From NCBI GenBank assembly GCA_963738405.1, contig CAVTWJ010000012.1:64001-128000 (forward strand): a DNA stretch of 64,000 nucleotides, written 5' to 3'. Shown in pieces: positions 1 to 64,000 of this stretch (its first letter is position 1; each line of letters starts with the position of its first letter). This DNA is from a candidate division FCPU426 bacterium (GTDB lineage Bacteria; Oederibacteriota; Muellerivitia; Muellerivitales; Muellerivitaceae). The position numbers and the translations under genes were made by a program. Under the pieces are notes generated by a model. The model saw only the letters and a list, made by a program, of their open reading frames with translations, searched no databases and was not told the origin of the DNA.

Positions 1-78
1 GGTTTGGATCAGTTCCAGGGCCACCTTTTTCAGGTCGGCGCTGGTGTCTTTGGTGTTGGCTAAGGTTGGGCGGCCCAT
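1..78 (-). CDS. 5' end of a probable TetR/AcrR-family regulator (runs off window)
   Basis: Manual translation from ATG at 78: MGRPTLANTKDTSADLKKVALELIQT, a typical TetR N-terminus; palindromic operators directly upstream. Confidence 0.65.
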   Translation of the reverse strand, partial: MGRPTLANTKDTSADLKKVALELIQT

Positions 79-98
79 CAAGCACCTCGAAAAGCTTT

Positions 99-137
99 AT
101 ATCTACCTACGGGTAGATATTACCTACCTCTTGGTAG
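99..137. promoter_or_regulatory. Two tandem palindromic operators CTACC-N4-GGTAG
   Basis: ATATCTACC-tacg-GGTAGATAT (99-120) and CTACC-tctt-GGTAG (124-137), 21 bp apart, upstream of the TetR-like gene. Confidence 0.75.
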
Positions 138-294
138 ATAGTCAAGGGACTTTATAAACTTTTTTAATCATGAGGAAAATTAGGCTTAAATTCGCGAAGA
201 GGTCTTTTGGTCCTTAAGGGGTTGGAAAGGCCCCTTTTTAAAGAATGAAAAGGGTCTTATAGTGAATTCAACATTAAGAGTTAGGCCAGCGCCT

Positions 295-447
295 ACACCA
301 ACCTGCGAGAATTCCAGTCGAGCAGTATGCCTTGGTTGTCCCAACCGAAAAAAAACGGTTGGGACACCAACCTGCGAGAATTCCAGTCGAGCAGTATGCC
401 TTGGTTGTCCCAACCGAAAAAAAACGGTTGGGACACCAACCTGCGAG
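295..447. repeat. 69-bp exact tandem repeat (2.2 copies), each with an 11-bp perfect hairpin
   Basis: Units start at 295, 364 and 433; hairpin TGTCCCAACCG-A8-CGGTTGGGACA. Confidence 0.95.
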
Positions 448-610
448 CTCTCGCAAGGTGGTCCGCGAAAGCGAATGGGGTCCTATCTGGGACAACCAAG
501 TGAGCGATCCCTCTCTTAAAAATCCGCGCCTGCACCGAAGTCTCATGCTGAGGTGCATGCTTTGGCAGTACCGGATCAAAAGTTATCAAGATCCGGTAAG
601 GGAGGCCGTC

Positions 611-988
611 ATGTTTACCACCTACTACATTCAAAACGGAAAATGGGTCAAGGGATTCCATAATTGGGCCACGGGCATAGGTTTTCTCATGTATTCCGCC
701 CTATATCGAGGCGCCTTTCCCCAACCGATGCCTCCCTGGCTTTTTTATCTACCGTTGTTTGATCGGGTGATGCTTCTTAAGAAAGCCGTTGAATCTAAGA
801 CACCTGTCCCGAACCTTCCAAGTGAGGGACAAGCCTTGGTAGTCCCAATTCCAAAAGGGAATTGGGAACCCATTCCAGAAGCCCGGCAAGGTCTTTATTA
901 CCCTTTAGATTTTCCGGGGGATATGGCCCCGGACGACCGTCGATGGCTTCGTGAGACTTTAGGTTTTGAACTTGTTTCGGAGAATTAA
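611..988 (+). CDS. Hypothetical protein (about 125 aa)
   Basis: GGAGG at 601-605 before ATG 611; the longer ORF from 332 merely reads through the repeat. Confidence 0.55.
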   Translation: MFTTYYIQNGKWVKGFHNWATGIGFLMYSALYRGAFPQPMPPWLFYLPLFDRVMLLKKAVESKTPVPNLPSEGQALVVPIPKGNWEPIPEARQGLYYPLDFPGDMAPDDRRWLRETLGFELVSEN

Positions 989-1097
989 ACTAACTTCAAG
1001 GAGATTGAGGAAGGATCAATTTTCTTTTTTCAGGCCTGACCCCTTTTACACCCGGTAGGCCAGGTTCGACATGCAGGTAATAATCAGCGGCTGTCCC

Positions 1098-1157
1098 GAA
1101 CATCACAGCCTTTATACCATTGATGGTAATCAGCTCACCAATGATGAGGTCGCATGA
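1098..1157 (+). pseudogene. Probable C-terminal remnant of a ThiF/E1-like gene
   Basis: Reads EHHSLYTIDGNQLTNDEVA*, with stop overlapping the next ATG (ATGA); resembles the C-termini of ThiF proteins that precede DUF6527 genes. Confidence 0.5.
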
Positions 1158-1504
1158 AACTCAAGATAATTTTGAAATATGAATTCGTTGAGTTCATCCC
1201 AGAAGACCTAAGAGACAATATGATTTATATCTCCATACCATATGCCACGGCAGTCCACAAATGTTGTTGTGGTTGTGGAAATAAAGTGGTCACACCGCTA
1301 TCACGAACCGATTGGAAGCTAATTTTTGATGGCGAAACCGTTTCACTTTATCCGTCAATTGGAAATTGGGCTTTTGATTGTCAGTCCCACTATTGGATTA
1401 AAAATAATACTATCCGTTGGGCCCCAAAATGGAGCTCACGGAAAATTGACGCAGTACGAGCATATGACAAGGTAATGAAGAAGAAATATTTCGATTCAAT
1501 ATAA
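1154..1504 (+). CDS. DUF6527-family protein
   Basis: FVEFIPE...HKCCCGCG..VVTPL...W.L.FDG..VSL.PSIGNW.F.C.SHYWI signature. Confidence 0.8.
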   Translation: MKLKIILKYEFVEFIPEDLRDNMIYISIPYATAVHKCCCGCGNKVVTPLSRTDWKLIFDGETVSLYPSIGNWAFDCQSHYWIKNNTIRWAPKWSSRKIDAVRAYDKVMKKKYFDSI

Positions 1505-1537
1505 TTTTCCTTATTTTAAGAATTTTTCATCGGGTTG

Positions 1538-3520
1538 CTAAATCGATGAAAACCCAAGACTTTTCAGGTAATTGAATGTGTTGTTATAAAAATGTGGTGG
1601 TCGAGTTGGATCCGTCTTTTCTCCTTCAGGGACTACAATCACCATACCCTGTCGAGCACGGGTTAACAGTACCCTGTAAGCATTCTTGAGGTACTTTTGT
1701 CTGTCTTCGGAATGTATGTGCTGCCACTTGTTACCTCGGAACGACCAATTTTCCCATCCTTGCGTGGTATAACGAAAATCTGCATCCCAAGTTACGCAGG
1801 CCCAATCCAATTCCAAACCTTGGATATGAAATTCGGTAGCTACATCCTCCAAATAATAGGAAGAACGGACATCATCCTTATCATCTAAGAACCAATGGAT
1901 TGGATCGACAGGGGTTTTTACATCAATCGCATGTGGTTTCAAGCGCTCAGCCTGTGAAGAAACAACAATTCCATACCTTTCAGTACCGCGCGCATGGTCC
2001 CTTAACCATTTTTTGGCTTTGTTCAAATCACGAGTAATAACGATAGGATATTTATCTTGAAGTGCCTCAAGCGATTTTTGTGCCTTTACTACATTAAGGT
2101 CCAGTATTTCTTTAACAAGAGACGCCAGGTTTTCTGCGCGGAAAGAACGCATAGACACCGAAAGGTGTAATTCATCTTTTTTCGTGGTATTGGGCTGATT
2201 CATATAGTTTTTAATGTTTTCGGACGACCCATATTCCGAATCTGAAAGTTTAGGGGATATATATATTCGCCAATCCGGATAAGAACGTTTAATGCTTTCA
2301 AACCATTCTGATATGCCGGCTTCTCCTGTATTTATTTCTTGGCCCCCACCTACCAGGCACACTACCAACGCCCAGTCTTTATGCCTATTCATACAAGAAA
2401 TTAAAAATTCAGGTTCTGATTGATTGAAATTAGGCCTGTTCTTTTTTCGCTTCATAAAACTACTAGTTTGTTTCAAATCCCATGCCCGTTGAGCTTCATC
2501 AAATATAGCAACGTGTTCTTTAGGTGGATTTTCTTCATCGATTAGACCTTCATCTCGAAAATTGTGAATATTTTGAATAAAAGCTTTAACTTCGCTAAAA
2601 GCAACATTCTTTTTTATACGATTCCCTTTTCCTTTTTCTCTTTTTACTTTGTCGCGAGCCAAAGCCTCTCGAAGAACAGCTACCAATGGACCATTCCCAG
2701 ATAGAAATACGCTGTAAAGGTCATTTTCATTACTGATGTGTTTCGTTGCGATATTTAAACCCACCAGAGTCTTGCCTGATCCTGGTACACCCGTCACAAA
2801 ACAAATAGCTTTCTGCCTTTTTTCTTTCGAATATCGAATAATTTCAGAAATGGTTTCGGAAGTCTTTTCAAGATTGATTGCGCCTGCATCACTACGAGTT
2901 ATATCAATAACGGAATGATTGCCATAAAGAGCTAAAGCAGCCTCAATAATAGTTGGGGTCGGCGAATATCTGCCCTGGTCCCAAGTGCCTGAAACTATTT
3001 TTCCGCCACCAGTGAAATCTAATACTGATCTAATAATTTCACTCAATTTCTTCGTGTTGGTTTTCATAGGCACAAAAAGCTTATCGTCAGCCACCTCAAA
3101 CCCAATTACCTCAGAAGTCTCTGAATCTTTGGCGTCTGTAGCAATAAGAATAGGAGCGACATATTTATCATGGCTTGTTTCATGAAAATTCTTTAAATCG
3201 AGACCGTAATCCCAAACTTGATCGATGGCTTGTTTATGGAAAACTTGTTCGTAAATCTTAAATTCGAGCACAAATATAACGGGACCTATTAAAAGAAGAA
3301 CATCAATACGGGAACCCATTCGTGGGATGGAATACTCGAAGTAAATTGAACCCAAAAATGGCTTTAAAGCGACTTTCAGAATCCTAATTTCTTCTAGCCA
3401 GGCATCTTTTTGTGTTATTTCTAAATTAAATTCATTTCGCGATGCAATTTTCCCAACAATTGAAGCATCTGTTTCTTTCAAGAATCGCGAAATAGTATCG
3501 GAGTAATAGGATCGAATCAT
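1538..3520 (-). CDS. DUF2075 (Schlafen group 3-like helicase) protein with N-terminal PD-(D/E)XK-like nuclease domain
   Basis: EYSIP...RIDVLL...LEFK; Walker [34 protein letters not shown]. Confidence 0.85.
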
Positions 3521-4468
3521 TTAAGCTAGAAACCTCTGTTTCAAATGCCATTCCAAATAATCGTGGGAAGGTTGTTCAGCAGGCTTTTCTGGTATTACTT
3601 TAAGTTTCTGCCCATCGTATATGTAATAATCCCTACCATTTTCAAATTCTTCTCGTATTTTGGGGCTCACCCTAACCTTAAAATCCTGGTCCACAGCCAA
3701 ATAACGTTGGTCAAAAAGGATATGAAGATCTGACCTTAGAAGCAGGCCGTTTCGGATTTCATGTGGCCCATCCTCGGCATAAGGTTTGATATGGGCGGCC
3801 TCAAGGACGGGTAGGGTTTTTTCACCACTAATAGCGCATTTGCGATGATAAGCATCAGTAACTAAGACCCTGAAAGCTCCTTGTCCTAAACGAGGTCTAA
3901 CGATTTGTGGTGTTCCATATCGTTCTTTATCGCCATCGATAGATTGTTCAGAAGTTTCTAATGAAGGTAATACTTCTAAACCTGCAAGTCGGGGTTGAAT
4001 TTTACCCCATAATTCTTTTCCCATTTCATCATCAACCGAATCTAGGGTTTTACCTTGAACCACATTCATGGGCCACTGAGAAGGCACGGGAATCCATTTT
4101 TCTCTTGGCCAATAGAAAGGTTGCGCGAGAAGCGTACAGCCAATAGCTGGATCGCGCGGTACATCTACATGGCGATCCCGACGATATCCGGCAATGGCTT
4201 CCCGCAATTGAGCTAAGGTTTCCGTGCCATTCTTTTCACCATAAGCTAACCAAGCCAAAGACAATGGTAGAACCGTGTGCTTAACAAAATATCCCCCCCC
4301 AACGATGTAGTTATTTGGTGCATGTAACTTAAAGAGGAAAGGCGCGCCTTCAGGGATGGGCCCCCAATGGGCTTGGGCACCCGGACGCCAAAAATTGATC
4401 TCATCAGCCTTTTTCGCCGCGAGGAAATGGAACCATTTGTCATCGGTAACACCAACGAAAAATTTCAT
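3521..4468 (-). CDS. HNH endonuclease (putative restriction endonuclease)
   Basis: GQGAFR...Y..KCAISG...LEAAHIKPY...NGLLLRSDLHILFD; stop abuts the next ATG. Confidence 0.85.
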   Translation of the reverse strand: MKFFVGVTDDKWFHFLAAKKADEINFWRPGAQAHWGPIPEGAPFLFKLHAPNNYIVGGGYFVKHTVLPLSLAWLAYGEKNGTETLAQLREAIAGYRRDRHVDVPRDPAIGCTLLAQPFYWPREKWIPVPSQWPMNVVQGKTLDSVDDEMGKELWGKIQPRLAGLEVLPSLETSEQSIDGDKERYGTPQIVRPRLGQGAFRVLVTDAYHRKCAISGEKTLPVLEAAHIKPYAEDGPHEIRNGLLLRSDLHILFDQRYLAVDQDFKVRVSPKIREEFENGRDYYIYDGQKLKVIPEKPAEQPSHDYLEWHLKQRFLA

Positions 4469-4490
4469 TTAACTCCAGTTCAAACAGAGT

Positions 4491-6470
4491 CTAAAAATCC
4501 TTTTCTTTTTCTGCTGCCATTTGGCTAATTTCTACCGGTTTATATAAAGTCTCCAATTGAATAACTTTTGTTGTTACCGATTTTGTTAAAACTAACCGTT
4601 CTTTTAAATATTCTCTTAATGCCGCATCTTTACACCAAACATAACAACCTTTCCGGCCCCTAGAGAGCAGAACCCGATAAGTGCTTTTGATAATGCTTTC
4701 CACTTTTTCCAATATCGCTTTTTGCCTTTCTGTCTTCCCTTCTGCTTCTCTAAATTCACCCTTCCATCCGGTTAAACTTTTATCAGTGCTGGCTCTTTTA
4801 GCTGGATCGCCTTGAACCTTTTCATTCTTATAGAAGAGATCATCACCTATAAGTAGGCCTATCCAATCAAACTCCAGACCTTGGATTGTATGGATACATC
4901 CAACCTGTCCAATACCATCTTTTGAGGCGGCCCAACTTTCGCTGGCGAAATTCCACGGCAGCGACAACCCATCGGCCTGGACATGCTTAATTTTGGTGCC
5001 TCGCTCACGGCCCTCTGTTGGCCATTTCCAGGAATAGCCCGCGATAAGACGTGCTTTATTCGTATCGTTTTTCTCTGTTAAGGCTTCATAAAGTGTTTCG
5101 GCCTGGTCAAAAACCTTAAATTCGTATTGACCATCACCCCAATTTTCAAAATTACCCGTTGGCCTAATCTGCAGAACATCGTCCAGCCAATTCAAATAGC
5201 CCGTGGATCCATTACAGCGGAATTGGGCTGAAAGCTTAAAAATGGGATGAATTTTTGCTTTATATTTCTTCGCGGCCTCGACAATTGAATCAACGGACCC
5301 AGTGTCTTGCCAACTCACCCTTTGGGATTCATCAATAAAAAAAACGCTGATGCGTGCGCTACGCACCATGTCCTCAACCATACTTTTACCCTTGTATTGG
5401 TAAGCCTGGTCCTTGAGCCGATGGGCCTCATCGACGATCAGAATCTCACAACGCTCGTCTTTACGGTAATCGGCGTCATAAAAGCTCCACGAAGATTGAA
5501 AAAGCGCCTGCCCATCCTCCCGATATTGCTTATTGCCCTTTGATAAGCTTTCGACCAAGGCATCTCGAAAAGCCTTATTAGGCGCTACAAAGAAAGCCAT
5601 TCGTTTGCGTTTGAGCATTTCAGCTAACAGCCTGACCGCGATAACCGATTTGCCTGTACCCGGCCCACCTTCTACGACGAAGACATGGCGATGAGTGCGG
5701 TCTGTTTCAGTAAGTAATTGATGCCTGATAATCCGAAAGGCTTCATCCTGCTCATCAATCAATTGGAACTCTTCATTCCCTTCCAACATGCTATCGACTT
5801 TGCTAATAAGCTCGTCGGATGGGCGCCAACGGCCCTGATCCAAAAGAAACAAAACGTCATTTTTGGATTTCTTGGGAATAAGTTCTTCAAAATAGGACCG
5901 AAGTTTCGAGACATCATCCGCAAGAAATAGCCTCGATTCGGCCAGAAGGTCCTGATAGCGAGCATCTTCAAGGGGTTCGGGATTACGGCGGTGCAGGTTA
6001 AAAAGGTAAGCGGATGGGTGAAGTTGGATACCTTTTTCCACAATATCCTGGTTAAAACGAACAATGGTCCCTTTATAGGTACGGGCTTGAAGACAGGGGT
6101 GTTGTTTTTCAGTGCCGCCACCGATGGGGGATATAACCATGTTCTCAATATTAGAAAGACCCGCCTTATCCCATGCCTTGAGTTCGATAATTAAACCGTT
6201 ATCTGTTTTGCCGTCGTTCCCCGCCAAAAGAACATCTATACGGCTTCGTCCAATGGAAGAGAGGTGGTATTCGATTGCGACTTGAACATCATCCGCTACT
6301 TGGGCTTTGCGTAATTGGAGGGAAAATTGGGAATATTCAGATGCCCATACAGAACGATCTCTTGGGATTGACCCCGTCTTAACTTTAAAAGCATTTTCTA
6401 ATTTTGGTTGGAGATTATTACTATCGACATCATCTATAAATCCGGATTTAGTGTTTTGGTAGATGATCAT
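4491..6470 (-). CDS. Second, divergent DUF2075 nuclease-helicase
   Basis: IEY...RIDVLL...IIELK; GGPGTGKS; DEAHR; GCIHTIQGLEFDW; TYRVLLSRG. Confidence 0.85.
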   Translation of the reverse strand: MIIYQNTKSGFIDDVDSNNLQPKLENAFKVKTGSIPRDRSVWASEYSQFSLQLRKAQVADDVQVAIEYHLSSIGRSRIDVLLAGNDGKTDNGLIIELKAWDKAGLSNIENMVISPIGGGTEKQHPCLQARTYKGTIVRFNQDIVEKGIQLHPSAYLFNLHRRNPEPLEDARYQDLLAESRLFLADDVSKLRSYFEELIPKKSKNDVLFLLDQGRWRPSDELISKVDSMLEGNEEFQLIDEQDEAFRIIRHQLLTETDRTHRHVFVVEGGPGTGKSVIAVRLLAEMLKRKRMAFFVAPNKAFRDALVESLSKGNKQYREDGQALFQSSWSFYDADYRKDERCEILIVDEAHRLKDQAYQYKGKSMVEDMVRSARISVFFIDESQRVSWQDTGSVDSIVEAAKKYKAKIHPIFKLSAQFRCNGSTGYLNWLDDVLQIRPTGNFENWGDGQYEFKVFDQAETLYEALTEKNDTNKARLIAGYSWKWPTEGRERGTKIKHVQADGLSLPWNFASESWAASKDGIGQVGCIHTIQGLEFDWIGLLIGDDLFYKNEKVQGDPAKRASTDKSLTGWKGEFREAEGKTERQKAILEKVESIIKSTYRVLLSRGRKGCYVWCKDAALREYLKERLVLTKSVTTKVIQLETLYKPVEISQMAAEKEKDF

Positions 6471-6491
6471 CCGGTTTTATACCGTGCTTTC

Positions 6492-6530
6492 TTACAGGTC
6501 GGTGTACTTCTTATTGCTTCCCTTCGCTTT
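6492..6530 (-). pseudogene. C-terminal remnant of a second MazG-like gene
   Basis: Reads KAKGSNKKYTDL*; the intact neighbour ends KAKGSNKKYSEFR*. Confidence 0.75.
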
Positions 6531-6594
6531 TAAAACCAGTTCACAGTTGGCAGTCGGCAGTCGACAGAGAAACATCAATTAAAGCCAACTTAAT

Positions 6595-6969
6595 TCAGCG
6601 GAACTCCGAATACTTCTTGTTGCTCCCTTTAGCTTTGCTCACTGGATATTTTCGGCCACTTTTAAGGAGTTTTCGTTTAGCAGCGCGAGCTAGGTCAATA
6701 TCGTAGCGTTGGGCGAAGCGGACCACAAAAAACAACACGTCCGCCAGTTCATCCTCGATTTCTTCCCGTTTCTTCTTGCTTTTGAACATCTCCTCGATTT
6801 CTTTATCACTTTTAAAGCGGAAATGTTCCAGAAGTTCCGAAGCTTCGGTGATGGCGCCGATAGCCAGGTCTTTCGCGCCGTGGAATTGGTCCCAATCGCG
6901 TACCTCACAAAATTTCTGGACGAGTTTTTTGAGGGAGGCCAGCGAGGTCTTGGAATCCATGGGCGGCAT
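6595..6969 (-). CDS. MazG-like nucleotide pyrophosphohydrolase
   Basis: RDWDQFH..KDLA....EASELLE.F...EDELADV...KYP; start may be 6960. Confidence 0.9.
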   Translation of the reverse strand: MPPMDSKTSLASLKKLVQKFCEVRDWDQFHGAKDLAIGAITEASELLEHFRFKSDKEIEEMFKSKKKREEIEDELADVLFFVVRFAQRYDIDLARAAKRKLLKSGRKYPVSKAKGSNKKYSEFR

Positions 6970-7042
6970 TATAGACCAGTTAACAGTTCACAGTCGGTGG
7001 CCGAAAGCAAAAGAAACAACAAGAGTCTAAATCAGAGGGATA

Positions 7043-7288
7043 TCAGGCGGGGATTTGGACGATTCCGTGGAGAAATTCAGGTGCAAAATCGGCGTCGTTC
7101 GGCCAAACAAGGGTACGCAATTCAGGGTGAACCTTGAACCTTTTGAATTCCACCAAATCCTTCAATGGGGCGAAGACGACCCCATCTAACTCATTCTTCA
7201 AATCCACATCGCCTTCCAAACCATCATTAAACTTTAAATGAATGGTGTAGTCGCGAACATAATGGGCCTCAAGAACCGAATAAATCAC
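7043..7288 (-). CDS. DUF2442 protein (orphan TA-type component)
   Basis: Y.I.L.FNDG..G.VDL...F..F.V.....TLVWPNDADFAPEFL; GTG start at 7288 with GGAG RBS. Confidence 0.8.
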   Translation of the reverse strand: MIYSVLEAHYVRDYTIHLKFNDGLEGDVDLKNELDGVVFAPLKDLVEFKRFKVHPELRTLVWPNDADFAPEFLHGIVQIPA

Positions 7289-7325
7289 TTTGTTTACTCC
7301 AGTGGGGCCATAAATTTCATTACGT

Positions 7326-7649
7326 TTATTTACCCATCGGCCTTTTATCCCCATAGGGCGCCGGGGCCTCGTGCGCGGAGGCCATGGATAGCTCTTTGGT
7401 GATCCTTTCGGACAAAAAGAGTTTCATGAGGGATTGATAGGGCACATCCCGCTTGTTGGCCAGGATTTTCAATTCTTCAATCATGGACGCGGGCAAACGC
7501 AAAGAAATGGTTTTCAGGGACGGTTTGAGGTTCGGAAAACCAACGCGTTTGGCCTTAGACCAATCGATATAGTCGGCCGAGTCTTCCTTGGCCCAAAATT
7601 GACGTTCCTCGGCTTCCGACTTAAAGGTTGGTATTTTTTTCTTCGGCAT
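7326..7649 (-). CDS. BrnA/CopG-family antitoxin
   Basis: IP.FKSE.EE..FW...DS...ISLRLP...VPYQSL. Confidence 0.85.
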   Translation of the reverse strand: MPKKKIPTFKSEAEERQFWAKEDSADYIDWSKAKRVGFPNLKPSLKTISLRLPASMIEELKILANKRDVPYQSLMKLFLSERITKELSMASAHEAPAPYGDKRPMGK

Positions 7650-7944
7650 TTTGGTATTCCCTTCTTTCCTTACGGCTCATGTCCCGGGCGGAGATCACCC
7701 GGATCTTCTTTCGGCGGACGGTAAAAGCCAAAAACAAGGTCCTTTCGGCGTCCGTTTTCCCAAGGGCGAAAAACCTTTGCTCTTCCCCTGAATGCCTTGA
7801 ATCATCCGCCAGCAGGAGGGGTTGATTGAAGAAAACTTCCTCGCATTCCCAAAAAGCCACTGCGTGCTTTTCCCAGTTTTTAAGGAGGTTCACCTGATCC
7901 CAATCAAAGCCTGCGCAGTCGCTTAATAGTTCTTGAGGGTTCAT
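7621..7944 (-). CDS. BrnT-family toxin
   Basis: GFDWD..N..KN..KH.V...E.EEVF...IRVISAR. Confidence 0.9.
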   Translation of the reverse strand: MNPQELLSDCAGFDWDQVNLLKNWEKHAVAFWECEEVFFNQPLLLADDSRHSGEEQRFFALGKTDAERTLFLAFTVRRKKIRVISARDMSRKERREYQNAEEKNTNL

Positions 7945-7946
7945 AT

Positions 7947-7975
7947 TCTATGTATATTTTATAAATATACATAGA
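7947..7975. promoter_or_regulatory. 13-bp-arm palindrome upstream of brnT, probable autoregulatory operator
   Basis: TCTATGTATATTT-tat-AAATATACATAGA. Confidence 0.7.
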
Positions 7976-8005
7976 TATGTCGAGAAAAAAACAGGGGGTG
8001 GGTTA

Positions 8006-8347
8006 TCAGATTCCGGTATTACCATGGGGCTCTTTTATAGGAACAAGCCACCGGTTCACGGCATTTCCCAGCCGGCTCTCATTACACCCCGATTCCCGGA
8101 TGCTTCCATCTTCCGAAAGGAGCGAAAAGTTAAACCCTGTCTCCAAATCTTCGTAATACATCACCTCGTCACCGCGCTGGGCCACAATAAAGGCTTCTTC
8201 CTGTCTTTCATACCGAACCAGGACGGCCCTTCGCAAAAGGACCCGGTGATCTTCAAACACCTGACGCTGTTCCCTTGTGCAGGTTTCCAGTTCATGGTTG
8301 ATCAGTATTTCTAATTCCGCTGGGGTAATGGGTGACCAGGCCGTCAA
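8006..8347 (-). CDS. Hypothetical protein
   Basis: ORF track 8006-8392; a TTG start at 8347 follows GGAGGTG. Confidence 0.55.
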   Translation of the reverse strand: MTAWSPITPAELEILINHELETCTREQRQVFEDHRVLLRRAVLVRYERQEEAFIVAQRGDEVMYYEDLETGFNFSLLSEDGSIRESGCNESRLGNAVNRWLVPIKEPHGNTGI

Positions 8348-8376
8348 AGGAACACCTCCCGAATTTTCACGACATT

Positions 8377-8679
8377 CTATCGATGGGTCCAAAGGGCGGG
8401 CAGATCCCTGGAACCGTGAATAAAACCCAAAATCAGAACTTCTTTTTCATCTTCACGGTAGATGAGCCTGTAATTACGGACGAATATCTCGCGGATGCCG
8501 GGGAGGGCGAATTCGGGCACGATTCTTCCGCGATTTTGGAATGAGGAGAGGGTTGAGGCGGCTTCTAGGACTTCCCGGGCGAAGGCGGCTGAATAATGAA
8601 GGGAATCCTTGGCGATAAAGGCGGTAACCGCTTCGAAATCCTCATAAGCGGATTGAACCCAAATTACGGGTTGAGCCAT
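8377..8679 (-). CDS. RelE/ParE-family toxin
   Basis: GRIVPE....IRE.FV.NYRLIY......ILGFIHG.RDL. Confidence 0.85.
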   Translation of the reverse strand: MAQPVIWVQSAYEDFEAVTAFIAKDSLHYSAAFAREVLEAASTLSSFQNRGRIVPEFALPGIREIFVRNYRLIYREDEKEVLILGFIHGSRDLPALWTHR

Positions 8680-8852
8680 TTCGCCATTTTTTCTTCAACT
8701 TGAAATTGGGTCAGGGTGCGGCAAGCCTGGGAGTCTTGGAGGCCCTTTTCCACCTTTTCCCGGACATAGATGTGGTATTGAATATCCTCATAGGTCGCGT
8801 CCGCCGGGAGTTTTTGAAGGATCTGGATGACTTCATCTTTCGCGTTTGACAT
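8664..8852 (-). CDS. Cognate antitoxin
   Basis: 62 aa, overlaps toxin start; LP.DATYEDIQYHIYVREKVEKGL. Confidence 0.75.
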   Translation of the reverse strand: MSNAKDEVIQILQKLPADATYEDIQYHIYVREKVEKGLQDSQACRTLTQFQVEEKMAKWLNP

Positions 8853-8976
8853 AGGTAACTCCCCGGAAGCTTCTTGATGCTTTTACGATAACATAAATGA
8901 GGGGTATTCCCAACCGCCCCGAACTTACTCGTTATTCTAACGAAAGTTCGGTAGTGCCTCAATTTGAAGTCATGCT

Positions 8977-9156
8977 GTCATTGCGAGGCCCAGTCCCAAT
9001 CGGGGCGATTTGGGCCAAGCCTGTGGTAGTTGGCCTGAATTCGGCCAACCATCCATGGGCTTCAGCCCATGGACAATCTCAGTTAAAATCTAACAAAAGA
9101 AACCTGGGATTCCCACGTCGCAAACCAAGCCTATCGGCTTTGCTCCTCGGAATGAC
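8977..9156. repeat. Palindromic non-autonomous repeat (RPE/MITE-like)
   Basis: Ends GTCATTGCGAGG...CCTCGGAATGAC (one mismatch), internal hairpins; the left end recurs at 20239-20250. Confidence 0.6.
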
Positions 9157-9262
9157 GAGAGGAGACATTACTGAAAGTCAGCCCCTCTTGCTTTTCGGTT
9201 CGGTGATAACTTTACTACTCTCCGGCGGTATTCGGCTTCACATCTAAAAGGGGAGTTTCATT

Positions 9263-10105
9263 ATGAAAAAATTTTTCGCTGGGCTTTTTTTGCTGGGGAT
9301 CGTTCTTTCACCGCTGGCCTGCGGCAACAGCAACAGCACTTCCCCTGCGCCGGTGACCGTCTACGTCGTGGTATCCCCCACCCCCGTTTCCCAACCCGTT
9401 TCCCAGCTTTCCTGGAACACCAACGGTTCCCTGGGGGTCGCCGTCAGCGGAAACTATGTCTGGGTGGGCGACTACAGCGCGGCCTTGGATGTCTATACCC
9501 TTACCGGAACGCCGGTCACAACCATCGGCTGGGGGGTCTATAACGACGGCATTGTGCCGGATGGAAGCGGGGGGGTTTACGCCAGCGGGGCGGGAAACAG
9601 CAAAATTTGTCACTCCACTTCCACCTTCGCGCTCACCAGTTTCTCGACCGCTAACTATGACTACGGCCTGGCCATCGACAACTCCGGCAACCTCTACAGC
9701 ACCGACGATTCGCCCAGCGGTCATATTAATAAGTACACGAGCGCGGGGGCGGCCGTTACATCCTGGACGGTGCCGGGTGGAAGCCCCCAAGGGATCGCCA
9801 TCTACGGATCACCCCAAACCATTTACGTCGCCAGCACCACCGCCCAGGAAATCTACACTTACGACCTGAACGGCCATTCCCTGCCCGTTTCCTGGGCCAT
9901 CACCGGTGATGGGGATTCATTGGGCATCAACCAGGGCCATGTCTATTCGGGCAGCTACTCCAGCGCCGGCCCCATGGCGGTTTACACGCTGACGGGAACC
10001 TTCCTCACCGAATTCGGCAGTTTCCAGGCCTATGCGATGGGCTTTGATACGTCGAACAACATATACATCGGATCGGGATCGACGATTCAGGTTTATAAAC
10101 CCTGA
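9263..10105 (+). CDS. Lipoprotein with NHL/beta-propeller repeats
   Basis: Signal ending PLAC; repeats such as GLAIDNSGNLY and PQGIAI. Confidence 0.75.
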   Translation: MKKFFAGLFLLGIVLSPLACGNSNSTSPAPVTVYVVVSPTPVSQPVSQLSWNTNGSLGVAVSGNYVWVGDYSAALDVYTLTGTPVTTIGWGVYNDGIVPDGSGGVYASGAGNSKICHSTSTFALTSFSTANYDYGLAIDNSGNLYSTDDSPSGHINKYTSAGAAVTSWTVPGGSPQGIAIYGSPQTIYVASTTAQEIYTYDLNGHSLPVSWAITGDGDSLGINQGHVYSGSYSSAGPMAVYTLTGTFLTEFGSFQAYAMGFDTSNNIYIGSGSTIQVYKP

Positions 10106-10241
10106 CTTAATCATCATTCAGCGCCCATTGTTCTTTACCGAAAAAAGCCCATGGTTGATGAATCTACGGAAAATTCAACTCACGCGATTCAGGCCGTCAA
10201 TTTTTTTCGGGCCTCAAGCCGAGAATTAGGCCACCGGATTT

Positions 10242-11771
10242 TTAGGGAACATATTCCTGCAGGTTGTTGAGGAAGTAATCGGCCACCAGCAGATTGCCGT
10301 TGGGGAGGATGCACACCCCGTCCGGCTGTTGAAAGGCCGTGCCCCCGCCCTCGGAGCCGGTAAAGGTATGAGCGATCGCGGCGGTGCCGGGCACATACTC
10401 TTCAAGCCCCACCACCCCTTCGTCGGCGGCGTAGACGGTCCCGCTGGCGTCCACGCACATTTGGTAGATGAAGTTCCCATTAGGCGTGTTCCAGGTATTG
10501 AGCACCGTGCCCGAATAGTTCATTTCCCAAATGTGGTTATGGCCCGCGGCGGACCCGTTGTCGCACACATAGATATTGTTGGAGGAATCCAGGGCCACCG
10601 AGAAGAGGCTTGAAAAGGCCGTGGAGCCCGCGGCGGTCCAGGTTTTCACGACCGTCATCCCGGCGGAGCTGAGCTCATAAAGGGTGGCGCCCCCCTGGTC
10701 CACCACATAGGCGTTGCCGTTGGAATCGGTCTCGACGTCCTGGATGTCGTTGAACGAGGTGGTGGATTTATTCACCGCCACACCGGCCGAGGTGAACTGA
10801 TAGACCACTTGGGCCCCGCCGGACCCGCCATCCACGACATAGACATTCCCGTTGACCGGGTTCACCGCCTGCGTTTGCGGTTGGATGAAAGCGGTGGTTC
10901 CATATTGGGTCCAAGTCGCGCTGGGGGAGGTGAAATTGGCGACCGAATTAAACACCTCCACATCGCTGGGCTGGGTCACATAAACCACACTCGTTCCCCT
11001 GTTGCAGGCAAGGCCATAGGGCGAAGCGTTGGTCCAGGCGCCCCCGGCTAAGAAATGAAAGGTAGCCGTGGCGGTGGCCGTGGCCGTGGCGGTCACGGTG
11101 GGACTATAGGTGGGGGTAGCCGTGCGGGTGTGGGTGGGGCTGGGCGTGGGAGTGGCCGTGAGGCTATTGGTGGGCGTCAAGGTAGGGGTGACCGTCTCCG
11201 TAACGGTGGGGGTGTTCGTGGCTTGGGCGGTGGGGCTGTCGGTGGGGGTCTGGGTTTGGGTGCTCGTGGGGGTTTGGGTCGGCGTCACGGTGGGCGTGGA
11301 AGTCGGGGTGGAGGTGGAAGTCACCGTGGGGGTGGAGGTTTGGGTGGAGGTGGAAGTCACGGTGGGCGACGGGGTAATCGTGGGGGATGACGTTAGCGTT
11401 GGGGTGTTCGTGATCGTGGGGGTGGAAGTCGGCGTAGGGGTAAGGGTGATGGTATAGGTCGGCGTTACGGTGGGCGTGGAGGTGATCGTCGGCGTGGGCG
11501 TTGAAGTAGGGGTCAGGCTGGGAGTGGGCGAGGGCGTGGGCGTGGGGCTGTTGGTGGGTGTAGGGGAAGTGGTGGCGGTAGGGGTTTTGGTGATGATGGG
11601 GCTAAAGGTCGCGGTGGGGGGCGTGAGGACGATGGTATTGGTAAAGGTGAAGGTCGGGGCCAGCGAGGCCAAGGGGCTGGAAGGATATACCTGGGTGTTG
11701 TTGCAGGCCTGGATGCCGGCCAACAGCAGGGCCGCCAGGGCCCAAAGAATAACTCCCCGTTTCATGTCCAA
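10242..11771 (-). CDS. Lipoprotein with long Pro/Thr linker and NHL-repeat propeller
   Basis: IQAC lipobox, about 190 aa of TPT repeats, then [17 protein letters not shown] repeats. Confidence 0.8.
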
Positions 11772-11777
11772 CCTCCC

Positions 11778-12350
11778 CTATTCCATGTCCCAGTGAACGC
11801 CCAGCCATAGGGGCAGATCCTGCCCGACAGCTTTGGATGAAAAGATAAAATTGTATTTTCCTTCCAGATAAAGCCAAAAGCCGTCCGGCAGGCCCGTTTG
11901 AACGCCCGCCCCCAAAGCCCCGTCAAAATCGGCCACCTCAGCCCCGGAAGGGGGGCCGGAAAGAATTTCCAGTTCCCCGCCCATGCCCGCCAAGAGATAG
12001 GGTTTGAAGACATCGCCGCCCCATTGGTAGCGCACCGTGGGGAGAATCATGATTTCCTCATCCGATATACGGCCCGCGTCGTTGGTGCCGTAGTAATAAA
12101 GGTTTTCCAGATCCAATTGAAGGGACCAGGGGGAGTCGATAGAAAATCCAACGCTTGCCTTAAAGGCGGGCGCCGCCGTATAGGCGCTTTGCCAGGCGCT
12201 GGCCGGCAGGTCGATGCCTTCGGCGAATTCAAAATAGAGCCGGCTGGTTTTGGCGGGGGCAGGCGTTGGGGCGGGAGTCAAGGAGGTTTCGGCCTGAAGG
12301 GGCTCGAGGGAAGAAAAAACAAGGATGAGGAAACACAATAATGGTTTCAA
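11778..12350 (-). CDS. Small outer-membrane beta-barrel protein
   Basis: Signal peptide; KPYLLAGMG, GALGAG, LEGKYNF amphipathic strands. Confidence 0.7.
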   Translation of the reverse strand: MKPLLCFLILVFSSLEPLQAETSLTPAPTPAPAKTSRLYFEFAEGIDLPASAWQSAYTAAPAFKASVGFSIDSPWSLQLDLENLYYYGTNDAGRISDEEIMILPTVRYQWGGDVFKPYLLAGMGGELEILSGPPSGAEVADFDGALGAGVQTGLPDGFWLYLEGKYNFIFSSKAVGQDLPLWLGVHWDME

Positions 12351-12494
12351 GGTCCCCTATTTCGAAACGGGATCAGGAAAGATTCCCGATCACGCGGCCC
12401 GGGAAGGTTCCAATTGGGCCAAACTATAAAATGGGGTTTTGAACCTTTGCAAGACCTGCCCCAAAAAAATTAGGGGAAAAAGTGAGAGGTAAAT

Positions 12495-12866
12495 CTACAC
12501 CCGGGGATGGGACAGCATCATAAAAACGGAACCCATAAAACCGATATAGAACATGAGACATCCCATCAGGACGATATATGCGATCACCAGAATGATTTTG
12601 GGTTGGGTTTGGCAATAGAGATAGATCCCGCCCAGCCAGCCCACGAAGGCCATGGCCATGCTGAAGGAAAATCCATCCCCCACGGCGCTATGGGCTTTCA
12701 TTAAAAAATCGAGGGCGCAATTAAAAACAGGAGGGGCTAAAAAGCTGGCCAAATAAAGCCTGCCCTTGTCGTTCAAAACCTCAGGGAGGATTGGCTCAAA
12801 GGGCGCGCCGCAGTGGGGGCACAATTTACCGGCGGACTCTTTACCGCAAACCCCGCATTTATTCAT
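12495..12866 (-). CDS. Zinc-ribbon membrane protein, hypothetical
   Basis: CxxC...CPHCG followed by three hydrophobic segments. Confidence 0.6.
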   Translation of the reverse strand: MNKCGVCGKESAGKLCPHCGAPFEPILPEVLNDKGRLYLASFLAPPVFNCALDFLMKAHSAVGDGFSFSMAMAFVGWLGGIYLYCQTQPKIILVIAYIVLMGCLMFYIGFMGSVFMMLSHPRV

Positions 12867-12937
12867 GGAGGCACCTCTAAATGTTCAGCCCGACATTCAC
12901 CGCCAAGTGAACATAGGGGCTTCAACAATCGGAAAAA

Positions 12938-13288
12938 TCATTTCTTTTCCCAATTTTGAATGATTTTCTCAAGCTTTTGAACAAATGGCGGCAGGTCCTC
13001 TGAGACGATCTCCCACAAAATATCAAGATCGACTTGGTCGTAGCCATGGATGAGGCGATTTCTCAACCCGATGATTTGAGCCCAAGGAAGATTGGCATAT
13101 TTTTCCCTTTCCTCATCCGAAACACGAGTGGCCGCTTCTCCAACAACTTCCAAAAGGCGTGTCAAAGCAAGATTCAAAACGCGGTCTTTTGCGATGTCTT
13201 CACGGGTTTTATGCTTGGTCAGGGATACCGCTTCTTGCGCGTAATCCCTCATTTGAAGAAAGGAAATCCTAGGATCGCGCTGTGTCAT
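12938..13288 (-). CDS. HEPN (DUF86/HepT-like) toxin
   Basis: RNRLIHGY (RxxxxH) motif. Confidence 0.9.
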   Translation of the reverse strand: MTQRDPRISFLQMRDYAQEAVSLTKHKTREDIAKDRVLNLALTRLLEVVGEAATRVSDEEREKYANLPWAQIIGLRNRLIHGYDQVDLDILWEIVSEDLPPFVQKLEKIIQNWEKK

Positions 13289-13574
13289 AAAGGGCTTCAG
13301 CCTCAGAAAGGACCTGTTCCCTAAAATAGGGGCTTAAGGATTGATAGGTGTTTAAATCAACCTTTCGGCTAAACAACTTTGAAAAATCATCTTGAAGGGA
13401 AAAAAAAGCCAGCCCCGGGGTATGGTCCGGGCTAAATTCAATCAATAGATCGAGATCACTTTCGGGCTGAAAATCAGCGCGAACAGCCGATCCAAAAAGC
13501 GAAAGCTTTTGAATGTGATGCCTGCGGCATAATTCAGCGATTTTTTCTTTGTCGATTTTAATGCCTGGTTTCAT
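13269..13574 (-). CDS. Minimal nucleotidyltransferase (MntA-like) antitoxin
   Basis: LFGS..R.DF..ESDLDLL. Confidence 0.9.
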   Translation of the reverse strand: MKPGIKIDKEKIAELCRRHHIQKLSLFGSAVRADFQPESDLDLLIEFSPDHTPGLAFFSLQDDFSKLFSRKVDLNTYQSLSPYFREQVLSEAEALYDTARS

Positions 13575-13627
13575 CCTACGGCCTCGTTCTCATTTCTCAA
13601 TGATTTAGTCTATTTTACCAGAAAACC

Positions 13628-13861
13628 TTATCGGGCATGGAGATTGTCCCGGTGGCCCAAGGCCTTTCCCACCCGGTAGGGTTTGTTCCGCAGGGTCTTC
13701 AGCAGCCGGTCTAAAGACGATTTTCTCAATGGGTCTTCATGCGCGATGGATACCAAATAATCGCGGACCATTTCGGTAAGGGTTTTATTTCTCTGGGCGG
13801 CCGCCAACCGGGCCTGATCCAAGGTGCTTTCCTCGATGGCTAAAGTCAGTTTCTTTTTCAT
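13628..13861 (-). CDS. DUF6364-like RHH antitoxin (orphan)
   Basis: KLTL.IEE..L..AR..A......LT.MVRDYL; paralogue at 19064; no PIN gene follows. Confidence 0.7.
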   Translation of the reverse strand: MKKKLTLAIEESTLDQARLAAAQRNKTLTEMVRDYLVSIAHEDPLRKSSLDRLLKTLRNKPYRVGKALGHRDNLHAR

Positions 13862-14081
13862 GAGTCCCTATTTACCTGATTAAGTGATTTACCTAAACCA
13901 TAGGCCGGGAAATCTTAAAAGTCAAAAGGGGCCCTAAACGAAAAACCGTCACACTTATGGCGCCTCCCTGAATCAGGGCCCAATAGCAGCGCAAACGCGC
14001 TACTGGACAGGATTCAGGGCACGGATAATTCCATCTCCGTCATTCGTTCACAAGACGAATGCCGCGGTTTGAGGATTCCCA

Positions 14082-16184
14082 TTACTGAACCAGTAATGGG
14101 AGCCTCGTCTTTTTCGGGTTGAAGACCAAGGTTCTGTTTCTTGGGCCCGACATTCCCTTCACCCATTCGCCCGGGTCCACCACAAACAGCGCGTGCGGGC
14201 CCGGCGACAGGTCTTGCAGACTCGAAAGCAATTCCTCGTTGCCCATGCGCATGCCGGGGTTCGAATCCACCGACCATATATGATCGCCCGGCACAAGACC
14301 CGCCTTCGCGATGGGGCTGTTATCCCATGTTCCCGTCACTTCGCCATCGCTGCCCATCAATAGGCCCTGGTATAGATAGGGCAAAGGGCCGATAGGGGCG
14401 TTCTTGCCCCCTTGGGCGTTTCGCACCCAAAATTCCGAACCCGAAACCAGGTGCGCCAAATCCTCAACGCTTTCGCACTGCACGGCGAAGGGCTTTTTTA
14501 AACCGGCAAACTGCATGGAGAATTGATAAAAGGTGCGGGGGTGGTCACCCAGTACCTCAACCTCGCAACAATGGATGGCCCGCACGTCTTCCCAATAAAA
14601 GGCCATTCCCTTCTTTGAGCTATCGCCCAAGACGGGGTTGATATCCCCAAACGAAAATCCGCCTTGGATTTCCAAGTTGAAACCGGAGCCATTCACCACC
14701 GCCGAGGTAATCTTTTTTTCATCGGGGCCCAACCAAAACGAATATTTTTCCGGGTCTTGGATATCCATGAAGCGGCGGCCCGCCATTTCAGCGCCCATAT
14801 TTGCGTCGGGTTCGATGGAAAAGTCCTTCACCCGGCAGGGCCGGGGCAGGGCTAATATTTCCGCTTCCAAAGAGGCCCGGTCTTCTTTGGGCATGGTCGC
14901 AACACCTTCCTGTTTCGGGGCGGAAAGTTTCTTTTGTGAATGAGGGCGCGCCTGTGCCGGTTCCATAGGGGAACCGGCTGCCTGGGCCGTTGTGGTTATG
15001 GGGCTTTGGATTTTGGCGTTATCCAAGGCTTGGTCGTTCTTGGTGTCTTGGAGACTTGGTGGTGAAAATGGGTTTATCTGAGTTGGTAGATGTTCCATTA
15101 TCCAACTCCTGAAAAACCATCCCGCCCCCAAAACCGCCGCGACGATGAGGGTGGCCATCAACCCGGTGCGGAATTCCTTGTGAATCCACCAAACCAAGGC
15201 GACGGCAAGGACAAGAACCACCCAGGGCTTGGCCAGCGCCTGGGCCAGAAGCCACAAAGGCAAGTGAAGGATGAAGTGGAAAAGGAACCGCCGAAGGCTG
15301 TCGATCCAGGGGCCCACCCCGGGGATAAAGTGCCCCGCAATGCTGATAACACTGCCATAGGTGAAAAGGATGATGAACCAGTAAAGCCCCCAATGGCCCA
15401 CGAAACTAAAGGGGTTGGGCAGGGACTGGCCCGAACCATGTCTTCGGCCTGAACGGGAGGAAGAATGGGAACGAAGGGGGATGAAATAGTTCGCCGTCGT
15501 CTTGGCGCCTTTTGTGATGTACTGGTGAATCAAACTGGCAAGGGTTTTTAGGGTGAAAAAGAAGCCCTTAGCTCCTGCTTTTTGAAGTGCCTTTAGGGTC
15601 TTTTTGGCCCCCTTCCTTTTAGACTTTTTCATTTTGGTTGGTTTCTGGATCACCTCTTCCTCGGAGTCCTCCTCTTCCAGGGATGGGTCTTCTTCGGGTT
15701 CTTGCTTCTTATACGGGACCTTTGTGTGGTCAAAATCGGAGGCGGGTTTGCCACTCACCATATGAACCACCAAAGCCTCAATTTTTCGCCTGGCTAGGTG
15801 GCGGGAAAGGATCACATCCAAGGCTTCATGGACGGCTTTAGGAAGGTCAGGAACCTTTCCGTCTAAGGCTGTCAGTGCCAATGCTTGCCTAAGGGATAGT
15901 TTAAAGGGCCCCTGTGCCGAGGCCCCAAGCCGAGGCACTTGATTTGGGTGTGCCGGTTCCGTAAGGGAACCGGCGGGGGGGCTAACTGCAGCTTTTCGAA
16001 CCTTTTCAACAGCCAATGGATCGAATATTCGTTGAAGGGACCTAAGGTTATGAAGGGTTCCAAGGCTGATATTTAAGGTTTTGACCTGATCTTCATATAG
16101 AGCCGAGGGGTTCTTTTGGTGTTCGAGGGCGTAGGCCGAAAGCTGGTCCAGCCAATCTTTCGTTTTCGGATTAAAACGTCCCAA
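14082..16184 (-). CDS. 700-aa membrane protein: ParB-HTH-like N-terminus, 3-4 TM segments, PDZ-like C-terminus
   Basis: AGGAGG plus TTG start; LSLRQALAL...ILSRHLARRKIEALV; hydrophobic aa about 260-360; SPIAKAGLVPGDHIWSVD. Confidence 0.65.
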   Translation of the reverse strand: MGRFNPKTKDWLDQLSAYALEHQKNPSALYEDQVKTLNISLGTLHNLRSLQRIFDPLAVEKVRKAAVSPPAGSLTEPAHPNQVPRLGASAQGPFKLSLRQALALTALDGKVPDLPKAVHEALDVILSRHLARRKIEALVVHMVSGKPASDFDHTKVPYKKQEPEEDPSLEEEDSEEEVIQKPTKMKKSKRKGAKKTLKALQKAGAKGFFFTLKTLASLIHQYITKGAKTTANYFIPLRSHSSSRSGRRHGSGQSLPNPFSFVGHWGLYWFIILFTYGSVISIAGHFIPGVGPWIDSLRRFLFHFILHLPLWLLAQALAKPWVVLVLAVALVWWIHKEFRTGLMATLIVAAVLGAGWFFRSWIMEHLPTQINPFSPPSLQDTKNDQALDNAKIQSPITTTAQAAGSPMEPAQARPHSQKKLSAPKQEGVATMPKEDRASLEAEILALPRPCRVKDFSIEPDANMGAEMAGRRFMDIQDPEKYSFWLGPDEKKITSAVVNGSGFNLEIQGGFSFGDINPVLGDSSKKGMAFYWEDVRAIHCCEVEVLGDHPRTFYQFSMQFAGLKKPFAVQCESVEDLAHLVSGSEFWVRNAQGGKNAPIGPLPYLYQGLLMGSDGEVTGTWDNSPIAKAGLVPGDHIWSVDSNPGMRMGNEELLSSLQDLSPGPHALFVVDPGEWVKGMSGPRNRTLVFNPKKTRLPLLVQ

Positions 16185-16257
16185 GTTATCCTCCTATGCC
16201 GAAGTAAAGGTGTTCTTGAAATTGAAATCAGGGTTAATTTAACGCCAAAAAGCCTTA

Positions 16258-16396
16258 TTTCAACGGAAATTTATCGGTTTTCAACGGAAATAGTGTGTAT
16301 TTTCAACGGAAATTTTATGCTTTTTCAACGGAAACTAAATTTTTTTCAACGGAAACTTTTTGATTTTCAACGGGAATTATATTTTTTCAACGGAAA
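16258..16396. repeat. Array of seven direct repeats TTTCAACGG(A/G)AA, period 20-22 bp
   Basis: CAACGG cores at 16261, 16282, 16304, 16326, 16347, 16368, 16388; AT-rich variable spacers. Confidence 0.95.
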
Positions 16397-16441
16397 TGGT
16401 TTTGGATGGTTATGGCCCACTTTTTAGGCGGGTTAGTCCCG

Positions 16442-16484
16442 AAAACAAAAACGCCCCTACCCCTTTTTAGGGGGGTAAAGGCGC
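16442..16484 (-). terminator. Probable intrinsic terminator
   Basis: GCGCCTTTACCCC / GGGGTAGGGGCGT stem followed by TTTTGTTTT on the minus strand. Confidence 0.65.
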
Positions 16485-16510
16485 CTTACAGGCCTATTGA
16501 TTTTGGGTGA

Positions 16511-16813
16511 TTAGCTTTGGGAAGCGGGGTTGCCGGTCGTAGAAGGCTGGGTGACGGCTTGTGGCTGTTCCACTTTAGGGGTCGTCTCAGTCTTTTTAGC
16601 AATGGGGGCCTTGGGGGCCGTTTTGGCGTGGTGTGACCTTTTGGGGCCACCGGTTACAACCGTCTTTTTCTTGCTGGTGGCGACAACTTTAGAGGTTGCC
16701 AAAAGCTCTTTAATCTTCGCGATCAGCTTTTCCCCTTCGGGGCCCTGCTTCCTGATCTTTTTCAGCAGTTTCTTGGCTGCTTTAAACAGCTTTTTTTCTT
16801 TCTTTTCGTTCAT
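16511..16813 (-). CDS. Small Lys-rich basic protein
   Basis: GGAGG RBS; 100 aa, very Lys-rich. Confidence 0.7.
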   Translation of the reverse strand: MNEKKEKKLFKAAKKLLKKIRKQGPEGEKLIAKIKELLATSKVVATSKKKTVVTGGPKRSHHAKTAPKAPIAKKTETTPKVEQPQAVTQPSTTGNPASQS

Positions 16814-17038
16814 CTAAACCTCCGTGTATTTAAAAACCATCGCGCCGGTAACTTGCAGGTATCGACACAATGTAAACAGATTATACACGGACGTAACATT
16901 GGATTGTTGAGTTTATTAGGTTTTTGACAAAATTTAACATTGGCGTCCATAGACGAAGGATAGGTTTCAATCCTGGATGGCCTGCCTGTACCACCTCGAC
17001 GAAGTGGTACAGAGCGAATACCCTCACCTTTAAAACCT

Positions 17039-17635
17039 TCAAACGATACGGCAGGCCTCCTCGAAGCTCAGACGCGGTCCCCGTGGGAACAGTTTGGTCT
17101 TGTCACCATGGCCCAAATTACAAATGAAGTTCGATTTCCAGGAAGTGCCCGAAAAGAACGCTTCATCCAGTTTCTTGTTATCAAAACCCGATAGGGGGCC
17201 GCAATCCAACCCCAGGGCCCTGGCGGCCAATATAAAATAGCCGCCCTGAAGCGAACTGTTTCTCATCGCGGTCTCATCGGCCAAAGGTTTGTTGCCCGCG
17301 AACATATCCCGGTAGCCCCCCGCGCCGGGAATGGGAAACAATCGCGTGATATAGTCGTAAAACTTCTCGTCAAACGCGATGATCGCCGTGACCGGAGCGG
17401 CCTTCACCTTTTCCACGTTCGTGGGCGACAAAGAGCCGATCAATTTTTCCTTTTCGGGGCCGTTTTTCACGAAGACAATCCGCGCGGGCGAGATGTTCGC
17501 GCTGGTGGGTCCCCACTTCATCAGGTCGTAAAGTTCATGAAGCGTTTGATCGCTCACCTCTTCGGGAAGCCAGTCCCGATGGGTCCTGGCTTCGGTAAAC
17601 AGTATTTTTAAATCGTCATGGGTAATGGCGCTCAT
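17039..17635 (-). CDS. RutE-like nitroreductase / malonic semialdehyde reductase
   Basis: LFTEART...WGPTSAN.SPARIVF...RNSSLQG.Y.I.AARALGLDCGP. Confidence 0.9.
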   Translation of the reverse strand: MSAITHDDLKILFTEARTHRDWLPEEVSDQTLHELYDLMKWGPTSANISPARIVFVKNGPEKEKLIGSLSPTNVEKVKAAPVTAIIAFDEKFYDYITRLFPIPGAGGYRDMFAGNKPLADETAMRNSSLQGGYFILAARALGLDCGPLSGFDNKKLDEAFFSGTSWKSNFICNLGHGDKTKLFPRGPRLSFEEACRIV

Positions 17636-17647
17636 GGCTTCCCCCTT

Positions 17648-18055
17648 TCAATGAATTTTATAAGCCGGCAAAGCCTTGACCGTAAAAAGGGCCTTAAAGT
17701 AACCGCGGTAAGCCCAGATCATAAAAATTTCGAGCAAGGAAAACACCAAGCCCGGCTGGATGCCTTCTCCGCCCATGATCAAAAGGTGGTAAGCCAAAAT
17801 ATTGACGAGAACCGGCCCCAGAAGCACCAGGCCTATGGGCGCGGTACCGCCGATAAGCACCAGGATCCCGCCCGCCAATTGGACAGCCCCGATGAACGCC
17901 ATCCAATGTGTCGGAAACATGACCCCCATGAATTGGGCGGCCAAGGAACCCGCCGGCGGCGCGGGCATGGGCAGAAAGGGGTGAAGGATATTGGAACCAA
18001 AAACAATAAAACCGATGCCCAGCAGTGTCCGGCTAACCACAATCGCGATTTTCAT
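17648..18055 (-). CDS. DoxX-like membrane protein
   Basis: R.LLG..F.VFG.N...PVLVNIL.YH, four TM segments. Confidence 0.75.
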   Translation of the reverse strand: MKIAIVVSRTLLGIGFIVFGSNILHPFLPMPAPPAGSLAAQFMGVMFPTHWMAFIGAVQLAGGILVLIGGTAPIGLVLLGPVLVNILAYHLLIMGGEGIQPGLVFSLLEIFMIWAYRGYFKALFTVKALPAYKIH

Positions 18056-18156
18056 GACGAGTCTCCTTTGTTTTTAAACTTGAACGTCTTATGATCACGT
18101 TAGGTAGTAGGCGCAAAATCAGCAAGTAGACACAAAAAGGATAGGTAGGTACAAAA

Positions 18157-18612
18157 ATGACACCATCACAACCGCCCAACAAAGTCGTCGCGTTGAAAAA
18201 GCCCAAATCCCCCACCGGATTTCACCCAACCGAATGCGCCAAGGAAGGAAAACTGGAGCACGCGGTGATCATCGAGAACGTTCTGAAAGTGATCGGGGGC
18301 AAGTGGAAGGTTCTGATTGTGTTTCACTTGAGCCAAAACGAGGTGGTGCGTTTCGGGGAATTAAAGCGGAAAATTCCGGGCGTGACCCAGAGGATATTGA
18401 CCAACCAGCTTCGGGAAATGGAAGCCGATGATTTGGTCGTTCGAAAGGTCTACCCCGAGGTGCCCCCCAAGGTGGAATATTCCCTCAGCGATGTCGGCCG
18501 TGAGTTAAAGGCGGTCTATATTGAAATGAAAAAGTGGGGGGATAAAAATGCTAGGCTCTTGGCCAAGATCCAGAAGGCGCATGAGGCCGAGCTGAAAGTT
18601 TCCCAAGGCTGA
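18157..18612 (+). CDS. HxlR-family winged-helix regulator
   Basis: IGGKWK...RFGELKR.IPG.TQ..LT.QLRE.E...VYPEVPPKVEYSL. Confidence 0.9.
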   Translation: MTPSQPPNKVVALKKPKSPTGFHPTECAKEGKLEHAVIIENVLKVIGGKWKVLIVFHLSQNEVVRFGELKRKIPGVTQRILTNQLREMEADDLVVRKVYPEVPPKVEYSLSDVGRELKAVYIEMKKWGDKNARLLAKIQKAHEAELKVSQG

Positions 18613-18657
18613 AAGCGGAATATTAAAGGAATCTGAAAACCATGGCGGCCCTATCCT

Positions 18658-19074
18658 TCAAAATGGATTTTTAACCGCAAGTTCACCGAACTTCCTTCCG
18701 GCTTGAAAGTCCTCGGTCAACAACAGCCGGGCCCCAGCCCTTTGGGCCGCAACGACGATCAGGGCGTCCCAAAAGGAAATCTTGGCCCGTTCCTCCAATT
18801 GTGCCGCCTCAGCCACCATTCCCCCTTGAATGCTCACCGTATCCCAGGAAAGATAATGGGAAATCAATTCCAACCCCTGCTTTTGGGTCAGGGGTTTCGG
18901 GATTTTGCGGGTCACATTGACGTAAAACTCCTCCAACACCTGGGCGCTCAAAACCCCGTTGTTGTTTTCCCATAGTTCGCCCACCGCTTCCTGGGCCTTT
19001 TGATGCTTCTCCCCCGCTTCCCGGTCATAAGCGTAGAGCAGGATATTCGTGTCCACAAAGGTCTTAACGGTCAT
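18658..19074 (-). CDS. PIN-domain (VapC-like) toxin
   Basis: FVDTNILLYA...QVLEEF...SFWDALI...LLTED. Confidence 0.9.
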   Translation of the reverse strand: MTVKTFVDTNILLYAYDREAGEKHQKAQEAVGELWENNNGVLSAQVLEEFYVNVTRKIPKPLTQKQGLELISHYLSWDTVSIQGGMVAEAAQLEERAKISFWDALIVVAAQRAGARLLLTEDFQAGRKFGELAVKNPF

Positions 19075-19294
19075 GAAGGCTTTCCCGGGAACTCCGCTTG
19101 CCGCCGAAAGGGTGCCCTTTTTCCATCGCCTTAAGAGCCTTCACCTTCGATTCCTGGTAAACCTGGTCCTCCGCGGCCATCTTTTGGATATAGGCCGCCA
19201 ATAAACCCGTAATCGAGGTTTCATGGTGGGCGGCGAGTATCTTTGCTTTCTTGATGAGGTCTTTGTCCAGGCTCAAGGTTAGGTTTTGTTTCAC
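19064..19294 (-). CDS. DUF6364-like antitoxin
   Basis: NLTLSLD..LIKKAKILAA...TS; overlaps the PIN gene. Confidence 0.8.
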   Translation of the reverse strand: MKQNLTLSLDKDLIKKAKILAAHHETSITGLLAAYIQKMAAEDQVYQESKVKALKAMEKGHPFGGKRSSRESLHDR

Positions 19295-19543
19295 GGGAGC
19301 CTCCTTTACACGTTATTATGTGTATCACGTGACGCGGCCTTTTTCAAGTTCCAAACAAAGGGTTAATGAATAGCATTCCATAATCCATTTGCGCTGACGG
19401 CAAACCACAAGTTGGCCTGTCGAGTGCCGAAGTCGAAGCGACTTCGGCTTTTGACGGACGAATTATCCGTCCAATCACCAGGAGGTCTTTAGGCCGGACT
19501 ACAATAAGTCCATCAACCGTTTCGAAAAGGTCTGAACTTTTTC

Positions 19544-20186
19544 CTATTTTTTAAGCACCACATGGGTCGCCTGTTCGGTGGTGACGCGCTCCACGCATTT
19601 AAAACCCAACTCATGCAGGTCGAGCCCGGAAAAAAGATTCTCTCCCTTCCCCATCAAAACCGGCATCAAGGCCAAATGCATCTCATCCACCAAGCCCGCC
19701 TTCAAGAACTGCCGAATGGTCGATGCGCCCCCGCCGATCCGGACATCCCGATTTCCCGCGGCCTTTTGGGCCTGCCGGAGGGCCGAGTCGATTCCGCCGG
19801 TCATGAAGATAAATTTGGTCCCGCCTTCCATTTCAAGCGGGGGGCGGGCGTGGTGGGTCAGAACAAAGGTTGGAACATGGTAAGGCGGATTATCTCCCCA
19901 CCAGCCTTTCCAGGATTCATCCGGCCAGGGACCGCGAATGGGCCCAAACATATTGCGGCCCAAGATCCAGGCCCCCACGTTCTCAAAGGATCTCTCAGCG
20001 AATTGGTTGTCCAAACCCGTCGTTCCACCGCCATTGCCCTGCATCTCGTTGAAAACCTTCGTGGGGAAAAACCAACCCATGAGCCTCCGGGCCCCGGACC
20101 CCCAGGGGATTTTCCAGGCTTTGGTCCGGACCCGCCGCGAAACCGTCGATGGAAACTCCAATAGCGGCCACTTTCACTTTTGGCAT
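19544..20186 (-). pseudogene. Dihydrofolate reductase/RibD-C family gene with +1 frameshift
   Basis: MPKVKV..VSIDGFAAGPDQ...GPE in one frame and LMGWFFPT... in another; extra G at about 20084. Confidence 0.8.
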
Positions 20187-20316
20187 TGGGGCCATCCTTT
20201 CAATAATTATTATTTTTCGGTGGCGGCTCATTTTGGGTGTCATTGCGAGGAATAGCCGCCGTTCCCCGCATATCCATTTAAGCATTTCATTTAGTTTGGG
20301 GGGTATCCCATTTTCC

Positions 20317-20346
20317 TTGTCCACGACGGGTCCCCTTCGTGGACAG
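20317..20346. repeat. REP-like palindrome, copy 1
   Basis: TTGTCCACGACGGGTCCCCTTCGTGGACAG. Confidence 0.8.
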
Positions 20347-20365
20347 CAAGCCAGAGGAGTCCAAC

Positions 20366-21502
20366 CTATTTCTTCGTCCAAGACTCTGGATAATAGTTGA
20401 AATGGGCGATAGGACGAAAATTGTAACTGGGCAGACCAACAGGATCAAATACGCTGTCATCGGACGACAAGTCTGAATTTTCGTACCAGGAAAAATCCCC
20501 AGCCGCCCCTTTTTGTACCTTTTCCAGCTCCGATCCACCCCCGACAATCGGGCCAGCCAGAGCCGCTTGATAATAATGACGGGCCTCTGTCTTGATTTTA
20601 TCATTCAATTCAGAACCCTGACTTACGAACAGCGAATCGCCCAAGATCATATTAATCTCATAGCCGTAATTCTTTTGAATGAATTTGTTTCGCAGCAAAC
20701 CTTTAAAAAACGAAAAAGTTTTGGAGCGCGCGAAGGTTTTCGAACGGCTCATGTTACGGATATAGGTAATGGCCACGTCCCCGTAAAGCGCCCCCGAACC
20801 TGCGTGTTCTTGGTAATTCTCGTCGCCATACTTTTCCAACACTTCCCCGAGCATAGTCACTTTCTGGCCCATAGGGAGATCGCAGGTTTTGTACTTCACA
20901 AGCAAAGCCTCCGGACGGGTAAACCCGTAATACCCCCAATGAGTCACTTGGAAAGGTTTATTCGGAAACCCATCTAGTATCCTTTCCGCGGCCTCACATA
21001 GTTTTTCTCGTTTTTGGGTCTCCCGATAGAGGTCCATCATATAAAGATAAGCCTCTTCCTTGATGGGAATGGGGTTCGAACCGACGACTAAGTCCTTTGT
21101 TAAATCATCCTGAAGTTGAAGGATCTTATTCAGGTAAAGCTCTTCCGTTTTAGGCTTATCGTTTGATAATTCGGCGATCTCAAAATAGATCGATGGTTCC
21201 ATGACCTGGCCCGGGACCATAAATGGCTCCAAATAAGGATGTTGCCTATATTCTTTCGACACTAATTCCATGAATTTTTCACTCGGGAATTTCGGGTTCT
21301 TAAATCTATTTAAAATCTCAAGAAAAGCTGTTTCGGAATTCGCTTTCACATATTCGGTAAATGCCAATTCATCGGGATTCAAAGAGGGCATTAGAGGTTG
21401 TGTCGTGGCGGTGGGACTTGGAGTGGATTGACCTAATAACTGGAATGTCCCCATAACGAATGAGAATAGGAGGGCCATAGTAATCAAAGTGAGTCTTTTC
21501 AT
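20366..21502 (-). CDS. Secreted helical (TPR-like) hypothetical protein
   Basis: GAGGTG RBS, signal peptide MKRLTLITMALL; lower GC. Confidence 0.7.
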   Translation of the reverse strand: MKRLTLITMALLFSFVMGTFQLLGQSTPSPTATTQPLMPSLNPDELAFTEYVKANSETAFLEILNRFKNPKFPSEKFMELVSKEYRQHPYLEPFMVPGQVMEPSIYFEIAELSNDKPKTEELYLNKILQLQDDLTKDLVVGSNPIPIKEEAYLYMMDLYRETQKREKLCEAAERILDGFPNKPFQVTHWGYYGFTRPEALLVKYKTCDLPMGQKVTMLGEVLEKYGDENYQEHAGSGALYGDVAITYIRNMSRSKTFARSKTFSFFKGLLRNKFIQKNYGYEINMILGDSLFVSQGSELNDKIKTEARHYYQAALAGPIVGGGSELEKVQKGAAGDFSWYENSDLSSDDSVFDPVGLPSYNFRPIAHFNYYPESWTKK

Positions 21503-21550
21503 TATTTCATCACCTCGAAATATCGCTTTCACAATTTTTTAACAATACTA

Positions 21551-21580
21551 ATGTTCGCGATGGGTCCCCATCGTGGACAA
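21551..21580. repeat. REP-like palindrome, copy 2
   Basis: ATGTTCGCGATGGGTCCCCATCGTGGACAA. Confidence 0.75.
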
Positions 21581-21593
21581 CGCCTTGGCGCTT

Positions 21594-21956
21594 TTATGCT
21601 TTGGAACGGCGCACCCTTATCTTTTGATTCGTTGCCACTACGTTGCATCCGGCCCAGGTAGAGACCTCTTCGTTTTCGAAAACTTCCACAATGCGTTTAA
21701 ACAGGTCTTTTCGGCTTGGGTCGACGAGTCTGACGAGGAGAACTCCGTGGTGGGTTCCAGGGGAATGGCTTCGGATGTCGGAGAAATACAAATCCTGTGA
21801 TACCAGAAAACGGCCAGCCTCCTGTGAGGCTTTCCAAACGCTTGGATCATCCTTGCCCCTCAAATTCTCCTGAAGGACGGTATCCACATCATGACCCAAG
21901 CGGGAGAGGGGCTCAATTAGATCAGCGGGAAGATTCTCATCCAGCTTTATTTTCAT
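21594..21956 (-). CDS. DUF5615 PIN-like toxin
   Basis: MKIKLDENLP...GHDVDTV....L.G.DD. Confidence 0.85.
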   Translation of the reverse strand: MKIKLDENLPADLIEPLSRLGHDVDTVLQENLRGKDDPSVWKASQEAGRFLVSQDLYFSDIRSHSPGTHHGVLLVRLVDPSRKDLFKRIVEVFENEEVSTWAGCNVVATNQKIRVRRSKA

Positions 21957-21965
21957 GTGTCGGAA

Positions 21966-22202
21966 TTAGACGGTGGGGACAGCGGGAACCGGCAGGTCTT
22001 CCTCCGCGGAAGCGGCGGCGTAAGAAATAACAGAGGTCACCGCCTCACGGGTTAGGGAGGGAAAAGATTTAAGTATTTGATCCATGCCGTCACCAGCGGC
22101 AAGGCTGGCCAAAACGGTTCGGAGGGTAACCCTGGTGCCTTTAATGACTGGTTGGCCGTTACAGATTTTTGGGTCTCTGACAATAAAGTCCGTGTGATTC
22201 AT
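21966..22202 (-). CDS. DUF433 antitoxin
   Basis: I..DP.IC.G.PVIKGTRV. Confidence 0.9.
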   Translation of the reverse strand: MNHTDFIVRDPKICNGQPVIKGTRVTLRTVLASLAAGDGMDQILKSFPSLTREAVTSVISYAAASAEEDLPVPAVPTV

Positions 22203-22325
22203 GGCTCCTCCTAACCGACAAAAATTATTTTAGACCTAATCCATTAGGGCGACAAGTGGCTGAGCAGTTAGTAGTTCATTTGGGATATAACCAGCCCTAA
22301 AGGAGATGTTTTTTCTTTCAATTTC

Positions 22326-22396
22326 GTTGTCCACGATGGGTCCCCGCCCTGTAACGAAGCGCGCAAGCGCATACCAAAGGGCCCGTCGTGGATAAC
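22326..22396. repeat. REP-like palindrome, long form (copy 3)
   Basis: GTTGTCCACGATGGGTCCC...GGGCCCGTCGTGGATAAC. Confidence 0.75.
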
Positions 22397-22398
22397 TT

Positions 22399-23235
22399 TC
22401 ACTTCTTTTTCTTAAAAGTCTTGATAGGGGCCTTTTTTTCAAGGCGCCTCGCGGTCCATCCCTCGGGAACGGGGCGGGCCACGCAGATGGCCCCCTCGGG
22501 TTCGCCATCCGGAACAAATGGCCTGGTATAAAGTTTAACCGGCAGGTACCCGCCCGATCCCTCCAAGATGGCCGTCTCAATCGCGAAGTTCTTTTGCTCA
22601 TGCACCGTTTCCTTGATGCACTTTTCAACGATCTTCAGTTCCCCGGGCGGGACGAGGGAGGCGAGGTTCTTACCCAACCATTCTTCCGTCTTCTGGCCTG
22701 ATTGATCTTCGAACGCCCCGTTTAAATAAACCAAGGTTCCATCCGGGGAGGTCAAGCAAAGGATGTCCATGACGCTGTCGAGCAGAAGTTTGTTTCTGAG
22801 GTTCGCCTCCTCCAGTTTCTTTTCCAATTGCTGGAGGAGTTTGGACTTGCGGTACAACTCGGCGTGAAGGCGGACCTTGGCCCTTAAAACCTCCGGGTCG
22901 AAGGGTTTTCCAAAATAATCCACGCCCCCCACCTCATAGCCCTTGCGGACGTAGGGATCTTCCTGGTAGATGGCGGTCATGAAAATGATGGGTATGTTTC
23001 TATCCGGTATTTTTTCTTTAATAAGCTTGGCGGTCTCAAACCCGTCCATCTGGGGCATTTGGACGTCGAGGATGACCAGGCTGATGTCGGTGGTTTCAAG
23101 GATTTCGATGGCTTCCATTCCCGAGCGGGCCTTCACGATGTTGTAATGAAAGGGGTCCAGCACGGCTTCCAGGGTGATGAGGTTGGCGGGGGTGTCATCG
23201 ACCAAAAGGATTTTTATTTCCACTGAAGTGTCCAT
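22399..23235 (-). CDS. Receiver - coiled coil - PAS protein
   Basis: ILLVDD...ILDVQMPQMDGFE; C-terminal PAS (DG.LVYLN.AF). Confidence 0.85.
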   Translation of the reverse strand: MDTSVEIKILLVDDTPANLITLEAVLDPFHYNIVKARSGMEAIEILETTDISLVILDVQMPQMDGFETAKLIKEKIPDRNIPIIFMTAIYQEDPYVRKGYEVGGVDYFGKPFDPEVLRAKVRLHAELYRKSKLLQQLEKKLEEANLRNKLLLDSVMDILCLTSPDGTLVYLNGAFEDQSGQKTEEWLGKNLASLVPPGELKIVEKCIKETVHEQKNFAIETAILEGSGGYLPVKLYTRPFVPDGEPEGAICVARPVPEGWTARRLEKKAPIKTFKKKK

Positions 23236-23310
23236 GGCTATTTCCTTCCTTTCACGGCGCCCATTCGAAGGGGCCGAAAACAAAGCCCAATCTAAAAAGC
23301 GAAAGCCACT

Positions 23311-23799
23311 TCAAAACCCGACGCGCCCTTCCAGCCCGGACCCTGTCTCATTCCTCTGTACAGGTTCCTCCTCCAGCCACCTTTCTTTCACCTTTTGGAG
23401 GGCCGAGCGGAAGTCCTCGAATTCGGGAAGTTTTTTCAGGTACGAGTCGGCCCCCGCTTTGAGGGCCCGGTTGACGTCCTTGAGGGATTGGGAGTTGGTC
23501 AGCACCACGACCGGAATATCCCGCAGCCGCGGATTGGCTTTAATCTCCTTGATCACCTCAAAACCGCTTTTTCCCGGGAGATAGAGATCCAACAGGATCA
23601 GGTCCGGGAGGCGGACGGGCTTGGACCCGCCCTTCCCCCGCAGGTAGTCCATCACCTGATCCCCATTCTTCAAGGGGACGACCTCCACCGGACGTTTTGA
23701 ATTCTTGAAGGCCTCCATCACCAGGGCCGCGTCGGCCGGATTATCCTCGGCCACGATGACTTGGAACAAGCGAGAGAGTGTTTCGAGTACGGGAACCAT
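23311..23799 (-). CDS. Single-domain response regulator (Rcp-like)
   Basis: AEDNPAD...PDLILLDL.LP.KSG.EV..EIK. Confidence 0.9.
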   Translation of the reverse strand: MVPVLETLSRLFQVIVAEDNPADAALVMEAFKNSKRPVEVVPLKNGDQVMDYLRGKGGSKPVRLPDLILLDLYLPGKSGFEVIKEIKANPRLRDIPVVVLTNSQSLKDVNRALKAGADSYLKKLPEFEDFRSALQKVKERWLEEEPVQRNETGSGLEGRVGF

Positions 23800-24165
23800 A
23801 GGTCTCCTTTGAACAACCCAAGGAAGAGGAAAGGAGACGGCGGAGGCGGAACCGGCTTAATTCCCGGATTCGCCTCGGGGTCGGATGGGGGCCGCCGAAG
23901 GAAAGAACCCCACAAAGGGCGGGACGGCTTGAGGACCTTTGTGAAGGCGCGGATGGATTCCGCCTTTATTGGTACATCTATTTTAACTCCCGGTGGATTC
24001 GGAAAATCCTATGTAAAGCACACAATTCGGGGAAATCTATTACCTAGGGGCAAAAAATGCAGTGCAACCGATTTTAGTGATGTGGATAAAAAAAGAGCCG
24101 GGCCAAGCCTTCACACATTGTTCCCCAATTGCCATTGGACTCGAAAATCGCTGAATCAAGCCTTG

Positions 24166-25209
24166 TCATTGGGCCGGTTCGTATTTCACCCAGTCAAACA
24201 TGGCCGAGGCAGGCAGGCTTTGGGGGTCAAAGCTACCCGCCCAGCCGGGGCCCCAGCCGTTGGTTTGGTTGACGACAAAACTACTCACAAACATGTTCAG
24301 GCCCTGATCGGGCAGGTTCCGGGTTTCGGTCCAAACCTGCTTGTCATCGACGTAAAAGTTGATCCGGTCCTTCAGCCACTCGATGGCATAGACGTGGTAA
24401 TCCTGGTCGGAATCAAACCCCAGGTCGATCATCTTGGGCAGTTGGCCCCCATTTTCAATTGTTCCTTCATGGTCGACGTATTTATGCAGGTTCACCTGCA
24501 CTTGGCTGGGATTTTTACCTAAAAACTCAAAATCCAGTTCCTGGTGGTGCCAACCGGCGGCTTTCCAGGGCGACATGAGGAAAAAACAGTTATCCAGCCC
24601 CGGCACCAGGTGGTTTTTCATCCTCGCGCTGAACTTGCCGTAGGTAAAAGCCCGGTAGCTCATCAGACCCCCGGCCAGAACCTTTCGGTTTTGGACAGGC
24701 GGATCCGCCTTTTCCACCAAAATCGTCAGGATCGAGTTCAAGACTGTTACTTGGGAGGGCGCTTCATAGGAATCGGAATCATCCCAGGTGTAGTTTGACT
24801 GGTTCCAGTTTTTCAGATCGATGGTATTGAAATCGTCGAAAAAGGGTTCTTTGCTGAGGGTATCCAAAAGGGACTGGGGTGCGGGTTGCGGCGCCAAAAC
24901 TTCTAAAGCCGCTTTCACCGCGGGGTTGTCCGGGTTTAGTTCCAGGCACTTTTGGTAAGCCAAAACCGCGCCCTGGTTGTTCCCTATTTTCTTCTGGGCG
25001 CTGCCCAATCCTTGGCAAGCCTGCCAGGAGTTCGGGTTTTCCTCAACGACCTTTTGAAAGGCCGTTACCGCCTGGGCATATTGGCCCCGTTGATAGGCCT
25101 GGTAGGCCAACCGGTAATCATCCGCCGAAGGATCATTCGCGGCCTGTAGCTGGGCGGCAGCGGTGAGAAAAAGTAAAACGATAAAAAACATTCTCTTTAA
25201 ATACACCAT
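24166..25209 (-). CDS. Secreted TPR + GH16 glycoside hydrolase
   Basis: Signal peptide, TPR helices, catalytic ELDFE motif. Confidence 0.85.
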   Translation of the reverse strand: MVYLKRMFFIVLLFLTAAAQLQAANDPSADDYRLAYQAYQRGQYAQAVTAFQKVVEENPNSWQACQGLGSAQKKIGNNQGAVLAYQKCLELNPDNPAVKAALEVLAPQPAPQSLLDTLSKEPFFDDFNTIDLKNWNQSNYTWDDSDSYEAPSQVTVLNSILTILVEKADPPVQNRKVLAGGLMSYRAFTYGKFSARMKNHLVPGLDNCFFLMSPWKAAGWHHQELDFEFLGKNPSQVQVNLHKYVDHEGTIENGGQLPKMIDLGFDSDQDYHVYAIEWLKDRINFYVDDKQVWTETRNLPDQGLNMFVSSFVVNQTNGWGPGWAGSFDPQSLPASAMFDWVKYEPAQ

Positions 25210-25281
25210 TTGTCTTCGCCTTAGGCTTCGGGCTTTAGCAAGCAAAGGCTTGCGTACCGGTAGGATCGCTTGATTTTTATC

Positions 25282-25311
25282 TTGTCCACGGCGGGTCCTC
25301 ACTGTGGACCC
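25282..25311. repeat. REP-like palindrome, copy 4
   Basis: TTGTCCACGGCGGGTCCTCACTGTGGACCC. Confidence 0.7.
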
Positions 25312-25313
25312 AT

Positions 25314-26027
25314 TTAAGTTTTACCTAAATAAGTCGGAACAATCGGTTCTTCAACCACTTTTCCCCTTTGCCAACCCACCCTATAGGCCCGGCCTAAGGG
25401 CCTGGAGGAAACAATATGGGCGATCGAACGGCCGATAAAATGAAGGGCCACGCCGTCATCAGCGGCATAGCCATTTTTAATCTTTTTTTCCTTTAAAAGC
25501 CGATGGTAAGAGGGACGCCGATCCTTTTCCCCATCGTAATGCGGACAGTTACTGCCCTTCAGAAAGCCCAGGCATTTCAACGGGGAGAGTTTTCCCGGAA
25601 ACGAATCGGTTACACCTTCTTCGAACCAACAAATAGATCCCGCGCTCACACCGGAAAGAACAATCCCACTTTCCCATGCTTTTTTCATTATTTTGTCCAA
25701 CCCCCACGCCTTCCAAAGCAAAAGAAGATTTCGCGTGTTCCCCCCGCCGACATAGAGGATGTCCTTTCCGAGCACAAAGGATTCAAGGTTTTCTTGCGGC
25801 GCCTTGAATAACGACAAATAGGAAGGTTGACAGTTGTACTTTTTAAAATGGCTCAAGAATCTTTTGATGGAATCCAACGAATCACCGCTTGCGGTTCCGA
25901 CATAACAAATCTTCGGCTTTTTCTTATGCGATTGCCCAAGAATATAAAGATCCAACAATGGATTTTGGGGTTCCATTAAAAAACCGCCGCCGCCCATGCA
26001 AATAATTTGCTTTTTGATTTTTTTCAT
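25314..26027 (-). CDS. Peptidase E / S51 family
   Basis: MGGGGF, TASGD, YVGGGNT, GVSAG, CPHYD. Confidence 0.9.
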   Translation of the reverse strand: MKKIKKQIICMGGGGFLMEPQNPLLDLYILGQSHKKKPKICYVGTASGDSLDSIKRFLSHFKKYNCQPSYLSLFKAPQENLESFVLGKDILYVGGGNTRNLLLLWKAWGLDKIMKKAWESGIVLSGVSAGSICWFEEGVTDSFPGKLSPLKCLGFLKGSNCPHYDGEKDRRPSYHRLLKEKKIKNGYAADDGVALHFIGRSIAHIVSSRPLGRAYRVGWQRGKVVEEPIVPTYLGKT

Positions 26028-26110
26028 ACTCAAGTTTTTCTTTCTCGTTGGAACTTGTTCATTCTTCGCTTTGCAAAGTCGGTTCAGGGACCCGTCATGG
26101 ACAATTTTAT

Positions 26111-26163
26111 AAAAAAAGGCCGGGCAACCTCTTAACATTTTACATTTTGGAGGTTGCCAGGCC
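26111..26163 (-). terminator. Probable intrinsic terminator after the second brnTA
   Basis: GGCCTGGCAACCTC / GAGGTTGCCCGGCC stem then T7 on the minus strand. Confidence 0.6.
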
Positions 26164-26295
26164 CCTTGTCGCTGACTCTTAGATTTTGCCCTTTATGTTA
26201 AACCCTTCCAGTTTGTCCATTGCCACCGCACTGAAACGGGGGTTGGGTGCTTCTTTCGTGGACACCTCCCAACTGCCTTAACGAGCATTGGAAAG

Positions 26296-26568
26296 TTACT
26301 TTTTTACAGCAGCACTCAATAAGGCTTCGTTGATGACGGTTTGGTATCCAATGCCTCTTTGACGGCCAATTCTTTTGGCCCATTCTAAGGTTTTTGGATT
26401 AAGGCGGATGGAAACCGGCAAATAGAGCTCATGAGGCTCTTTAGCCGGCCGGCCGCGTGGACGGCGCGGTTTGCCGGTGTGATGTTCGATTGCTAGCCGA
26501 TTCTTCTCCGCTTCCGCGGGAGTTATCCTTTTTGCTTTGTGAAACGGAAATTCATTTGAGTTCTTCAT
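26296..26568 (-). CDS. BrnA-family antitoxin
   Basis: RGRP...VSIRL.P..L.W.K......GIGYQT.IN. Confidence 0.85.
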   Translation of the reverse strand: MKNSNEFPFHKAKRITPAEAEKNRLAIEHHTGKPRRPRGRPAKEPHELYLPVSIRLNPKTLEWAKRIGRQRGIGYQTVINEALLSAAVKK

Positions 26569-26833
26569 AACGGTTCCTTTCCCGACGGCTTGCCGGCCTT
26601 GCGCTGATGATGCGACAGATCTGGCCTTGTAAGCGCTTGGTGAAAACCACCACCAGAACCTTTCCACCGTCAGCTTCTCCAATCAACCATTCCCTAGATT
26701 CCGCGGTCGAATGTTTTAGGTCAGCTGCCACCAAGGCATATGGATCATCAAAGGCCGTGATAGCTGTTTTGAATGAAACACCGTGTTTCTTTTGGTTCGC
26801 TTCGTCTTTGGCGGGGTTCCAATCAAATCTCAT
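26552..26833 (-). CDS. BrnT-family toxin
   Basis: MRFDW...K...N..KHGVSF..A...F.DP...RIISAR. Confidence 0.9.
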   Translation of the reverse strand: MRFDWNPAKDEANQKKHGVSFKTAITAFDDPYALVAADLKHSTAESREWLIGEADGGKVLVVVFTKRLQGQICRIISARPASRRERNRYEELK

Positions 26834-26913
26834 ATTATTAGTATATACATTTAATAAAGATCGTCAATCCCACTGCGCCGCAGACCCTTAGTGACTGGAG
26901 AGTTGGTTTTAGC

Positions 26914-27477
26914 CTAGAACTGAACCTTCGGGGCGGCTTGGGCGGCGTCCTGGGCCTTGAAATAGGTATCCACCGTTTTGAACCCGCAGATGGAAGCGAA
27001 AATATTGGAAGGAAAGGTCTGCACCTTCACGTTATATTCCTGAACGGTCTCGTTATAGCGCATGCGTTCCACCGCGATTCGGTTTTCCGTGCCCGCCAGC
27101 TCGTCTTGAAGCTGTAAAAAACCCTGGTTGGCTTTTAAGTCGGGGTAATTTTCAGCGATCACCATCAGGCGGCCGATGGCGCCTTCCAAGTCATTCGAGG
27201 CCGCCACCTTGCCGGCCGTGTCCTTGGCCGCTCCCCACTGGCTGCGCAGGCGGGTGACTTCTTCCAAAACATTCGCTTCATGTTTGGCGTAGCCCTTCAC
27301 CGTTTCCACCAGATTGGGGATCAGGTCGTAGCGCCTTTGAAGCACCGTTTCCACCTGGGCCCACTGGGCGTCGATGGCCACCTTGGAGGAAACCAGGCCG
27401 TTGTAGGTTCCAAAAAGCATTAAAACAATGACGACTCCCGCTCCCAACAAACCCCACATCAAACCTTTGGCTGTCAT
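26914..27477 (-). CDS. lemA: LemA family protein
   Basis: YNGLV...W.QV...LQRR.DLIPNLV.TVKGYA..E...ENYPDLKAN. Confidence 0.9.
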   Translation of the reverse strand: MTAKGLMWGLLGAGVVIVLMLFGTYNGLVSSKVAIDAQWAQVETVLQRRYDLIPNLVETVKGYAKHEANVLEEVTRLRSQWGAAKDTAGKVAASNDLEGAIGRLMVIAENYPDLKANQGFLQLQDELAGTENRIAVERMRYNETVQEYNVKVQTFPSNIFASICGFKTVDTYFKAQDAAQAAPKVQF

Positions 27478-27490
27478 ATAAACCCCTTTG

Positions 27491-28234
27491 TTATTTTTTT
27501 CGGCTTTTAGCCTTGCGGCCCTTTTTGGCTTTCGGCTTGTCCAAACGTTCCGTCAGCGACTGTAGGGCCTCCAGGTAGGCGCCGAATACCTGATTCGCGT
27601 CCCGGCCCTTGGGCTTGGCCCCCCGCTTCACCGAGTCGATTTCCACGAAAGGCCCCTCATCAAAATCGAGATGACCCTTTAATTGTCGTAAGGCGTCCAG
27701 TTTTTTCAAGGCCGGTTTTTCGCCATATAACCACAGGGAATTCTTAAGCAAGACCAGGAAGGTCGAGAGGGATTGAACCATCAATTGCCAAACCTTGTCC
27801 GCCTTGCCCCCGGTGAGAATATAGCGTGTTTTCAATTGAAGCAGTTTGCCCTGAAGCTCGTGTTCCAATTCGATTCGCAAATGGTCCTTGGAAACTTTTT
27901 GGCGGGTAAGGGGGTCTTTGCCCCAAAGCACCCGATGGTTGCCCTGCATGTCGAGGATTTCAATGGGAAAAACACTTACAAAATCGCCCAAGTGTTCCTG
28001 GGTTAAAAAGAGGGGCGGGGGGTTTTTCTGCTTCACCCAGGCTTCCACCGTCCTGGAGAGGCCCAACAGATCCGCCTGGCCCAATGGATGGGTGACCGCC
28101 AGCAGGTTCACGTCCGATTGGCCCTCCGCGTGATCGCCCGCCGCCGCCGAGCCGAAAAGCACCACCGAGAGAAGCTTTGCCCCCAGCAGGGTCTTCAACT
28201 CTTCCGTCATTTTTTCCGCTGTCCATTTGCCCAT
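27491..28234 (-). CDS. Nucleotidyltransferase-fold protein of the LemA/TPM operon
   Basis: SVVLFGSAA.GD....SDVNLL; VFPIEILD. Confidence 0.75.
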   Translation of the reverse strand: MGKWTAEKMTEELKTLLGAKLLSVVLFGSAAAGDHAEGQSDVNLLAVTHPLGQADLLGLSRTVEAWVKQKNPPPLFLTQEHLGDFVSVFPIEILDMQGNHRVLWGKDPLTRQKVSKDHLRIELEHELQGKLLQLKTRYILTGGKADKVWQLMVQSLSTFLVLLKNSLWLYGEKPALKKLDALRQLKGHLDFDEGPFVEIDSVKRGAKPKGRDANQVFGAYLEALQSLTERLDKPKAKKGRKAKSRKK

Positions 28235-28364
28235 AGTCTTTTTCCTTTATTCTAAAACTACTATTGAACCGCTAAGACTCCAAACACTTGGCACCGCAGC
28301 CAAGTGTCGATGGCCAAGAAAGGCAATCCCAATATTCTGACTCAACCTTTAAAGTATCGGATTC

Positions 28365-29162
28365 CTACCAACCCCCGCTGGAACCGCCGCCGCCCGACCC
28401 GCCCCCGCCAAAACCGCCGAATCCCCCGCCGCCGCTGCCAAAACCGCCGCCATAAAAGCCCCCACCGCCGTAAAAACCGCCGCCCACGAAGAATATCCTG
28501 GCCAGGATATAAACAAAGATCACGATGAGGACCAGGATCATTTTCCACAGGGGCCAATCCATACCCGTTTGTTCATCGGGAACCTGGTCCTGCGTAATCG
28601 ACCCGCTGAGGGTGACCCCCGCGTCCTGGGCAATGACCAGGGCGATGGCCGAAGCCCCGTTCATCAGGCCCTGCCCGTATTGCCCCTGTTTAAAGAGCGG
28701 TTCCATGTCTTGTCTTCGGATGGTTCCGGTCATCCCGTCGGTCAGGATGCCTTCCTCGCCGTAGCCCACCTCAATGCCATCCTTGCGGTCGTTGATGGCC
28801 ACCAACACCAAAACCCCGTCGTCTTTTTTCTTGTGGCCGATACCCCAGGCCTTGAAGAGCTCTTCCCTGGCCGTGTCGATGTCTTCACCGTTCAGGGAAG
28901 ACACCGTCACCAACGCCACTTGGGCGCCGGTTTTATCTTCTAATTCCGTTAATAGGGCCTCAATTTGCTGGGCTTGATCGGCGGGAACCACCTGGGCGAA
29001 ATCGTTGAGATGCCCTACGGGTGCGGGCCATTGGGTTGCCGCGAATAGGGGCATGGCAAGCCCAAGGAGGGCTAGTGAAAAGATGGTTTTTTTAAACACT
29101 GGGAGAAAATGGAAAATGGCGGGTTCGCCTTCAAGCGATTTGGGCCTACCGAGGCCTGACAT
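28365..29162 (-). CDS. TPM-domain (YgcG-like) membrane protein
   Basis: NDFA...WGIG....DDGVL...IEVGYG.EG; Gly-rich tail ending GGW; true start probably slightly downstream. Confidence 0.9.
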   Translation of the reverse strand: MSGLGRPKSLEGEPAIFHFLPVFKKTIFSLALLGLAMPLFAATQWPAPVGHLNDFAQVVPADQAQQIEALLTELEDKTGAQVALVTVSSLNGEDIDTAREELFKAWGIGHKKKDDGVLVLVAINDRKDGIEVGYGEEGILTDGMTGTIRRQDMEPLFKQGQYGQGLMNGASAIALVIAQDAGVTLSGSITQDQVPDEQTGMDWPLWKMILVLIVIFVYILARIFFVGGGFYGGGGFYGGGFGSGGGGFGGFGGGGSGGGGSSGGW

Positions 29163-29222
29163 ACCATACGACTTTAGGGGGTATTTTCAACCTGGAATAG
29201 AACCTTTCCAGGGATTTAATCT

Positions 29223-29675
29223 CTAATCGTCCGGGCTGTTCAAGCCGCGAAGCCATATCTCTTCCACGTACCGCATCGATCGAAAGAGTTGGTCCAAATC
29301 GGACGGCTTGATCACGTAATAGTTGGCCCTGGATTCATAGGCCTTTTTTACATCCGCTTCCAGCTTGGAATTGGTCAGGACCACAACCGGTATTTCGCAC
29401 AATTGGAGGTCGGATTTAATTTCATCCAACACTTCCAACCCGGATTTCTTCGGCATGTTTAAATCCAGCAGAATCAGGTCGGGCCGGTGGGCTTTATCAA
29501 ATTTGCCTTGGCGCTTCAGGTATTCCAAGGCCTCCTCCCCGTCTTTTACGCGCGAGATCACAATAGGCTTCTCGGAAACCTTAAAGGCCTCGGTAATGAG
29601 CGTAGCGTCCCCAAGATTGTCCTCCACGAGAAGGACATTGATGGTCGGGTGTAATTGATTGGCTAGCTTATCCAT
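29223..29675 (-). CDS. Single-domain response regulator (Rcp-like)
   Basis: LLVEDNLGD...PDLILLDLNMPKKSG. Confidence 0.9.
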   Translation of the reverse strand: MDKLANQLHPTINVLLVEDNLGDATLITEAFKVSEKPIVISRVKDGEEALEYLKRQGKFDKAHRPDLILLDLNMPKKSGLEVLDEIKSDLQLCEIPVVVLTNSKLEADVKKAYESRANYYVIKPSDLDQLFRSMRYVEEIWLRGLNSPDD

Positions 29676-30021
29676 GGTTCCTCCGAAAGGGTCAGTGGTC
29701 GTTAAAAGCTGTCGGTTCAGCGAAGGTCCGGCGGTCATGCCTGGCTTTCACGGGTGAATTAATGATGTATGGTTTCATTCAGCGCAAGCGCTTCAACGCC
29801 TGGAGTAGATCGCAAACTTCCCCTATTTTAAATTTTACCGCTCAAAAAAGCGGGATCGATGAATCTCCTTTAATGAAAATCGATTTTCTATCCGTCTCTA
29901 GGAAAAGGTTTTTCCTTTAAATGTTGGAAAAATATTTCTATCCGTGAACGACCGGATTAATTTAATCGAAATATGTTTTCCACCTTCCCGTTCCCTCAGC
30001 CGGTGAAGGACGGAGGTAAAA

Positions 30022-30489
30022 ATGACTAAGACCCAAAAACCCAAGTCCGAGAACCCCTTTAAAATCCTCATGGTCGAGGACAGCCAAGCCGACATTTTTC
30101 TCATGAAAGAATACCTAAAGGATTTCAACGTTCCCCTCCAAATTTGCGTGGCCCGGGACGGCGAGGAAGCTTTATCGGCCCTGCGGCAATCCTTGTGCTT
30201 TCCTTCCAAGCAAGATCCGGATTTCATTCTCCTGGATCTCAACCTTCCCAAGATGGATGGCCGCGAGGTACTGGCCCAAATCAAGGGCGACCCCGGCCTT
30301 AAACACATCCCCGTCCTGGTCCTGACCAGTTCCACGAACGAACAGGATAGGGCCATGGCTTTACAGAACCACGCCTCCAGCTACCTCCAAAAACCCCTGA
30401 GCCTTGACCTCTACCCCACCGTGGTGAAGAGCATCGAGGAATTCTGCCTTAAAAATATCCCCCCGCGCCTGCGCCCCTCCGAAGGCTGA
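30022..30489 (+). CDS. Single-domain response regulator (Rcp-like)
   Basis: PDFILLDLNLPKMDGREVL. Confidence 0.9.
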   Translation: MTKTQKPKSENPFKILMVEDSQADIFLMKEYLKDFNVPLQICVARDGEEALSALRQSLCFPSKQDPDFILLDLNLPKMDGREVLAQIKGDPGLKHIPVLVLTSSTNEQDRAMALQNHASSYLQKPLSLDLYPTVVKSIEEFCLKNIPPRLRPSEG

Positions 30490-30535
30490 TTCCCAACTCC
30501 TTTGGCGTTTCCCGCAAAGAAGGTCGACCCACCGC

Positions 30536-31891
30536 CTAGTTCGTCCTGGGTTTGCCTACCCTTTCCTTTTCAGCGGCCGCTTCCATTTGGGACCCTTTCC
30601 CGGCTTGTCCTGGAAAAGGAATGGTAAAGAAAAAGCAGGACCCTTTCCCCAATTCGGACTCGCACCAAATTTTTCCGCCGTGAAGTTCAACCGTCTTCAG
30701 GCAAACGGCCAGGCCCAATCCCGCCCCCGGATAATCCTCGCGGTTATTGAGCCTCTGAAAAAGCCGGAAAATTTGCTGGAAATAGCGCGGTTCAATGCCG
30801 ATGCCGTTGTCCTTGACCCAAAAGAGCCAATCCGTTTCCCGCTTTTCGGCCCCCACCTCTACCCGTGGCGTGTTTTTTTTGGAAAACTTGAGGGCGTTTC
30901 CGATCAGGTTTTGGAAAAGCTGGCCCAGCAAAAGCGGCTCGCCGTAAACTTCCGGAAGCCACAGGCATTCCACCTTGGCCCCGCTTTCGGTAATAGAAGC
31001 GTTCAATTGCTGGAGGACCTGGCCCACCAGTGCGGGGCAGTCGACCTCCTGGAACTTCTTCTCTTTCAAGGTTACCTGGGAATATTCCAACAGGCCGTTG
31101 ATGAGGCTTCGCATGTGAGCCGAGCTTTTCACCGCGAAATCGATGTATTGTTTGGAATCCGCGTCGAGGTTGCCGCGGTTGTGGTGTTCCAGCATTTGCA
31201 GGAAACTGGTCACCGTGCGCAGGGGTTCCTGGAGGTCGTGGGAGGAGGCGTAGACGAATTGCTCCAGTTCCGCGTTGGCCCGGGTCAGCTGGGCGCCCCG
31301 TTCCTCCAAAGCCGCCGTGCGGTCCTGGACCCGCGCTTCTAAGGTGGCGTTGAATCCCTTTAATTCCTCCTCCGACCGGCGCAGATCCTCCTCGGTCCGT
31401 TTGCGCATCTCATTTTCATTCTTCAGTCTTAGGTTGAGGATTTCGAGTTCATGGGACCTGCGGCTCAGTTCATCGTTGAGGCCGCGGATTTGGGCGTTTT
31501 TGCGGTACAGATCCACCAGGACCGACACCTTGGAGCGAAGCACCGAGGGAACGAAGGGCTTCACCAGGTAATCGATCGCTCCCACGGCGTAGCCTTGGAA
31601 CATCTCGGTTTCGGTTTTTCCCTCGGCCGTCAGGAAAATGATCGGGGTGTAGCGGGTGCGGTCCCGCTGGCGGATCAGGGCCGCGGTCTCAAAACCGTTC
31701 ATCCCCGGCATGAGCACGTCCAAAAGGATGACGGCAAAATCCTCTTGATTCAGATGCCGGAGGGCTTCCACCCCCGAGTGGACCTTGACGAGGTTCTGCC
31801 CCAGACCTTCCAAAACGGCTTCCAGGGCCAAAAGGTTTTTCGGCTCATCGTCCACCAACAGAATATTGGCCCGGCTTTCTTTATCTGCCAT
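30536..31891 (-). CDS. Receiver - coiled coil - histidine kinase (Cph1-type kinase core)
   Basis: N-terminal [13 protein letters not shown]-box; NLIGNALKF, DNGIG, GAGLGL. Confidence 0.9.
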   Translation of the reverse strand: MADKESRANILLVDDEPKNLLALEAVLEGLGQNLVKVHSGVEALRHLNQEDFAVILLDVLMPGMNGFETAALIRQRDRTRYTPIIFLTAEGKTETEMFQGYAVGAIDYLVKPFVPSVLRSKVSVLVDLYRKNAQIRGLNDELSRRSHELEILNLRLKNENEMRKRTEEDLRRSEEELKGFNATLEARVQDRTAALEERGAQLTRANAELEQFVYASSHDLQEPLRTVTSFLQMLEHHNRGNLDADSKQYIDFAVKSSAHMRSLINGLLEYSQVTLKEKKFQEVDCPALVGQVLQQLNASITESGAKVECLWLPEVYGEPLLLGQLFQNLIGNALKFSKKNTPRVEVGAEKRETDWLFWVKDNGIGIEPRYFQQIFRLFQRLNNREDYPGAGLGLAVCLKTVELHGGKIWCESELGKGSCFFFTIPFPGQAGKGSQMEAAAEKERVGKPRTN

Positions 31892-31912
31892 AAGAATCCG
31901 CTCCCCGGATTG

Positions 31913-34900
31913 TTAACGGCTCAGCCACATCCGCATCAAGGACAGGAGCTGTTCGGAGTCCACCGGTTTGGTGATGTAATCCGAAGCGCCCGACTCGATG
32001 CATTTTTCACGGTCGCCTTTCATCGCCTTGGCGGTCAGGGCCACGATGGGCAGGGATTTAAAGGCTTCTCTTTTGCGAATAGCCTGCATCGTGTCATAAC
32101 CGTCCATTTCGGGCATCATGATGTCCATCAACACAATATCCACGTCCGGGGTCTTATCCAAAACCTCGATGGCTTCTCGCCCGCTTTCGGCGGAGACCAC
32201 TTTCATTTCCTGGTGGTCCAAAAGACTGGTCATGGCGAAAATATTCCGGTAGTCGTCGTCCACCACCATCACCTTGCGGCCTTTCAAGGCGGTGTTGCTT
32301 TGGTGCAGCTGCTCGATTTCTCTGCGTTTGGCCTCCGGCAGCTTGGCGGTCGGCAGATGAAGGAAAAGAGCCGCCTCGTCCACCACGCGTTCGGCGGATT
32401 TGACTTCCTTGAGGACGCACACCTTCGCGGCGCGCCTCAAGAGGGCCTCCTCCTCTTTGGCCAATTCGCCGGTGATATGGACGATGGCCGGCAGGTTGGA
32501 AAAATCCGGATTTGAATGAATTTCTTTTAGCGTGCGGAATCCGTCCGGGTCCGGGAGTTCCAGAACCAGGCAATCCAATTTTCCCTTCTTCAACAGGGGT
32601 AGGGCTTCCTTCGAATCGGCGAGGAACCCCACCTTGACCTCCTCGGATTCCAGTGTTTCCTTGAGTTTGTTGCGCTTGGCCTTTTGGGCGCAGGCGATCA
32701 AAACCTGCCGGAGCCGGGGTTTCAGGTACCTTTCCATATCATCGAACGCCTTCTTGAGGCCCTCTTTGTTAACGGGTTTGGCGAGAAACCCGACCGCTCC
32801 TTGTTTTAAGCCGCGGGTCCAATCCTCATCCGCCGATATGATTTCCACGGGAATATGGCGCGCGCACAGGTCGTTTTTGAAACGGGATAAAATTTTCCAG
32901 CCGTCGATGTCCGGAAGCTGGATATCCAACGTTACCGCGCTGGGCCGAAACTCGTCCGCCAGGCGAAGCGCCGTGTCGCCCCGCAGGGCCACCAGGCTCT
33001 TGTAGCCGTTCTCGCGGGCCAGATCCACCAGGATGCGTGCGAAGTTCGCGTCGTTCTCCACAATCAATAGCACCCGGTCCCCGGGTTTGATGTTCTTGCG
33101 GTCGTCGGCCACCTTGCTGGCGGCGATGATGACCTCCTCGCTTTCCTTCTTGGAGGTTTCCCGGAAAGTTTTGGGCATCATGAGCGCCGCGTTGTCGGTG
33201 GGGCTGGGGATCAGGGCCGGTTTGACCTGGATGTAATTCTTGGGCATATAAAGAACAAAGGTGCTCCCGCTTCCAGGACGGCTCTTGGATAAGGTCAATT
33301 GCCCGCCGAGAAGCTTGGCCAGCTCGCGGCTGATCGACAGGCCCAATCCCGTTCCCCCGTATTTCCGGCTGGTGCCGCTTTCGGCTTGTTGGAACGCCTC
33401 GAAAATGATCTTTTGTTTGTCCTCGGGAATACCAATGCCCGTGTCGGTAACGGAAAAGGCCACCACCTCGTCCGTCTTGCTGAGGATGGGATGGTCCGCG
33501 CTCCAGCCGCTTTTGGCGGGGGAAATTTTGAGGAAAACCTGCCCCTTTTCCGTGAACTTGAAGGCGTTGGAAAGCAGGTTCCTCAAGACCTGTTCCAGGC
33601 GCTTGGAATCGGTATGGATCTCCTCGCCCAGTTTGGAATCGACCTCGACGTTGAAGCCCAAGTTTTTCCCCTCGGCCACGTGGCGGAACAACCGCTCCAT
33701 GTGCTCGCGCATTTCGCTGAAGGGCACATTGTCCACATCCAGAGTCATGGTGCCCGATTCCACCTTGGCCAGGTCGAGGATGTCGTTGATCAAGAGCAGA
33801 AGATCCCCGCCGGAGGCGTGGATAGTCCTCGCGTATTCCACTTGTTTGGGCGTGAGGCTCTTGGAATCCTCGGCCAGCTGCTGAGAGAGGATCAGCATGC
33901 TGTTCAAGGGAGTGCGCAGCTCGTGGGACATGTTGGAGAGGAATTCGGATTTGTACTTGGAGGTCAGGGCGAGCTGGTCGGCCTTTTCCTCCAATTCCTG
34001 GTTGGTTTTCTGCAATTCTTCCTGCTGGCTTTGCAGGTGTTTTAAAAGGGTTTCGGTGCGCAGGGTCGCCTCAAGGGTATTGATGACGATCCCGATGCTT
34101 TCCATCAATTGCTCCAGAAAGGCCAAATGGGTGGCGTTGAAGGTTTCGAAGGAAGCCAGTTCCAGCACGCCCTTGATTTGACCCTCGAAGAGGACCGGAA
34201 GGACGACGATGTTGAGCGGGGAAGCCTCGCCCACCGCCGAGCCGATGCGGATGTAGTTCCCCGGCACCTTGTTCAGGAGGAGGCGTGATTTTTCCTGGGC
34301 GCATTCCCCTACCAGGCCTTCCCCGAGCGCGAATTCCTTGGGATGGTCCGGCTGGGACCGATAGGCGAACCCCGAAAGGAGTTTGAGGCGGGTTTCACCC
34401 GGTTCCTTGGAATCGGCGATATAAAAGGCGCTGTGTTGGGCCGAGACGACGTGGTTGAGCTCCGACAAAATCGCCTTGGCCACCGTCGTCAGTTCCCTTT
34501 GGCCCTGAAGCATGCGGGTAAACCGGGCTAGGTTGGTCTTGAGCCAGTCCTGCTCGGCGTTCTTTTGGGTCGTGCCGCGCAGGTTGGCGATCATCTGGTT
34601 GATGGTGTCCTTCAAGGTTTCCACTTCCCCGCTGGCGTCCACCCGGATGGAACGGGTGAGGTCCCCCTTGGTCACGGCGGTGGCCACCTCGGCGATGGCG
34701 CGCACCTGGGTGGTTAAATTGGCGGCCAGCTGATTGACGTTGTCGGTCAAGTCTTTCCAGGTTCCCGCGGCGCCCGGCACATTGGCCTGGCCTCCCAGCC
34801 GCCCTTCCACCCCGACTTCCCGGGCCACGCTGGTTACCTGGGCCGCGAAGGTGGCCAGGGTATCGATCATGCTGTTGATGGTATCGGCCAAAGTGGCGAT

Positions 34901-37900
34901 TTCGCCTTTGGCGACGACGGTGAGTTTTTGTTTCAATTCGCCCCGGGCGACCGAACTGACGACCTTGGCGATATTGCGCACCTGGTCCGTCAGGTTGGCC
35001 GCCATCAAGTTGACGTTGTCGGTCAAGTCTTTCCAAACCCCCGAGACGCCCTTGACTTGGGCCTGGCCGCCGAGCTTTCCTTCCGTGCCCACTTCGCGCG
35101 CCACGCGGGTAACTTCCCCGCCGAAGGCGTTCAACTGGTCCACCATGGTGTTGATGGTGTCTTTTAGCTCCAGGATCTCGCCCTTGACGTCCACCGTGAT
35201 TTTCTTCGATAGGTCGCCCTTCGCCACCGCGGTGGTGACATCGGCGATGTTACGCACCTGGCCGGTGAGGTTGCTGGCCATCAAGTTGACGTTTTCCGTC
35301 AGTTCCTTCCAGGTACCGCCCACGCCGTGGACATAGGCCTGGCCGCCCAGTTTTCCTTCCGTACCCACCTCGCGCGCCACGCGGGTGACTTCGGAGGCGA
35401 AGGACCGAAGCTGGTCCACCATGGTGTTGATGGTTTCCTTGAGCCTGAGAATTTCACCCCGCACGTCGACGGTGATTTTTTTCGACAAGTCGCCGTTGGC
35501 GACCGCGGTGGTGACATCCGCGATATTGCGCACCTGGTCGGTCAGGTTGCTGGCCATGGAATTGACGTTGTCGGTCAAGGCCTTCCAAGTACCGGCCGCG
35601 CCGGGCACATGGGCCTGGCCTCCCAGTTTGCCGTCCGTACCCACTTCACGAGCCACGCGGGTGACTTCGGAAGCGAAGGAGCTTAATTGGTCCACCATGG
35701 TGTTGATGGTTTCTTTGAGTTGAAGAATTTCACCCCTCACATCGGCGGTGATTTTTTTGGATAGGTCGCCGTTGGCCACCGCGATGGTGACTTCCGCGAT
35801 ATTACGCACCTGGCCGGTCAAATTACTGGCCATCAAATTGACGTTTTCCGTCAGGTCTTTCCAGGTTCCCGCGACGCCCGGCACCTGGGCCTGGCCGCCC
35901 AGTTTCCCTTCCGTACCCACTTCGCGCGCCACGCGGGTGACTTCCCCCGCGAAGGCGTTGAGCTGGTCCACCATGGTGTTGATGGTGTTTTTCAACTCGA
36001 GGATTTCACCCTTCACATCGACCGTGATTTTTTTAGAGAGGTCGCCGCTGGCCACGGCCGTAGTGACATCCGCGATATTGCGCACCTGGTCGGTCAGGTT
36101 GCTGGCCATGGAATTGACGTTGTCGGTCAAGGCCTTCCAGGTACCGGCAGCGCCGGGCACATGGGCCTGGCCGCCTAATTTTCCATCGGTTCCTACTTCA
36201 CGAGCCACGCGGGTGACTTCGGAAGCGAAGGAGCTTAATTGGTCCACCATGGTGTTGATGGTTTCTTTGAGTTGGAGGATTTCACCGCGCACGTCGGCCG
36301 TGATTTTCTTGGATAGGTCACCGTTGGCCACCGCGATGGTGACTTCCGCGATATTACGCACCTGGCCTGTCAAGTTGCTGGCCATCAAGTTGACGTTTTC
36401 AGTTAAATCTTTCCAGGTTCCGGCCACTCCCGGCACCTGGGCCTGGCCGCCCAAATTACCTTCCGTACCCACTTCGCGCGCCACGCGGGTGACTTCCCCC
36501 GCGAAGGCGTTGAGCTGATCCACCATGATATTAATGGTGTTTTTCAAGGCCAAGATTTCGCCCTTCACGTCGACCGTGATTTTTTTCGAGAGGTCGCCGT
36601 TGGCCACCGCGATGGTGACTTCCGCGATGTTACGAACCTGGCCAGTGAGGTTGCTGGCCATGAGATTGACGTTGTCGGTCAAGTCTTTCCAGGTTCCAGC
36701 CACCCCGGGCACGAGGGCCTGGCCGCCCAGTTTTCCTTCAGTACCTACCTCGCGTGCCACGCGGGTGACTTCGGAGGCGAAGGATCTGAGCTGATCCACC
36801 ATGGTGTTGATGGTTTCTTTAAGTTGAAGGATTTCACCGCGCACATCGGCGGTAATTTTCTTAGACAGGTCGCCGTTGGCCACCGCGATGGTGACTTCCG
36901 CGATGTTACGAACCTGGCCGGTCAAATTACTGGCCATCAAATTGACGTTTTCCGTCAGGTCTTTCCAGGTTCCCGCGACGCCCGGCACCTGGGCCTGGCC
37001 TCCCAATTTCCCTTCCGTACCCACCTCGCGCGCCACGCGGGTGACTTCGGAGGCGAAGGACCTGAGCTGATCCACCATGGTGTTGATGGTTTCTTTGAGT
37101 TGGAGGATTTCACCGCGCACGTCGGCGGTGATTTTTTTCGACAAGTCCCCGCTGGCCACCGCGATGGTGACTTCCGCGATATTACGCACTTGGCCGGTCA
37201 GGTTGCTTGCCATGGAATTCACGTTATCCGTCAAGTCTTTCCAGGTTCCGGCGACTCCCGGCACGATGGCCTGGCCGCCCAATTTTCCTTCCGTACCCAC
37301 TTCGCGCGCCACGCGGGTAACTTCTGAGGCGAAGGACCTGAGCTGGTCCACCATGGTGTTGATGGTTTCTTTGAGTTGGAGGATTTCACCGCGCACATCG
37401 GCGGTGATTTTTTTCGAAAGGTCGCCGCTGGCCACCGCGATGGTGACTTCCGCGATGTTACGCACCTGTCCGGTGAGGTTGCTGGCCATGAGGTTGACGT
37501 TGTCGGTCAAGTCTTTCCAGGTGCCAGCAACTCCCGGCACAATCGCCTGGCCGCCCAAGTTTCCTTCGGTACCCACTTCGCGCGCCACCCGGGTGACTTC
37601 GGATGCGAAGGACCTGAGCTGGTCCACCATGGTGTTAATGATTTTCGCGGTCTTGAGAAATTCGCCCTCGAGGGGCCGACCGCTCACTTCCAGCTCCGCC
37701 GCCTGGGAAAGATCTCCCTTGGCGACGGCGCCGATCACGCGGGACATTTCGCTTGTGGGGCGAACCAGTTCGTCGATGAGGGTATTCACCGATTCGATCA
37801 TCCGAAGCCAGGAACCGCCAAACTCGCCGGGCAGGGCCCGCTGGTTGATCTTCCCCTCTTTTGCGACCGCTTGGCGAAGGCGTTCCAATTCCCCCGCCAT

Positions 37901-38086
37901 GCGCTCGTTCATTTCCACCACATTGTTGAAAGTGTCGGCGATCTTCCCGGCGGTTCCGGTCCATTCAATCGGGAGGCGGACGGAAAAATCCCCCCGCTTC
38001 AAGGCCATCATGGTTTTTAATATTTGGTTCGCGTCGAGGGAATCGGGTTCAAAGGTTTGGTGTTCAGGGTGGAGTTGCGTCGCCAT
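31913..38086 (-). CDS. Poly-HAMP - GAF - hybrid histidine kinase with three receivers
   Basis: Eleven near-identical 92-aa HAMP repeats plus a divergent one; [18 protein letters not shown] x3 (middle one degenerate). Confidence 0.95.
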
Positions 38087-38484
38087 AGTCCCTCCAGTAT
38101 TAAATCGTTAAAACGGCTAGGGTGCGTGAAATGCGGGCGGATGGGGAAACAAAGGAGATGATCCGCATACCCTAATGGGAACTGCCTTCAATTAAATTAT
38201 AGCGCCGAGCGTTTTTACAATTTCCCTGGGGGGCTTCGGTGGAGTGGTTCCCTAACACATAATCAGCTGAATCGATTTCACATATCCCAATAGGCACGGC
38301 TTCGTAAAAAAAATAAAAAAAATGAACCAAAATTTATTCCTCAAGGTTAACTGTTTTCCTCGTTTTCGGAATCTTTAACCAGTTGAGGTTGAAATTGAAT
38401 TTTGATCCTTCCCTTTCCGGCCTAAACTGCATCGGAGTGTTTTTTGCAAACCCAGTCACAAGAATATGAGAATCAGGAGAAGGC

Positions 38485-38937
38485 ATGATGACACCAACTC
38501 AAACTCTTTCCCGCCCGATTAACATCCTATTGGTTGAGGACAATCTCGGGGATGCCACCCTTACTTACGCGGCCATCAAAAAATTCAGAACCTCCATCGT
38601 CTTGACGAGAGTCCCGGACGGCGAAGAGGCGATTTCATTTTTAAAAAAGGAGGGCTGCTATTCCGGTGTCACTTCCCCCGATTTGATTCTTTTGGATTTG
38701 AACATGCCGAAAAAAACCGGTATGGAGGTGCTTCGCGAAATTAAAACCAATCCCGAATGGATGGATATTCCGGTATTGGTTCTGACCTGTTCCCAAGCCA
38801 ATAGCGATCTCCTCAAGGCCTACGATGCAAAAGCCAATTTGTACCTCGTGAAGCCGCCCGACCTTTCCGGACTTTACGAAACGATGAAATTCGTGGAGGA
38901 AGTTTGGTTTAAGGGAATCCAAACGACCCAAGCGTAA
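38485..38937 (+). CDS. Single-domain response regulator (Rcp-like)
   Basis: ILLVEDNLGD...PDLILLDLNMPKK. Confidence 0.9.
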   Translation: MMTPTQTLSRPINILLVEDNLGDATLTYAAIKKFRTSIVLTRVPDGEEAISFLKKEGCYSGVTSPDLILLDLNMPKKTGMEVLREIKTNPEWMDIPVLVLTCSQANSDLLKAYDAKANLYLVKPPDLSGLYETMKFVEEVWFKGIQTTQA

Positions 38938-39053
38938 GGTCGTCCCTAAGTCCCGCCTGTTTCTCACGCCTCCTTTTTGCGTGTTTTTCAGCCAAAAAGG
39001 CCAAAATCAAATTTCTTTTAACCCATTTCAAAATAAATTAAACTGACTTCAAT

Positions 39054-39479
39054 ATGATTCCAGATAAATTTAAAATCTTGATCGTGGAAGATAATCCCCC
39101 CGACGCCTTTTTGTTGGTGGAGGCTTTTCAGGCATTCGGTCAGGGGCAGTTTGAGCTGACCCATTCCACCGACCTTGAATTGGCCCTGAAGCGGATTCAC
39201 GCCGAGAAATTTGACGCCGTTCTTTTGGACCTTTCTCTTCCCATTTTTTTAGGGTTGGAACCCCTGGAGAGGGTTCACCGAACCCGTCCCAAACTTCCGG
39301 TCTTTGTCCTCTCCGGCTATAACGACCCCGAATTGGCTAAGGCCGCCAGGGAAAAAGGCGCCCAAGACTATATGGTCAAGGACCATTTGGACGGCCAAGT
39401 TTTAATTCAAAAGATCCGCGCGTCCATTGAAGCCTATCGAAAACTTTCCCCTCCCAAGAGCCAAGAAAAACCTTCTTAA
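39054..39479 (+). CDS. Single-domain response regulator
   Basis: ILIVEDN..DA...AVLLDLSLP...GAQDYMVK. Confidence 0.85.
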   Translation: MIPDKFKILIVEDNPPDAFLLVEAFQAFGQGQFELTHSTDLELALKRIHAEKFDAVLLDLSLPIFLGLEPLERVHRTRPKLPVFVLSGYNDPELAKAAREKGAQDYMVKDHLDGQVLIQKIRASIEAYRKLSPPKSQEKPS

Positions 39480-39551
39480 AATATTCAACGCAAGCTTTTC
39501 CCTGAGGGGAACCCATCGTGAGGATAAATCACGCGGGTTCCCTTTATTCTT

Positions 39552-40376
39552 TTATGGAAGTTTCGGAAGCGTCAGGTGGAGCACATTTCCAGGCAAGAAA
39601 GAACTAACACTTCCCAAGGCGGGGCCCAACTCGGCCGTCCCATTTAAGGACAATGCCGGATTCGCTGAAAACCCGTTACCGCGAAAAGATATGATTCCCA
39701 TGAACTGGGCATTCAAGTCTTCCAACCCCGGCGGCAGGGCCTCCGCCAGCCTTAAGTCCGGAGCCTCTTGTTTAATATCCTTGAGAGCGGATTTCGTGTC
39801 CTGACTGTGGAGGCTGTCCGGCTGGCCGTGATTGAATTCTATTTCATCCCCCCCGTTCAGGAAGTAGGTCTTATCTTGCGCCTTGGCATAAACAGTTCCT
39901 TCCATCACCTTTAAGTCGACCGTCTCCTGGTTGGGTTCATATTCCACTGAAAATTGGGTGCCTCGAACGCCGCAAACCACGCCCCCGGCCTCGATTTCAA
40001 ACAGCGACGAGGCGGTTTTCAGCTTTTCCACTTTTGCCAAGACCCAGCCCGCCATCAATCTCAAGCGGATTTCCTTTTGTTGATCGGTGGGATGGTTCAT
40101 GGAAGTGATCATCAATTGGGAATTGGGATTTATTTCCACGTTCGACCCGTCGAAAAACCTCAATGCGGCCAGGGAATCCTGATCCACCCTGACCGTTTCC
40201 CCCCAATAGACCTCCGAATCCTTTGCGCCCTTTCGGATCGATCCCTGAACGTTCTTCACGCTCACTTGGCCTGACACGGAAAGGAAAGCCGCGTTTTGTG
40301 TGTAAAGCCATTGCGCCGTCGATTCTTGGGGTAAGCAAACCCATAAGAAAACCAATGTCAGAAAGATGTGTTTCAT
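39552..40376 (-). CDS. Secreted FecR-domain protein
   Basis: L.F.DGS...I..NS.L; CGVRGTQFSV; V.EG.V. Confidence 0.85.
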   Translation of the reverse strand: MKHIFLTLVFLWVCLPQESTAQWLYTQNAAFLSVSGQVSVKNVQGSIRKGAKDSEVYWGETVRVDQDSLAALRFFDGSNVEINPNSQLMITSMNHPTDQQKEIRLRLMAGWVLAKVEKLKTASSLFEIEAGGVVCGVRGTQFSVEYEPNQETVDLKVMEGTVYAKAQDKTYFLNGGDEIEFNHGQPDSLHSQDTKSALKDIKQEAPDLRLAEALPPGLEDLNAQFMGIISFRGNGFSANPALSLNGTAELGPALGSVSSFLPGNVLHLTLPKLP

Positions 40377-40747
40377 GGCGGCCTCCCGGTCTAAAGAAGG
40401 TTGAGGAAACGAAACAGCTAAAAACCATCCCTAACTATGGATTATCACCCTTGTGGATGGATTTCCACTTGAACGCCCCCGTCGCTTAAAGTTTTACCGG
40501 AAAAACTTGCGGATCGTTTTCCTCGTTTTCTTCCCACCCCTTCGTATTCGCGTCATTCAACACAAAAACCCTTCGCATAAATTGGGCCAATCCGGAAAAG
40601 TTAAACGAGGAGAAAGGGTTTATTATTTGATGCTTTAATTTTAAATTCATCGGACCAATGATAGGACCAGGGGGAAAAGTAATTACTTCAAGCCGAATTT
40701 AAACAGGATCGACTTTGGGCTTGCCCCTTTCAATCGAGGAGGATGTC

Positions 40748-41206
40748 ATGAGCGTTGAAACAGGCGTCGCGGGGGCGGTACGGCCGATAGAGATTCTGGT
40801 AGTGGAAGATAATGTGGGGGACGCTTTTTTACTGTTGAAGTACCTCCATGGCGCGGAAGTCCCGAATCATACGACTCTCGTCAGGGACGGCCAGGACGCC
40901 TCCGATTTTCTGAATCAAAAAGGCCTCTTCTCAAAATCGAAACGTCCCGACTTGATTTTTCTGGATTTGAACCTGCCCCGCAAGGACGGCCGGATCATTT
41001 TAAGTGAAATAAAAGAAAATTCGGAATTGGCGGATATTCCCGTAGTGGTATTAACCGTCTCCAGTTGGGAGCAGGATGTGATCGAGGCCAATGACTTCAA
41101 GGCCGACTTGTATCTGGTGAAGCCGCCGGGCTTGGAACCCTTCATGAATGCCATGAAATATGTGGAAGATGTTTGGATGAGGAAGATTGTTCCCAAAGGA
41201 CCTTAA
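40748..41206 (+). CDS. Single-domain response regulator (Rcp-like)
   Basis: GAGGAGG RBS; PDLIFLDLNLPRKDG. Confidence 0.9.
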   Translation: MSVETGVAGAVRPIEILVVEDNVGDAFLLLKYLHGAEVPNHTTLVRDGQDASDFLNQKGLFSKSKRPDLIFLDLNLPRKDGRIILSEIKENSELADIPVVVLTVSSWEQDVIEANDFKADLYLVKPPGLEPFMNAMKYVEDVWMRKIVPKGP

Positions 41207-41239
41207 CAGGACTTTTCAAGCATTCCGGAAAGGCCCCGT

Positions 41240-41692
41240 CTAATCCCCCATCTCCTGGTCCTCCCCGAGCCATGTTTTCTCCACCCTTTGCAGGGCCGAG
41301 CGGAATTCGTCAAAATCGGTGGGTTTGATCAGGTAATAACTGGCCCCCGATTCATAGGCATGCCGGAAGTCCTCCTCTGATCGGGAGTGGGTTAAAACCA
41401 CGACCGGGATATCCCAGAGCTTTGGATCGGATTTGATCTCCTCGAGCACTTCAAAACCGCTTTTCCCCGGGAGGTACAGGTCCAACAGGATCAGGTCGGG
41501 CCGGTGGCTGGGCTGGAAGCCTCCCTGCCCCCGCAGGTGGTCCATCACCTCATCCCCTTTTTTCAGGGGAACGACCCAAATATGCCTCTTGGAGGCCTTG
41601 AACGCCTCAATCACCAGAGCGGCGTCCCCCGGGTTATCCTCGGCCAAAAGGACTTTTATCAAACGAGGCATCGTTTCAATTGTGGGAACCAT
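41240..41692 (-). CDS. Single-domain response regulator, close paralogue of 23311-23799
   Basis: Shared MVP..ET..RL and LDLYLPGKSGFEV. Confidence 0.9.
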   Translation of the reverse strand: MVPTIETMPRLIKVLLAEDNPGDAALVIEAFKASKRHIWVVPLKKGDEVMDHLRGQGGFQPSHRPDLILLDLYLPGKSGFEVLEEIKSDPKLWDIPVVVLTHSRSEEDFRHAYESGASYYLIKPTDFDEFRSALQRVEKTWLGEDQEMGD

Positions 41693-42166
41693 AGGTCCTC
41701 CTTTGAACAACCCATGAAAGAGGAAAGGGGACGGCGGAGGCGGGATCCAGTTTAGGTTCCGGATTCGTCTCGGGGTCGAAAACGGGCCGCCAAAAGAAAT
41801 GAACCCCCAAAAGGTAGGGCGGCTTTGGAACCTTTGTGAAGGAGCGGAAAAATTCCGTCTTTTTACTGATCTTATTTTACCTCCCACCGGATTCGGAAAA
41901 TTCAAATTAAAATAATTTTCGGGGAAATCTTTTACCCCATCTCCAAGACAAGACGTACGAACGATTTTAGGAAAAAAGGATATTTTTGTTTCGCCTTCTC
42001 ACCCGGAACGCGAGGAGAACGAAGTCCCGCATCTTCTTAACCTATCCATTGGTTTTCCCAAACACCCTTCCTAGCATGAAATTAACAGGTTGCTTTTGGG
42101 GCTTTTGCGCGTAAACAGCGCGGCTTCGACAGCAACCTGTTAAGGAAGTTGTAAAAGGAGGAAAGA

Positions 42167-42838
42167 ATGACACTACGAATAGGGGACACCGCGCCGGATT
42201 TTAAGCAAGTCTCTACCGAGGGGCCCATCCATTTTCACTCATGGGCGAAAAATGCTTGGGTTGTGTTTTTTTCCCACCCGGCTGATTTCACGCCGGTCTG
42301 CACCACCGAGTTGGGAATGACGGCGAAGCTTTCAGGCGAGTTTAAGAAAAGGGGCGTCAAGGTATTGGGGATCTCAGTGGACCCCTTGAGCTTCCACCAG
42401 CAATGGATCGCCGACATCAACGAGACCCAAGGGGTCAAGGTCGATTTTCCCATCCTGGCGGACAAGGAGCGCAAAGTGGCCGAGCTTTACGACATGGTGG
42501 ACCCGCACCTGCTGGTCCAGTCCACCGTCCGTTCAGTCTTCATCATCGACCCCGAAATGAAGATCCGGGCCACGATCACCTACCCGGCCAGTACAGGCCG
42601 CAATTTCGATGAAATCCTGAGGGTGATTGACTCCCTGCAATTGACGGACAACTTCAAGGTCGCAACCCCGGTCAATTGGAAACCGGGCGAGGAGGTCGTG
42701 ATCCTGCCAACCCTGCAGGACAAGGCTGAACTCAAAAGGCGCTTTCCCAACGGCTATCGAACGATCCGCCCCTATCTGCGGATGACCGCCGATCCGAAAG
42801 CGAGAATCCCCGAACCCAGCGGCCGGGGGGCGGTTTGA
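42167..42838 (+). CDS. 1-Cys peroxiredoxin (Prx6 type)
   Basis: FSHPADFTPVCTTE; YPASTGRNFDEILRVIDSLQL. Confidence 0.95.
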   Translation: MTLRIGDTAPDFKQVSTEGPIHFHSWAKNAWVVFFSHPADFTPVCTTELGMTAKLSGEFKKRGVKVLGISVDPLSFHQQWIADINETQGVKVDFPILADKERKVAELYDMVDPHLLVQSTVRSVFIIDPEMKIRATITYPASTGRNFDEILRVIDSLQLTDNFKVATPVNWKPGEEVVILPTLQDKAELKRRFPNGYRTIRPYLRMTADPKARIPEPSGRGAV

Positions 42839-42938
42839 TCTTGAAGACGGGATAGAGGCTCCGGGGGACAGAGTTTTGATGCCCCTAGTTTTTTTATGGC
42901 GGAAATTAAATCAGGAACTCCATCCTCTGGAAGGAAAA

Positions 42939-44339
42939 TCAGTCCCGGGAATCTTGAAGGCCGTATTTTTTGATCTTCAAGCGGAGGGTCTTATAATCCA
43001 CATCCAATACCTTTGCCGCCTGGCTTTTATTGCCATGGGTGGAACGCAGGGCGTTGGAGATGGCTTGTCTTTCCACCTGTTCCGTCGCGCTTTCGACGAT
43101 CTTGCGAAGCGCCATTCCGGGAAGAAGGGGCACCTCCAGCGGGCCGGATGCTTCCGATCTGTCCGAAGCCCCCAATAGGGCCTTGACCTGTTCCGCATGG
43201 ATGGTGGAATCGTGGGTCAGCAGCACCGCCTGCCGCATGACATTTCGCAATTCCCGGATATTGCCGGGCCAGGAATGGGTCTTCATGAGCTCTAAGGCCT
43301 CTTCCGAAACGGCCGTCACAGGCCTTTTAAATTCCCGGCAGGCTTCCTCGCGGAACCTTTGGGCTAGGGGCGGAATATCCTCCCGCCGGTCACGCAGGGG
43401 GGGCAGTTGAAGGGTGCATTCGGCCAGCCGGTAATAAAGGTCTTGGCGGAATTGCCCTGATTTGGCTGCCCCTTCTAACGGCGTGTTGGTGGCGGCGATG
43501 ATGCGCACGTCCACCGAGAAGGCCTTGACCGCGCCCACCGGCCTCACCTGCCGTTCCTGCAGAGTCCTCAGGAGCTTGGCTTGTAAAGAAAGGGAAAGGT
43601 TCCCAATTTCGTCCAGGAAAAGGGTCCCGCCTTCGGCCAGTTCGAACTGCCCGGGCTTGCGGGAGTCTGCCCCGCTGAAGGCCCCCTTTTCATGGCCGAA
43701 GAGTTCGGACTCCAGGAGGTTTTCCGGGAGCGCCCCGCAATCGACGGCGACAAAGGGCCCGTCCCTGCGGGAGCTTTCTTCGTGAAGGGCCCGGGCCGCC
43801 GGTTCCTTTCCGGTTCCGGTCTCGCCCTGGATCAAGACGGTCAGGTTGGAGTCGGCCACTTTCTGGATGTGCCGCACCACCTCCATGATGGCGGGGCTTT
43901 TGCCCGTGATAACGAAAAGGGCGGGTCCCATCCTCCCGGCCTTTCGCCGCAAGGCCGTCACTTCGCTCAAGAGCTCGCTTTGCTCCACCGCGTGGCGCAG
44001 GATCAGCAGCAGCTGGTCGTTTTCGAAAGGTTTGATGAGAAAATTGTCAGCCCCCATCTGGATGGCCTCCACGGCATTTCGAATATCGCTATAGCCGGTG
44101 AGCATGATGACGGGGAGGTTGGGCTGGGATTTTTTGAGCTCCTTGAGCACCTCCAGACCGTTGATGTCGGGCAAGAGAAGATCCAGGATGACGGCGTCGG
44201 GAGCGAAACGGACGGCTTGGTCAAGGGCCGCCCGGCCGCTGGTGGCCGTCAACACTTCGTACCCCCGGACATTTTCCAAGGCCAATTCGAGGAGCGTGCA
44301 TTCGGCTTTGTTGTCGTCCACTGCGAGGATTTTTTTCAT
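42939..44339 (-). CDS. Sigma54-dependent NtrC-family regulator
   Basis: REC; GETGTGKE; ESELFGHEKGAFSGA; WPGNIREL; Fis-type HTH. Confidence 0.95.
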   Translation of the reverse strand: MKKILAVDDNKAECTLLELALENVRGYEVLTATSGRAALDQAVRFAPDAVILDLLLPDINGLEVLKELKKSQPNLPVIMLTGYSDIRNAVEAIQMGADNFLIKPFENDQLLLILRHAVEQSELLSEVTALRRKAGRMGPALFVITGKSPAIMEVVRHIQKVADSNLTVLIQGETGTGKEPAARALHEESSRRDGPFVAVDCGALPENLLESELFGHEKGAFSGADSRKPGQFELAEGGTLFLDEIGNLSLSLQAKLLRTLQERQVRPVGAVKAFSVDVRIIAATNTPLEGAAKSGQFRQDLYYRLAECTLQLPPLRDRREDIPPLAQRFREEACREFKRPVTAVSEEALELMKTHSWPGNIRELRNVMRQAVLLTHDSTIHAEQVKALLGASDRSEASGPLEVPLLPGMALRKIVESATEQVERQAISNALRSTHGNKSQAAKVLDVDYKTLRLKIKKYGLQDSRD

Positions 44340-44677
44340 ATTCACCTCGTACTGAAAACAGACCGCCATGGCGCTGGAACAGTCCCAGGTCAGGGCGGGA
44401 TTAGATTGATTGTTTTATTTTTTCGTAGAACCGCCTGGGAGGAGCATTTTTTCAGGCAAAGGCCTTGCTTGAATGAATAATTATTTGACCCTCTTCGGTG
44501 GAAAATCAAACCCCTCGTGAAATAAGCGAAAGATTTTCTTCCCACCCTGTCAAAATTTAATGGGTACGTTTTCCCTATTAGCATTCAAAATTTTCATCGA
44601 AAGAACGAATGCGGATGATTGGGTTCAATCGGGCGGGCTAAAATCATTTTTCTAAATCCGCGCCAAGCTACCAAACT

Positions 44678-45136
44678 TCAGGGCGATTCCAACCGGCTGG
44701 GCAAAACCGCCCGTTTGAACCAAAAGTCCACCAAACACCGGGTGGTTTCCTGGAAGCCCCTGAAATCCATGGGTTTCATCAAGTACCCATTAGCGTTCAT
44801 CTCATAGGCTTCGCGCACATCCGATTCCAACCGGGAACTGGTCAAAATGATCACCGGGATAATCTTAAACGCCGGATCGCTTTTGATCATTCGCAGCGCC
44901 ATCCGGCCGTCAATGCGGGGGGTATTCAAATCCAACAAGACCATATCGGGCGCGGGAGATTCTTTATACTTCCCTTCCCGTTTCAGGAAGTTGATGGCTT
45001 CCTCCCCGTTCGTCACGAAATTCAAATGGACCGCCGTCATGGTTTCGTGAAAGGCCTGCTGCATCAAAAGAACGTCCCCGGCGTTGTCTTCCACGATCAA
45101 AATCTCAAAGGGCCTATAGACCAACCGTCCGTTCAT
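44678..45136 (-). CDS. Single-domain response regulator (Rcp-like), coupled to the MASE1 kinase
   Basis: ATGA overlap with kinase stop; C-terminal DFWF. Confidence 0.9.
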
Positions 45137-47625
45137 AACCTGCCTCCCCTCATGGCGGGCAGGGTCCAATAAAAACAGGAGCCTTGCCCTGGCTGCGCTT
45201 CCACCCAAATACGCCCTCCGTGCCGGGAAACCACCTTCTTGCAGATGGCCAGCCCGATCCCGTTACCCGGATACTCGCTGCGGGTGTGCAGGCGTTTAAA
45301 CACGTCGAAAATCTGGTCCGAGTACTTGGGGTCCATCCCGATCCCGTTGTCACGGACGCTGAACTGCCATTCCCCCTCTTTCGCTTTGGCCTCGATTTGA
45401 ATGACCGGCGGCTCTGGCCCCCGAAACTTTACCGCGTTTCCGACCAGGTTTTGAAAGAGCTGGACGATTTGGCTGAAGTTTCCTAAAACAGAAACCTTTT
45501 CCAGACCCTCTTGGGTTACCCGGGCCTCGTTTTCTTTTAGACGCTCCGACAGATTCTGCAGAGCCTGGCGGAGGGCCTCGGCGCAATCCACCGGTTCGAA
45601 AGGAGGCGAATCGCTGCCCAGCCGGGAATAGGTCAAAAGATCCAGGATCAGCCCCTGCATGCGCTGGGCCCCGTCCACCGTGAGGCGGATGTACTCGTCC
45701 GCCTCCGTGTCCAACTTGCCTTTATATTTCATGGACAACAGCTGGACGAAACTCGTGATCATTCGCAGGGGTTCCTGCAGGTCGTGGGAGGCCACATAGG
45801 CGAATTGTTCCAGTTCCCGGTTGGAGCGGGCCAGGTCCTCCATTTTCCGCCGTTCAGTGGTATCCCGGATGGCGCTGGAAACCAAAATGCCTTCCTCGGT
45901 CTCAATGGGGCTCAAGCTGATTTCCACCGAAAATTCCGAACCGTCCTTGCGCAGGGCGTACAGCTCCCGCCCGATTCCCATGGTTCGTACGCGCGGGTGG
46001 CCGTAAAAACCCTCGCGGTGGCCGGGATGCTGGGGGCGAAACCTGTCGGGGATAAGTTTTTCCACCGCAGAACCGATCAATTCGGCCCTGGAATAGCCGA
46101 AAAGCTTCTCGGTTTGGGCGTTCACCAACACGATCTCGCCCTTGGGGTTCACAATCACCATGGCGTCCGGGGCGGATTCCAAAAGACTCTCAAATTTTTT
46201 ATCGGTCATTTTTTGGCGGCTCGTGTCGCGGCCGATGCCAGCCAATGCCTGGGGCGCTCCCGTGACGCTGTCCTTGATCAAGACAGCGGAAAAATGAAAA
46301 GGCAGGGAGGCCCCGGTTTTGAAATGGCGCAGTTGGAACTCGCCCTGCCAGTGGCCCTGGGCCATCAGGGCGGCGATGATCTCGCTTTGAAGCTTGGGAA
46401 CATCGGAGGGTTGAATGAAATCCTGGTGCAATTTGGAGGTTATGTCCTCCTCCGGTTCCAAGCCCACCAGGCGCCGCCCTTCCCGGTTGACGTAAAGCAT
46501 GTGCCCGTCGAGTGAGGTCAGACAGATGAAGTCGGAACTGGTTTCCACGAGGAGTGAAAGCCTGCGTCTTTCCTCGATTTCCGCCTCCAGTCTCAGGTTG
46601 ATTTTTTGCAGGTCTTCGGTGCGCTCGAGAACCCTTAATTGCAGGTCTGCGTGGGACCACTGCAAAGCTTCCTCCGCTTTTTTTCGTTCCTCCACGACGG
46701 AAGCCAGGGCCAGGATGGTCACGCTGGTGATGCTCATGTAGATTTGAAGGAACAAAAGGGATTGGTTCTGGGTTTCGCCCTGAAAGGGGCCGAACCCGTG
46801 GATCGTGCCCAGGAGCGAAACAAAGGAAACAGCGAAGAGGACCAGCGAGGCGGTAAAGGGATCGAAGCTGACCGCGGCCCACATCAGCAGAGGAATTAAA
46901 AAATATTGGAGGGGGAAATGTTGAACCGAAAGCGCGGCACATCCCCCGAACAAAACCCAGCCCACCAGTAAAAAGGAAGCCCCCAGCAAAGCCCCTTCCA
47001 GGAGCCGCAAAGGCTTCACATGGTTCGGAAAAAAACGGGGCCAAAGTAAAATCGGCGGCGCGACCACCAGGGCCCCGCCCATATCGCCCAGCCACCAAGT
47101 GACCCAAATGTCTTTGAACAGGGCCGATGGGGCCAACCCCGCCAGTATCAGCGTCCCGACGCCGATGGTCGCGCTGACCGCCGTCGCCGCCACCCCCCCT
47201 AAAAACGCGAAGCGGTACAGCGTGGAGGATTCCCTTAGCGCGTTTTTGCCCTTGGCGAAACGGTTGACCAGGTAATAGGCCGTTAGGGCTTCCAGCGTGT
47301 TGCCCGAAGCGATGCCGAGAGAAGTCCAAACCGTACCGTTCGTGAGCAGATTGGCGAAAAAAGCTCCCAGGAAAACCCCCGGCCAAAGGTCCCAGCCGCC
47401 GATCAGAAGAACCGCCAGGGCGATGCCGGTGGGAGGCCAGATCGCGGTCGCGTTGGCCTGGACAAAGGCCAAGGTCAGCCCCAGCTTGGCGGAAATAAAA
47501 TAAACACCCGCCAAGGCTAGGATTTGGAAGGCTTTTTTGATTTTCTTTGGGAGAGCCAAGGTCATGCGGGTCCTTTGGACGGAGAGTTGGGGTTTAGAGC
47601 GAAACCGAAGGGTCGGATTTTCCAT
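45133..47625 (-). CDS. MASE1 - PAS - PAS histidine kinase
   Basis: [16 protein letters not shown]; two [12 protein letters not shown]; start may be 47565. Confidence 0.9.
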
Positions 47626-48913
47626 AAACTACAAAATGGGCCCCGCCTTCGGATTTGGACTGGTAAAGGGCCGAATCCGCGTCCTTAAGTAGTTTTTCGC
47701 TCTCGCCTTCCGCACGATCCGAGAAGGCTATGCCTATGCTGACGCCCGTTTGAACTTGTCCTTCCCTCAGCAGGTAAGGTACGCGGGCGGCTTCCTGGAT
47801 ACGTTCCGCGATCTCGACCGCTTCCTTCGGGCTATGAAGTTCCTCCAACAAGACTGTGAACTCATCCCCGCCCATGCGGCCCACCACATCGTAGGGACGC
47901 ACGGCGGCTTTCAACCGCTGGGCGAATTCCACCAAAAGCCTATCCCCCGCCGGGTGACCCAGGCTGTCGTTGACGTACTTGAATCTGTCCAGATCCAGGT
48001 AGAAAAGGGCGAGCAGGCTGGAGGGAAGCCGCTGCAGACGGTCGCAGGCTTGGGAAAGCAATTTCATGAAAAGCGCCCGATTGGGAAGGCCGGTCATGTT
48101 GTCGTAATAGGCCTGCAGGGCCAGCACCTGTTCTAGGTTTTTATGGCGGGTGATATCCGTCAGGGAGCCGGCCATGCGGGTGGGCTGACCCTTTTTGTCC
48201 TTGATGGCCAGGCCCCGGCTGAGGACCCAGCGGTACCGCCCGTCCTTGTGGCGCAGGCGGTGTTCGTTGGCGAAGTGCGGGGTTTCGCCCTGCAGGTGCC
48301 GGTCGATTTCCTTTTTGAATTTCGGAAGATCCTCGGGGTGGATGAGGCCAAACCAGTCCTCGGGACTGCCGCCGATTTCACCCTCCTCATAACCCAGCAT
48401 CATTTTCCAGCGGGGCGAAAGATAAATCTGGTGGGTCAGGAAGTTCCAATCCCATAGGCCGTCGCGGGAGCCCATCGCCGCGAGGAAATAACGTTCCTCG
48501 TTCTCCTGGGCCTTCTTCAGCAGGCGGTAACGTTCGATGGAATAGCGGATGGACCGCTTCAGCAAGTCGCCGCTCAGGTGATCCTTCATCAGGAAATCCT
48601 GGGCGCCCTCATGCAGAGCCTGCACCGCCATTTCCTTTTCAGCGAGGCCGGTGAGAACCACGACGGGCACATGAGGCGAGGCTTCCAGGAATGTTTTCAA
48701 TGTGGCCAGGCCGGAGGAATCGGGGAGGAACAGATCAAGCAACACCAGATCTAGATTTCCCCGGGCCAGGAGGTCCTGCCCCTCCCGGAGGCGGACGGCC
48801 CTTTCCAGCAGATACGGAAAGGCGTCTTTTTCCCGGAGCGCCTCCTGAAGAAGGAGGGCGTCACCGGGATTATCTTCAATCAGCAAAATTCGGGTTGGCG
48901 TTGCCGTTTCCAT
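47594..48913 (-). CDS. REC - PAS - GGDEF diguanylate cyclase
   Basis: TGLPNR, DLDRFK.VND..GH..GD, intact GGDEF; no EAL domain. Confidence 0.9.
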
Positions 48914-48943
48914 AAAAACTCGTTCCGGCCGCGATCCGCGGCC

Positions 48944-49411
48944 TTAGGCCATCTGCCCTCCCCCGTCCTCCGGGTGCGACTTGCGGAGCCAAACATCCTC
49001 CACGTAACGCATCGCCATGAAGAGCTGGTCCAGATCGGATGGCTTCACGATGAAAAAATTAGCCTGGCATTCGTAGGCCCGCTGGAGATCCGAATCCAGC
49101 TTGGAGCTGGTCAGAATCACCACGGGAATGTCCTTAAGCCGGGAGTGGGCTTTGATTTCCTGCAGTACCTCCCACCCGTTCTTCTTGGGAATGTTCAAAT
49201 CAAGCAGGACGAGGTCGGGATGGCTGGGTTTCTTGAAATGCTCCTCGCCTTTTAGGAAGCGAAGGGCTTCTACGCCGTCTTTGGCGCGGGTGACATGGAT
49301 GGGTCTTTTGGATGCCTTAAACACCTCGGTAATCAATACTACTTCCCCAATATTGTCCTCGACGAGAAGGACATTAAGCGAAGGGGTAATCTTTTCGGTT
49401 AATGAAACCAT
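48944..49411 (-). CDS. Single-domain response regulator (Rcp-like)
   Basis: PDLVLLDLNIPKKNG; paralogue of 29223-29675. Confidence 0.9.
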   Translation of the reverse strand: MVSLTEKITPSLNVLLVEDNIGEVVLITEVFKASKRPIHVTRAKDGVEALRFLKGEEHFKKPSHPDLVLLDLNIPKKNGWEVLQEIKAHSRLKDIPVVILTSSKLDSDLQRAYECQANFFIVKPSDLDQLFMAMRYVEDVWLRKSHPEDGGGQMA

Positions 49412-49654
49412 ATTGCCTCCTTTGGCTTTTAGATGTCGAAAGGGCGGCGGAAAAAGTGAAACCTCGGGCCGGGAAGTCCTGTTTCACTTCGTTAATTTCA
49501 GGGGGATTTTAAGACGGGAGAGCTTCAACTCAACCATTCATTTGTTAATTCAAATATATGCCTGAGCTGTGGAAAAAACCATAAAACCGTTTAAATTTAC
49601 AGTATTGTCGATTACCCGCCGTACAGTGGCACATTTAAAAACATCAGAAATGTT

Positions 49655-50416
49655 TTAGTTTTTCAGACTGAAATTGAATGAGATAACGCCTGATTGCTCA
49701 ACCTGGGGTAATTGGGGAGGCAAAGGCTCGAATTGCCATCGGATCAGGTGGTCATAAACTTCCCGGTCGAGTTCCCGGTAACCCGAAGTTTGAACCATTT
49801 CCAGGTCGTCTTTTAAAAACCCGTTCGGAAGAACCGTTATCCTAAAACGAACCACCGCTTCCACCCCATCTTTTTTGGCCCAATCGGGATAGGGCGGATT
49901 GTCCTGATTCTTAATATTTCGAGCGGCCAATTCCCCTTCAATATTCGCGTTGCCGTTGGGGGTACCGGCAACCCCCTCTTGGCCTAACCCGGCGCTGGTT
50001 TCAATGTTGGTATCGACCTGCTTTTTGGGGACAAGGCCAATTGGGGCGGACTTTCTTAGATTTTCCAAATATTGCTCTTCGGTTTTGGCGCTGGAATGGG
50101 CTTTGGGCTTTAGAGGATGCTTGATGGCCACTTCCGGCCTGGCGCTATTGGCGACAGCGGGGTTGGCCTGGGCCTGTTGGGGCGTGGAAAAATCTCCCTC
50201 GGTCTTGGCGGTCGGCAAGGCACCCGCCGTTTGTCCCGTTTGGGCGGTCGGCGCCCCCAAACCCTGGCCTTGGGACATTTCACCGATCAAGGTAAGGTCC
50301 ATCAAAAGCGGGGTGCGGGTGACGAGGAAGGATTCGTAAATCCAGATAAACAAAACCAATAGTAGGGCATGCAGGACGGCCGAATAAAGAAGCGCTTGGT
50401 TAAAACGACGATCCAT
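49655..50416 (-). CDS. tonB: TonB-family energy transducer
   Basis: TM SAVLH motif; C-terminal P.YP..A...G.E..V domain. Confidence 0.85.
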   Translation of the reverse strand: MDRRFNQALLYSAVLHALLLVLFIWIYESFLVTRTPLLMDLTLIGEMSQGQGLGAPTAQTGQTAGALPTAKTEGDFSTPQQAQANPAVANSARPEVAIKHPLKPKAHSSAKTEEQYLENLRKSAPIGLVPKKQVDTNIETSAGLGQEGVAGTPNGNANIEGELAARNIKNQDNPPYPDWAKKDGVEAVVRFRITVLPNGFLKDDLEMVQTSGYRELDREVYDHLIRWQFEPLPPQLPQVEQSGVISFNFSLKN

Positions 50417-50424
50417 ATTCCCTC

Positions 50425-50682
50425 CTACTGGCCCTTGGCCGGTTTTTCACCAATTTCGACTACGTCAATGGTTCCGAAATCTTTCCAGTTTTCAAACCAT
50501 ACTTGAAACAGTTTGGGATCGTTCGTTTCCATCAATTGAAAACAACGGTTCCCGTCTTTTTCCAGCCAGCTGTTCAGATAATTCAGCCCATCGGGCAACA
50601 TTCGCCCCTTGGCATGAAATCTTTCGTAGATTTTGTCTTTTAACCCAGGCGTGAAATGTTCAATAACCATGTATTGCTTCAC
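50425..50682 (-). CDS. DUF3303-like small protein
   Basis: YMVIE.F...IYERF..KGRMLPDGL.Y..SW...RCFQLME. Confidence 0.75.
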   Translation of the reverse strand: MKQYMVIEHFTPGLKDKIYERFHAKGRMLPDGLNYLNSWLEKDGNRCFQLMETNDPKLFQVWFENWKDFGTIDVVEIGEKPAKGQ

Positions 50683-51122
50683 GGCGTTTTGACTCCGGCG
50701 GCAGTTGAATCGGGGTTGTCCCCAAGTTCCACTGCGATACCCAGCTTGGTCACGCCCGCCAGATAAGCTTTGGACATCACCCCTGCCACGGTGCCATGCG
50801 AAACGTTTTTATCGGCGTTGATCATGACCAGGGCATTGGGTTTTTGAAGGGTCAAAGCCCTTAATTCTCCCGAGAGACTTTCCAAGGGAGTTTCCTTGGC
50901 ATCCAGATAAATCTTGTCGCCCTGCGTGATCGTTAAGGTAATGGTTTCAGGTAGTTGGGGCGAAGGGGCGGCCACCTTGGGCAGTTTGACCTGAAAATCA
51001 CCCTGAAAGAGGAATGGGGTGGTGACCATGAAGATAACCAACAACACCAGCACCACATCGGTAAAGGGCACCATGTTGATTTCGGCCATGAGTCGGGGCC
51101 GGGGCCTGAGGCGGCTATCCAT
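50679..51122 (-). CDS. exbD: ExbD/TolR
   Basis: EINMVPFTDVVLVLLVIFMVT. Confidence 0.9.
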   Translation of the reverse strand: MDSRLRPRPRLMAEINMVPFTDVVLVLLVIFMVTTPFLFQGDFQVKLPKVAAPSPQLPETITLTITQGDKIYLDAKETPLESLSGELRALTLQKPNALVMINADKNVSHGTVAGVMSKAYLAGVTKLGIAVELGDNPDSTAAGVKTP

Positions 51123-51124
51123 GT

Positions 51125-51739
51125 TTAGCCTCCGAGTCTTTCGGATATGTCGGAGATAAGAATTTCAGCCTCTTGGGCGGCCCGGTTGAGGCGGGCCTGG
51201 AACATGTTGTAGATAAAAACCGCGAGGATTGCCACGAAGAGGCCCGATGCGGTCGCGAAAAGGGCTTCGGCGATGCCCTGGGAAACCACCGCCGCCCCGC
51301 CAGCGTTGGCTTGGCTAAGGTCGCGGAAGGCCTGGATGATGCCCAACACAGTTCCAAAAAGGCCAATGAAGGGAGCGATGGAGCCGATGGTGGCTAGGAA
51401 GGGCAATCGCCTTTCCAGTTCCAAAAGTTGAAGCTTGGCTTCCCTTTCCATGGCTTTGGTGGGATCGGCCTTTTCCATGCGGGCCAAAATGCCTGTCCGG
51501 GCGACGCGGCTTAAGAACCCGCCAACCTTGTCGCAGTTTTCCAAGGCTTCCTTAAAGCCTGAACGGCCAAGGGATGGCGATAGAACATCCAGCAACACTT
51601 GTAGGGGTTTAAAAGCCTTTCGGTAGAAGCTAAGTCGTTCAATCAGCACCGCAACCACCAGGATTGAAAGAACCACCAAGATCCCAATGGTCCAGCCCCC
51701 TTTTGAAAGAACCTGCAACAGGTTGAAATCGTAAGCCAT
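51125..51739 (-). CDS. exbB: ExbB/TolQ/MotA
   Basis: LATIGS.APFIGLFGTV.GII.AF; GIAEAL.ATA.GL. Confidence 0.9.
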   Translation of the reverse strand: MAYDFNLLQVLSKGGWTIGILVVLSILVVAVLIERLSFYRKAFKPLQVLLDVLSPSLGRSGFKEALENCDKVGGFLSRVARTGILARMEKADPTKAMEREAKLQLLELERRLPFLATIGSIAPFIGLFGTVLGIIQAFRDLSQANAGGAAVVSQGIAEALFATASGLFVAILAVFIYNMFQARLNRAAQEAEILISDISERLGG

Positions 51740-51808
51740 GCTTTCCTCCTCGTGTTTTTAAGAGCCTATCAGGCTCCCCAACAGGAACCAATCAAAGGTC
51801 ATCAATTT

Positions 51809-52198
51809 TTAAAACATCCCATTTTCATTTGGAGAATCCTGCGGGATGGGCTGGCCCATATCCCAAAGTTCGACGATTTTATCGCCCGCAAAACGGAACA
51901 CATGAACAAGGATTAGGCCTGGCGACACGGGATTGGGCCTCATCATGGAATGCACCACGACCAAATCCCCTTCCTCTACGGTATGTTTGACTTCGAGTGT
52001 TTTATGCGGAAATTGAAGGTGGTTTTTTTCCATTGCAACCAAAAGAGATTCTCGGTCCCCAGGGAAATGGGGATTGTGATGGATAAATTGTGTCGCCACA
52101 AAGCGGTCATAAGCTTCCCTCACCTTGCCGCCAACCACCGAGTTTAAAAAAGATAGAGCGGCTTCCTTGCGGCTCGTCGTTGTGACTTCAATTCCCAT
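51809..52198 (-). CDS. SnoaL/NTF2-like protein
   Basis: FIHHNP...EGDLVVVHS...FRF...KIVELWD. Confidence 0.85.
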   Translation of the reverse strand: MGIEVTTTSRKEAALSFLNSVVGGKVREAYDRFVATQFIHHNPHFPGDRESLLVAMEKNHLQFPHKTLEVKHTVEEGDLVVVHSMMRPNPVSPGLILVHVFRFAGDKIVELWDMGQPIPQDSPNENGMF

Positions 52199-52211
52199 GA
52201 TCAGTCCTTTT

Positions 52212-54035
52212 TTAGAAAATCAGTTCTACCCCGCCACGTACATGGTATTGGGGCTCGAGATAGCCTGGCTGAACCTGGTAAACCTCGCCCAAAAGATTCT
52301 CACCCTGCAACCACAAGGAGAAGGTCTTGTTAAAATGGTAGGTGACCGAGAGGTTGAGGCTGTTGTAGGCGGGCAAGGTGCCGGATGTGGAAGCAAAAGC
52401 GTTGGTGGCGGAAACCATAACCCATTCCAATCGGCCTTCCCATTGATCATCGCCCCGGTAAATAGACAAGACCCCCCGGTTTTGCGGAAGGGCTGTGACG
52501 TTAAGCCCATCGTTGCCCGTGTTGTCGGCCTGGGCGTATTCATAAAGCCCGGAAGCCTGCCAATACCGCGCGAAATCCCACTGCAAACTGGCACCGGCCT
52601 TCGTCATTTGAATTTGGTTGAGTGTGCCGTACTGTTGGATAAAAGTGGGCAAAGCGTCATTGAAATCAGTCCATTGGTGGTAACCCTGAACTTGAGCGGT
52701 GGAAGCCGAGAGTGAAAGAATAATTCTTTCGTTGAGCTTCTGGGTCAAACGGGCGCCCCATTCTGAATTTACTTGGGTAGGTGTTGCAAACCCGCCATCC
52801 GGATCGACATGCTCCCGGTCCATATAGGTATTGTGGAAATCATCCACGTAACGGTCGCTTCGCCAATAAATATCCAATTGGCTGGTTCCGAAAATGCGCC
52901 ACATCAAATCCGCTGCCGGGTAGACATTCAAAGGCAGGTTCAAACTCCCGCCCCCTTCTTGGGCCTGCACTTGGAGAGCTAAAGAAAGATTCTCGCCTGA
53001 TTTAAGGGTGGTTTTGATATCCGCCCATTCCCAGTCGAAGGCTATTGCTCGAAAAGTTGAAAAATCGGAAGTTGCTTGGCGCCAGCCGGCTTCGGCTGAA
53101 AAACTTTCAATGGCTGGGTCGATATTCTCAATTTCCCACCTGACCTGTGTTTCCAGTTCATCTGCGTAATAATCGGTAAGGAGATATTGCCATCCGTATA
53201 ATTCAGTTGTATTGAAGGTCACCTTCAATTGGAACTTGGACAATTCGGTTTGTTTCCACTGCGCTTCCCCGTTGAGATTTATCCCTTGATGGGTTTCAGC
53301 AAGGTTATTTTGATAGGGCAGGTTAGCCTGGTTGTAGTCATAGCCGCCTTCGAGCCTGAAGCTCAATTTATCCTCCGGCAGAAAATGCAGGTCGAGATTG
53401 CCTCCTGTCTTTTGGTCCCCATCCAATCCGGGACCAAGGGCTTGGCCCGACCATGTGGAATAGAACCCGGACAGAATCGCCTGAATATCCTTAAAGTCTT
53501 CACCCACAAGCCCCCAACCGCCATAGGTGCCGGGGATGCCGCCGCCCAAATGCAGCACCACCGCCGAATTTTGCGAGGGACCCGGCTCTTCGGTGGAAAG
53601 GGCCGTCATGGTTTTATTTAATCCCGGCAGGTCGTTGAGGCCCCGTTCGATGCCCGTTAGATCGTGGCTTCCCAGGGTGACGTCATTTTCTTTGCGATCT
53701 AACCGGCTGGCGCCGATGGTTAATTCGTTTTCACCAGTAATAAGGACTTCAGGAAGCGAAAATTCAGGCACCGAGGATGATTTGGCGGGAACCGGGGCCT
53801 TTTCCCCTTCGCCTTGGGATGGAACCTGACCGGGGCCCGGGGCTTGCGACATGGAAGCGGGTTCGTTGGAAGAGGGTTCGGGTTTGGACAGGGCAACCCC
53901 TTGCGGAGCGGGCGCTTCGGAAGTTTCGGTTGTAGCGGCATTGTCATCGGCAGGGTTGGAAGAAGGGTCATCAGCCCAAAGTCTTCCCAAACCCAAACTT
54001 AAGACCATGCAAAGAAGTAAGGATAATTTTTTCAT
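52212..54035 (-). CDS. Outer-membrane beta-barrel, TonB-dependent receptor-like
   Basis: Signal MKKLSLL (ATGA overlap with upstream stop); LPEVLITG; ENLL...Y; terminal Phe. Confidence 0.75.
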   Translation of the reverse strand: MKKLSLLLCMVLSLGLGRLWADDPSSNPADDNAATTETSEAPAPQGVALSKPEPSSNEPASMSQAPGPGQVPSQGEGEKAPVPAKSSSVPEFSLPEVLITGENELTIGASRLDRKENDVTLGSHDLTGIERGLNDLPGLNKTMTALSTEEPGPSQNSAVVLHLGGGIPGTYGGWGLVGEDFKDIQAILSGFYSTWSGQALGPGLDGDQKTGGNLDLHFLPEDKLSFRLEGGYDYNQANLPYQNNLAETHQGINLNGEAQWKQTELSKFQLKVTFNTTELYGWQYLLTDYYADELETQVRWEIENIDPAIESFSAEAGWRQATSDFSTFRAIAFDWEWADIKTTLKSGENLSLALQVQAQEGGGSLNLPLNVYPAADLMWRIFGTSQLDIYWRSDRYVDDFHNTYMDREHVDPDGGFATPTQVNSEWGARLTQKLNERIILSLSASTAQVQGYHQWTDFNDALPTFIQQYGTLNQIQMTKAGASLQWDFARYWQASGLYEYAQADNTGNDGLNVTALPQNRGVLSIYRGDDQWEGRLEWVMVSATNAFASTSGTLPAYNSLNLSVTYHFNKTFSLWLQGENLLGEVYQVQPGYLEPQYHVRGGVELIF

Positions 54036-56986
54036 GGGGTCACCGCCGGAGTGGGCTTGGGCTGGACGGCCGAAGAAGCCTTCTTCTTTTTGTGGGACGC
54101 CATGAGCGTTTTTAAAACCCTCATTCGCTTGAGGGCCGCGTTGCGGTATTGCTTGACCTTTGTGAAATCCAAAAGCCTTTGGTAGGTCGCCATGGCGTCG
54201 CTGTATTTTTTCTGATTTTCGTAACATTCCGCCGCGCGGGCAAAAGCCGTTACAGCCCACTGGTCTTGCTCGGGATACTTGTCGATCAAGACGTTGAATT
54301 CGGTGATAGCTTCCGGATATTTGCCCATGCTTTTCAAAAGATCGGCGTGATAAAAGGAGGCCTCCGCAGCCAGTTTGGGGTCCGACGATTTCATGCTTTC
54401 GGCGTAGGCTGAAAGCGCCTCATCGGGTTTTTCCGCTTTTTCCAGCAAGATCCCCGCGTTAATGGCCGCTTCTTTCGAGAGCGGGTCATCGGGATATTCT
54501 TTCATCAATTTCCTGAAATCTTCCAGGGCAATATCCGGGTGTTTGAGTTGTTTCTCGCAAACCGCGCTGTTGAAAAGGCAATGGGGCGCCAGGCGGTGGG
54601 TGGGGTAGGTTTGGTAGATTTGGGTGTAGGCTTCCAGCGCCTTTTTAAAATTCTGCGACTCGAAATAAAGCGAACCCAGGCTAAACTGACCCTCCAGGGC
54701 CAAGGGGTCATTGGGATATTTTTCCAGCAATTGTTTAAAGACGCCCATCGCGTCTTTAGATTGGTCCTGTTTGACCATGGCCGTTCCCATCCAAAAGAGG
54801 GCACGCGGGGCCACCGCGGAGTCGGGGTATTTCGCAACCAAGTCTTGGAACGAATCGACCGCTTCCTTGAATTTGCCGTCATGGAACAGGTTTTCAGCCA
54901 ACCGGTATTGGATGTCCGGGGCAAACTTGCTGTTGGGATATTGGGCCAGGAAATTCTGCGAAACCTGGTTTGCCTCCTCCTTTTGGCCCATCTTTTCCGC
55001 CGACCACTGGAGGCCGTAAAGGGCGTCCGGAAGCAGGGGATGGTCAGGGTAGAGGCCAAGGAAAGACTTGTAAGCATCCTTGGCGTCGGGGTAGCGCTGG
55101 AGGTTGAAATAACAGTCGGCCTCGCGCAAATGGGCCTCGGGGGCCAGGGCGTCTTTCGGAAATTGCGTCTCGACGGATTTGAACTCCCCGGCGGCCTTCT
55201 CAAAATTCTTTTGGCGGAAATAGGCCCAGGCAGTCCAATATAAAAGCCGGGAGTCCCGATCCGAGGCGGATGGGTTTTGAATCAGGACATCCCAATCGGT
55301 GACGGCCTCAGCGAATTTTTCGCGTCTGTAATCGCACCAGCCGATCTGTTCCTGTGCATCCAAAGCCGTTTCGGTTCCGGCGGAGACGCCTAAGGCTTTT
55401 CGGTAGGTATCCTCGGCCTGGTCGTAATGGTGTAGGTTGTAAAAACAATCCCCCGCCCGGAGCCAGGATTCGCCCGCAAGGGGCGTTTTAGGAGAAAGAT
55501 TCGCGGCCTTGATGAATTGGGCCGAAGCCTCGTCGAAATTTTCCTCTTCAAATTCGCACCATCCCAGTCCTGACAAGTCCTGCTGGGAGAGCTGGGTGTC
55601 CGGGGTTTCATCCAGGGATTGCTGGTAATAGCGAGCGGCTTCTTTGTAATTTTGCGCCTGGTAGTCCGATTCCCCGGCCGCCCAGAGAGTCTTGGCCTTG
55701 AGCTGGCCGGAGGACTTTTCCCCCAGATCTTTGAACTTCAATAGGGCCTCGGGATATTTGCCCAGGGCATATTGGCACCAACCCTGCCAATAGAGAGCGT
55801 TGAGGGAAATATCCTCCGGCGAGTTGGCGGCCAGAAGGTAATTCTGATAGGCCTCTTCGTAGTTCCCCTGCAGGTAATACCCGCCCGCCTTAAGATAAAC
55901 CGCGTCCCACTTCAGGTCGCTTCCTGGGATGAAATGGTAAACCGAATCAAATTCGCCTCCCGCCTCGTCGTATTTTTTCTCCGCGAAATTGATGGTTCCC
56001 AAACCAAATTCCAGCAGGTCGGCGGGAGGGGAGGTCCCTGCCAATTGAAGGCCCTTCTGATAATCTTGCCGGGCCTCATCCGGCAAATTCAAATCGGTCT
56101 TGGCCACGCCGGCCCGAACCGCCGCCCAAGGCGCCAGCGGATGGCCCGAATCCTCTGAGAGGATCAGTTCAAACGCCTTCGCGGCGCCCGCCTCATTCCC
56201 CTGCTTTTGGAGCGACCATCCCAAACCGTAACGGGCCCCCGCTTCCAGATAATCTTTCGGGTAAAGGTCGAGGAACTTTTGGTATGCCGCCTGGGCTTCG
56301 GCGAATTTTCCGTTTCGAAAAAGAGTCTCGGCCATTTGGAACCGGCAAAGCTTTTGAAGCGACGGATCCTTGGCTTGGCCCAGGGCGTCGGTGAATCCGG
56401 AGAAGGCTTTTTCATACTGTTTTTGCTGAAAAAGGCACCAAGCCTGGAGGTAATGCACCAGTGGAACGAAGGGGTAATTTTCGTTGCGGTCCAAAATAGC
56501 GGAGTATTTCTCGCCCGCCTCTTGGTACTTTTCCATCTGGAAATAACATTCCCCTTCCCAGAAATAGAGGTCGGGCAGGAAATCCGTTTCTTTGAACCGG
56601 CTCTCCAGCCCCTGGAACTTGGTGAGGGCGGTTGGGTAATCCTTCAAGTAAACCAAAGAGACTGCCGATTTGAATTCATAGCCCAGGGCCCCCGGGGCCA
56701 AGGGATAAAGGCGCAGGGACTGCTGGTAGGCTTGGTAGGCGGCGGAAAAGTCCTTCTCGCGAAACTGGGTTTCGCCGATCAGCCGAAGGGCCAGGGCCCT
56801 TTCCAATGGATTTTCGCTTTTTTCCTCCACCAACAGAAACCGTTCCATAGCCAGCCGGTAGGCCCGGGCCTTAAGGAGGACACGGCCTTCATCCGTGGGG
56901 GAGGGGGGAGCGATGCCGGCGGGAATAGCAGGAGCCGTGAGAAATAACAGCAGAAAAAGAATTGAACACCATTGAAACAAAATCAA
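54032..56986 (-). CDS. Large periplasmic TPR protein
   Basis: Signal peptide; many TPR units with YP motifs. Confidence 0.9.
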   Translation of the reverse strand: MILFQWCSILFLLLFLTAPAIPAGIAPPSPTDEGRVLLKARAYRLAMERFLLVEEKSENPLERALALRLIGETQFREKDFSAAYQAYQQSLRLYPLAPGALGYEFKSAVSLVYLKDYPTALTKFQGLESRFKETDFLPDLYFWEGECYFQMEKYQEAGEKYSAILDRNENYPFVPLVHYLQAWCLFQQKQYEKAFSGFTDALGQAKDPSLQKLCRFQMAETLFRNGKFAEAQAAYQKFLDLYPKDYLEAGARYGLGWSLQKQGNEAGAAKAFELILSEDSGHPLAPWAAVRAGVAKTDLNLPDEARQDYQKGLQLAGTSPPADLLEFGLGTINFAEKKYDEAGGEFDSVYHFIPGSDLKWDAVYLKAGGYYLQGNYEEAYQNYLLAANSPEDISLNALYWQGWCQYALGKYPEALLKFKDLGEKSSGQLKAKTLWAAGESDYQAQNYKEAARYYQQSLDETPDTQLSQQDLSGLGWCEFEEENFDEASAQFIKAANLSPKTPLAGESWLRAGDCFYNLHHYDQAEDTYRKALGVSAGTETALDAQEQIGWCDYRREKFAEAVTDWDVLIQNPSASDRDSRLLYWTAWAYFRQKNFEKAAGEFKSVETQFPKDALAPEAHLREADCYFNLQRYPDAKDAYKSFLGLYPDHPLLPDALYGLQWSAEKMGQKEEANQVSQNFLAQYPNSKFAPDIQYRLAENLFHDGKFKEAVDSFQDLVAKYPDSAVAPRALFWMGTAMVKQDQSKDAMGVFKQLLEKYPNDPLALEGQFSLGSLYFESQNFKKALEAYTQIYQTYPTHRLAPHCLFNSAVCEKQLKHPDIALEDFRKLMKEYPDDPLSKEAAINAGILLEKAEKPDEALSAYAESMKSSDPKLAAEASFYHADLLKSMGKYPEAITEFNVLIDKYPEQDQWAVTAFARAAECYENQKKYSDAMATYQRLLDFTKVKQYRNAALKRMRVLKTLMASHKKKKASSAVQPKPTPAVTP

Positions 56987-57314
56987 CCACCTTGGATAAA
57001 TTTAAAAAAAGTGTATACGGTTCCACGCCTGAAATCAGCGCCCAAAATTTGATTTCCACCTGGCGGACGGAAAAACCAATCGAACGGACAAGTTTTCTTA
57101 ATAGTATTGCCCTCTCCAATACTGTCAGATGTTAGCCTAAAAGGCGCCCCAAAACCGTAATGAAAATCGGTCACCGTTACCCACAGCTACTGAACCCACT
57201 GAGCTTCTTCCTGGTTTTTCGCGTCGGCATTCAAATCGCCTGTGAAGAGATTACCAGTTAGATAAAGGATTAATAGGTAGGGGATAAATATTCGTTATTC
57301 ATACCCTCTAAGCC

Positions 57315-57818
57315 CTAAGAAAGAATGGCCTTTATTAGCGCCTGGTCCATTTTCTTTCTTTTCCTTACTTTGGGTGGCGAGGAAAAAGCAAACTCCAGTT
57401 TCAATAATAATTCGAGCCATAGGTTTTGTTGCTCATGGGTTAGGGCTTCATTCAAGACGCTGATGAACTCATCGAACACTTTGTTGATTTCTAATGTGGC
57501 CCGGCGTCCCTTCTCGGTGAGAAAAACCTGCCAACAGCGTTTATCTTTGGCTTCCCCACCCCTCTGAACGATTCCTTTTTTCATCAATTGATAAAAGGTC
57601 CGGTTGATCATAGCGGGATCCGAAACCGTTAATCTCGACAGATCGGCCAAACTGCATTTTTCGTGGGTTTCGATTTGCCTTAATATCAAGGCTTGGCTGG
57701 TGTTCCATCCTGAGGCCTTCAGACGCCGGCTTAAAGCCCGGTTAATTCTTCGCTGGACGTTTTCCAAAAGTTCAAATGAATCGGACATTTTCAATCTCCT
57801 TTTTTTCGTTTGATCCAA
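57315..57818 (-). CDS. MarR-family regulator
   Basis: L.KKG.V.R.....DKR...V.LTEKG. Confidence 0.85.
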   Translation of the reverse strand: MDQTKKRRLKMSDSFELLENVQRRINRALSRRLKASGWNTSQALILRQIETHEKCSLADLSRLTVSDPAMINRTFYQLMKKGIVQRGGEAKDKRCWQVFLTEKGRRATLEINKVFDEFISVLNEALTHEQQNLWLELLLKLEFAFSSPPKVRKRKKMDQALIKAILS

Positions 57819-57864
57819 ATCACTGAAAAATCTAATTCTTAAGGTTATTACTCATGAATCCGCG

Positions 57865-58371
57865 TTAATTCATGTTGATTTCAAATTCAACCCTTCGATT
57901 TTTAGCCCGGTTTACCGGAGTGTCGTTAGTTGAAACAGGGTCAGCGTCGCCTTCCCCTGTCGCGCTGACGTAATCAACCGGGACCGATTGTTTGACCATT
58001 TCATTCTTAATGGCTTGGGCCCGCCGCTCGGACAGAACCAAGTTCTTAGTGGATGAACCGCCGTTATCGGTATAGTCCAGAATGGTAACCAAGTCCGAAG
58101 GGTGGTTCGCCAACACTTTTGAGATTCCGTCGATGATTTGAATTCCATTTTGGCTCAACTTGCTCCGGCCAAGTTTGAAAAGCGAGTCACCTTCCACAAC
58201 GATCTTGAGCCCTTTGGCGGTTTGTGTGACATCGCCCCAGGGGGAAAATTCCGCGGTTTGGGTATCGACAGGCCTTGGAGTCACGGCTTTTTTGACCTGT
58301 TGTTCAGTGGTGCTGCATCCATTTAAGGCTGCGACAATGGCGAAAATCAGAATGAATTGATAAATTTTCAT
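57865..58371 (-). CDS. OmpA-family lipoprotein
   Basis: LNGC lipobox; TDN.G....N..LS.RRA; NRRVE. Confidence 0.9.
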   Translation of the reverse strand: MKIYQFILIFAIVAALNGCSTTEQQVKKAVTPRPVDTQTAEFSPWGDVTQTAKGLKIVVEGDSLFKLGRSKLSQNGIQIIDGISKVLANHPSDLVTILDYTDNGGSSTKNLVLSERRAQAIKNEMVKQSVPVDYVSATGEGDADPVSTNDTPVNRAKNRRVEFEINMN

Positions 58372-58507
58372 GGGAAAAACCTCCTTTGTTTTCTTTTACA
58401 TGCAAATAAATCTCAGGGCAGGATCAGGTTCGTCCCTAGAACCCGTCCGGGGAAGGCTGGCGCCGGTCCCCCGACGGGTTCCCCGGAAAAACCGGGACCC
58501 GAAAAAC

Positions 58508-58693
58508 TTATTTTTTTACCATTGGCGTGGTACTTGGCTTCACGGTTTTGCTCATCTTTTTCTTATGAGTTCTCTTATGTTTCATCGTTTTGGCTGCAGG
58601 TGTCTTGGATGGGGTGGGTTCGGCTGCGAACGCAGAACCTGCAACCACCGCCAAGAACATTACCGCCAACAATGTTGCCAATACCTTTTTCAT
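58508..58693 (-). CDS. Small secreted Lys-rich protein
   Basis: AAGGAG RBS; signal peptide ending AFA; basic tail. Confidence 0.7.
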   Translation of the reverse strand: MKKVLATLLAVMFLAVVAGSAFAAEPTPSKTPAAKTMKHKRTHKKKMSKTVKPSTTPMVKK

Positions 58694-58869
58694 AACTTTC
58701 TCCTTAAGTTTTTATGTACAGCCGGGAGACATTCTTTTTTCGGAATGTTTTCCCTTACCACCAAACAAACAACTCCAAAATTCCCCAGAAAACTGGGGCT
58801 GGATAAAACGCCTGGCCGGAGGAAGGCCGGGCGAGGATCCGGGATGCCGCCGGACCCTAAACCGGGAGG

Positions 58870-59301
58870 TTAGAAATAATCCACCGGCAATGTCTCCCTC
58901 GGCTGGGTGTGAGGCACAAACTTGGGCGTGGCGGAAGCCACCTGTTTCGCATGGTTGATCTCTTCCATGGCGAAGCCTTTCTGGACCTTTAAAACCTGAT
59001 GGGAATAAATCAAATCAGGGTCTTTAATTTCATCCCGATTGGTTTTGAAAAGCAGAGGCCACTCGAAAGAGTCCCCGTAAACATTGGGCTTTCCGGCTAT
59101 TTGCCACAGGCAGTCGTGCCTGCGGACGGTATATTGGGCCAGGGTTTCCCTTACCGGTTTACCAGCCGGACTTTCACCGCTTGAAAGCGTCTTGGCAGGA
59201 TTTTGGCCGCTCATGTTTTGTTTATTTGTTCCGCACCCCGTTAAAACACCGCCCAAGAACAAAACCGTAGTGACATAAACGGCTCTTTTGAAATTTTTCA
59301 T
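58870..59301 (-). CDS. LysM lipoprotein
   Basis: LTGC; YTV...DCLW.IA...YG....WP.....N...IKDPDLI. Confidence 0.85.
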   Translation of the reverse strand: MKNFKRAVYVTTVLFLGGVLTGCGTNKQNMSGQNPAKTLSSGESPAGKPVRETLAQYTVRRHDCLWQIAGKPNVYGDSFEWPLLFKTNRDEIKDPDLIYSHQVLKVQKGFAMEEINHAKQVASATPKFVPHTQPRETLPVDYF

Positions 59302-59639
59302 GACTTTTCTCCTTTCATGGGTGAATTGAATAACGGATTAACTCGCCTGTTCATTTCCTTATTTCTTATCAACCTTCCATTAGGTTTCTGGAAAGAGGCT
59401 CGAATCCTGTTTGAGTTTGAAGAGACCGTTGGGAGATTCGAGCTGAATAGGGAACCCTGCCTTGGCTTTACAAGGGCGTTGAGCGGGGGATGAGCGGCCT
59501 GGAATAAACCTCGTACCAGCTGCGAAACCGGTTTATCCCAGGGGATGTTGCCTAATTTCTTGAGAAACGGTCTTGAAAAACCGGCCAGGATAATCAGGGC
59601 GTAAACACAAACACCGAGTAATAATTCTTCGCGTTTCAT
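59298..59639 (-). CDS. Hypothetical protein
   Basis: AAGGAG RBS; ATGA overlap with the LysM gene. Confidence 0.45.
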   Translation of the reverse strand: MKREELLLGVCVYALIILAGFSRPFLKKLGNIPWDKPVSQLVRGLFQAAHPPLNALVKPRQGSLFSSNLPTVSSNSNRIRASFQKPNGRLIRNKEMNRRVNPLFNSPMKGEKS

Positions 59640-59730
59640 GGAGTCTCCTTTCGTGGGGATTTCGAGCGCAACAGTGCGCACGAATATGCGCCAGGCAGCA
59701 AAAGCCCGGACACTTAAACGAAAGGAAGAA

Positions 59731-60054
59731 TCAGATTCTTAAAATGGGTGAGATCTTGTGAGAGGAAAGCTCTTCGGCAGGCGCAAGGCAAAAAATCCCT
59801 TTGGGAATGGAAGGGGCTTTTTCCCTAGAAACAGCGGGAACCAGAGCAACGATTTCTGGCGCTTCCCTGTCAATGCTGCGGAGCGCGGTTTGAGGGGTGG
59901 TTAAGTCTTGGTTGTTCGTTGGGAAAAACTTCGATTCATGCAGGGACCCCGAATAGGAACCGTTGTGAAGGGAAACTACCACTGGCCGCAGTATAAACGC
60001 TGGCAACAGAGCTAAAACGAAAAATCGAATGAGAAGATCAATCTTTTTCCGCAT
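59731..60054 (-). CDS. Hypothetical protein
   Basis: AAGGA RBS, N-terminal hydrophobic segment. Confidence 0.45.
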   Translation of the reverse strand: MRKKIDLLIRFFVLALLPAFILRPVVVSLHNGSYSGSLHESKFFPTNNQDLTTPQTALRSIDREAPEIVALVPAVSREKAPSIPKGIFCLAPAEELSSHKISPILRI

Positions 60055-60125
60055 GTTGCATCCTTTTAGTCTTCACTTATAGGACGCTTTAAGTTTGGAA
60101 AAAGTTTCAAAGAAAAAGAGCTAAA

Positions 60126-61856
60126 TTAATAATCCTCGTCTTCTTCCTCTTCCGTCTTTGACTTCTTAATGAATTTCTTGAGCATCTTTTGGAAGGCGCT
60201 GGTCTTGCGGTGAACGCTGTGTTCCTCTGACGCTTCCTCGACGCTATCGGTTTTTTCTGACTTCTCGGATTTTTTGTCGTTAAGTGCCTTAATCGAGAGG
60301 CCGATCCGGCGCTTGCCGGTATCCACCGAAATAACCTTAACGGTCACTTCATCGCCTACCTTCAGAGCCGCTTCCACTGTTTTGGGGATGGGGTTGGCGA
60401 TTTCGGTTTTGTGGATCAAGCCTTCGACATTTTTCTCAAGTTCCACGAAGGCGCCAAACTCGGCCAATCGCGCCACCTTGCCGGTCAAGGTCATGCCGGG
60501 GTGATATTTTTCCTCGATCTTGTCCCAGGGATCCCCGTCCACCTGCTTGAGCCCCAATGAAATTCTTTTTTTCTCGTTGTCGATGCCGAGCAGCTTCACG
60601 GTGATAGTCTGCCCCACTTTGAATTCTTTCTGGGGGCTTTTCACGCGCTTGTCCCAGCTGATATCCGATTGGTGCAGGAGCCCTTCCAGCCCTTCCTCCA
60701 GTTCCACGAACACGCCGAATTCAGTCACGTTTGTGATGGTGCCCTGCAGGTTTGAGCCGATGGAATAACGGTGCTGGACATCTTCCCAGGGACTCTTTTC
60801 CATGCGCTTGAAGCTCAGGTTGATTTTCCGCTTCTCGAAATCGATCTCGATGATGCGGGCCATTTTTTTCTCGCCCGCTTTGAAAATATCGGAAGGTTTG
60901 CGCATTTTCTTGGACCAGGTCAGCTCGGTCAGGTGGCAAAAACCCTCCAGTTTGTCGGGCGTACGGACAAAGACCCCGTAATCGACAAAATGAGTCACTT
61001 CCACTTCGAGGGCTTGGTCTACGCGGTATTTTTTATCGGCCTCGACCCAGGGATCGGGCGTCATTTGTTTCAAACCCAGTGAGATCTTGCCTTTTTCTTT
61101 GTCGACCTGGAGCACCATAACCTTCACCGGGCTGTCAACCTTGATATAGTCCTCGACCTTACTAACCCTGCCCCAATCGATATCGGCGATATGCAAAAGC
61201 CCGTCGATGCCGTTCAAATCCACGAAGGCCCCGTAGCTGACGATGCTTTTCACCCTTCCGTCGATCACGTCGCCGGGATTAAGTTCCGAAATTCTTTTAG
61301 TTCGCCCCTCTTCCCTTTCCATTTCCAAAACGGGGCGGCGGGAAAGAACCACATTCGAACGGCCCCGGTCCAATTTGATGATCTTGAAGTCGTAGATTTT
61401 TTCCAGGTGCTCTTCCGTCTCGGGATTCCGCTGAAGGGAAATTTGACTCGCCGGTAAAAAGGCCTCGACTTGCCCGATATCCACCCGATAGCCGCCGTTC
61501 ACCTTTTTAATGACACGGCCCTTGATGAGGGCGCCCGCCTGCTGGGTTTCTTCCAGGGTTTGCCAGACTCGGGACCGATCCACATTGCGCTTGGAAAGCT
61601 TAAGCCGCCCGTTCGAATCGGACATTCTTTCAATGGTCACCTCGACCTCGTCGCCTTCCTTGACGGTCAATTGGCCGGTGATATCCAAAAATTCAGTGCG
61701 GAAAATAACGCCTTCGGTTTTATAGCCAACGTCAATGACTAGTTCTTCCTGGCCGATTTTCACAATTCGGCCTTTAACAACCTGGCCACGGGAGACTCTT
61801 TTTTCCTCGTTTAAGAGTTCTTCCATTGTCATTTCTTGGATGGGGGTGTCATTCAT
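60126..61856 (-). CDS. rpsA: 30S ribosomal protein S1
   Basis: Six S1 domains; DVGYKTEG, AFLPASQ, DGLLHI.D..W. Confidence 0.95.
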   Translation of the reverse strand: MNDTPIQEMTMEELLNEEKRVSRGQVVKGRIVKIGQEELVIDVGYKTEGVIFRTEFLDITGQLTVKEGDEVEVTIERMSDSNGRLKLSKRNVDRSRVWQTLEETQQAGALIKGRVIKKVNGGYRVDIGQVEAFLPASQISLQRNPETEEHLEKIYDFKIIKLDRGRSNVVLSRRPVLEMEREEGRTKRISELNPGDVIDGRVKSIVSYGAFVDLNGIDGLLHIADIDWGRVSKVEDYIKVDSPVKVMVLQVDKEKGKISLGLKQMTPDPWVEADKKYRVDQALEVEVTHFVDYGVFVRTPDKLEGFCHLTELTWSKKMRKPSDIFKAGEKKMARIIEIDFEKRKINLSFKRMEKSPWEDVQHRYSIGSNLQGTITNVTEFGVFVELEEGLEGLLHQSDISWDKRVKSPQKEFKVGQTITVKLLGIDNEKKRISLGLKQVDGDPWDKIEEKYHPGMTLTGKVARLAEFGAFVELEKNVEGLIHKTEIANPIPKTVEAALKVGDEVTVKVISVDTGKRRIGLSIKALNDKKSEKSEKTDSVEEASEEHSVHRKTSAFQKMLKKFIKKSKTEEEEDEDY

Positions 61857-62036
61857 GGTTTATTCCTCAGGTTCTTGCTCCGCTTGGGGGAGAAAATTTG
61901 TGGTTTTCATTCTACAACAGGGGAGAGGTGGTGCAAACCCTTACGGGCAACTTTCAAGGCGGATAGGGTTCAAAAAGGGTTAGAAAGAAGCGGTAAATGG
62001 AAGCCCGAAATCACCAAAACCATCAAGGAGGATGGT

Positions 62037-62672
62037 TTAACCTTTGACGGGCTTCAGCGCTGCGATGTAGGTCATGATCCTCTCGGCGATGAGCCGGTAG
62101 GTAGCCTTTTCAGCGGGCAAAAGATAAAGGTCGTCCAAGGGAATCGCAGGCCCATAGGCGACCGTCACTTTCCCTGGCTTGGGAAAGAGTTTTCCCTTGG
62201 GCAAAGATTGAAAGGTACCATCGATATAGGCGGGTATGGCAGGTACCTTAGCGTTGTAAAGGAGCATCCCCACGCCTTTTTTGGCTGGTTGAAGCTCGCC
62301 ATCAAGGGTTCGGGTGCCTTCGGGATAGAGACAGAGGGGTTTACCAGAATCAAGGAAATCGTGGAATCTTTGGATGGCGAGAGCATCTTGGGCCCCGCGT
62401 TTGACCGGAAAGGCCCCGCATCGACTGATGATCCAGCCGAAGAATGGGTTTCGGAAGAGTTCTTCCTTGGCCATGAATCCCACCTGCCGAATCTGGCTGG
62501 TATAGCCAATCATGTAGGGGTCCAAAAAGCTGGCATGGTTAGCCAAAACCACGAAGGGCCCCCTTTCAGGGATGTTTTCAGCGCCCTTGGATTGAACACC
62601 AAAATATCTCGAAGTGAACCAGGCCGTGGTTAGACGAATTTTGGGAAAGGATTTCAAGGCTACCGATTCCAA
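62037..62672 (-). CDS. plsC: 1-acyl-sn-glycerol-3-phosphate acyltransferase
   Basis: NHASFLD and PEGTR motifs. Confidence 0.9.
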   Translation of the reverse strand: MESVALKSFPKIRLTTAWFTSRYFGVQSKGAENIPERGPFVVLANHASFLDPYMIGYTSQIRQVGFMAKEELFRNPFFGWIISRCGAFPVKRGAQDALAIQRFHDFLDSGKPLCLYPEGTRTLDGELQPAKKGVGMLLYNAKVPAIPAYIDGTFQSLPKGKLFPKPGKVTVAYGPAIPLDDLYLLPAEKATYRLIAERIMTYIAALKPVKG

Positions 62673-63772
62673 AGTTTTTTAAGCCTCTGGTGGGCCGAAA
62701 GGATCATTTCTTCGGTCATCACCCAGTTGATACAGGCGTCGGTGATGGAAACACCGTATTTTAACTTGGAGCGGTCTTTGACAAGGGGTTGGTTCCCCTC
62801 GTGAAGATTGCTCTCCACCATGAATCCCGTCACCGAATCGTTGCCCCTCTCCACCTGGCGCAATACGTTTTCAAACGCCACCGGCTGAAGACGGTAATCC
62901 TTGTTGGAGTTGCCATGGCTGCAATCCACCACGATATTGGCGGGAAGACTTTCTTCCATCAATGCCTTCTCGCATTTTTTAAGCGAGGCGGGATCATAAT
63001 TGGGTTTGAGGCCGCCTCGAAGCACGATATGGGCATAGGGGTTGCCTGTGGTTCGGAACACGGCGGTTTGACCGTTCTGGTCGATCCCCAGGAAATGGTG
63101 GGAGGAGCGGGCCGCCTTGATGCCGTTCAAGGCCACCTGGATGCTGCCGTCGGTGGCGTTTTTGAACCCCACCGCCATGGAGAGGCCGCTCGCCAATTCC
63201 CGATGGGTTTGGGATTCGGTGGTACGGGCCCCGATGGCCGACCAGCTGATCAAATCGGAAATGTATTGGGGAATGATCGGGTCCAGGGCCTCGGTGGCGC
63301 AAGGCAGGCCCATTTCGTTGAATTTTAAAAGAAGCCGACGGGCCAAGAGGATGCCCTTTTCAATGTTGAAGGAATCGTCCATACCCGGATCATTGATCAA
63401 TCCCTTCCATCCAATGGTGGTTCGGGGCTTCTCAAAATAAACCCGCATGATCAAAAGCAATGTGGATTGAACCATGGAAGAAAGTTTCTTGAGTTTGGTG
63501 GCGTATTCGTAAGCCGCCTGCGGATCGTGAATGGAACAGGGGCCCACTACCACAAATAAACGCTTGTCACGATGTTCCAAGATAGCTTCCACTTCCCGGC
63601 GCCCTTTGAGAACCGTTTCATAAGCCTTTCGGTTGCCCGGCAAAAGGGTCTTAACCTTTTTGGGCGCAATCAGGATTTCCGAACCGGCCACATGGGTATC
63701 CTGGGCCTTGGCCCTTAAATTCACCTTGCCGATATGGGAATATTTGTGTTTGGAGATTTTATTGGAGCTCAT
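62660..63772 (-). CDS. DAHP synthase, class I-alpha (AroF/G/H type)
   Basis: GPCSIHD, RVYFEKPRT, GARTTESQTHRE, DCSHGNS. Confidence 0.95.
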   Translation of the reverse strand: MSSNKISKHKYSHIGKVNLRAKAQDTHVAGSEILIAPKKVKTLLPGNRKAYETVLKGRREVEAILEHRDKRLFVVVGPCSIHDPQAAYEYATKLKKLSSMVQSTLLLIMRVYFEKPRTTIGWKGLINDPGMDDSFNIEKGILLARRLLLKFNEMGLPCATEALDPIIPQYISDLISWSAIGARTTESQTHRELASGLSMAVGFKNATDGSIQVALNGIKAARSSHHFLGIDQNGQTAVFRTTGNPYAHIVLRGGLKPNYDPASLKKCEKALMEESLPANIVVDCSHGNSNKDYRLQPVAFENVLRQVERGNDSVTGFMVESNLHEGNQPLVKDRSKLKYGVSITDACINWVMTEEMILSAHQRLKKLWNR

Positions 63773-64000
63773 GAGTCCCTTTCCGGGTTTTGGGGGCGGA
63801 TTATAGCAGGCCCCCCTTTTCGCTAAATTGAAATCTTGCTTAGCGATGAAACATTAGGTTTGGATGACGTTTATTTAAAGGCCAAGCGCCTAAGTCTATA
63901 TTTTTCAGTTCAAAAATTCTCACCAACCATCGCTATTCATCTTCACTTTAAATCTTCACTGCGAAAAGAACCGTGATTCAAAAAAATTCTCAAAGAGTGC

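What the first reader, a model, noticed from the sequence alone, without database searches (positions are those of the whole stretch)
14082..16396. Candidate membrane-anchored ParB/Noc-like DNA-tether system: parS-like array plus HTH-TM-PDZ protein
Seen: seven quasi-palindromic TTTC-AACG-GAAA sites start about 74 bp upstream of a 700-aa gene. Its N-terminus (LNISLGTLHNLRSL...LSLRQALALTAL...VILSRHLARRKIEALV) is followed by a charged linker, 3-4 TM segments, a possibly PH-like domain and a PDZ-like end. Known: parS (TGTTTC-ACGT-GAAACA) and the Noc site (ATTTC-CCGG-GAAAT) share the TTTC-N4-GAAA frame and are read by ParB-family HTH domains; Noc links DNA to the membrane. Inference: the N-terminus resembles the ParB central HTH domain but lacks the CTP-binding GxRR box, so this may be an integral-membrane ParB-type protein binding its own site array, acting as a DNA-membrane tether or one-component transmembrane regulator. 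I know no described system with this architecture.
Basis: partly seen in the sequence, partly recalled or inferred. Interest (0 to 1): 0.85.

Follow-up and report, generated by a model that had tools for sequence, protein, structure and literature searches.

The report
Membrane-anchored ParB-like protein with site array
A 700-residue membrane protein has a DNA-binding head of the type used by chromosome-partition (ParB) and nucleoid-occlusion (Noc) proteins, and seven evenly spaced copies of a ParB-style site lie just upstream of its gene, so it probably holds this DNA at the cell membrane, an arrangement my searches did not find described.

Summary
Seven same-strand TTTCAACGGAAA sites (16258-16396) have a period of about 21 bp, against 1.1 expected by chance. 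They lie 73 nt upstream of a 700-aa gene (14082-16184, minus strand).

- Residues 1-150 are a ParB/Noc-type DNA-binding domain. The AlphaFold model matches Noc-NBS and ParB structures. About half of the full-length relatives carry a ParB_N CTPase domain directly in front of this region. A family profile hits Noc at E 9e-29 across both domains.
- This protein lacks ParB_N.
- After the DNA-binding domain come a basic linker, 3-4 hydrophobic helices, a disordered linker, a PH-like domain and a PDZ domain resembling those of periplasmic proteases.

The family has 229 representative clusters in metagenome-derived proteins. No Pfam or NCBIfam model matches this protein. I found no member in GTDB species genomes, plasmids or phages, and no paper describing it.

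Relatives swap or lose the outer domain but keep the DNA-binding domain and the membrane anchor.

Best reading: a site-specific DNA-membrane tether that assembles on its own phased array and represses its own promoter, with the outer module as anchor or sensor. Binding to the array is inferred, not shown. Upstream DNA of homologues could not be fetched.

The parts
16258..16396 (+). Array of seven direct-repeat sites with core TTTCAACGGAAA. Starts are 16258, 16279, 16301, 16323, 16344, 16365 (one mismatch) and 16385. The period is about 21 bp, with A+T-rich spacers.
   Evidence: 7 matches against 1.11 expected, 0 of 100 shuffles reached 7. TRF period 21 or 43; core identity 97.6% against spacer identity 51.6%.
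16236..16263 (-). Promoter-like match TTGAAA-16 nt-TAAATT. Its -35 hexamer is the gene-proximal half of site 1.
   Evidence: consensus scan, 9 of 12 positions. This is weak evidence, because every repeat contains TTGAAA by construction.
16190..16195 (-). Shine-Dalgarno AGGAGG, 5 nt before the TTG start codon (16184-16182).
   Evidence: Read directly from the sequence.
14082..16184 (-). Gene for the 700-aa protein P0001 (stop codon at 14082-14084).
   Evidence: Homologues.
15735..16184 (-). aa 1-150: ParB/Noc-type helix-turn-helix DNA-binding domain. It is all-helical, with pLDDT about 95 apart from a P0001-specific insertion at aa 69-95.
   Evidence: fold. (homology chain through relatives that carry ParB_N). 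(the insertion is absent from the 26 relatives aligned).
15414..15734 (-). aa 151-257: acidic then strongly basic linker (19 K/R and 0 D/E in aa 180-262), with a long helix at aa 193-234.
15090..15413 (-). aa 258-365: membrane region with four predicted helices (258-284, 291-318, 320-338, 342-365). The last helix is the one shared with single-pass relatives.
14880..15089 (-). aa 366-435: disordered Pro/Gln/Ser-rich linker (pLDDT below 50).
   Evidence: Variable.
14409..14879 (-). aa 436-592: PH-like beta-sandwich closed by a long C-terminal helix (573-590).
   Evidence: pLDDT 90-98. PfAPH PH domain prob 1.00, TM to target 0.60; also SIN1 PH, FAK FERM and NF1 Sec-PH.
14085..14408 (-). aa 593-700: PDZ domain with the motif SPIAKAGLVPGDHIWSV.
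   Evidence: CtpA 8sxh_B, 8sxg_A and 8sxe_B at prob 1.00, rmsd 4.3-4.6 over 96-98 columns, 24-27% identity; also DegS, DegP/Q and RseP PDZ domains; nearest Atlas clusters are PDZ, score 0.91. PDZ_2 in relative P0008 is below cut-off (E 0.0061).
16448..16487 (-). Terminator-like hairpin plus T-run after the upstream gene. It separates the array from upstream transcription.
   Evidence: 16 pairs, 8 of them G-C.

Best explanation
P0001 is a short-form member of an undescribed family of membrane-integral ParB/Noc-type DNA-binding proteins.

Shown:
- Its N-terminal 150 residues are a ParB/Noc DNA-binding domain without the CTPase (ParB_N) domain.
- This domain is followed by hydrophobic helices and then by a PH-like plus PDZ module of the kind found in periplasmic proteases.

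Inferred:
- The cytoplasmic DNA-binding domain recognises the seven TTTC-AACG-GAAA sites upstream of its own gene.
- The sites recur every two helical turns, so they face one side of the DNA. Several membrane-embedded copies can then dock side by side and pin this locus to the inner membrane.
- The tandem array supplies the multivalency that canonical ParB obtains by CTP-driven spreading from a single site.
- The gene-proximal site overlaps the -35-like hexamer, so occupancy should repress the protein's own promoter.
- The PH-PDZ module lies outside the cytoplasmic membrane. It either anchors the complex to an envelope component or tunes assembly in response to a peptide ligand.
For: Domain identity:
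- Relative P0115 matches Spo0J at E 6.9e-13 and Noc at 4.8e-9 over aa 5-233. It matches NCBIfam nucleoid_noc over aa 6-227, below the cut-off.
- P0068 matches 9 plasmid ParB genes over aa 6-221.

Family architecture:
- Of 53 representatives with both end domains aligned, 28 have an N-terminal extension of 97 aa or more and 25 start like P0001.
- Of 41 proteins I chose for a Pfam scan, 18 hit ParB_N at E<=0.01, and 8 of those are above the gathering score.

Site logic:
- The core sits in the same TTTC-N4-GAAA frame as parS (TGTTTCAC-GTGAAACA) and NBS (TATTTCCC-GGGAAATA) (PMC7383237 passages).
- The frame is close to, but not the same as, the VirB site ATTTCAGtATGAAAT, which has a 5-nt centre (PMC6410309 passages).
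- The array lies next to the only ParB-type gene in the window and nowhere else in the window.
- The core is conserved while the spacers diverge.

Anchor as the conserved core (my hydropathy scan):
- 26 of 64 members have a single hydrophobic segment.
- 12 of 47 relatives lacking PH-PDZ end within 35 residues of their last hydrophobic segment (tail-anchored).
- 14 others carry a different domain of about 190 aa instead.

The window encodes TonB, ExbB/D, OmpA and an outer-membrane beta-barrel protein, so the host has a periplasm.
Against: - No binding data exist, and no comparative data either. Two scans of GTDB species genomes found no relative, so whether homologues carry arrays is unknown.
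- The short-form N-domain alone is not recognised by sequence. Pfam and NCBIfam give nothing. Its 27-sequence profile finds no PDB relative. hhalign against one plasmid ParB gives 2.4% probability, although it aligns the HTH region.
- The second, better model's top-50 Foldseek rows list only PDZ and PH hits, with no ParB.
- ParB and Noc sites are palindromes. These sites have an asymmetric centre and a single orientation.
- No dimerisation element was identified.
- Four helices in P0001 would put the PH-PDZ module in the cytoplasm, whereas single-pass relatives put it outside. The topology is unresolved.
- The promoter match is only a consensus hit.
- Several relatives seem to share contigs (identical longest-contig lengths of 842592 and 730015). 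Such paralogy is more typical of regulators than of structural tethers.
Confidence: 0.5

Rival explanations
1. It is a ToxR/CadC-like one-component transmembrane transcription regulator built on a ParB-type DNA-binding domain. The outer PH-PDZ module senses an envelope signal, such as exposed protein C-termini. The array is simply a strong auto-operator. Other targets lie elsewhere in the genome, and membrane tethering of DNA is incidental.
For: - A constant DNA-binding domain is combined with interchangeable outer domains: PH-PDZ, a second domain of about 190 aa in 14 representatives, or none. This is the usual pattern of sensor families.
- Several family members seem to share contigs.
- The PDZ domain resembles those of the envelope-stress proteases DegS and RseP.
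- The proximal site overlaps the -35-like hexamer.
- ParB-family transcription regulators exist: VirB (PMC6410309, PMC10245682 listing) and KorB (PDB 8qa8, 'Transcriptional repressor protein KorB', hit).
- ToxR-family receptors are a known membrane-integrated class (PMC6320335 and PMC7888679, abstracts in the listing).
Against: - Seven phased sites are more than autoregulation needs.
- The 12 tail-anchored relatives have no sensing domain yet keep the DNA-binding domain plus anchor.
- No other site occurs in 64 kb.
- About half of the full-length relatives retain a CTPase domain, which is typical of clamp-forming ParB proteins.
Confidence: 0.3
2. The array and the gene are a centromere-like maintenance module of an integrated or formerly mobile element. 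The protein partitions or retains that element by membrane attachment, much as plasmid ParB proteins act on tandem-repeat centromeres.
For: - The first 22 kb of the window are rich in toxin-antitoxin and defence genes: BrnT/BrnA, ParE, HepT/MNT, PIN and two Schlafen-type helicases with an HNH nuclease. Such regions are often mobile.
- Tandem direct repeats that each hold a ParB-type site recall the plasmid F centromere sopC, bound by SopB (recalled, not checked in a call).
Against: - No ParA-type ATPase, Rep protein, integrase or tRNA gene turned up in the window.
- tblastn of P0001 against 72,556 plasmids and 50,697 phage records found nothing.
- The array has no blastn match in plasmids.
- Relatives sit on contigs of 158-842 kb, and the window carries housekeeping genes (ribosomal protein S1, DAHP synthase).
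Confidence: 0.1
3. The array belongs to something else, and its position next to the gene is coincidence. It could be iterons of a replication origin, operators for another regulator, or a neutral minisatellite.
For: - Direct repeats with 21-22-bp phasing are also the hallmark of plasmid iterons (general knowledge).
- No experiment links protein and DNA.
- Several neighbouring ORFs have no family assignment.
Against: - A repeated 12-mer falling by chance into the TTTC-N4-GAAA frame fixes 8 positions, about 1.5e-5 for one frame (my estimate). Here it lies beside the window's only ParB-type DNA-binding domain.
- The core is conserved at 97.6% against 51.6% for the spacers, which argues against a neutral minisatellite.
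- No Rep-like gene was detected.
Confidence: 0.1

Closest known systems
Noc (nucleoid occlusion protein) with NBS sites
   Same: - Best structural and sequence relative of the DNA-binding domain.
- Its 16-bp site has TTTC/GAAA arms. The right half-site here reads (T/A)ATTTCCG against TATTTCCC for NBS.
- It joins specific DNA to the membrane (PMC8429893, abstract in the listing).
   Different: - Noc is peripheral. Its membrane binding is switched by CTP (PMC8429893, abstract in the listing), through an N-terminal amphipathic helix (recalled). It spreads from scattered single sites.
- P0001 has integral hydrophobic helices, no ParB_N domain, an outer PH-PDZ module and a tandem array next to its own gene.
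ParB/Spo0J with parS (ParABS partition)
   Same: - Homologous DNA-binding domain. Long-form relatives also share ParB_N, with the G-x-x-R motif nearly invariant in the alignment.
- The left half-site TTTCAA resembles the parS half TTTCAC.
   Different: - No ParA partner in the window.
- No ParB C-terminal dimerisation domain.
- The sites are asymmetric and tandem.
- The protein is membrane-integral.
ParB-family transcription regulators VirB and KorB
   Same: - ParB-superfamily proteins that act at promoters.
- The VirB site ATTTCAGtATGAAAT shares the ATTTCA half-site (PMC6410309 passages).
- KorB matched the family profile's ParB_N part (8qa8, E 2.1e-5).
   Different: Both are soluble and CTP-dependent. 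Neither has a membrane or extracytoplasmic part.
ToxR/CadC family of membrane-integrated one-component regulators
   Same: Overall layout: a cytoplasmic N-terminal DNA-binding domain, a membrane span and an outer domain. 26 of 64 family members look single-pass. DNA binding by such receptors brings the target locus to the membrane (PMC6320335 abstract, listing).
   Different: ToxR-type proteins use an OmpR-like winged helix (recalled). Here the domain is ParB-type, the outer module is PH-PDZ, and P0001 has 3-4 hydrophobic helices.
Periplasmic PDZ proteases (DegS, DegP/Q, CtpA, RseP)
   Same: The PDZ fold of aa 593-700.
   Different: No protease domain is present. The PDZ follows a PH-like domain.
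Iteron arrays of plasmid origins, and the sopC centromere of plasmid F
   Same: Tandem direct repeats phased at about two helical turns. The 43-bp alternative period recalls sopC (recalled, not checked).
   Different: No Rep or ParA/SopA gene nearby. The context looks chromosomal.

Membership tests
ParB/Noc superfamily | ParB-type helix-turn-helix DNA-binding domain | tested here: met
   - Fold: Foldseek hits to the Noc DNA-binding domain with NBS, and to ParB and Spo0J, at prob 1.00.
- Homology chain: P0001 aligns with long-form relatives over their full length. The profile of P0001 plus 14 long forms hits Noc at E 8.9e-29 and the isolated Noc DNA-binding domain at 3.5e-4, over the columns aligned to P0001 aa 9-139.
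- Direct sequence tests of the short-form domain alone were negative.
ParB/Noc superfamily | ParB_N (PF02195) CTP-binding domain with the GxxR/GERR box | tested here: not met
   - P0001 begins 10 residues before the DNA-binding domain and has no ParB_N hit.
- Upstream DNA holds the array and a terminator, not coding sequence.
- The domain is present in relatives: 18 of 41 scanned and 28 of 53 by N-extension.
ParB/Noc superfamily | Cognate 14-16-bp site with inverted TTTC/GAAA arms | tested here: inconclusive
   The frame matches. The centre is asymmetric and no binding was measured.
ParABS partition system | Adjacent ParA-type Walker ATPase | tested here: not met
   No ParA, CbiA or AAA_31-type hit among the 69 ORFs of the window scanned with Pfam.
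Noc | Score above the NCBIfam nucleoid_noc cut-off; peripheral amphipathic membrane helix with a CTP switch | tested here: not met
   - P0001 has no NCBIfam hit.
- The relatives score 59 (P0115) and 34.6 (P0068) bits against a cut-off of 315.
- Integral helices are present instead of a peripheral helix.
ToxR-like transmembrane regulators | Layout: N-terminal cytoplasmic DNA-binding domain, one span, periplasmic domain | tested here: inconclusive
   My hydropathy scan gives 1 segment in 26 of 64 members, 2 in 16, 3 in 11 and 4 in 11. P0001 has 3-4. No topology predictor or experiment was available.
ToxR-like transmembrane regulators | OmpR-type winged-helix DNA-binding domain | tested here: not met
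   The fold and the homology are ParB/Noc-type. There is no Trans_reg_C hit.
PDZ domain | PDZ fold | tested here: met
   - Foldseek: CtpA PDZ at prob 1.00, 24-27% identity over 96-98 columns, plus DegS and RseP, on a model with pLDDT 93-98 in this region.
- Pfam PDZ models do not reach their cut-off.
Iteron-regulated replicon | Rep initiator gene next to the repeats | tested here: not met
   No Rep family was found in the neighbours by Pfam, PHROGs or NCBIfam. The adjacent gene is ParB-type.

The most novel reading that the evidence does not exclude
A trans-envelope DNA tether. A ParB-type head clamps a phased tandem array on the chromosome, and integral helices hold it in the inner membrane. 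A periplasmic PH-PDZ module grips an envelope component, so that one chromosomal locus is physically coupled to the cell envelope.

In this reading the family has replaced CTP-driven spreading with site multiplicity. Short forms would have arrays. Long forms, which keep the CTPase, would have single sites.

Such a device could position or retain a genomic region. It could also couple local transcription to membrane insertion.
Probability: 0.2. Interest if true: 0.9.

Novelty: new variant of a known kind. Interest (0 to 1): 0.72.

Why it matters
ParB-family proteins are the main model for how bacteria mark, move and organise specific DNA. Noc is the only well-studied case that joins DNA to the membrane, and it does so peripherally and under CTP control.

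This family hard-wires a ParB/Noc DNA-binding domain into the membrane. It combines that domain with exchangeable outer domains and exists with and without the CTPase domain. That gives a natural series for three questions:
- What does the CTP switch add?
- Can tandem sites replace spreading?
- Can envelope state be transmitted directly to a chromosomal locus?

The family also defines at least three unnamed domain families: the short-form DNA-binding domain, the PH-PDZ module and a second outer domain. It appears so far only in uncultivated bacteria.

Tried and rejected
Family scans of P0001
- Pfam, NCBIfam, PADLOC and PHROGs gave nothing meaningful.

Direct sequence tests of the short-form N-domain
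- The 27-sequence N-domain profile against PDB sequences gave only a low-complexity hit to a channel protein, E 0.37.
- hhalign of that profile against one plasmid ParB gave 2.4% probability.
- Atlas look-alikes of aa 1-160 all scored below 0.9. A 'ParB HTH' cluster appeared at rank 22, score 0.85, which is a lead only.

Search for homologous loci
- The close 5-sequence alignment found 45 pattern matches in GTDB species genomes, none confirmed.
- A 24-sequence subgroup alignment found 63 pattern matches, none confirmed.

Plasmids and phages
- tblastn of P0001 against plasmids and phages found no match.
- blastn of the array against plasmids found no match.

Other checks
- Complex prediction for a homodimer of the outer domain was not available. 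No dimer test was made.
- Rfam on 13000-18000 gave only a sub-threshold suhB match inside the gene (25.3 bits against 41), taken as chance.
- A second family member in the window: none.
- Iteron/Rep and plasmid-partition readings were considered and ranked low, for lack of Rep, ParA, integrase or plasmid relatives.

Literature
- Searches for a described membrane-integral ParB-type protein returned nothing relevant.
- In 10.1101/2024.03.22.586370 the terms co-occur but concern unrelated proteins (passages read).
Full report
**The observation**

The window carries a 2103-nt ORF on the minus strand (14082..16184) that encodes 700 aa. It has a TTG start, with AGGAGG 5 nt upstream.

Upstream lie seven copies of TTTCAACGGAAA. 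Six are exact and one has a single mismatch. All are on the + strand, at 16258, 16279, 16301, 16323, 16344, 16365 and 16385. The chance expectation is 1.11, and 0 of 100 shuffles reached 7.
- The spacing is 21, 22, 22, 21, 21, 20 nt, or two helical turns. TRF reports periods of 21 and 43.
- The 12-nt cores are 97.6% identical pairwise. The 8-10-nt spacers are 51.6% identical and 80% A+T. Selection therefore acts on the core.
- Only the TTTC/GAAA arms are palindromic. The centre AACG is not, so the sites are direct repeats with one polarity.
- Elsewhere in the window the looser frame TTTC-N4-GAAA occurs at chance level: 5 further sites against 4.3 expected.
- A strong terminator-like hairpin of the upstream gene (16487-16448, minus strand) and a promoter-like match bracket the array. 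The promoter-like match has its -35 hexamer, TTGAAA, in the gene-proximal half of site 1.

**What the protein is**

Pfam and NCBIfam give no meaningful hit. A word-indexed search found only four relatives at 38-64% identity. A profile of these five sequences, searched against 1.84 billion cluster representatives, found 229 proteins at E<=1e-3 and 120 at E<=1e-30.

Many full-length relatives are 100-140 residues longer at the N-terminus. For example, P0011 aligns to profile positions 8-700 over its aa 140-935, and P0068 aligns to positions 9-699 over its aa 100-845. I picked 41 relatives for a Pfam scan, choosing the long ones and those with extra sequence. Of these, 18 hit ParB_N (PF02195) at E<=0.01 in that extension, and 8 exceed the gathering score.

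I built a 149-row alignment from P0001, 3 relatives and 145 of the 149 other representatives listed. Four representatives that match only the linker/membrane part were dropped to fit the size limit. In that alignment 53 rows have both end domains:
- 28 carry at least 97 residues before the conserved Trp11 column. Two of these, P0115 and P0148, in fact have a different C-terminal domain.
- 25 start 2-28 residues before that column, like P0001.

So there are long forms and short forms, and P0001 is a genuine short form.

**The N-terminal domain**

Relative P0115 matches T. thermophilus Spo0J at E 6.9e-13 and Noc 7ng0 at E 4.8e-9 over its aa 5-233. That stretch covers ParB_N plus the whole DNA-binding domain.

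A profile of P0001 plus 14 long forms (alignment) finds 13 PDB sequences at E<=1e-3:
- four Noc entries (best 8.9e-29, profile positions 6-214);
- seven ParB/Spo0J entries;
- one sulfiredoxin;
- KorB.

The isolated Noc DNA-binding domain (6y93) matches profile positions 109-217. These are the columns aligned to P0001 aa 9-139.

Independently, Foldseek of the first AlphaFold model (N-domain pLDDT about 85) returned 6y93_B at prob 1.00, TM to target 0.62 and rmsd 3.6 over 136 columns. It also returned Noc 7ng0, 7nfu and 7ol9, and ParB 6sdk, 1vz0, 7bnr, 7bnk and 7o0n.

Reading together by eye, P0001 'NISLGTLHNLRSLQR' lines up with the Noc recognition helix 'GKGQSTIANKLRLLK'. Asn46 falls on the Asn conserved between ParB and Noc (N178 in Caulobacter numbering; PMC7383237 passages). 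The specificity positions differ. This residue-level reading is inference.

Tests against this assignment:
- The short-form domain alone is not detected by Pfam or by a PDB profile.
- hhalign to one plasmid ParB gives only 2.4% probability.
- The second model's 50 listed Foldseek rows are all PDZ or PH hits.

**The rest of the protein**

With the 149-row alignment, the model reaches a mean pLDDT of 80, and 95 or more in both end domains. Its parts are:
- an acidic then very basic linker (19 K/R and 0 D/E in aa 180-262), with a long helix at 193-234;
- four hydrophobic helices (258-284, 291-318, 320-338, 342-365);
- a disordered linker (366-427);
- a beta-sandwich closed by a long helix (436-590);
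- a final alpha/beta domain.

Foldseek assigns the beta-sandwich to PH-like folds: the PfAPH PH domain at prob 1.00 and TM to target 0.60, plus SIN1 PH, the FAK FERM lobe and NF1 Sec-PH. It assigns the final domain to PDZ domains of periplasmic proteases: CtpA at prob 1.00 with 24-27% identity over 96-98 columns, plus DegS, DegP/Q and RseP. The protein Atlas also places aa 430-700 nearest to PDZ clusters, at score 0.91, which is a lead only.

The window encodes TonB, ExbB/ExbD, OmpA and an outer-membrane beta-barrel protein. The host therefore has a periplasm.

**Topology**

My simple hydropathy scan of 64 members with the PH-PDZ domain gives one hydrophobic segment in 26, two in 16, three in 11 and four in 11. 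The single segment of P0006 aligns with the last helix of P0001.

Single-pass members must place the PH-PDZ module on the side opposite the DNA-binding domain, that is, outside. Four true spans in P0001 would place it inside. This conflict is unresolved and needs an experiment.

**Variation in the family**

47 rows have the N-domain but not PH-PDZ.
- 12 end within 35 residues of their last hydrophobic segment and look tail-anchored, at 195-328 aa.
- 14 representatives share another, unnamed C-terminal domain of about 190 aa (mutual BLAST hits, in which I gave 20 sequences). P0013 among them is otherwise very close to P0001 (E 3e-131 over profile positions 1-399). Pfam finds nothing in the 11 of these 14 that I scanned other than ParB_N in three long forms and one stray sub-threshold hit (Mfa1 in P0114).

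The invariant part of the family is thus a ParB-type DNA-binding domain plus a membrane anchor. The CTPase domain and the outer domain are both optional.

A second word-indexed search from P0068 listed 68 proteins. The only names their sources give are automatic ones: 'ParB/RepB/Spo0J family partition protein', 'ParB-like chromosome segregation protein Spo0J' and 'hypothetical protein'. Groups of three proteins share the same longest-contig length (842592 and 730015), which suggests several paralogues per genome. That is inferred from the lengths only.

**Where the family is found**

No relative was found in 185,579 GTDB species genomes by two pattern scans, in 72,556 plasmids or in 50,697 phage records. 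P0068 hits plasmid ParB genes only over its aa 6-221, in 9 records at 25-32% identity. The window holds no second member.

**Link between protein and array**

The sites fall in the frame used by ParB-family domains. The consensus parS is TGTTTCAC-GTGAAACA and the consensus NBS is TATTTCCC-GGGAAATA (PMC7383237 passages). VirB binds ATTTCAGtATGAAAT, related to P1 ParB Box A (PMC6410309 passages).

In the 16-bp frame the sites here read (A/T)(A/T)TTTCAA | CGGAAA(T/C)N. The left half has the A of parS at the variable position 6. The right half (rc (T/A)ATTTCCG) has the C of NBS.

For a repeated 12-mer to fall into this frame by chance, 8 bases must be fixed, about 1.5e-5 for one frame (my estimate). 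Here it lies beside the only ParB-type gene in 64 kb. I take cognate binding as likely, about 0.7, but it is not shown.

**Mechanism proposed**

Shown:
- the domain identities;
- the array statistics;
- the variation in family architecture.

Inferred:
- The cytoplasmic head binds each site.
- Two-turn phasing puts all sites on one face of the DNA, which suits proteins that approach from a plane, the membrane.
- Several copies assemble and hold the locus at the membrane.
- Without ParB_N there can be no CTP-dependent clamp or spreading, so the array supplies the multivalency.
- Site 1 overlaps the -35-like hexamer, so the complex should repress its own promoter.
- The PH-PDZ module anchors or modulates the complex.

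I give this tether-plus-autoregulation reading 0.5. A ToxR-like sensor-regulator reading gets 0.3. It is favoured by the exchangeable outer domains and the apparent paralogy, and disfavoured by the sensor-less tail-anchored forms and by seven phased sites. A centromere of a mobile element gets 0.1 and an unrelated array gets 0.1.

**Comparison and novelty**

The protein works most like Noc, in joining site-specific DNA to the membrane, and like ToxR/CadC in its layout. It is a member of the ParB/Noc superfamily by its DNA-binding domain. It is not a ParB, Noc, KorB or VirB orthologue:
- ParB_N is absent from P0001.
- The relatives score 59 and 34.6 bits against the NCBIfam nucleoid_noc cut-off of 315.
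- There is no ParA.
- There is no ParB C-terminal domain.

Six literature searches found no description of a membrane-integral ParB-type protein. The held library lacks most subscription journals, so this is not proof of absence. I rate it a new variant of a known kind.

**What stayed unchecked**
- Upstream DNA of homologues.
- Organism names and accession numbers of relatives.
- Any dimer prediction.
- Real topology.
- Any binding.

Noticed in passing
window 14953-14978 and 15949-15974: Two copies of a 26-nt palindromic element (TGTGCCGGTTCC-N4-GGGAACCGGC, 92% identical) lie inside the gene, in frame, both in variable linkers. One encodes part of the aa 69-95 insertion that none of 26 aligned relatives has. 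The other encodes 'AGSPMEPAQ', which is also present in P0004. The pattern gives 2 sites in the gene plus one weaker site at 44821, against 0.03 expected. It looks like a small REP/MITE-like palindrome that has inserted into coding DNA.
   Followed up: partly
window 16511-16813 (-): The gene just upstream of the array encodes a 100-aa, very lysine-rich protein (P0155). It has no Pfam, NCBIfam, PADLOC or PHROGs match and is followed by a strong terminator. It may be a small nucleic-acid-binding protein. Whether it belongs with the ParB-like gene is unknown.
   Followed up: partly
window 1-22300: A dense run of toxin-antitoxin and defence genes:
- two Schlafen-group-3 helicase-like proteins flanking an HNH nuclease (PADLOC candidate system PDC-S41, E 1.7e-289);
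- BrnT with a CopG-type antitoxin;
- ParE;
- HepT with its nucleotidyltransferase (PDC-S09);
- PIN with DUF6364 (twice);
- DUF433 with DUF5615.
G+C drops to 39-46% in the first 8 kb.
   Followed up: partly
window 22399-49411: A signalling cluster:
- a 2057-aa hybrid histidine kinase with 11-12 tandem HAMP domains, GAF and three receiver domains (31913-38086);
- about ten single-domain response regulators;
- a MASE1-PAS kinase;
- a receiver-PAS-GGDEF protein;
- a sigma-54 activator.
   Followed up: no
relatives P0013, P0074, P0094, P0111, P0114, P0115, P0116, P0123, P0125, P0136, P0141, P0144, P0148, P0149: A second, unnamed C-terminal domain of about 190 aa replaces PH-PDZ behind the same DNA-binding domain and membrane anchor. 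The 14 copies hit each other by BLAST. Pfam found nothing in this domain in the 11 I scanned (P0094, P0111, P0114, P0115, P0116, P0123, P0125, P0136, P0141, P0144, P0148 and P0149 among them); the other hits in those proteins are ParB_N in three long forms and a stray sub-threshold Mfa1 match at aa 210-238 of P0114, near its membrane segment.
   Followed up: partly
relatives listed: Three family members share a longest-contig length of 842592 (P0160, P0033, P0084) and three share 730015 (P0194, P0026, P0204). Forms with and without ParB_N are mixed. This suggests several paralogues per genome.
   Followed up: no
window 14399-14507 (+): A sub-threshold Rfam match to suhB/mmgR (25.3 bits against a gathering score of 41, E 0.041), antisense inside the gene. 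Probably chance.
   Followed up: no
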